From contig JAUCBJ010002419.1 of the NCBI GenBank assembly GCA_032718475.1, forward strand, positions 1-34,714: DNA of 34,714 nucleotides. The letters are read 5' to 3'. The translations under genes and the position numbers were made by a program. Of this stretch, positions 1 through 34,714 are shown piece after piece; positions within the stretch are counted from its first letter, which is position 1; each line of letters starts with the position of its first letter. Origin of the DNA: Nemertoderma westbladi (Eukaryota > Animalia > Xenacoelomorpha). The notes under the pieces were generated by a model. The model did no database searches and was not told the origin of the DNA. It saw only the letters and a list, made by a program, of their open reading frames with translations.

Positions 1-669
1 TCTAGAAGACATTCTAATTTGGCGGGTTAAACTGCCAAAGGTCTGAAAGCGCGAACAGTATTCTTGTTAGAGAGACAGCGTGATATAATAATAAAACTTT
101 CTAACGCTTTTAAAGAGATACTGTAAGCGATTTGTAGCGTGATTATAATGAGGTATGGCAGAGGAAATTGTACATAATGATCACTTACTTGATAATAATT
201 AATAACAAATTAATTAAGGATAATCATAAATTCAGAAATAAAAAATAGCTGCATTGTACAGTTATTTTATAGAATTGGTATACCTTTACTACTACACATA
301 CCAGTACTTTACATACTGTATTACATATACTGTACACATTATCAATATAAATTTAACAGTATAACATAAAAGTCTTACTGTTTGAGATATTGTTACAGTC
401 ATTATTAATTATTTTTCCATAAAAACTAAAATAGAAGCCTTTAGCAGCAGCGCATAACGAAAGTGTTGCGGTGGTAAGATGTAAACTAAGGTGTAAAGTC
501 TTACCGCATGTAGTAATACGCCAAAGAAACACCGGTGTATCGCTGGCGTATGATGTGTATTGCGAATCGAAGGCGCTTGCGAATTTTTCACTGTGAGATA
601 CAGTTAATAATTTGTTTATTTCTGACAGTTAGGTTAAAAGTATTTCGGATACTTTTAGTATTTTTCTTT

Positions 670-1494
670 TTAACCTCCCCAGCATCGTCCATGCTCTCCA
701 ACGTGGCCCCCCCACGCAACGACCTGGCTATCGATTAGCCTTTTTAGTGTTTGGTGTTTGGGTTGGTTTTTGGTTGGCGTTTGGGCGGGAGAATATCCCG
801 ATCCTCTCGGTATAAATGGGGAGGAGGTACCCAAATAGGATGGGGATGCCGGTGGTGGTGGGGTTGCAGGTGGCGGTGGGGTTGCCATTATCTCCTCTTC
901 GTAGGGGAGAGGGACCCCCGATACCACCGTGGTGGTAGCTATTACATCCTATATTAAAACATAAATTTTTTGAAATAATATTAATAACAATCAGCGGAGT
1001 GTTTAAAAGGGATCAGACTTCTCGGGATAAACAGGTTTTAGGGATCGGGAATAATAATATATATTGTTCAATGCGCGATTCACAATATAACAGAACATAA
1101 TTAAATACATAAATAAGGCCGATTGAGTATATATCCTAAATATGAATTAGATCGACAGAAAATTAACTTCTCCATCAGTTATTAAAATTGTGGAGAAATA
1201 ACGGTTCCCAGACTGTCAATGAACATTCGTTGTCCCCATCTCGTAAGGTGTATACCCTGATGGGGACTTCTTTCACCACATTATCTCTGGCGACCACAGC
1301 CACGTCGTCTTCTACGCGGTCCACGTAGGCAACTATGGGGCCTATAATATAAATAAACAGACAATGAAATAGGTTATCAAAATATATGTAAATATAAGAA
1401 ACCTCATTAAAAACAGGGCTCTATCCTGAATCCGTACCAGTGATAATCTCCTCTCCCCTGTCAACATTTTTTATCAGAACGCTATAGTGACCAA
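670..1494 (-). pseudogene. Spliced gene encoding an RPA/SSB-like OB-fold followed by a Pro-rich tail (probable Helitron accessory gene), one frameshift
   Basis: Exons 1494-1438 (AG acceptor 1496-1495, GT donor 1437), 1341-~1168 (tatag acceptor) and 948-670 (tatag acceptor). The first two join in phase 1 to give GHYSVLIKNVDRGEEIITGPIVAYVDRVEDDVAVVARDNVVKEVPIRVYTLRDGDNECSLTVWEP, matching the RPA OB pattern K-E-V-x-x-R-x-x-T-L-x-D...I-x-L-T-L-W. As read, there is an in-frame stop at 1177-1175; a 1-nt shift restores a phase-0 donor at 1167 that matches the phase-0 acceptor at 949. Confidence 0.6.
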
Positions 1495-1984
1495 CTTGGA
1501 AAACAAAAATTTCAATTTATTGCTAATACCGCTTCGCGCAGCACGTCACAAACTCAAGAGTTCTTATATTTTTTGTAAAAAATCTAATTTTAAAATGAGC
1601 GACATTTACTCAATTTTCATTAAATATAACTGAAATTCGATATACAGACAGTCCAGCATAGGTACTTAATGATGTTAAAAAAATTTGTCATGAGAGATAG
1701 TTTTTCCCTTCGTGCAGCACGTGAGAAAAAATATTGTCCCAATGTATATTTTTCATGAAGTACTCACTTCTCCTGCAGTCCTGACTGCCTGAGGTGGACT
1801 ACACACAACACATAGGCCTAAATCATATGTCCAGTACATTGTGCAATGGATATGGAGGGTATGTCTACTGTAATTACTGCTGTAGCTGTACAGCATTCCG
1901 TACCGGTACCGGCGCCGGTACTGCTGTATGCCTACTGTGTAGCCTACCATTTAAATACGGTACTGGTAGGCCTACCGGCTGACC

Positions 1985-2385
1985 GGTTGTTTTGGTTAAG
2001 AAAATCCCGCGTAGTTCAGTAGTTAGAAAATCTGTAACCTGCTCCTTTGCCTGATTTGGTAAAGTGACCGTTTATTGTTTTGGTTAGAAAAGGCAAAAGG
2101 CCCGCCTCTGTAACCTGCTCCTTTCCTTCATTTTGTAAAGTGACTGTTTATTGTTTTGGTTAGAAAAGGCCCGCCTCTGTAAACGGCTCCTTTCCTTCAT
2201 TTTGTAAAGTGACTGTTTATTGTTTTGGTTAGAAATCCCACCTCTGTAACCTGCCCCTTTCCCTCAATTAATTAAGTGATCGTTTATCAGTTTATTGTTT
2301 TGGTTAGGAAATTCCGCCTCTGTAACCTGCTCCTTTCTCTCAATTGGTAATGTTATCTTTTATTGTTTTGGTTAGAAAATCGCTG
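1985..2385. repeat. ~69-bp tandem minisatellite, about 6 units
   Basis: Unit ttattgttttggttagaaaaggcccgcctctgtaacctgctcctttccttcattttgtaaagtgactgt recurs at about 2072, 2148, 2217, 2292 and 2360; one inverted copy at 5606-5669. Confidence 0.9.
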
Positions 2386-3162
2386 TTTACCTTATTTCAT
2401 ATTTCTCCTGTATAAAGTACTGTAATACCGGTACCTATTACCATGATCAGCCAAAACAGTTATGTTTTGGTTTTGTCATTAATGTACAATAACTTTCGGG
2501 TACGTTTTGGGTAAATCTTTCAGACATTCGCGTAGCTACGGCAGTTTGACGCATTGCATCTTATATCACCAGTTTCAGAGTTTGAACATTAAATTCTGTA
2601 CCTGTTTGTGATGCGCATGCCTTCGCTAGGTCCGACACATCACTACACTTGTGCTAACCTTAAGTAAGTGTATGTGCTAATGTGCTATACATAATTTAAA
2701 AAAAAAAGCGAATACTACGTTATTATACTGTAGTTATTAGAATCAACATTTGAAACTGAACGCCCGTTTACTGATAACCCAATTAAACGCCCGTTGGACT
2801 ATATATTGCACTGAATTTACTGATGAAAGCCTACTCTATGTGCCTCAACATAAGTCAGTATAAGTATAGGCTATGTCTATTACAATTATTTATTACCTAG
2901 GCCTACTGTATGCTGGTATGGTTCAATCTGGTGGATATTATTATATTTAACGACCAAAGTAAAGGCTACATCTGCTGTGTTAAACAATAATATATTAACA
3001 TACCTGACAAGAAACTTCCAATAGCTGCATTTACTAATGGTCCCACACTCATATCGGGAAGTTCTTCCCCCATGTCTTCGACCAAAACAAATAAATATAA
3101 AATAAATGGATATTGCAGATAAACTCGATAACACAAAATAAAATAACAACTATGCTGCTAAG

Positions 3163-3590
3163 CCTGAAACCTGAAAAGTTCCCTGCGTATTTCGCAGGCA
3201 ACCTAAAAAGTTGCCTGTATATTTCGCAGGCAACCTAAGTAGTTGCCTGCATATCTTAGAAGTTGCCTGCGTATTTCGCAGGCAACCTAAGTAGTTGCCT
3301 GCATATCTTAGAAGTTGCCTGCGTATTTCGCAGGCAACCTGAAAAGTTCCCTGCGTATTTCGCAGGCAACCTGAAAAGTTCCCTGCGTATTTCGCAGGCA
3401 ACCTAAGTAGTTGCCTGCATATCTTAGAAGTTGCCTGCGTATTTCGCAGGCAACCTGAAAAGTTCCCTGCATATTTCGCAGGCAACCTAAGTAGTTGCCT
3501 GCATATCTTAGAAGTTGCCTGCGTATTTCGCAGGCAACCTGAAAAGTTCCCTGCGTATTTCGCAGGCAACCTAAAAAGTTGCCTGCATAT
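3163..3590. repeat. Palindromic minisatellite (32-bp hairpin units interleaved with 20-bp half units)
   Basis: Repeated gtt(g/c)cctgcg-tattt-cgcaggcaac hairpin with ctgaaaa/ctaagta linkers and gttgcctgcatatcttagaa half units. Confidence 0.95.
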
Positions 3591-3791
3591 TTTTTCAAAA
3601 TAATTAATAAACAAAATTTAACAATATATTATAAATCATATTTTTGTGGCAACAATTACGAAATAGCTAGTAATTAAAACAAAAATTAAACCTGAAAAAT
3701 TACTCTGAAAATTTAGTCACACTCCTCTTATTCAAAATTCTAGAATCAGTATGGTATGGTATCAATAATGCAATTTATATATTACCCCCCC

Positions 3792-3867
3792 TGGATATTA
3801 TTAATAATAGACCGCGACAACCCGGGGGGGGGGGGGGGGTGTCGCGGTCTATTATTAATAATATCCA
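3792..3867. repeat. Perfect 28-bp inverted repeat with a poly-G loop
   Basis: tggatattattaataatagaccgcgaca (3792-3819) and tgtcgcggtctattattaataatatcca (3840-3867). Confidence 0.95.
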
Positions 3868-3900
3868 CGATGTTATACGATATTATTAATATCCACGTGC

Positions 3901-4245
3901 AGTAAAATAAAGTTAGAAATTATTGTTTCAATTATCACAGGTAGCCACGCCGGAGATGAGGTCCTCATCCCTCGAATAGAATTAACCACCACCGAGGAAG
4001 ACAACCCAATCAGGTGGCGGCGGTGCCAATTTCCCGTCCGTGTCGCTTTTCCCATGACAATAAACAAGGGTCAAGGCCAAACGCTAACTGTAGTTGGCGT
4101 TTGGTTGAAACAGCCTTGTTTCACCCACGGCCAACTCTATGTGGCGTCATCGAGAGTTGGAAACCCCCAAAACCTTGTTTATGCCATAAAGAAATCAGAC
4201 TGCGGACTAACTAGGAACGTAGTCTACCATGAAGCTTTGTTATAG
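3901..4245 (+). pseudogene. Helitron RepHel PIF1-type (SF1B) helicase C-terminal fragment
   Basis: IITGSHAGDEVLIPRIEL...QFPVRVAFPMTINKGQGQTL..VGVWLKQPCFTHGQLYVASSRV...TRNVVYHEAL*, the canonical Helitron helicase motifs V/VI and C-terminal TxNVVYxE. Confidence 0.95.
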
Positions 4246-5033
4246 TAACTTTTGTAACTTTGGTAACACTTTGGTAACTTTTGCTGAAAATCCTGCATAT
4301 TATTTTTTTTATCAAAGTGCGAATTATAATATTATATTTTTGCCATCAATGAATTACATACTTACATACATACAGTATCAGTGAATCTGCCCCGGTCGAT
4401 AATGTTATATTTATTTTGTTACTGCATTAAGACACACTGATTTAAATAATGTTCATTCTCTTAAAACCGCAACCCACTAATATAATGAAATTTTGTAGAA
4501 TAATAATACTCAACATTTTTTTCTAATTTAATTTTTTCTTGTTTATTCTTTATTAATTATATTCTTGTTAGAGATATATTCTTGTTAAATCTCGCTACTC
4601 CCTGTTATTATGAATAATATTAAACATATTTTTTATTAATTGTTATGCTGTTATGTTATAAAATTTCTGTGATTTATTTGATTAAAGGAAATTGATAGAA
4701 AAAATAACCGAAGAAAACCTGGAGGTATCTCCCAAAAGGGAACCCCCCCCCCCCCCCCACACAAGTGCCCTGGTAGAGTCTGGGTCATGCCATCGATAAA
4801 TTTGGGGGGGGGGGGGGGGTGGTTCTGAGCACATCATGTTGTAGACATATCACATTTCTCTTGTAAACTGCGCATTATTTGAATTGCCTCTTTTTTCCAT
4901 AAATAATATTAATATCACACTAAAAACTATTTACATACTTGTGTGTATAAAGTAAATTTAATTAAATGAAAACGTATTTAATGTGGTGCACGAAGGCCCT
5001 CACTATCGACCTCAACTACTGATGAAACAGTTT

Positions 5034-5519
5034 TCACCCCAACCACCGGTCCAACTTCTTGTACTGCGACCACCACCGGACCATGAGCACCGGATTAAAT
5101 TCCGTTGCCTTCCAAAGGGTGTACTGTTTCCAGTGATCTTGGTTTACGTGTAAAAGTTGCTGGCATCATTGTATTTTTCATTATAGTTGATATAAATGTG
5201 CAGTCAATAAGTTTAAATTGTATGAGTGCTGTTAGCAGTCGCACTTCTTCTCCTGCGCCTGCATTGTTGGGCGATGTCACTGATGGCGCCGGCGGGGGGG
5301 GGGGGGAGGGGGGGGGAGGGGGGGGGGGTGTTTGTGACGGTGGCGCCGGCACCATCGGTAGGAGTGGCGGGCACAGAATTGTTTCCTGCGTGGTGATATG
5401 GTTGGAATCGCCCTCGGCCTCGGCCTCGACGGCCCCACCGACGCCCACGACCTTGTCGTGAATCAGTACTAAAAATATTAATCCTTGGATTGTGGCCGTT
5501 AATATTTATTCGGTCCATG
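5034..5519 (-). pseudogene. Frameshifted small gene: RG-rich N-terminus, poly-Pro linker, Trp-rich C-terminus; function unknown
   Basis: MDRININGHNPRINIFSTDSRQGRGRRWGRRGRGRGRFQPY...; the frame changes in the G/C homopolymer near 5295-5330 and again near 5165 (QQLLHVNQDHWKQYTLWKATEFNPVLMVRWWSQYKKLDRWLG*); TATA-like TATTTAAA upstream. Confidence 0.4.
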
Positions 5520-5543
5520 TTTATGGTGTAGGTATGCTTAATC

Positions 5544-5753
5544 ATCAATTTGGTGCACACCACTTGTGTTTTTTTTTTAAATAGCGCATTTAGAGGAGAA
5601 GAAGTAGCAGGTTACAGAGGCAGGCTTTTCTAAACAAAACAATAAACGATCACTTTTCCATTTGAGGGAATCCATATCGTCAGACAGTCAGTAATCACTC
5701 TATGCTCTATAACCAAAAAAATCGGGCAGTCAAGTGGTGTGCACCAAATTGAT
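5544..5753. promoter_or_regulatory. Candidate divergent promoter bounded by a perfect 23-bp inverted repeat
   Basis: atcaatttggtgcacaccacttg (5544-5566) and caagtggtgtgcaccaaattgat (5731-5753); each outward-reading copy is preceded by a TATA-like/A-tract sequence. Confidence 0.4.
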
Positions 5754-5921
5754 TTGACCCGGGTATTAGATTAGTATTAGGATTACAGTATTAGCAATTA
5801 CAGAATTAATTATACTATTAAGCACAACAAATCACACCAAGCAGCCAAATCACAAACCAAATCACACACCTAATCACAAACCAAATCATAAAACAACCCC
5901 AAACAAAACCAATTAATTGTC

Positions 5922-5947
5922 TGGGTGTGAAAACCCAACGATTCTAA
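5922..5947 (+). other. Helitron 3' terminus (subterminal hairpin + CTRR)
   Basis: TGGGT-GTGAAA-ACCCA hairpin, then acgatt-CTAA followed by T, downstream of and on the same strand as the helicase remnant. Confidence 0.55.
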
Positions 5948-7614
5948 TATCATGTACATGGTTAACAGTACAAATAGGTCGAACCGGTAGAGGTATAATA
6001 TAAACTGATTGAATTATAAACTGAGTTGATTTAATATGATACAGCGTACCGTTTATATAGAAAATTGTAAACAATATTGATGGTGGAGACAGTTGTTAAT
6101 TCAGTGTGGGTGGTTACGGGGTACATGTGATAATTAGTACCGTAATTGATATTGGTTTGTAAATGTGCTGCAATGCAGTTGTTTCTTGAAGGCTGTTATT
6201 AGAACTACCTTCCAATCTAATAATACCAAATATGGTAATAATTCCCTGGGGAGCATCCCCAAGCCTTCTCATTGGTCGTTACATTGAGTTATTCTAACTG
6301 TAGGGTACAGTGATATTCCTCTGGCAGTTCTGTTGGCGGGTTGTGATTGGCTTGCTGAATGAAATTGGATCTAGCTTCATTCAGTTCATGAGCTATATAA
6401 TTAAATATTCAGTTGCCATACTTCATTCATTATTGAATTTTGTTATCTCGCAAATATTTGGCAAATTATAGATAATTATTTGCGTATTTTTTCTCCGTAT
6501 TAACAATAAAACTTCAAAGGTAAGTTTAATGTTAGCCAAGGTGGTTTGCACTTGCAGATTCAGATAAACCTGCTTGGCTGCAGGACTGTTCTGATACTGC
6601 AGTACTTGGTACATTACTGCATTACAGCCTTATGTTTTTGAATGAATAGGTCAATGTTTGTGTCCCTGTCAGTAGAACTGAGGTAGAACTGGTAGGCTAC
6701 TACAGTAGCAAGCATAAGGTAATTACTGATTTACCGGAAACAACAGTAAGCAAAAACATACCGATGTACATACATACTGATATAGGCCATACTTACTATA
6801 TTCTAGTTTTCCCCTGTTGAAAAGTTTTATGTTCTGTGCCAAACGCTGTGTTATTTTAAGTGCATAAAATCGCGGACCGGGTAGATGCAAAGCTTGTGCT
6901 GAGCGGACCTTTTGGCACTGTGTCCGGCGTAGCACATTTCTGCACCAGCTCCTGCCGCAAGTTGAAATGCTCCGCCAAACAAAAGACGTACAGGCAGACC
7001 GGTAGGCCTTAAACTTTTCAATAGGCAGGTAGGGGTATAGTTTCTGACTGAGTTTCGACTGTGTCTTTCCTAATATTACTGTTCATAATAAAGAGGTTTC
7101 TACCATCATACCTGCTTCCAGCATGACTACCTCAACTGCGCTCAAGGAGTACAATCTCTTTCTATTTTTGCCTCATCTTCACATCTCAACTCTTCTCAAC
7201 GAACTCACTCTAATCAAAATCATCTCTACAGTAAATTGTTCTAACTCAAGCTCTAATCTGCAAACAGCAAACATTAACTATTAGGTCTAAAACAAGTTTC
7301 CATCACCTCAGCTGTTTCATCTCTCCACCTACTGACATTTGACTATGTCTACATAGACCATATCTTTAACTCGGTCCTCCAAATTTTATCTTTCTTGTTT
7401 TAATTTTCAACTCATTCCTTCAAAGTTACTCCTTCTTGTGCATATACGCATATACTGCATATACGTTTCTCCGAATTTACAAATTGCACCTCACAAAAAT
7501 CGTACCTACCTTGTTTGTCCCGTTGATGGTTGTTCGTTCAAAGAACCCACACAATACTTATTAAGCCACCTCAAGCACTACACCCTGATGCCAGGTGAGA
7601 GCAAGTGTTAAGCT

Positions 7615-8955
7615 ACTAAGTACACTAAGTTTTCACAGGAAGAAGTAGGTAGGTTGTACCAAAAGGCCAGACTTGATAAATTTCCCCAAGAATACTATTA
7701 ATAAAAAATTCCCCAAGAATACTAATAATACTGATGTGGAAGAAGTAGAAAACCTCAGGGTAATATTTCTATTTCCCTTGGAAATATAGTGGAGGTGGTA
7801 GGAGAAATACTTGCGGGTGGTGGGATCAGTGTTGTAAAGCTCTGTAGCTTTTTAAAAAGATATAAGGTTGATATTATTGATACGACGGACATAGATAACT
7901 CTGCAGGTTCTACATTAAAGCATGAAACATCAGCCTGCACCTCCACTGATCCTCCATCTGTGGTAAATGTGCATTCACCACTGAATGGTCCTGATGTAAC
8001 ACCCTCTTGTTCCTATGCCCCTCCAAGTTCACCAAATAAACTATTAATAAAAATAAATCATAAAAGAAAGTGTCATATATTTGACTCGGATTCTGATACT
8101 AGCTTTAGTGAAAGTCCTCAAAACTCACCAAAAAAAATTAAGAACAGAAAATCAAGAACATCTATCAGAACCATCTATATCATAGGGGGAAGGGTCAATA
8201 AAATCTAAAATTCAAAATGCTGGACTATATAAACGTTTCAACCTGGACAAAGCACCATCTGTTAATAGGTTTTACCTTTCAGAATGTAATAGGATGGAAG
8301 GGAAATCTGGGGGGGGGGGACAAAGTTATCCAAAAGCACAGGCCTATGACGTACTTAAAATCGCAAGCTATATAAATGTCCGAACCGGAAAAAAAACATG
8401 AGGAATACATACTATGTAGATGAGTATTTATACAAGCTTAAGGAATTAGGAATGACTGCAGAGAGTATTAATTGTCCATTAAAAAACTTAAAGAAGTACA
8501 TGAAGTTCAGAATAAACGAGTAAGGCCACTTTAGAATAAAACCTGACTCATTGTGGGACCAATTTAAAGATTGTTTAGATGCTCACCAAGCCTTCCAAAA
8601 GTCGAGTATTTCTAACCTCATACGTAAGAGAATTATACAACGTAGGATAGAGGACTATGAAAAGTTTGTAGATAGAGATCCACGAGAAACTATACGTATT
8701 ATAACAGATAGTAATGTTAAGGAGCAAGACATGAACAACCTTATTTTACAACTGAGAGTCTTGAATGGAGAAGAATTCCCTGAAGAAGATGAGGAGATCG
8801 ATGAAAGCATGAGTGACAGCAATGATGAAAACCAACATGAGGATGATGTAGACACTAGTGATTGGATTGGCGAGACATCAACAACTTCCACCTATGAACA
8901 GAGGTACTGGGCCTGGAGCCAGGGCCAAAATGAAGAAGTGAAAACAACAGACTAG
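7615..8955 (+). pseudogene. Decayed ORF with a segment resembling a tyrosine-recombinase core-binding domain (Crypton-like or viral), acidic tail
   Basis: Across frameshifts and stops: NAGLYKRFNLD...KAQAYDVLKIASYIN...VDEYLYKLKELGMTAESINCPLKNLKKYMKF...QAFQKSSISNLIRKRIIQRR. The YLxxLxxxGxTxxSIxxxLxxLxxY pattern is typical of YR core-binding helices. No catalytic domain is present. Confidence 0.4.
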
Positions 8956-9054
8956 CCATCTGCTCATTGCTTTTCCTCATTATATCTTCTTTTATCCCTA
9001 GTTTGTATACACATTTAATCACATTTAATCTATATATGTTTTATATTGTTTTAA

Positions 9055-9945
9055 TGACCGGAGAGCGAGGACGGATAGCGAGCCGTCACCCCGGAGAGAC
9101 GCACCACACGCCAGGAGAAGGGTACAGAATGTACCGGTACGAGGACAGGAGAGGGGATCGAAGGGAAACTTCCCGACGGGATATAGCTGCCGATCGAGAG
9201 TACGGTAGTTGTAGGGTTCTTGGATTACTCGAGAAGATTGAAGTTCGGTCCGGAGGGACACATGCAGACAGCAGGACATACTGTAGGCCTTACTGCACAT
9301 ACTATAGGCCATGCTGGGAGAGATAGTGTAGGCGATAGGGTAGCGCGAATGAAGGGATTAGACCCGGAAGTTGCGGCGTATATACCGGTAGGTAGGCAGG
9401 AAGTGAATAGGCCTATATCGGAACCAGCAGAACAGTATGACTATAATATGCAGGGACATAACATATATCCAGGGGAGGGGGGGTAGTTATTGCAGATAGG
9501 GGTATGGGCCCCAATATATTAACATCAACCCCCGTACCAAATATAACACCGGTGGGGGGGGGGGGGGGGGGGGGGGGGCAGGGTGACATTCCCCCATTAC
9601 AATATCAACAATACACTCAACCAGGAATAAGAACATCGAACCCCCTGGACGAGAACAGGTCGTACGATAGGGAAATATGGAGGGGGCCGTTACCCCCAAT
9701 GGTATATCCGACGCAAAGAAAGTTAGCAGGCCCGACGGGCGGAGCACACCCAACAGGAGAATCTGTACAGCATCCCTCGAACCCATTGGAAGCACAGGCA
9801 ATGGGAATGACGACACTTATCGATGCACTCAAGACCAGAATCGAGTTGCCACCAGTCGAGCCATTTAAATTCGATGGAAGCACACCGGAAGAATACCTGC
9901 AATTCCGACGCATGTACAGCACGTACAGCATGTACAGCATGTACA
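9055..9945 (+). pseudogene. gag: BEL/Pao gag N-terminal and central part (frameshifted)
   Basis: Low-complexity Pro/Gly/Gln region leading to MTTLIDALKTRIELPPVEPFKFDGSTPEEYLQFRRM (start of the DUF1759-type capsid region); breaks off at a 9-bp x4 repeat (9910-9946). Confidence 0.8.
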
Positions 9946-10274
9946 GATAACCGCGGTTCGGGGCTGCGGACGGGGCCGCGGACAGGGCCGTCAAGGGGGA
10001 TGCGTCGAGAGAGCGCCATACAGCGCAGCACGGCGCGGGACAGACAAACAGCGCGGCACCTGGAAACGTCGCGGGAGCGCCGAACGGTGAGGAAGCGCCG
10101 AATGGCGAAGAAACGGGAGTGGCCGAAATCGCGGACACAGATGTGGCCGATAAGGATAAGATGGACTGAAGTCACAAATGCGGCCAATACTGTAGTACTG
10201 AAATCCTATAAAGTATTGAATTTTCGTTATCGGTATGAAATTGTCCCCAGTTTCTATGTAGCTTCTGGTTGAAT

Positions 10275-11007
10275 TGTCTCTATTTAAACGATAAACTAAA
10301 GACGAGGCCAAGTAGGATGGCGGTAACAACCATCTCCAGCAAAGATGAGGTCCTGGAGATGAGGACAGGGTGCGAGATAGTAGCGATAGCACCGGGATGT
10401 GACTATGGGGCGACCATCGACCCCACCCAGGTAATAGAATCGATCAACATTAATGCCAGGCGACCAACTAACATCGAAGTCGAACAATACAGATTCCTGG
10501 ACAAAATCGATTTCTCAATACCGGAGGTGGACGTCAGGAAGGTATCCATAATAGTGGGAATGGATTGCCCGACGGCCCACGAGAGGATACAGACGGTCTT
10601 CGGCGAAGACAAACAGCTTGATCCGATGGCAGTTCTAACGCCATTCGGATGGACAAGTGGCCCAATCAAAACCAAAATTCCATTTAGGATGTCGGAGACA
10701 TCGGGGTGCATGTTCGCGGGAACTATGATGGAGATGGAAGACGAAGGAGCTGAGGAGCAGCTTAAGAGACTGTTGAAGCAGGACTTTGAGGGACTAAAGG
10801 AGACCGGGGTCGGAACCTCGGTAGAGGATAACCAAGCAATACAGAGTGTGAAGGAGTCAATAGATGCGACGAGGGGCGGTACACCATAGGCATGGTGTGG
10901 AAACAGCCAAAACTACCGCTACCCGAGAACAAGGGGATGGTACTCACGAGGCTTCGCAAGCTGAAGCAAACGCTGAAACGGAGCCCCAAAAAGGATGAGT
11001 ACATCCA
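10275..11007 (+). pseudogene. pol: BEL/Pao protease C-half and start of RT (copy 1)
   Basis: VSIIVGMDCPTAHE...DPMAVLTPFGWT..GP, SVEDNQA, GMVWKQPKLPLPEN; ends abruptly at 11007. Confidence 0.85.
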
Positions 11008-11865
11008 CTAGTGAACTGTTCAGCTTTGTCAAATCTCTCTCAACCAACTCCCCGCGTCTCCCAGATTCAGAGGATGATTCTATGTTAGCCAATGAATTTG
11101 CCGATTTCTTTGAGGAAAAGGTAAATAAATTCCGTGACTCAGCACCTGCAACACCCACCGTACCAGATCATCCGTCTAGTGATTTTAACTCGAAGTGGGA
11201 AAAATTCACTATCCCGACGGCACAGGAGACCAAACAGATTATTAGTAACATGAAACCTACAACGTGTTCCTCCGATCCTATCCCAACAGAAATCCTAAAA
11301 AAGGTCCCAGAGCAATGGATTCCGATTGTTCATAAAATAACATCAACTTCTCTTGAACGTGGTGAATTCCCATCCAATGGTAAACAAGCGATTCTCCGTC
11401 CACTACTAAAGAAAGCTAAACTCGACCATCAAAACAAGAAAAACTACAGACCAGTTTCAAACTTATCTTTCCTTTCTAAGATCATTGAAAAACACGCTGC
11501 TCTCCAACTGATTGACTACCTAGATAAGAATAATATTATTCCAAAGTTTGTCTCGGGTTATCGTAAATATCACTCTGTTGAAACACTATTGTGCAGATTA
11601 CAAAGTGACTTACTCGAAACTATTGATAGTGGTAAATTCGCAGCTCTCATTCTCTTAGACCAATCGGCTGCTTTCGACCTTGTCGATTACAACATATTAC
11701 TAGACACACTTCGTAATATCGGCATTGACGGGACTGTCTATCAGTGGTTTAAGTCATACCTATCAGATAGATCATTCGTAGTTTCAATAAATGGGAAACT
11801 TTCTCGTGTTGTAAACCTTTTGAGTGGAGTTCCCCAGGGCTCAGTCCTTGGAGCAATCCTGTACT
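11008..11865 (+). mobile_element. L2/CR1-clade LINE ORF2 fragment (RT domains 0-4)
   Basis: TTCSSDPIPTEILK, RPLLKKAKLD..KNYRPVSNLSFLSKIIEK, SGYRKYHSVET, LLDQSAAFDLVD, WFKSYLSDR, GVPQGSVLG; truncated before YADD. Confidence 0.92.
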
Positions 11866-12307
11866 GTGCTAATGATAGACTGTAATACATACCAACTTGG
11901 CTACAGAGGCTTAGTAACGTGGTATAGTAAAGAATTACTAAGAAGTAAAATAATTAATATATAATTTTATTTATTTATTTATAATTGTAAATTTCATAGA
12001 GTTTTATTTGAGTTTTCCCAAACTGTAAGAGCGGTTGCTATGCTCTTGTGTATAACACAATAAGATGATCTATGTGATTGTAATATCTTCAACTATAGAT
12101 GGATTTCACCCAGTTTACACGGTTACGTCCCATAAAGAAGAATAATTTGTTTATTTGATTGGCAATTAGTCGCACAGGTGGAAGTCGCACACCCTGCTAC
12201 TTGGTGGAAAACTCATCGATTTGACATATCTCATTTGAACTGATTCATAATCATGATTCAACCTCCCTTTCCTGAGAACAACCTCCCTTGCATCTGAAAA
12301 TTCCTGT

Positions 12308-12420
12308 GCTAGCAAATGTCATGGGTGATAGGGAGTTGTGGCGGTGCAATTTTGTTGACAAGCCGGCACAGCATTCTTAAAAATGCAGCTGCAATGCAGC
12401 ATGCCGATCCTAGTAGTAGT
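12308..12420 (+). mobile_element. RTE-like LINE 3' end with (TAG)n tail
   Basis: Reverse complement of 23944-24060 and 20410-20520; ends gcatgccgatcc-tagtagtagt. Confidence 0.92.
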
Positions 12421-14992
12421 AGAGGATAAACAAGCGGTACAAAGTGTGAAGGAGTCGATGAGATGCGACGAGGGGCGGTACACCATAGGCATGGTGTGGA
12501 AACAACCAAAACTACCGCTACCAGAGAACAAGGGGATGGTACTCACGAGGCTTCGTAAACTGAAGGAAACGCTGAAACGGAGACCCGAGAAGGATGAGTA
12601 CATCCATAAGACGATAAGGAAGTACGTCGAGAAAGGATGGGCCGTGAAGCTGCCGGTCGACGAACTGAACACGGACAGGACCTACTACCTGCCACTTCAC
12701 GTGGCTTTAGATCCAAAGAAAGGTAAATTGCGGATGGTAATTGACGCATCAGCTAAAACCAACGGCAAGTGCCTAAACGACTATCTGCTGGAGGGCCCCA
12801 ATATCTACAACTCGGGGATTGAGGTATTACAGAGATTTAGAAATGGGAGACACGCCTTCACCTGCGACATCGAAGGCATGTTCAACCAAGTTCGTGTGAC
12901 AGGGGAGGATAGCGACAGCCAGCGCTTCCTATGGTACAACGGCGACGAGGAACCGTCGACAATACCGATGTACAAGATGGTGGTGCAGAACATGGGGGCC
13001 AAGTCGTCCTCATTTACAACGACTATGGCTGTAAGAGATACGGTAGAAGGGAAAGAGAGGAAGTACAGCGCTAAAGCGGTCGATATGATTCGACGCGGCT
13101 TCAATGTAGACGACGGGATGGAGTCTGGAAACACGGTTAAAGAATTACTGGACACAGGGCGCGAGGTTCGCGACATCCTGAAAGGATCCGGATTTAACCT
13201 GACCAAGTTTCAATCCAGCTCAGATGAGTTTATGGAAGCCATAGAGGACAGGCGGCCAGAGTCGACCATGGACAACCCCACAGCAGCCAAGGGACAGGAC
13301 CTGGCGGACAAAAGAGTGGAGTCTCAGCAGAAGGCACTGGGGATCGTGTGGAACCGGGAGACAGATGAGTTAAAGTACCAACTGAGCCAGGAGGGCCCGG
13401 ACACCCACACAAAGAGGGGCTATGTATCGTAAAATAGCAAGGATATACGATCCCTTAGGCCTAGCATCCCCACTGTTAGTCACGGGGAAACAGATACTTA
13501 AGAAAGTATATAAGTTAAAGGACGAGTGGGATACAGAGGTCCCGGAAGAAATCAGCAAGCAGTGGAGTAAGTGGACGGGGAATTTAGAACAGATGGGGAC
13601 GTACAGCATGCCACGCGTGTATTTCCCGGATGGGGACATGACGGATCTGGACCTATACATGTTCTCCGATGCATCATTAGAAGCATACAGAGCGGCACTC
13701 TACCTAGTACAGCGAAAGGGGGCTCATGAGCCCATACTCGCATACAGTAAAGCAAAGTCGACGCCGCCAGATTCAGCATCAGTCCCGAAACTCGAGTTGA
13801 CAGCTGAGAGATTAGGAGTAAGGGCCACAGCCTACTTGATGGACACTATTCCCAACATAGTGGAAATACACTACTGGACGGACTCCATGGTAGTGCTTGG
13901 ATGGCTGCACAATGAGAAGACGAGATACCCTATATTCGTCGCCAATAGGGTGAACGAAATAAGGGCGACCACAGGGTTGGAAAGGTGGCACTACTGCCCA
14001 ATGGACGAGAACCCAGCAGACTTGTTATTGAGGGGCGTGGCACGCCACAATTTCTTAAAGAAGGAAGTGTTGTGGCAGCACGGGCCACACTTCCTGAAAG
14101 ATAGGTCACCGATCAAGATCAAGGTGATGCGACACACGGAGAAATGCTACAGCATCATCTTCGTATGTAACAACACAAGGGCGGTAGGAATAGAACTCGC
14201 CCAAGATGCAACTGCATCGGCATTCATCAATGCCGTAGAGAGATTCAGAGACCACAAAGGTGGAATGATCGCAGTGATCTATTCCGACAATAGAACCAAC
14301 TTTGTGGGGGCAGAGAACGAGTTAGCGGAGGCCTTGGAGATCCTGGAAGGAGAAGAAGTCAGGGCAGCCATGAGGAGATGACAGGTGAAGTGGGAAAGGA
14401 GGACGCCATACGCGCCACATACTTTAGGATGCGTCGAGAGACTTGTGGGTAGTTCCAAGCGTCTGATGACGAAGTTGATGAACACCCACATGGTAACGGA
14501 GGACATACTAAGGACTGTGCTAACTAAGTGCGAGGGCATCATCAATAGCAGACCGCTATATCCAGAAAATGACGACCCAGAATCACTAGACGTGCTAACA
14601 CCAAGCCACTTTCTGATGGAAAGGCCGGCGACCATCGACATGCGGGGTGTAGACCCAGATGACATACACTCCCGTCAGAGTTGGAAAGTCTCCAAGGCGA
14701 TAAGCGCAGAGTACTGGAGGAGGTGGGTCGAGGAATACCTACCCACATTACACAGGAGGAGCAAGTGGAGAAACACCACTAGAGAGTTAAAGAAAGGTGA
14801 TTTAGTGATCGTCACTGACGACACAATCATCAACAATCAGTGGAGGCTAGCAAGAATAGTAGACAGTTACCCGATGAGGACGGAAGAGTCCGATCGGTGG
14901 AAGAGCGGATAGGGGGTAAGATAGGAGCAAAGGACAGGAAGACCTGCAGGAGGGCTGTAGGGAAGTGCTGCTTACTAGAAGAGACACCATAG
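12419..14992 (+). pseudogene. pol: BEL/Pao pol (RT, RNase H, integrase core and C-terminal domain), copy 2; frameshifts, stops and an internal deletion
   Basis: RT DIEGMFNQV and NVDD (mutated YVDD); RNase H FSDAS/PKLEL/WTDS/NPAD; deletion near 14105 removes the HHCC zinc finger and first catalytic D; YSDNRTNF, ERLV, INSRPL; stop at 14990-14992. Confidence 0.95.
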
Positions 14993-15089
14993 AGTTAAGT
15001 GTTGGACTGAGTGGGGTGGGATTGAGGGCAAGACGCCCTTCCCACACAAATATATAAAAAAAATAATAAATAAAAATAAAATAATAAGA

Positions 15090-15860
15090 AAGAAAGTTAG
15101 AAAGTTAGAAAGTTAGAAAGAGAAAGTAATAGTAGATAGTACATAGTAGTAAGTAAGTAGGCAGATAGAAGTTAGTAAGAGTTAGTAGAGTAAGAGGGTG
15201 CGCGCAGTACCGCTAGTAGAAGTTAGTAAGAGTTAGTAGAGTAAGAGGGTACACAGTACCGCTAGTAGAAGTTAGTAAGAGTTAGTAGAGTAAGAGGGTA
15301 CGTAGTACCGTTAGTGGAGTTAGTTAGAGAGTAAGAGGGTACATAGTACTGTTAGCGGAGTTAGTTAGAGAGTACGAGGGTACGTAGTACCGTTAGTGGA
15401 GTTAGTTAGAGAGTAAGAGGGTACGTAGTACCATTAGCGGAGTTAGTTAGAGTGTAAGAGGGTATGTAGCACCGTTAGTGGAGTTAGTTATAGAGTAAGA
15501 GGGTATGTAGTACCGTTAGTGGAGTTAGTTAGAGAGTAAGAGGGTACGCAGTACCGTTAGTGGAGTTAGTTAGAGAGTAAGAGGGTACGTAGTAACATTA
15601 GTGGAGTTAGTTAGAGTGTAAGAGGGTATGTAGTACCGTTAGTGGAGTCAGCTAGAGTTGTAAGTGGGAACGTAGTACCATTAGTAGAGTAAGAGTTAGT
15701 AAGAGTTAGAGTGTTAGTAAGAGTTAGTAAGAGTTAGAGAGTTAGTAAGAGTTGGAGAGTTAGTAGAGTTAGAGAGTTAGTAAGAGTTAGTCAGAGTTAG
15801 AGAGTTAGTAAGAGTTAGAGAGTTAGTAGAGTTAGAGAGTTAGTAGGGTTAGTAGTAAGA
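15090..15860. repeat. Purine-rich satellite in the pol-ORF3 spacer (41-bp unit x ~9-10 flanked by (AGAGTTAGTA)n and (AGAAAGTT)n)
   Basis: gtacgtagtaccgttagtggagttagttagagagtaagagg at 15298, 15339, 15380, 15421 ... 15626. Confidence 0.95.
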
Positions 15861-16359
15861 AGTGAGAGGGGGGCACGTGGGTACAGCAGGACAGACCGTG
15901 TAGGCCGCACGAGACATACTACTGTACTGCACAGCCCGTAGAGTAGGTCAGAATGTTAGATACAGGGCCAGGAGGTTACCTGGTGCAGACTAGCACATTA
16001 AGGAATAGCTAGTCTACCCTGTATGCAAAGTATAGGGGTTATTTAGACAAAATAATCCATTATAAATATTAATAGCACAGTAGCAGAATTAAAAATTAGT
16101 ATTAAAAATAAAATTCAACAAATTATAGCAACAGTAGACAGAAAATTCTAGAACAATAATAAAAGTAACTGACAGATTTAGGGAATTTAGGGAAATTTAG
16201 CATTTTAGGGTGTACATAGGCAAAATAGTGTAAAAAACCTAGTGTTCTGAGAGAGATAGGCCAATATCGGACCGCACAGACCATCCTAAATACATCACTC
16301 ATCTATATTGAGCCTTGGTAAGGCACCACCTTGTAGGTGAGCGATCGCGAGCGTTCGAA

Positions 16360-18748
16360 ATGGCGGAGAGACTGGTCAGAATGAGAAAGGCGGAATAGGT
16401 GGAAAGGAGATACTAGTAGATTTCACCCAGAGGCATCCGGAGGAGAAGACGAGGGGATACTACGAGCGGTTAGAGAAAGGTCACAAGGCGCGAGCGCTGC
16501 AGGACCATTTCAGGGAGGTGCACGAGAGGAGGCTGGTCAGGACCTACGGGACACCATAGCTAGACAACGCGATCCTCGAGCATTTCCACTACGTAGTGAA
16601 GGGAGATGAGGCGAAGTTTGGGATACCGAAGTATCCGAGGGAACCACCGAGAAAGGACTGGAAGAGGTTCATAGAGTCCGTCAGCAGGGGAGGATACATG
16701 GTCCTAGACGACGAAGGTACCGTGGAAGACGACGAGGGTTCGAGAAGAGGGTCAGCGGGGTCGGCCAGAACCATACTTCTACATTTGGCTGCGCAAAATG
16801 GGGACATATTCCTGTTCGATCTGGGAACGTATGGGAAGAAGAGCGGGCCGAAGTTGAACCGGTTGCCAAGGGCGGTGCAGAACCTAGTAAGGGAGAAGTC
16901 GACAATAAAGGTGGGATCGGCGATCCGCGACGATGCGGAGAGGATCGTTGGACCGGAGACCCCCAACCTTCTGGACATGCAAACGGTCTACATGGCTATG
17001 ACAGCGCCAGCCGGGTTGGAACTAGTAGAGAACACAGGACATTGCAGAGCAGTGGCGATGGGCCAGCTGATGGGGCTCGTCTGCCACAAGCTGATGGACT
17101 GGGGTAAATTCAGGGAGGAGTATGGAGCGGATTTGGCGAACTCACTGAAGTGGGGAGTGAGGCCAGGGAAACAGGAGGTGTATCATTATCAATTCCGGAG
17201 AGGAGTGATAAAGATATATCAGAAGCGATATATCCTGCAGGGGGATTCGTTTCTCCTGTCGGGATCACCCCTGAACTGCAGAAGAGCCTTCAAAGTGGCC
17301 TTAGAGGGTCTGGCAGACCACCCGGGGCTGAAGGGCGAGTCGGTATACTATAACTGCCGATATCTAGTAGACAGGGGGGTGGATACACCATATCAGAGGT
17401 GGGAGAAGCTGGAGGCGGATAGACTAGAGGAGAAGCGATTGGAAGAATTCGCCAGACAAGAAAGGAGGGAGGCAGACGAAAGAGAGGCAGAAGCTAGAGG
17501 AGGGGGCTACGGGTTCGAGGCCCAGGCCTTGGACGAGTTACAGTGGGGATCAGGGAGCTCGGGCGAGTCTCTGGGGCGGGAGTTGGGATGGACGGAAGGA
17601 TCGCCGAAACAGGCGACAGGGGATTGCAGGCGATGCCCATGCCAGCAGGCGCCGAGGGAGATTTCGCGAAGAAAAGACCAAGGGAACTGGAAGGATGGAA
17701 AGTTACGGGCGAGAGCCAAGGCGGGAAGGGACACAGTGGGTCTGCCGGGATACCGGGTTTGGATCCACTCCCAGCGGGGGATGAGGATGACGACGAGTTA
17801 GGGGAGATGCCGCCCATCGAGAGGATCGGCCACTCAGACACGGACTGGGTTGGCGGGAGAGTGGTGACGGCCAGCGGAGCGAGGGCCATCTGGGATAAAC
17901 CCGGTAAGCGGGCCTGGGTGCATGAGGAGCCAGCGATGGATTTCGCGGGGAGCACCATCAGGTTGGGCAAGCAACCGGGAACGGCACCACAGGTAGTGTT
18001 CGGAGAGACGATGCCGAGGCAAGACGAGGACATAGACATGGACAGAGACGTTAACGTCCAGAAGTTTGCTTACCAACGGCTCCATAGACCGATGAGATCG
18101 CTTGGGGCAAAGGACGACTTGGGGCGGGATGCGTTGATACATGGCTGCAATTACTGCGGGAGGCTTACTCACCAGGAAAAGAGCTGCTTGATTCCAGAAG
18201 GGGACGTGTTGCCTCTACTGCCGCGGATGGGGGCGTGTCCACGATGCACAACCGGTGCTCTAAGTGTAACTTTCGGGGACACTATGGACGCCAGTGCAAC
18301 TGGATGCACGACGAGGAGAAGTTTAAGATCTTCGAGGAGTGGGCCGACGTCGGCGTCATGATGCAGCATCGACGGCGGCATCGTATGGCATGGTGGAGTG
18401 ATCAATACGCAGAGGTATTTAGATAGATGGGCGCCAGAGAACCGGGGAGAGTTCAGAGATTTCCTGGCGGAGCATGTGCCGCGGGCCATGAAGGTGATCT
18501 TGTGGGACGCTACTAGGGGAAAGCAGCAGGGGCATTCGGAGGGGCCACCTGCGAAGCGATACCGGGAGCTAATAACACCAGCGCCCAAGGAATCGACCAC
18601 GGGAATCAGTAAGGAGGTAATGGCAAGGATGAGGAGCCTTAAGGAGGACAAGAGCAAGGAAGCGGTGACATCCAGGAAGCGACTGAGAGAGGACAACAAC
18701 AGAGGGAAGGAACTGAGATGGTTCCCAAAGACGGGAGGAGCGAACTAG
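16360..18748 (+). pseudogene. Accessory ORF3 of the BEL element: DEDDy (WRN/RNase D/MUT-7-like) 3'-5' exonuclease + coiled coil + three CCHC zinc knuckles
   Basis: ExoI MVLDDEG (16698-16718); ILLHLAAQNGDIFLFDL; LPRAVQNLVREKSTIKVGSAIRDDAERI (ExoII); LLDMQ; YQKRYILQGD (degenerate ExoIII); knuckles CNYCGRLTHQEKSC, CLYCRGWG (damaged) and CSKCNFRGHYGRQC; several stops and frameshifts. Confidence 0.78.
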
Positions 18749-19459
18749 GACTTGGAGGGGGAGATGTGGGGATGCCTGGAAGGCACCACATGCGAAGTAA
18801 TACGAACTCCTAAGTGCAAATTTAATAAAAGTGCAATTAGTATGTACGTGTGTAATAATCAATAGAGTATAATTCAAATCAATATAATCAAAGTAAGTAC
18901 TATAGTCATGTAACCTTTTCCAACTAGCTAGTGGGACTGGGGACCAATCGACTATGACAGGAGGACGGCACTACACAGTTCACACTTCTTAAGTGCGACG
19001 GCACGGAAGGGGAGGGTGAGGCTCATCAAGAGTGAATGGGGCAACATAAGTAAGGGTTGAGTACAAGAGCGCAGGGGAGATAATGAGATGTAGTGTTGAC
19101 ACGTGTGGAAAGAATACGGGTGTAATTCAAATGTGGGGAGCGAGGAGTAAGAGGCAGAGTGAGGGACAAAGAGGTTCGAAAGTAGAGTGGAGTTAGAGTG
19201 GAGTTAGAGTGGAGCTAGAGAAGTTAGAGTCAGTCTAGAGTAGAGTGGAGATATAAAAAATTGTGTGAGAAGAGTCCACAATTGTCTCGAACCGAGACGC
19301 CAGATGTCTTGGTGCAACATAGGTTGCGGTTGCACCAAGAAGGGGTAGTAATATCATACCCAGAGGGAGCGGCCTGGAAAGCCGACTCCAAGAAAAGAAC
19401 TCCACCCCACACCCGATAGTAGATCGGGTTCCAGCGGAATTGAAGCGCACTTATGGGTG

Positions 19460-19497
19460 ATGCTATCTTCTCACCGGGAAGATAGCATGGGGGGGAG
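19460..19497 (+). other. Stem-loop plus polypurine tract
   Basis: atgctatcttc-tcaccgg-gaagatagcat (11-bp stem) then a G-run ending GAG, immediately before TGT. Confidence 0.85.
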
Positions 19498-20121
19498 TGT
19501 AAGCAGATTCAGTTCCGCTGCATTACCCTCATAAAATGGGAAGTGGCACCTTTTTCAGCAATATGTTGGAGATACGAGATTGGCAATAACCAATCTCGTA
19601 TCACAACCAACACCGGGGACAACACAACCCCAAAGCCACACAAAGGGAGGTTAGAGGTCAAATCACCTCGGGAGGGGAAACAACCAGCAGGGGCCAACAG
19701 GGGGGGAAGCACTCCCAGAGAGGGGAGGGCGAGGGGCGTGAAGTAGATTATCAGCCAATAGGGGCGAGGGAGAGCATCCACTAGGTGAAAGGCCACAGCA
19801 GTGTAGGAGTGATCACATATATTATCAATGCATATTAGTTACCGGTTCAGTTACCCAGTTATCAGCTTTAGTGCAGACCGGTGATGTTTCACACCATCAC
19901 CATCACCAACACACACACCTACCGGTATCCATCTCATAGTATCAATGCTTATCTGCAATCCTTACTGTGTTACTAATACTGTTATCTAAATATCAAGAGA
20001 CAACATCAACTCTTATTATTTTCGCTACAACGGCCTCGGCCTAGACATCAACACAATCCCTAAGGTAAACACGGTGACGCGTAGTCTACAAATCCGGTCG
20101 GGATCCCTTGATCCCATCACA
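19498..20121 (+). repeat. 3' LTR of the BEL/Pao element (~624 bp)
   Basis: Starts TGTAAG directly after the PPT; ends ATCACA where an unrelated RTE RT fragment begins. No second LTR in the window to confirm the end. Confidence 0.7.
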
Positions 20122-20270
20122 GATATCCGGCTAACAGTCACAGACACCGACTTTATGGATGACATAGCCCTGCTCTCTTATACGCTAGCAGATGCACAGC
20201 TTCTGCTTAATAAAGTGGAGAGGGTTGCTAAAGATGTTCCATTGCATATAAATGCCACCAAAAGGAATAT
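20122..20270 (+). mobile_element. Old RTE-like RT fragment (probable insertion target of the BEL element)
   Basis: TDTDFMDDIALLSYTLADAQLLLNKVERVAKDVPLHINATK, the RT domain 5-6 pattern (DFADDIALL...GLxINxxKT). Confidence 0.8.
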
Positions 20271-20409
20271 GTGTGTGTTATACTACATTATTTTATAGAG
20301 ATACTAATAATAATAAGATAAATAATCAACAATCCAGTAATGGGAAAACATGTGCGTAGTGTTGGAGGTTGACGTACTGGGTTCAAGCCGATTCAGAGTG
20401 ACCCTGTAC

Positions 20410-20905
20410 TACTACTACTAGGATCGGCATGCTGCATTGGAGCTGCATTTTTAAGAATGCTGTTCCAGCTTGTCGACAAAATTGCGCCGCCACAACTCCC
20501 TATCACCCATGACATTTGCTAGATCATCCACATCTTAAAGGCCAGTGTCCTTTAAGATGCTTCTCAAGAAAGTCTTGGGCTGTCCACCATGCTTATTCAC
20601 TCCATGAGGCCGCCAAACTAGATTATGCACTGGCTGGACCTCACGGTCCCGGTGGAAGCAATGTCATGCAAAGCGGAGGCGGATTTGTTCTAGTGTCAAG
20701 CTTGGGGTAACCAATGGGACACCTCCAATGTTATATAGTGTCTGGTTGGAGATATGTTTATTGTACTTGACACAGTGAGCCCGGCGTTGCATTCTTGTGT
20801 ATGTGCCATCCAGAGATTTGGTGTCCTCAGCATTTAGAGCCCAGCATGGACTACCATAAAGGAGTCCTGGAACTACTGCTGCTCTAAATAATCGAAGCCG
20901 TGACC
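20410..20905 (-). mobile_element. 5'-truncated RTE-like LINE with 12-bp TSD
   Basis: TSD gtgaccctgtac at 20398-20409 and 20906-20917; (TAG)n tail; encodes LLYGSPCW...LDGTYTRMQRR. Confidence 0.93.
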
Positions 20906-21154
20906 GTGACCCTGTACAGTACATGTGTTGGAAAATATTCCAGTATATTGGTTTCCAAGTGACAATGCTCTGTGTCAGCTTTGGATTGAACGTCTACCAA
21001 ATATCCTTAATATCGCAGATATTACCGTGAACATGGGATTCTATTGTCAACACGATTTGCGAGAAAGGCAGTAGTGGGAGGGGATGCAGTAGGCCTACGA
21101 TGAATGATATCGAGTTTCACATACATTTATCACCAGATGGAGTTTCTGAATACA

Positions 21155-21875
21155 CCTCTAAAATCTACAAATTAAAACGAAAACAACTGATTTTTGGTTT
21201 GTACGTAGATTTCGATATCTGGATATCACCGATGAAAAAAAATTTGCAAAAAATTTACTGGGGTGGTTTTTTTCAAAATTTCAAGTAGTATCAATTTTCT
21301 AAAAATATGAAAGTTACTATTTTCAGCTAATCTTTATTCTATATAGGTTTTCTGTAGCGCTGAATCCAATGAAAGATTTTTAAAAATCATCTGGATGCTA
21401 TAAATGGCAGTTTTCGTATGTAGGCAATAATGAAAAAACAAGTAACCAGTGCATTTCAGTTTGAAAACAAAACGTTTAATTTACTTATAACATGCTATAT
21501 ATTTACTTGGTGTTCTGGGGCGCTGATTCTAATGGAATACATTTGTTTTTATTGCTCCAGATCATTGCAACTCGTATTTTTTTGCGTAATCTGGGAAATG
21601 TTGGTGCAATCACCAAATTTCGCGGTGTTATCACCAAATTTCGCACCCATTTCCCTAAAAAAATATGATGTCCAGTGCAGTGACTTTTTACTTACAATTT
21701 ACAATATTTACATAATAATAGTGCTATAACTCGAAAAGTTCTCAATATTTTTAAAACCCGTATTCACTCTTAGGAAGACAAAACATTTTTTAGGAAAAAT
21801 GTGTTTGTTTCCGAGTTATTACAAAAAACACCGGGGGGGGGGGGGGGATCATATTGACCCCACCCCCCGGGTTTA
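21155..21875 (+). mobile_element. Non-autonomous DNA transposon copy (piggyBac-like MITE family)
   Basis: 21155-21660 is a diverged inverted homolog of ~26100-26567; ends in ccggg(G)n-atcatattgaccc-...cccggg, like the subterminal motif at 26570-26610. Confidence 0.65.
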
Positions 21876-21913
21876 ATTTGGCCACTCTGTGCCTGTTCAC
21901 AAACATGGCGCAT

Positions 21914-22065
21914 GGGTGATCTTCCACAGTAAACCCTTCCAATCTGTTTCCTAAAGGTATACCTGCTCAGGGTGATCTTCCACAGTAAACCCTTCCACTC
22001 TGTTTCATAAAGGTATACCTGTTCAGGGTGATCTTCCACAGTAAACCCTACCACTATCCGTTTCC
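21914..22065. repeat. 56-bp tandem repeat, about 2.7 units
   Basis: gggtgatcttccacagtaaaccct at 21914, 21970 and 22026. Confidence 0.92.
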
Positions 22066-22399
22066 AAAGTTGCCATGATTCCCATTTATCGATCAGTTAA
22101 GGATGAAAGCCAGCAGGGTTGCGCTAGGTTGCAGCATTTAAAACAGTGAGCCGAAACAGTGCTGACCCATAGGAATCTAACCAGGGAATGTCATCACTAG
22201 ACCAAGCTGCTGCTTGGTATTTTTTTTTTTTTTTTACCAGAAAGAAGCCTTATTAAATTTGTACAGTCGCGTCAGTAAAGTTGTCTGGCAGTCAAAATTC
22301 CATGTCAAAACTGAACTATTCATGTCTATGATATCAATCCCCAATTGACCAAATATGCTCAGGTCAATCGGAAACTTGTCCTGAACTTTACAATGAATC

Positions 22400-22825
22400 T
22401 TTCAGTGAGGCACCATTACATTTGACTTGGTGGACTACAGACAGATCAAATTGAGGATTACGTTGGCCACATTCCACAATCCCATGGCGGAAACTGACTG
22501 TGCATCAAGTCTGGCTAGTATGTTCCTTAGGCTAGGGTTCTACCACCATCTGGTCGTCGTCATTATTGCGAACTTTGTTCCGTCGAGGTAGATATTAGTG
22601 ATGTGAATCTGTTGTCATTCATATTCTAACTATTGATCTCGCCAATGATACATCAAACCAATCCATGGCGCTGGTATACATTGCCGGATATGTGGCAAAA
22701 TTGATTATTAAGTTTACAGGCAATTTTGGTGAAGATTATCTTTCTGATGAAGAAATACCTCTATATTACAGATTGAGACATGGGGTGGTCTTACCTATCC
22801 AACTGACGAGTTGGTTTCCTAATGT
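22400..22825 (+). pseudogene. P-element/THAP9-like transposase C-terminal relic
   Basis: TDQIEDYVGHIPQSHGGN (cf. QDxLExFFGxxRQxxGxN), MALVYIAGYVAK and GGLTYPTDELV in the expected order, across frameshifts. Confidence 0.7.
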
Positions 22826-23550
22826 TACAACATAACTTACTTTACCCAAAACTGCGGGACACTCAAAAGTTATGAAATGCTTGTTTTACTAGCTTAAATA
22901 GTGAAATTACTTATTACCCAATAAATAATAATAAATATAAATAATACCGCATTGAATCATTTTATTCATTCATTATTTTTATCATCTCTCTATATGCAAA
23001 ACTTTATGTACTGCATGCGTAATACTGCAGTAAGCCTAAAACCTGATAACAGTATATTACTAGCTATAAAACCATAGGCCAACGAAAATTTCAGCATTCC
23101 ACTTGCTACAATTACCCTGTTATTTAATATACTTTCCTTTCACTTTCATGAAATAAGCACAATAATGAATCATTCCAGAATATGTAGTAACAAATCCAAT
23201 ATCTATGTAAATATACGGCAATGATCTGCAGCTGTTTGCATATCACTTAACACCATTCACCATGTAATGTAAGTTAGAGCTATGAGGTGCCTAATTGGAT
23301 TCCCTTTTCCCATATAGTAGTAGTTTTTTATAGTTGATAGTTTATATAGTTTAGATTAAGTTATTATAGTTTATATAGGCTATGGTCTACAATGACTTGT
23401 TGGGGCCTAGATACCAAGCAAAAGTTTATTGTCGAGCCATAGCGCTGCAGGGAAAATGGTTCTTGGGGGAAAACTCAGATCGTCAACTTTCACATATATT
23501 GTTAATGTACAGTATGATAGTAAGTAAATCATAGAAGTGTAACTAGCTAA

Positions 23551-23770
23551 AGACCCGTTCACACCCAACGGTACCGTTGCGGTAACTGATTGTCTATCTG
23601 TCGACTGGGAATTCAACAGGAAATTACATTAATTGTTTTAACATTGTTTAAATTGGCTGCGGTAAACAGCGCGGTTTAGCGCACAACTACCTGTTGGGTC
23701 GTTCACAGTTGTACCGCTGGTCCTGCGGTACACTGCGTGGTGTACCGTTCCGTCGGATGTGAACGGGCCT
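23551..23770. mobile_element. PIF/Harbinger (Tourist-like) MITE, 220 bp
   Basis: TIRs AGACCCGTTCACACCCAACGG and CCGTCGGATGTGAACGGGCCT; TAA TSD at 23548-23550 and 23771-23773. Confidence 0.88.
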
Positions 23771-23943
23771 TAATGGCCCCAAGTCTGGACCTCATGCCGG
23801 ACTATGGTACAGCGCTGGTTAAAACTATATATCAGTCTTTCCTTGTAAATAGCTATAAGTCTTTCCGGTAATGCACATCAACAAGTAAACTAATAAATGT
23901 GATACAGGATATAATATACCACCTTCATGAATCCTTTATGAAT

Positions 23944-25361
23944 ACTACTACTACTACTAGGATCGGCATGCTGCATTGCAGCTGCATTTTTAAGAATGCT
24001 GTGCCGGCTTATCGACAAAATTGCACCGCCACAACTCCCTATCACCCATGACATTTGCTAGATCATCCGCATCTTCAAGGCCAGTGTCCTTTAAGATGCG
24101 TCTCAAGAAAGTCATGGACTGTCCACCATGCTTATTCACTCCATGAGGCTGCCAAAGTACAAGATTATGCACTGGCTGGTCCTCACGGCGAAAGCAATGT
24201 CCTGCAAAGCGGAGGCGATTTTGTTCTAGTGTCAAGCTTGGGCGAACCAATGAGACACCTCCAATGTTATATAGTGTCTGGTTGGAGATGTGTGCATTGT
24301 ACTTGACACAATGAACCCGGCGTAGCATTCTTGTGACTGTGCCATCCAGAGATTTGGTGTCCTCAGCAGTTAGAGCCCAGCATGGACTCCCATAGAGGAG
24401 TACTGGAACTACCTGGACCTTAAGTTTCCGATTAATTCTCGGTGACTTCCAAATCCTGGAAAGCCTATTCAAGGCTGCCCATGCCTTCCCCTTACGTATT
24501 CGAAGGTCCTCACCTGACTTCCGGATCCATGATACCAGGTAACAGAAGTCATCCACATGCTCAAGTATACCATCTTTTGAGCTTTTGCTCATCCGATCAG
24601 ATAATTGTTAACTGTCAAAATTTTGGTCTTTCTGGAGTTAATAAAAAGACCAACACTAGAAGCAGCACGTTCTAATGAGCTGAGGAGCCGCTGGGCTCCC
24701 TCTAGTGATTCTGAGAGTACTCCTAAGTCATCAACAAAGTCTACATTAAGGTACTTGGCAGGATTTCCTCGACTTCTGGAGCCAGTAGGTGGAGTTATCA
24801 TCACCCCATCATCATTATGATGATCGAAGGACATGCGTAGAACATAGTCAACAACAATTATGAACAAGAATGGTGCAAGTGTGTCTCCCTGGAGGACGCC
24901 CCATAACACTTCAAATGGTTCTGTGTCACCGTCAACAGTAGACACAAATGTTGTCGAACCATCGTATACTGATCTGATTGCTGCAATAATTTCATCAGGA
25001 ATCCCATATAATGAAAGCATGCTGAACATACGTGAGCGAGAGACTGAATCAAAGGCCTTGAAGAATTCAACAAAGATAACAGCCAGATGCCTGTCTTTCT
25101 TTTTTGATAACTCTTCAATTATCCTTCTAAGTGCCAAAATGGGCTCCATGGTGCCACGACCTTTACGGAACCCATTATGATTTCCACGGAGCAGTCTCTC
25201 AATGGGATCCCTGATGCGATTTAATAGAATTCTATTGTATAGCTTTGCAGCAATCGAGATCAATGAGATTCCCCGAAAAGAACCATAGAGTGTTAGGTTG
25301 CCCTTCTTAGGAACTGGCACCAACTTATTTGTTTTCATTTCTTGTGGGACTCTTGTTAATT
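23944..25361 (-). mobile_element. 5'-truncated RTE-like LINE (RT and C-terminus) with 12-bp TSD
   Basis: PVPKKGNL..FRGISLISIAAKLYNRILLNR, GVLQGDTLAPFLF, DFVDDL, FCYL, RLRFAGHCFR; TSD tcctttatgaat at 23932-23943 and 25362-25373; (TAG)n tail. Confidence 0.95.
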
Positions 25362-25544
25362 TCCTTTATGAATGCTGATAGGCTAATTGTTGTTTGGCTC
25401 TGATTGGCTGTCGCCATTAGTAATATATTGACTAGCAATATATGAGTAACCTTTACTTAGATTGTATATTGTCATTATTCCCTCCAGATAATGATAGCGC
25501 AGGATATTATGGGTGTGGCGGTTTTTTGGGGTTCTGGTTTCGAT

Positions 25545-26120
25545 GGAATATATACGAGTTGCACCAAGCGTATCAAACTTGTATTTTTCGGTGCTTTATG
25601 CAAATTTTGGTGCTAGCACAAAATTTTGAAAATTTATTCAATAGATAAAATTGCTTGTGACAATTTACTTCCTGCGTTTTAGAGGTTTATGGCTGTTCTG
25701 AATTCAATGGAATATATAATTATCGAACTAAACATTTCAAACTTGTATTTTTCGGAAGTGGGTGCAAAATGTGGTGCTAGCACCAAAATTTGAAAACCAT
25801 CAAATATTTCAATGGATTGTGTCACCTTGTTTCTTGCGTTATACTGGTTTGTGAGGGTTCTGAATTCAATGGAATCAGCAAAAATTTCATAAGAGTTATC
25901 AAACTTGTATTTTTCGTGGGTGGGTGAAAATTGTTGTGCCAGCACCAAATTGTGGAAAATAAGCAAATTTATCAGTAAATAGTATCATCTTGTTTCTTGC
26001 GTTATACGGGTTTACGAGGGTCCTGAACCCGATGGAATCAATAAAAACAGCACTGTCATCGCAAACTTGTAGTTTTTGGTGATGGGTACGAAATTTATTG
26101 CTAGCACCAAAATTTGCCAA
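25545..26120. repeat. ~162-bp diverged tandem repeat inside the MITE; related copies at ~27850-28150
   Basis: caaacttgta(t/g)tttt anchors at 25574, 25738, 25900 and 26062. Confidence 0.85.
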
Positions 26121-26646
26121 ATTACGCGGAAAAATACAAGTAGCAATGGTCTGGTATATTAGAAATGTATTCCATTAGAATCAGCGCCCTAGAAAACCTG
26201 AAAATGTGAATTTATAGCATCGTATAAGTGAATTAAAAATGTTGTGTTCTAACTGAAAAGTGCTGGTTACTTTCATTTTGTTCCTACGCAGAGAGGACTA
26301 AACAGCCATTTATAGTAATCTTATCATTTTTAAATATTTTCCAATGTATTTTGCGTCCCAGAAAACCTGTATTGAAAAACAATTAGCCGAAAAATGTAAC
26401 TTTCAAATTTTGTGAAAATTGTGCACTTACTTGTAATTTTGGTGCTGCAATATAACCACCCCAGTACATTTTTTCGAAAAAATTTTTTTTCGGTCGGATT
26501 CAGACTAGTGATACCTACGTACAAACAAAAAATCAGACGTTTTCGTTAATATTTGTAGATTTTAGAGGGGGGAAGGTGGTCAATATGACCCCCCCCCCTC
26601 CCCGGTATTTGTACAACATTTTATAGCCCGGTACTAATAGGGATAA
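25545..26646 (-). mobile_element. Non-autonomous piggyBac-like DNA transposon copy with one recognisable terminus
   Basis: Minus strand reads TTAT-CCCTATTAGTACCGGG (mutated TTAA-CCC terminus); homologous to 21155-21660. Confidence 0.6.
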
Positions 26647-26999
26647 GGTAGGAGAATAACTGCGGTGTAACTGGTGTAATATCGTTGGAGACACTTTTTT
26701 AAACGCTTGTAGCTAAATATTAAATGCAAAAATAAAAATTCTGGCTCCCCAGTCAGTGGTTGGGAGGTGAAACTATCTCTGTTTCAAAGTTCACGTAATC
26801 TCATTAAGATTTGTAGATATACAGTATATTGTGTGAATATAGTGTGAATTACGACACTATATTCTGGGATATGGTGTATAATTATACTATATAGTTGCTA
26901 TTTACAAAAACATTCATTCTAAGAGTTGGTTCATTAAATTTTGATTGATTTAATATTGAAAGAGTTGATTAACAAAAGTTTGGATATTATTAAACTTAC

Positions 27000-27506
27000 T
27001 TGGTCCATCTTTACCAGCATTTTTGTTGGTTTTATAAAATAGTCATTCGCACAATGATTGTACCACCACCCATTGCCATGGCTATGGACACAACTATGAT
27101 CAGCACCATCATTATTCCTGTCAAATGTGGTGAAAGGTCGATGATTAAGAAATCTCATAACATCCGTTGACTTCACATGTCCAGAAATCTCAAGTTCATA
27201 ATTAGTACTAGATGATCCAACTCTGAATGACGTATATTCATCAGATATTCGCTTACCATTGACCCATGTATCAATTCTGAATCTAAATTGTCCGAACTCT
27301 GTAGTAATTTGATGTATATGATCTAATCCAATCCAAAACTCTCCATTTACACCACCAAAACCATTAGCATATTCATCCCACGTACGATTGAAGTTAATTT
27401 GACCATCACGGCGGCTTAAAATCACCAACCACTGGTTCGCAGATTTATTATCGCATTTAATTAAATCTTCTAAAATGTTCGAGTATTCTGAGCAGTTTCT
27501 TCTTTC
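27000..27506 (-). CDS. Fibrinogen-related domain (FReD/ficolin-like) exon, phase 0-0
   Basis: tctttcag acceptor at 27507 and gtaagt donor at 26999; open frame RNCSEY...C...WLVILSRRDGQINFNRTWDEYANGFG...EFWIGLDHIHQIT...FTTFDRNND...C...GWWYNHC. Confidence 0.92.
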
Positions 27507-28547
27507 CTGAAAGATAACAATTAATGCATTAAAATTTAAAAATTAATTAACTATTTAAAGTAATAATAGTTAAATTGTTTAGTATTGTATTCTAGATTCA
27601 AAAAAGTATTGACCTATACAACACAATATTATCAATTATCATACAATGGCTTTGATCAATGCTGAAATATCTTGAAAGTGAACACAATTTAAAATCATGG
27701 GGTTTCCGTGAATTACAATTTTAGGCCGCAATATGAAAATGACATGTACTCATTCCAATTAGTTTGAAAGCAACATTTTTACTTATAAAAGATATCCAGG
27801 TTTCTGGGGAGTATTTCAAATACACCGAGCCACGTCTAGTCGTATTTTTTGGCACCAAATAATTGTGTTAAAAAACAAATTTTTAACACAACGAAAAAAG
27901 TAAAATTTCTTGCTTTTGACATATTTTCTGTCGAAATTCAATATTTAGTTCTTTTTGCATTTTTACATTTTGCACCCACCAACGAAAAATATCACTTTGA
28001 GATTTCTACAGCTATTTATATTTATTCTTTCGAATTCAGAAAAACACACAAAAATCAGAAACAATTTACCTATTTGATAAATTTCCAAAATTTTATGCTT
28101 GCGCCTAAATTTGACACACCGAAAAAAAGTTTGAAGTTTCTAGCGCATTAACATGAGTGGCATTACTATACATCATGTTCTCGAATATAGTGGCGTCGGT
28201 ATTCACTCATGTTAGCGGATTCAATTCGCTATGCGTTCCCATTATTACACAGTGGAATGGGGCCGATTTACCAATATTGGCGAGAGCAAATAATGAGCCA
28301 GTGGGTGGATTAATTAACCCAGCCCAAAATCCAATATTGCCCAAGGGAGAGTAGAAAGTGGCTTGATATTGTCAACCAATGGGTTATGGGCGCCATCTCT
28401 GAGGTTACCATTATTGGTGCAATAATTACTAATTCACATGTCGCTAATCAGGTCATAGAGGCGATGTGTTTTGTATATTTAGATATAGATAGTTGCTACC
28501 AATCTGATGTTCATAGCTAGTCGTCAGTGTGGATTATATTAGACCAA

Positions 28548-29115
28548 TTAATAATAATAATCATAATAATACACAATTTCTCATTATGCGCCTTTTTCGC
28601 AAGGTTCAAAGGCGCAGTAGTAAAAACAGTTAGAAAGTCAGTCGAAGGCCCTCGCCCTATTATATAAACATGTTTTGAGTTGAGTTTTGAATGATTCTAA
28701 ATTAGTGCAAGTTCTTAAGCTAAGGGGGAGGCTGTTGAAAATAACTGGGGCAGCATGTTTAAATGTACGGGAACCGACCGTCTTTAAGTTGTATCTTGGG
28801 ATCAATAAAGTCCACAGTTGTTGGGTTCTAGTCGGGTTGTAGTTTGGAGTCAACAGTTCTAAAATGTAAGACGGGGCGAGACCATTAAGCGCCTTCCACG
28901 TCATGAGTGCAATCTTGTACTCGATACGGAAGGTGACCGGCAACCAGTGAAGATTTCGTAAAGTAGGGGTGATGTGAGATCTAACAGGTTGACCTGAAAT
29001 AAGGCTGGCGCAGCTATTAAGTGCAAGTTGTAGTCTGTTGAGGGACACAGTTGGTAGATTATACAGGAGACTGTTGTTTCGATTGATACGTGATATTATT
29101 AGAGCATTGATAAGC
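28548..29115 (-). mobile_element. L2-clade LINE 3' end
   Basis: ALIISRI..NSLL, HITPTLRNLHWLPVTFRIEYKI, APSYILELL, FNSLPLSLR, FKTQLKT; 3' stem-loop gcgcctttg...aaaggcgc and (TAT)n tail. Confidence 0.92.
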
Positions 29116-30169
29116 TTCTTCAGAATTAAACAGATCGAGGGACTAAGAACAACATCTTTCTCTACAATAACTGTCCCCTGATTCCAAAGAACCAAGCCTT
29201 AGACCCGCTACGACCATTGATATCTATAAAGAAACTAACTCTAAGCAACACCCAGTGGTTCGGGAGTTTCGTCAGCTGGCTCCCGCCACAAGTCGCCCCC
29301 CAATTTTTCTATAAATCTTAAAATTGCATGAAATACCTTATTCCTTAGTGGATATGTTTGCTTTCATTCTTTAGCTACGAGCGTTTAAAAAAAGGTGTCT
29401 ACCAGACGTACTGCAGTATTATTCTTCAATCTTATAGTTGCATCTTTGAATAGGAAAAGCACCGAATCAGATCCTTGGGTAGCAGCTATCGAATGAGGAG
29501 CCTTCGGGTCGCCTCCGACATCGGCCGACTGTTTGCTTTACAGGCCATTTATTCTAGTTAATAAATGCACAATATTCCATAACATTTTGTATAACTCAAG
29601 TAGCTGTCCCGCAATGCAAATCCTATATAATACTATCACTATAATACTAATCTATGTAACACTACACTAAATTGCACTTCAAATCTTGCCCCGGCATTCC
29701 CCCATGCGCGACTGACCTTCGATGCGCTCTTTTCCTTCTCACCCAGGGTCTCCCCAAATAATTATTTTTATCACTGTTTGCCATATTTTAATCGCCTTAT
29801 ATTTTTCTGCCACTGTATATTTAAATTATATGAATTCATACGTAGGATACTTACTGTATTGTATATAATTATCTTACTCGTATGAGTGTTACTGTAAAAG
29901 CTTCTGTGGGATATAACTGGCCCCTTTTGCTTCGCAATCCAGTTTCCCCCCAGGCGCTGGAATACTCTAAAAAGGTTCTCTAACTGTATATATATTCCCC
30001 TCGCCCGCAAGGTACCGTTACAGGTGTTTTAACGGACATAAAAGTCATTCTGCTATATACGTGTTTTGGCGGACATGGTAAGGCAAAAAACCTGCAATGC
30101 ACCAACTACCTTTCACAGCTTAGCCGTGATGATTCATATTACGACATCTAACAGCTGGTTGCTGACATG

Positions 30170-30280
30170 GAAACAGCCATTGGACGCATGGTTCTTTGTT
30201 TGGCTTGAGCCAATCAGAGCGATTTTTCCTGTCGACGTGTAGCTTTTCGGCCGATCATAAGGAGAGTGTTCAGTCTTACT
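30170..30280 (+). promoter_or_regulatory. Candidate Pol II promoter (CCAAT boxes, Inr-like TCAGT)
   Basis: ATTGG at ~30180, agCCAATcagagc at ~30210, TCAGTC at ~30270, followed by a long ORF-free leader and an intact ORF. Confidence 0.4.
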
Positions 30281-31439
30281 GTTTTTACTTGATACTTTGT
30301 TGTTATTGCTGTCTAAGCCAGAAACACCGGCTCTAGAAACTCTAGTAAAACTGCTTAAATTATCGAAAGTATAAACTGTTACCTCATCAAATCTAACTTA
30401 ACTACTCACTAATTAACATATTCACTTAATTTAATTGCATTAATCATATTGTTTGTACTGTTATTTTACCGTCAGTTATTAATTGTACCTATTTGTTGAT
30501 GGAAATATTGCTCTTTGGATAATACGGATAAATCACCCAAATTCCCAATTTTCTTGATACACTACAGGTTAGAGAGACCGGCTATACATAACAATTGCGA
30601 TTTATATTAATGTGGTGTGTATTGAATCCAATGTTATTTAGCAGACCCTACGTGAGTCAATTGCTGCTCTCTTTATGTGTGATCAAATATACTGACGGTC
30701 GGCAGAATAGTGTGTATGATTGTGATTGGTAACAAAGTATTTCCTAAAGAATACGCTTTATACTTCAATCATAAGCAGTATCGTTGCGTTTTAGTATAAG
30801 TCTTAGTTCTGTTTAAATAGATAAAGCGCCACGTCCTAAAGGAACTGTTAATATTTCCCGAAAGCCAATAATATCTGTCAGAGATTAATTATTAACGATC
30901 TATCGAATAATACAGTAGGTATACACTGCAACCTTACACTGCAATAATAAAATTTAAGCATCCGAATTCAGTCTCCCGGGTGTAGATCCATCGGGTGAAT
31001 GATCGCGCATGGGCTGATTTCGGCTAGTGTTTTGCGTATTAGCATAAAATATTGTCGTATGCTAAAGTGGTTTTAATTAACTAAAAGACATATAAATTTT
31101 GGCAGGTTAAACTGCTAAAGGTCTTCAAAAGCGCGAACAGTAACAGTTTATAATCTTATTGCAGTAGGCAATAAGGTTGCAAAATACCGTAGTGACTGGT
31201 AAAACTGAACCGGTACTTTGTAGGTCAGTAGGCCTAACTGTCATCACCGGTACCGGTACTGCTGTACAAGTACATTTAGTATTATTCGATTTGATTATTG
31301 TATACTGGTAGGTCTTAGTACTTAATCAGGGACTGCAGCCCTGAATTTTTATTGAGATTTTACCTATTTCTGTCGGTTTTATTTCCTAGTAGGCTAATAT
31401 TGAGCAGAAGGCGTGTGACCCTGCTCAGATTGTTCAGAT

Positions 31440-32010
31440 AATTGTAGGCTGAGCTGCTGTCTGACTGTTGTTGAGTTTGGAGAGATTACGGCGTGTGTAG
31501 AGTTTGTCTGATAAAGTGCCGTTAGTAAGTTGGGGCAGCCATAAGCGGTAAGGTCAATCCCCTCTTAAAGAATAAGTCGTACTACCGTGTTAGAACGCAT
31601 ACTAACTAACAGTTTCAGAGTCTGCATATACTGTAGTTTATTTAGGCTTGATCGTAGTCTGCCAGTGTTTTAGCCTGTGTTTGTTTGTGTGGTCTGTTCA
31701 GGTACCGTAATAGTTATTACTCAAATATTTGTAGGCTGGATTGTTGTCTAGCTATTTTTGGGTCTGAAGGGATTGCTGCGTGTGTAGAGTTGGTCTGATC
31801 AAGTGCCGTTAGTAAGTTGGGGCAGCCATAAGCGGTAAGGTCAATCCCCTCTTAAAGAGTAAGTCGTACTACCGTGTTAGAACGCATACTAACTAACAGT
31901 TTCAGAATCTGCACATACTGTAGTTTGTTTAGGCTTAATAGTAGTCTGCCAGCGTTTTGGTTTGTATTTGTTTGAGTACTCTGTACGGGTAGCGTAATAT
32001 TTATTATTCA
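31440..32010. repeat. 287-bp tandem duplication with a near-identical ~140-bp core
   Basis: gcgtgtgtagag...gtgccgttagtaagttggggcagccataagcggtaagg... at 31491 and 31778. Confidence 0.95.
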
Positions 32011-32938
32011 GAGTTTATGCGATTATTCGCAACATTCATGTCCCCAAGTTTATTCCTACAGTAATTGTGCTTGTTATACATACCGTTATAGTTAAACTAA
32101 CCCCGGTACTACATCAGGGCTGCTCGGCGTAGGTAAAGACTGGAGATTTTGTGCTTCGGTCACTCCAGCAGATGCCGTGGTTCTTTTAACTGTTCAAGTA
32201 TATTTAACTACTGATTATTTGTTATACCGGTACTTGTACCTAATTTAGGGTTTAGTGTACAGTGCTTTCCGAAGTAATTAGTGTAGGCAGTATATTTGTG
32301 TTGTAAAGTGGTTGATAGGCACATTCGTTAGCTCTATTAGCTTCTGGGTAGGAACAATCCGTGATACATAACGTAGTACCTATAGCGATACGGTTATAGG
32401 TCGTCAGGCGGTGGTATTTTCCTATCTGGACAGTACAATATATTTACTACTTATTATTTCAAATACCGTAGTACCCTGTCCGTTGTAATAGCCAGAATTC
32501 TAACCCTTTGTTAGGCTGGTTTGTAGACTTCCTGTAAAATTACCCTAAAAAATTTTGTACGTAATATTTTGTTGTGTTTAATTAGAGAATTAATCTCACC
32601 CGTATCGTAAGTAATTTGTAGTATTAAGTAACTTAGGTAAATTAGAATTATCAGTTTTAGTGTCAAATAAATAGCACTTCACTGAGAGGCGTTCAGCTTC
32701 TGTGTAGTGACTCCCCCAGAAATAATAACATTTATTTCAAATATTGACAAAAAACCCATATAACGGGTATATAAATATTATAAATCAAATCAAACGATTT
32801 ATAAATAGTAGGCCTGTCATACAAAAACTAGGTCTCACTATCAGTTGGACTACTGCTTAAATAACGGTAACAAAGTAAGTTAAAGTAACCAAGTAGCCCT
32901 AAAATATTCAGAGATTTAATTATTCTAAAATAATTGAC

Positions 32939-33180
32939 ATACCGGTACTCACTATAGGCTTATTATATTTATCTCTATAAATTTGAGCTGAAATCATACC
33001 GGTACTCTGTAATTAATTCTAGTTCATAATTATACTTACATGCTGTAAGTGTAAGCTGTATACCGGCATTCACTATAGGCCTATTATATATATATATATA
33101 TTTGTGCTAAAATTATATACCGGTACTCTGTGACAAATCTAGTCTTTAATAATACTTATATATTATAAGCATACCGGTAT
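32939..33180. repeat. ~121-bp diverged tandem duplication built on ATACCGGTA motifs
   Basis: ataccggtactcactataggc (32939) vs ataccggcattcactataggc (33060); ataccggtactctgt at ~32997 and ~33117. Confidence 0.75.
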
Positions 33181-33317
33181 TCTAATATATTGTGTATATA
33201 TCACGTTACACCGAGTAACGGTACCGGTAATAAATCGCTAGGCTTGCGGTCATACTGAATTACTAGACTTGCTTTAACTGAAACTATAGTAGTAGACATT
33301 CAACTGTATAACTAAAC

Positions 33318-34714
33318 ATGTCTGACACTCAGCAAAACCTGTCGGACAGTCTGATCGATACAACTATCTGTGATTCAGATAGGAGTGTGGAGCGAATAAG
33401 AAAGGAGTTCGGCTCACCTCCTACTGTAAAAAAGGTCATCCCTCCAGTAGTATCAGACCCTAGGCTAGTCCACCATAGGTCCATCATAGGCACTCGGGCA
33501 CAAGTAAAACGGGACCAAGAGGCAGTTGTCTTATCGCAGCAACATCTTGGTCAAGAACCTACTTCCCAGCGACCCGATAGCTCCAGCAGTTCGGATACTG
33601 TAGAGCTGACTCCCGAACATGGAGTGCAGATGTCTGATACAGTCTACTCGGACCCCCTTCTTACTCTTCCCGCTGCAGTGCTAATTACTATATTCATTGC
33701 GGTGGAGGAACATCAAGCCGACTGGGCGAAGAATAAGCGAGCGACCCAAGATAATTACGCGGGATACGCCAGGGAAGAATTGATATCTATTGTTGAATCA
33801 CAATGGAACTTTCCCGGACTCGGACTTCCGTTGGATATGTCCGAGGCTACTTGGGAAGATATACACAGGATGGGAGTGGCTAAAGATACAATGGATCCAG
33901 CTGTTTGGAAGAGGTCGGCAGCAGGATATGTGCAGGGATTCTTCGGAGCCTTGGAGCGATTGGAAGAACAACTGTTTCGACAACCTCACGGACCTCAAGA
34001 GCAGGAAGAGCTGCTATACCAAGTACGCGAAAGAACCCTACGCATTCGACTAATCCTCTCAGCCTTTGAGGAAACTTCCAAAAGAAGACAGGACACGTCG
34101 CTGCAGGTTGCTGTCAAAACTTGGCTACATCGGGTAGATCTCAAAGTACAGGAAACGGCCCAGTGGAAATCCCAGCTGGCTGAGAGATTAATTTATGAAG
34201 AACCAACTGATGTCACCCTTCCTCAAGCGGAAAGCGAAGAGGCCGCCGAGAAACCGCGAACTAGAGACGCTATCGACATTTATTTGTCCGACTATCAGCG
34301 ATTCCTAGGAGACGAAGAGTTGAGGAGACGGCTGTTTGGACTTTCCCCTAATAGTGAAGGAACCAAGCTTGTATTGGACTCAATCGATGCCGAAATGTTA
34401 GCTGCAAACCGAGCTGAATGTGATGAAAAACTCCGTCTCACTAGAGTCCGAGAAGAACAAATAAAGAAAAGAAGGATAGAGGAACAAAAGGCGGCGGCTA
34501 TGGCAGATGCAGAAGCAGAAAGAAAGGCAGCGGCGGCAGAAGTAGAAGCAGAAAGAAAAGCAGCAAAGGCGGCGGCTGCGGCAGATGCAGAAGCAGAAAG
34601 AAAGGCAGCGGCGGCAGATGCAGAAGCAGAAAGAAAGGCAGCGGCGGCAGAAGTAGAAGCAGAAAGAAAAGCAGCAAAGGCAGTGGCAGAAGCAGAAAGG
34701 AGAGCATTTGAGCA
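33318..34714 (+). CDS. Intact ORF of >465 codons running off the window; probable retroelement Gag/ORF1 N-terminus with (AEAERKAAAA)n helix
   Basis: ATG in aaacATG context at 33318, no stop to 34714 (MSDTQQNLSDSLIDTT...EEQKAAAMADAEAERKAAAAEVEAERKAAK...); intronless and GC-richer than its flanks; missed by the ORF track. Confidence 0.8.
   Translation, partial: MSDTQQNLSDSLIDTTICDSDRSVERIRKEFGSPPTVKKVIPPVVSDPRLVHHRSIIGTRAQVKRDQEAVVLSQQHLGQEPTSQRPDSSSSSDTVELTPEHGVQMSDTVYSDPLLTLPAAVLITIFIAVEEHQADWAKNKRATQDNYAGYAREELISIVESQWNFPGLGLPLDMSEATWEDIHRMGVAKDTMDPAVWKRSAAGYVQGFFGALERLEEQLFRQPHGPQEQEELLYQVRERTLRIRLILSAFEETSKRRQDTSLQVAVKTWLHRVDLKVQETAQWKSQLAERLIYEEPTDVTLPQAESEEAAEKPRTRDAIDIYLSDYQRFLGDEELRRRLFGLSPNSEGTKLVLDSIDAEMLAANRAECDEKLRLTRVREEQIKKRRIEEQKAAAMADAEAERKAAAAEVEAERKAAKAAAAADAEAERKAAAADAEAERKAAAAEVEAERKAAKAVAEAERRAFE

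Follow-up and report, generated by a model that had tools for sequence, protein, structure and literature searches.

What protein is encoded by the open reading frame that occupies the env position of a BEL/Pao retrotransposon from Nemertoderma westbladi, and what might it do for the element? The window, by which we mean the whole stretch of DNA that was analysed (34,714 nt; contig JAUCBJ010002419.1), holds one copy of this element on its + strand (Table 1). The original prediction, made from the letters alone, described this third frame (ORF3) as a DEDDy exonuclease followed by three CCHC zinc knuckles. We consider it probable that ORF3 is a true accessory gene whose product has a DEDD fold, and we hold its proposed mode of action tentatively.

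Host element and its third open reading frame

Pfam searches placed the domains of pol in BEL/Pao order (Peptidase_A17, E = 7e-37; then rve, E = 0.0017; then DUF5641, E = 9.6e-19), and a search with the reverse transcriptase region returned five BEL polyproteins at 30-35% identity, with PF05380 and PF18701 present in 5 of 5. The host element is a BEL/Pao retrotransposon, as originally predicted, and the copy in the window is dead and decayed. Comparison with the BEL polyproteins revealed frameshifts and stops in pol and showed that some 200-340 codons have been deleted internally, between RNase H and the integrase core; the stop codon lies at 14990-14992, in agreement with the integrase end given earlier (14992). 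The LINE RT fragment sits within the 5' part of pol, and the insertions there are bracketed by a 187-nt duplication (10821-11007 / 12419-12606; 92.6% in self-BLAST). The broken frames at 9462-10889 are presumably the gag/protease-linker remnant, assigned from position and BEL motifs; they gave no Pfam match, and a Cys-His motif was absent from 9000-10900. The + strand had a purine fraction of 0.55-0.73 per 250 nt from 9001 to 19750 (purine-rich from about 9050), falling to 0.46-0.51 in the inserted LINE piece near 11000-12250. The 5' end of the element is decayed or lost in the window. Searches of viral and metagenome contigs with pol queries yielded no related loci.

Table 1. Positions of the BEL/Pao element, its third gene and associated features in the window
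Feature	Position	Strand	Basis
Presumed gag / protease-linker remnant, decayed	9462..10889	+	Broken ORFs 9462-9950, 9811-10272, 10239-10889
Later insertions in pol: LINE-type RT fragment and short dispersed repeat (12309-12422)	11008..12418	+	RVT_1, E = 4.6e-15
BEL/Pao pol (RT, RNase H, integrase, DUF5641)	12422..14992	+	Pfam domains; alignment to 5 BEL polyproteins
Purine-rich tandem-repeat spacer between pol and ORF3	15052..15854	+	Tandem Repeats Finder
ORF3, about 790 codons, with stops (16396, 16557) and several frameshifts	16360..18748	+	Codon model
Likely DEDD / RNase D-WRN-type 3'-5' exonuclease fold	16650..17330	+	Own profiles, ESM Atlas, alignment
Charged helical segment, likely coiled coil	17400..17507	+	22/36 residues (61%) D/E/K/R
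CCHC zinc knuckle 1, intact	18146..18187	+	Exact CX2CX4HX4C; zf-CCHC_4, E = 0.0014, below curated cut-off
CCHC knuckle 2, damaged: broken frame, with its first two Cys still visible	18210..18250	+	Translation
CCHC zinc knuckle 3, intact	18256..18297	+	Exact CX2CX4HX4C; zf-CCHC_3, E = 0.048, and zf-CCHC, E = 0.47, below cut-off
Structured 3' untranslated segment with several hairpins; its 3' end is the polypurine tract	19270..19497	+	RNA fold
Candidate 3' LTR starting with TGT	19498..19990 (end approximate)	+	Position after PPT

Between pol and ORF3 lies a spacer of ~800 nt, resolved by Tandem Repeats Finder into ten copies of a 41-nt unit plus units of 18-28 nt. The polypurine tract (PPT) is a 9-nt purine run at 19489-19497 with TGT next at 19498, in line with the ~10 nt expected before the 3' LTR of a BEL/Pao element; a tract and LTR junction had been predicted at 19489-19498, of which the tract stands and the boundary moves one base earlier. 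The segment just before it is strongly folded (z = -4.97, with 0 of 200 shuffles equally stable) and has no Rfam match at E ≤ 0.1; nothing ties this folded segment to ORF3.

When trained on the gag-pol segments of this element, a codon model recovered one path between pol and the PPT, in frame 0 from 16400 to 17550, frame 2 from 17600 to 18190, frame 1 from 18200 to 18340 and frame 2 from 18350 to a terminal stop at 18746-18748. This path is the same one that bears all of the motifs, and it bears out the decayed sense frame of ~2.4 kb that had been described. GC3 in the exonuclease region was 0.64, within the range of pol (0.60-0.66) and above the value of the LINE insert (0.47), and a 413-codon open frame arose in none of 2000 second-order Markov simulations of 16360-18748. 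No 19-residue window exceeded a hydropathy of 0.97 in any + frame of 16360-18750, with no signal or membrane helix; lacking a hydrophobic segment, and thus the signal peptide and transmembrane helix of an env-like protein, ORF3 is therefore not env, as had been proposed. The charged segment described after the exonuclease region was also recovered.

For other copies of the stretch, contigs from sequencing runs X1, X2, X3 and X5 were aligned to 16200-19600 at 80% likeness, where X1 and X2 represent one sample, the window itself may derive from one of the runs, and contig depth is not copy number. Matching contigs numbered 7154 (X1), 4988 (X2), 4655 (X3) and 69 (X5), covering 30, 30, 30 and 28 of 30 bins respectively, in identity classes from under 90% to 99% and above; three runs (same organism label, two studies) contained 31-42% of the sampled words. 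The stop at 16557-16559 was not shared by 96-100% of the aligned depth across the four runs, and small indels were present in other copies at or near two of the frame switches of the window copy. The stretch from ORF3 to the PPT is thus a repeated feature of the family and not a one-off insertion: three of the runs each yielded between 4,655 and 7,154 diverged contigs, the early stop is missing from most copies, and ORF3 is a genuine family-level third ORF in the env position. Among the variable places listed in 16442-17206, 14 of 24 fell on third codon positions (p = 0.01), in a selected subset in which 40 of 650 places were shown. This excess hints at purifying selection on ORF3, and only hints at it because just those 40 of 650 were shown.

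Evidence on the exonuclease fold

The motifs that had been read from the letters lie at 16701 (VLDDEG, ExoI), 16776 (LLHLAA), 16809 (FLFDL), 16863 (LPRAV), 16908 (KVGSAIRDD, ExoII) and 17220 (QKRYILQGD, ExoIII); all are present in the sequence, and the register of ExoIII is ambiguous. We built our own profiles from bacterial PF01612 domains, dropping 3 of 40 loci without the ExoI search pattern. The WRN-like profile (18 sequences) matched ORF3 with E = 8e-4 and the pooled profile (37 sequences) with E = 1.2e-4, each with 0 of 500 shuffles scoring as high, and a 31-sequence profile that overlaps these sets gave E = 1.7e-4 with 0 of 1000. The match spans strands 2-3, the helix after them and ExoII. 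The short RNase D profile failed to discriminate (57 of 500 shuffles as high as the query), and the Pol I profile gave the query no score. Global hhalign was not significant (probability 0.04-0.10). Agreement at 6 of 14 conserved columns carried no weight beyond chance, since 103 of 300 shuffles reached it, and these six invariant columns were accordingly discarded as evidence for the fold.

ESM Atlas twice named a Werner-syndrome-like exonuclease cluster, 38% of whose members carry a PF01612 annotation, at 0.86 and 0.88; both values are below the Atlas mark of 0.9, and we treat them as a lead. An AlphaFold model computed from the single sequence had a pLDDT of 35 and showed, with low confidence, a helix-strand-strand-strand-helix order; it had no Foldseek match. 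A second model, seeded with an alignment, reached a pLDDT of 69 (81-89 over residues 71-110) and resembled RNase D, Nibbler, WRN, EXD2 and Rrp6; its best match, at a Z of 16.5 and an rmsd of 2.9 over 194 residues, was the RNase D of Trypanosoma brucei (TbRND), level with RNase D and Nibbler. This second model is circular, and its resemblances indicate compatibility only; it was excluded as independent evidence because it had been seeded with exonuclease sequences.

The region is otherwise an orphan. Neither Pfam nor NCBIfam nor PHROG matched it at E ≤ 10, so that the anticipated PF01612 assignment was not obtained, and phmmer found no true homologue among 1.84 billion protein representatives; the sole match, a bacterial repeat protein aligned through four short repeats, was rejected as chance. 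A word-index protein search returned none at 227-723 aa or 724-2065 aa, and none was found in metagenome, viral or prokaryote genome contigs. Also set aside were two phage matches at E 4-6 that were not true homologues, two unrelated PDB sequence matches, and seven weak matches in 201 bacterial genomes that failed inspection, several being in wrong frames. In the alignment, identity of the exonuclease region to family members was only 12-21%.

Taken from its motifs and profile scores, the N-terminal region of ORF3 has moderate support for a DEDD (RNase D/WRN-type) exonuclease fold, and a WRN/RNase D-like fold is probably the best structural reading of this domain. The DEDDy identity that had been proposed is favoured by the scores of three of our own profiles above their shuffles and is weakened by the lack of a library match and by a non-canonical ExoIII.

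Zinc knuckles, active site and mode of action

The two intact knuckles and the damaged one between them agree with the original description. Across all six frames of the window, CX2CX4HX4C occurred intact only at 18146 and 18256, with the broken motif near 18210; in 2000 second-order Markov simulations of 16360-18748, one knuckle arose once and two never. The zf-CCHC assignment was obtained in part, since the Pfam matches (zf-CCHC_4 and zf-CCHC_3; Table 1) stayed under the curated cut-offs. Weak PDB matches linked the knuckles to those of nucleocapsid, Lin28, Air2 and TbRND.

In the exonuclease region, the ExoI Asp (16707) and Glu (16713) and the ExoII Asp (16932) align with invariant family columns, and the significant profile match takes in the ExoII region. 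Four acids together with a motif III Tyr are described as the conserved DEDDy signature (10.1101/2025.08.03.668247). ExoIII can be read in two registers: the alignment places the family Trp at 17151, a Tyr at 17187 and an Arg in the Asp column, while QKRYILQGD offers a Tyr at 17229 with an Asp (17244) at +5, one residue beyond the canonical spacing. Neither register of the window copy has the canonical Tyr-x3-Asp, and copies differ by an in-frame length difference at 17181, within the ExoIII region. As aligned, three of the four DEDD acids are kept in the window copy and the fourth is non-canonical in both registers. Because ExoIII lacks Tyr-x3-Asp in this copy, we do not assign ORF3 as an active DEDDy nuclease; judged from these residues, nuclease activity in functional copies is a roughly even proposition.

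Our preferred account of ORF3, offered tentatively and with real doubt as to the whole, is that the third gene of this BEL/Pao element encodes a protein whose knuckles hold single-stranded RNA while its exonuclease fold engages a 3' end, most likely on RNA of the element. By analogy with TbRND, the knuckles would grip the RNA as a clamp that feeds the exonuclease pocket, where the fold would engage the RNA 3' end. The most economical substrate would be RNA of the element itself or an intermediate of reverse transcription, and the role of ORF3 may be to trim or protect the 3' ends of such molecules inside the particle.

Should the fold no longer cut, ORF3 would be a pseudo-nuclease that serves as an RNA adaptor and, together with its charged helix and knuckles, packages, localises or shields the element RNA, in the manner of Exd1, Exuperantia and Egalitarian. 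We rate this main rival as unlikely overall but as a real possibility on the residues seen: whichever ExoIII register is chosen, the fourth acid is absent or out of place; the two candidate acid positions are free of the 40 best-supported copy differences (of 650); and repeated conversion of DEDD enzymes into RNA binders has been described (10.1101/2025.08.03.668247). It is opposed by the retention of the ExoI Asp and Glu and the ExoII Asp in a region so far diverged from the family, by the fact that ExoIII was read from a decayed copy, and by the 610 variable places outside the set shown.

If ORF3 were instead an active nuclease directed at the host, it could trim or destroy the piRNAs or siRNAs that act against the element. 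Related proteins lend this some substance, in that Nibbler, of a related fold, trims piRNA ends (PMC13269885), TbRND acts on guide RNAs (PMC7797062) and arenavirus ExoN suppresses innate immunity (10.1101/2021.02.01.429129), and the family is highly repeated. The non-canonical ExoIII argues against it, as do the rotifer DEDDy ORF3s, for which the source describes no clear link with copy number and small-RNA coverage on all ORF types (PMC5408684). We regard such a counter-silencing nuclease as distinctly unlikely. A fuller version, in which a BEL/Pao-encoded small-RNA trimming machine with a non-canonical active site, an RNase D-type exonuclease fused to three CCHC knuckles and convergent with trypanosome RNase D, mis-trims or degrades host piRNAs or siRNAs and so lets the family attain high copy number, is quite improbable; if true, an animal transposon would encode a nuclease that suppresses small-RNA silencing.

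The matching contigs each span at most about 450 nt of the stretch, and the comparison covered 16200-19600, so only the window copy shows pol and ORF3 linked. The stretch from ORF3 to the PPT might then be a separate repeated unit, from another element or a non-autonomous derivative, that was joined to a BEL pol only here. Two further observations would suit such a unit: a second copy of 19401-20100, which would be the partner LTR, was not found in the window, and the segment before the PPT recurs in records whose sequence then runs on differently (loose ends at 19343, 19519 and 19534). ORF3 shares its strand, purine skew and codon usage with pol, however; comparison within the window found no terminal repeat or target duplication between the two, and the interval from integrase to PPT is the usual slot for an ORF3 (PMC8742986). 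A separate unit is in our view very improbable. Finally, chance resemblance to DEDD motifs in an orphan alpha/beta domain, which the lack of library matches and homologues, the hhalign result and the chance-level column count would permit, is highly improbable in our view, set against three profile tests above all shuffles, an ESM Atlas lead naming the same family twice and the strand order of the unseeded model, low in confidence as it is.

Comparison with known elements and nucleases

Juno and Vesta are Ty3/Gypsy-type elements. DEDDy ORF3s have been reported in these two LTR retrotransposons and in Athena/Terminon retroelements of rotifers (Rodriguez et al. 2017, PMC5408684; restated in PMC6431247 and PMC5718144), and their activity is described as not demonstrated (PMC5408684). 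Of the two precedents that had been named for DEDDy ORFs, the rotifer elements are thus borne out, and Cer1 has 0 occurrences in that paper. The ORF3 of Juno, Vesta and Athena resembles the present one in being non-env, in following pol, in having no membrane helix and in its RNase D-like DEDDy fold, which is likely for the present one (PMC5408684). The rotifer elements are retrovirus-like and Penelope-like, whereas the present element is BEL/Pao; an intact set of catalytic residues (DEED) is described for them, in contrast to the non-canonical ExoIII found here, and their ORF3s are described as without coiled-coil domains, with 0 occurrences of CCHC knuckles in the main text (PMC5408684).

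In domain order the closest likeness is to TbRND (PDB 7C42/7C45), in which a DEDD exonuclease is followed by four C-terminal CCHC fingers, ZF1-2 binding RNA upstream of the active site (PMC7797062). The architecture of exonuclease plus CCHC is therefore not new as such. TbRND is described as a cellular protein with four fingers, a 28-residue linker and a full tetrad (PMC7797062), whereas ORF3 has three knuckles, ~270 codons downstream of the exonuclease region and past a charged helix, and a non-canonical ExoIII; the two show no sequence evidence of orthology. Were ORF3 an adaptor, it would share with Exd1, Egalitarian and Exuperantia a DEDD fold that binds RNA and whose catalysis is lost or not needed; these are host proteins and not element-borne, and no CCHC knuckles are described for them in the source as available (10.1101/2025.08.03.668247).

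The element agrees with Belpaoviridae in its PR-RT-RH-IN order, in carrying Peptidase_A17 and DUF5641, and in having a third gene between integrase and PPT (PMC8742986). The third genes in the ICTV profile of that family are env-like only (PMC8742986), with F-type env in roo and gB-type env in mosquito elements described for BEL-Pao (PMC13524379); compared with these envelope-like glycoproteins, the present ORF3 is soluble by sequence. The literature searched held no BEL/Pao exonuclease ORF, in keeping with the claim that a fusion of exonuclease and knuckles was unreported in this group, and none occurs in the accessible text of PMC3118150, PMC13524379, PMC3597677, PMC6431247 or PMC5718144; curated repeat databases (Repbase, Dfam, GyDB) and supplements lay beyond this scope and may hold one. 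What is new here, within that literature, is the BEL/Pao host lineage and the combination of domains; this novelty is limited by the decay of the copy, the orphan status of its sequence and the doubt over its active site.

With a soluble ORF3 that joins an exonuclease fold to zinc knuckles, nuclease capture would reach a third group of retroelements beyond the Ty3/Gypsy and Penelope-like ones, and the presence of such a gene in BEL/Pao would show repeated recruitment of the DEDD fold by LTR elements. Such cargo has probably been overlooked by standard annotation, because ORF3 is a sequence orphan against the protein representatives searched. The many diverged copies of this high-copy family make selection on the catalytic residues directly readable. 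At a length of at least 10.4 kb despite the deletion in pol, or about 9 kb without the later insertion, the element lies near the upper end of the 4.2-10 kb stated for Belpaoviridae (PMC8742986).

Contigs from other copies and the segment before the PPT

Contigs from other copies of the decayed BEL/Pao retrotransposon (BEL element) omit large parts of ORF3 (16665-18398, 16600-16915, 16774-17109 and 17353-17823), the broken third ORF with CCHC knuckles and a likely exonuclease fold, and because these parts are skipped the contigs point to internally deleted derivatives within the element family. In each of the four sequencing runs, summed contig depth was far higher at 19270-19505, the segment preceding the polypurine tract (PPT), than at either ORF3 or the candidate LTR (in run X1, 262,263 versus 3,000-59,000), and on both flanks of this segment the contig records diverge from the window sequence. 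Several strong hairpins were predicted within it by RNA folding (z -4.97), and a search of Rfam gave no match for it. The segment may be a cis element common to several element families or non-autonomous derivatives.

Regions flanking ORF3

The tandem array between pol and ORF3 (see table) could serve ORF3 as an internal promoter or other regulatory region; short units resembling those of the array recur at 19183-19246. The short ORF following the candidate LTR may truncate the LTR; this ORF contains a putative motif resembling that of a non-LTR RT.

Repeats and ORFs mapped in the window
Feature	Coordinates	Location	Details
AT-rich broken ORFs	7500-8955	upstream of BEL element	
187-nt pol duplication	10821-11007; 12419-12606	flanks LINE RT fragment and short repeat	92.6%
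Dispersed repeat	12309-12422; 20407-20876; 23946-24412		three copies
Purine-rich tandem array	15052-15854	between pol and ORF3	41-nt unit x10; shorter 18-28-nt units
Near-perfect hairpin	19571-19602	inside candidate LTR	
Short ORF	19990-20298	immediately after candidate LTR	
Long inverted repeat pair	21155-21622; 26089-26568	~4.5 kb apart	~75% over 485 nt

Other repeats and broken ORFs

The AT-rich broken ORFs contain acidic tracts and a Cys/His-rich stretch near 7510-7590; the two ORFs scanned against Pfam gave no match. The long inverted repeats may mark the two termini of a DNA transposon. The two 470-nt copies of the dispersed repeat are 91% alike, and its 114-nt piece lies inverted within the BEL pol. 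The pol duplication would be of unusual length for a target-site duplication.
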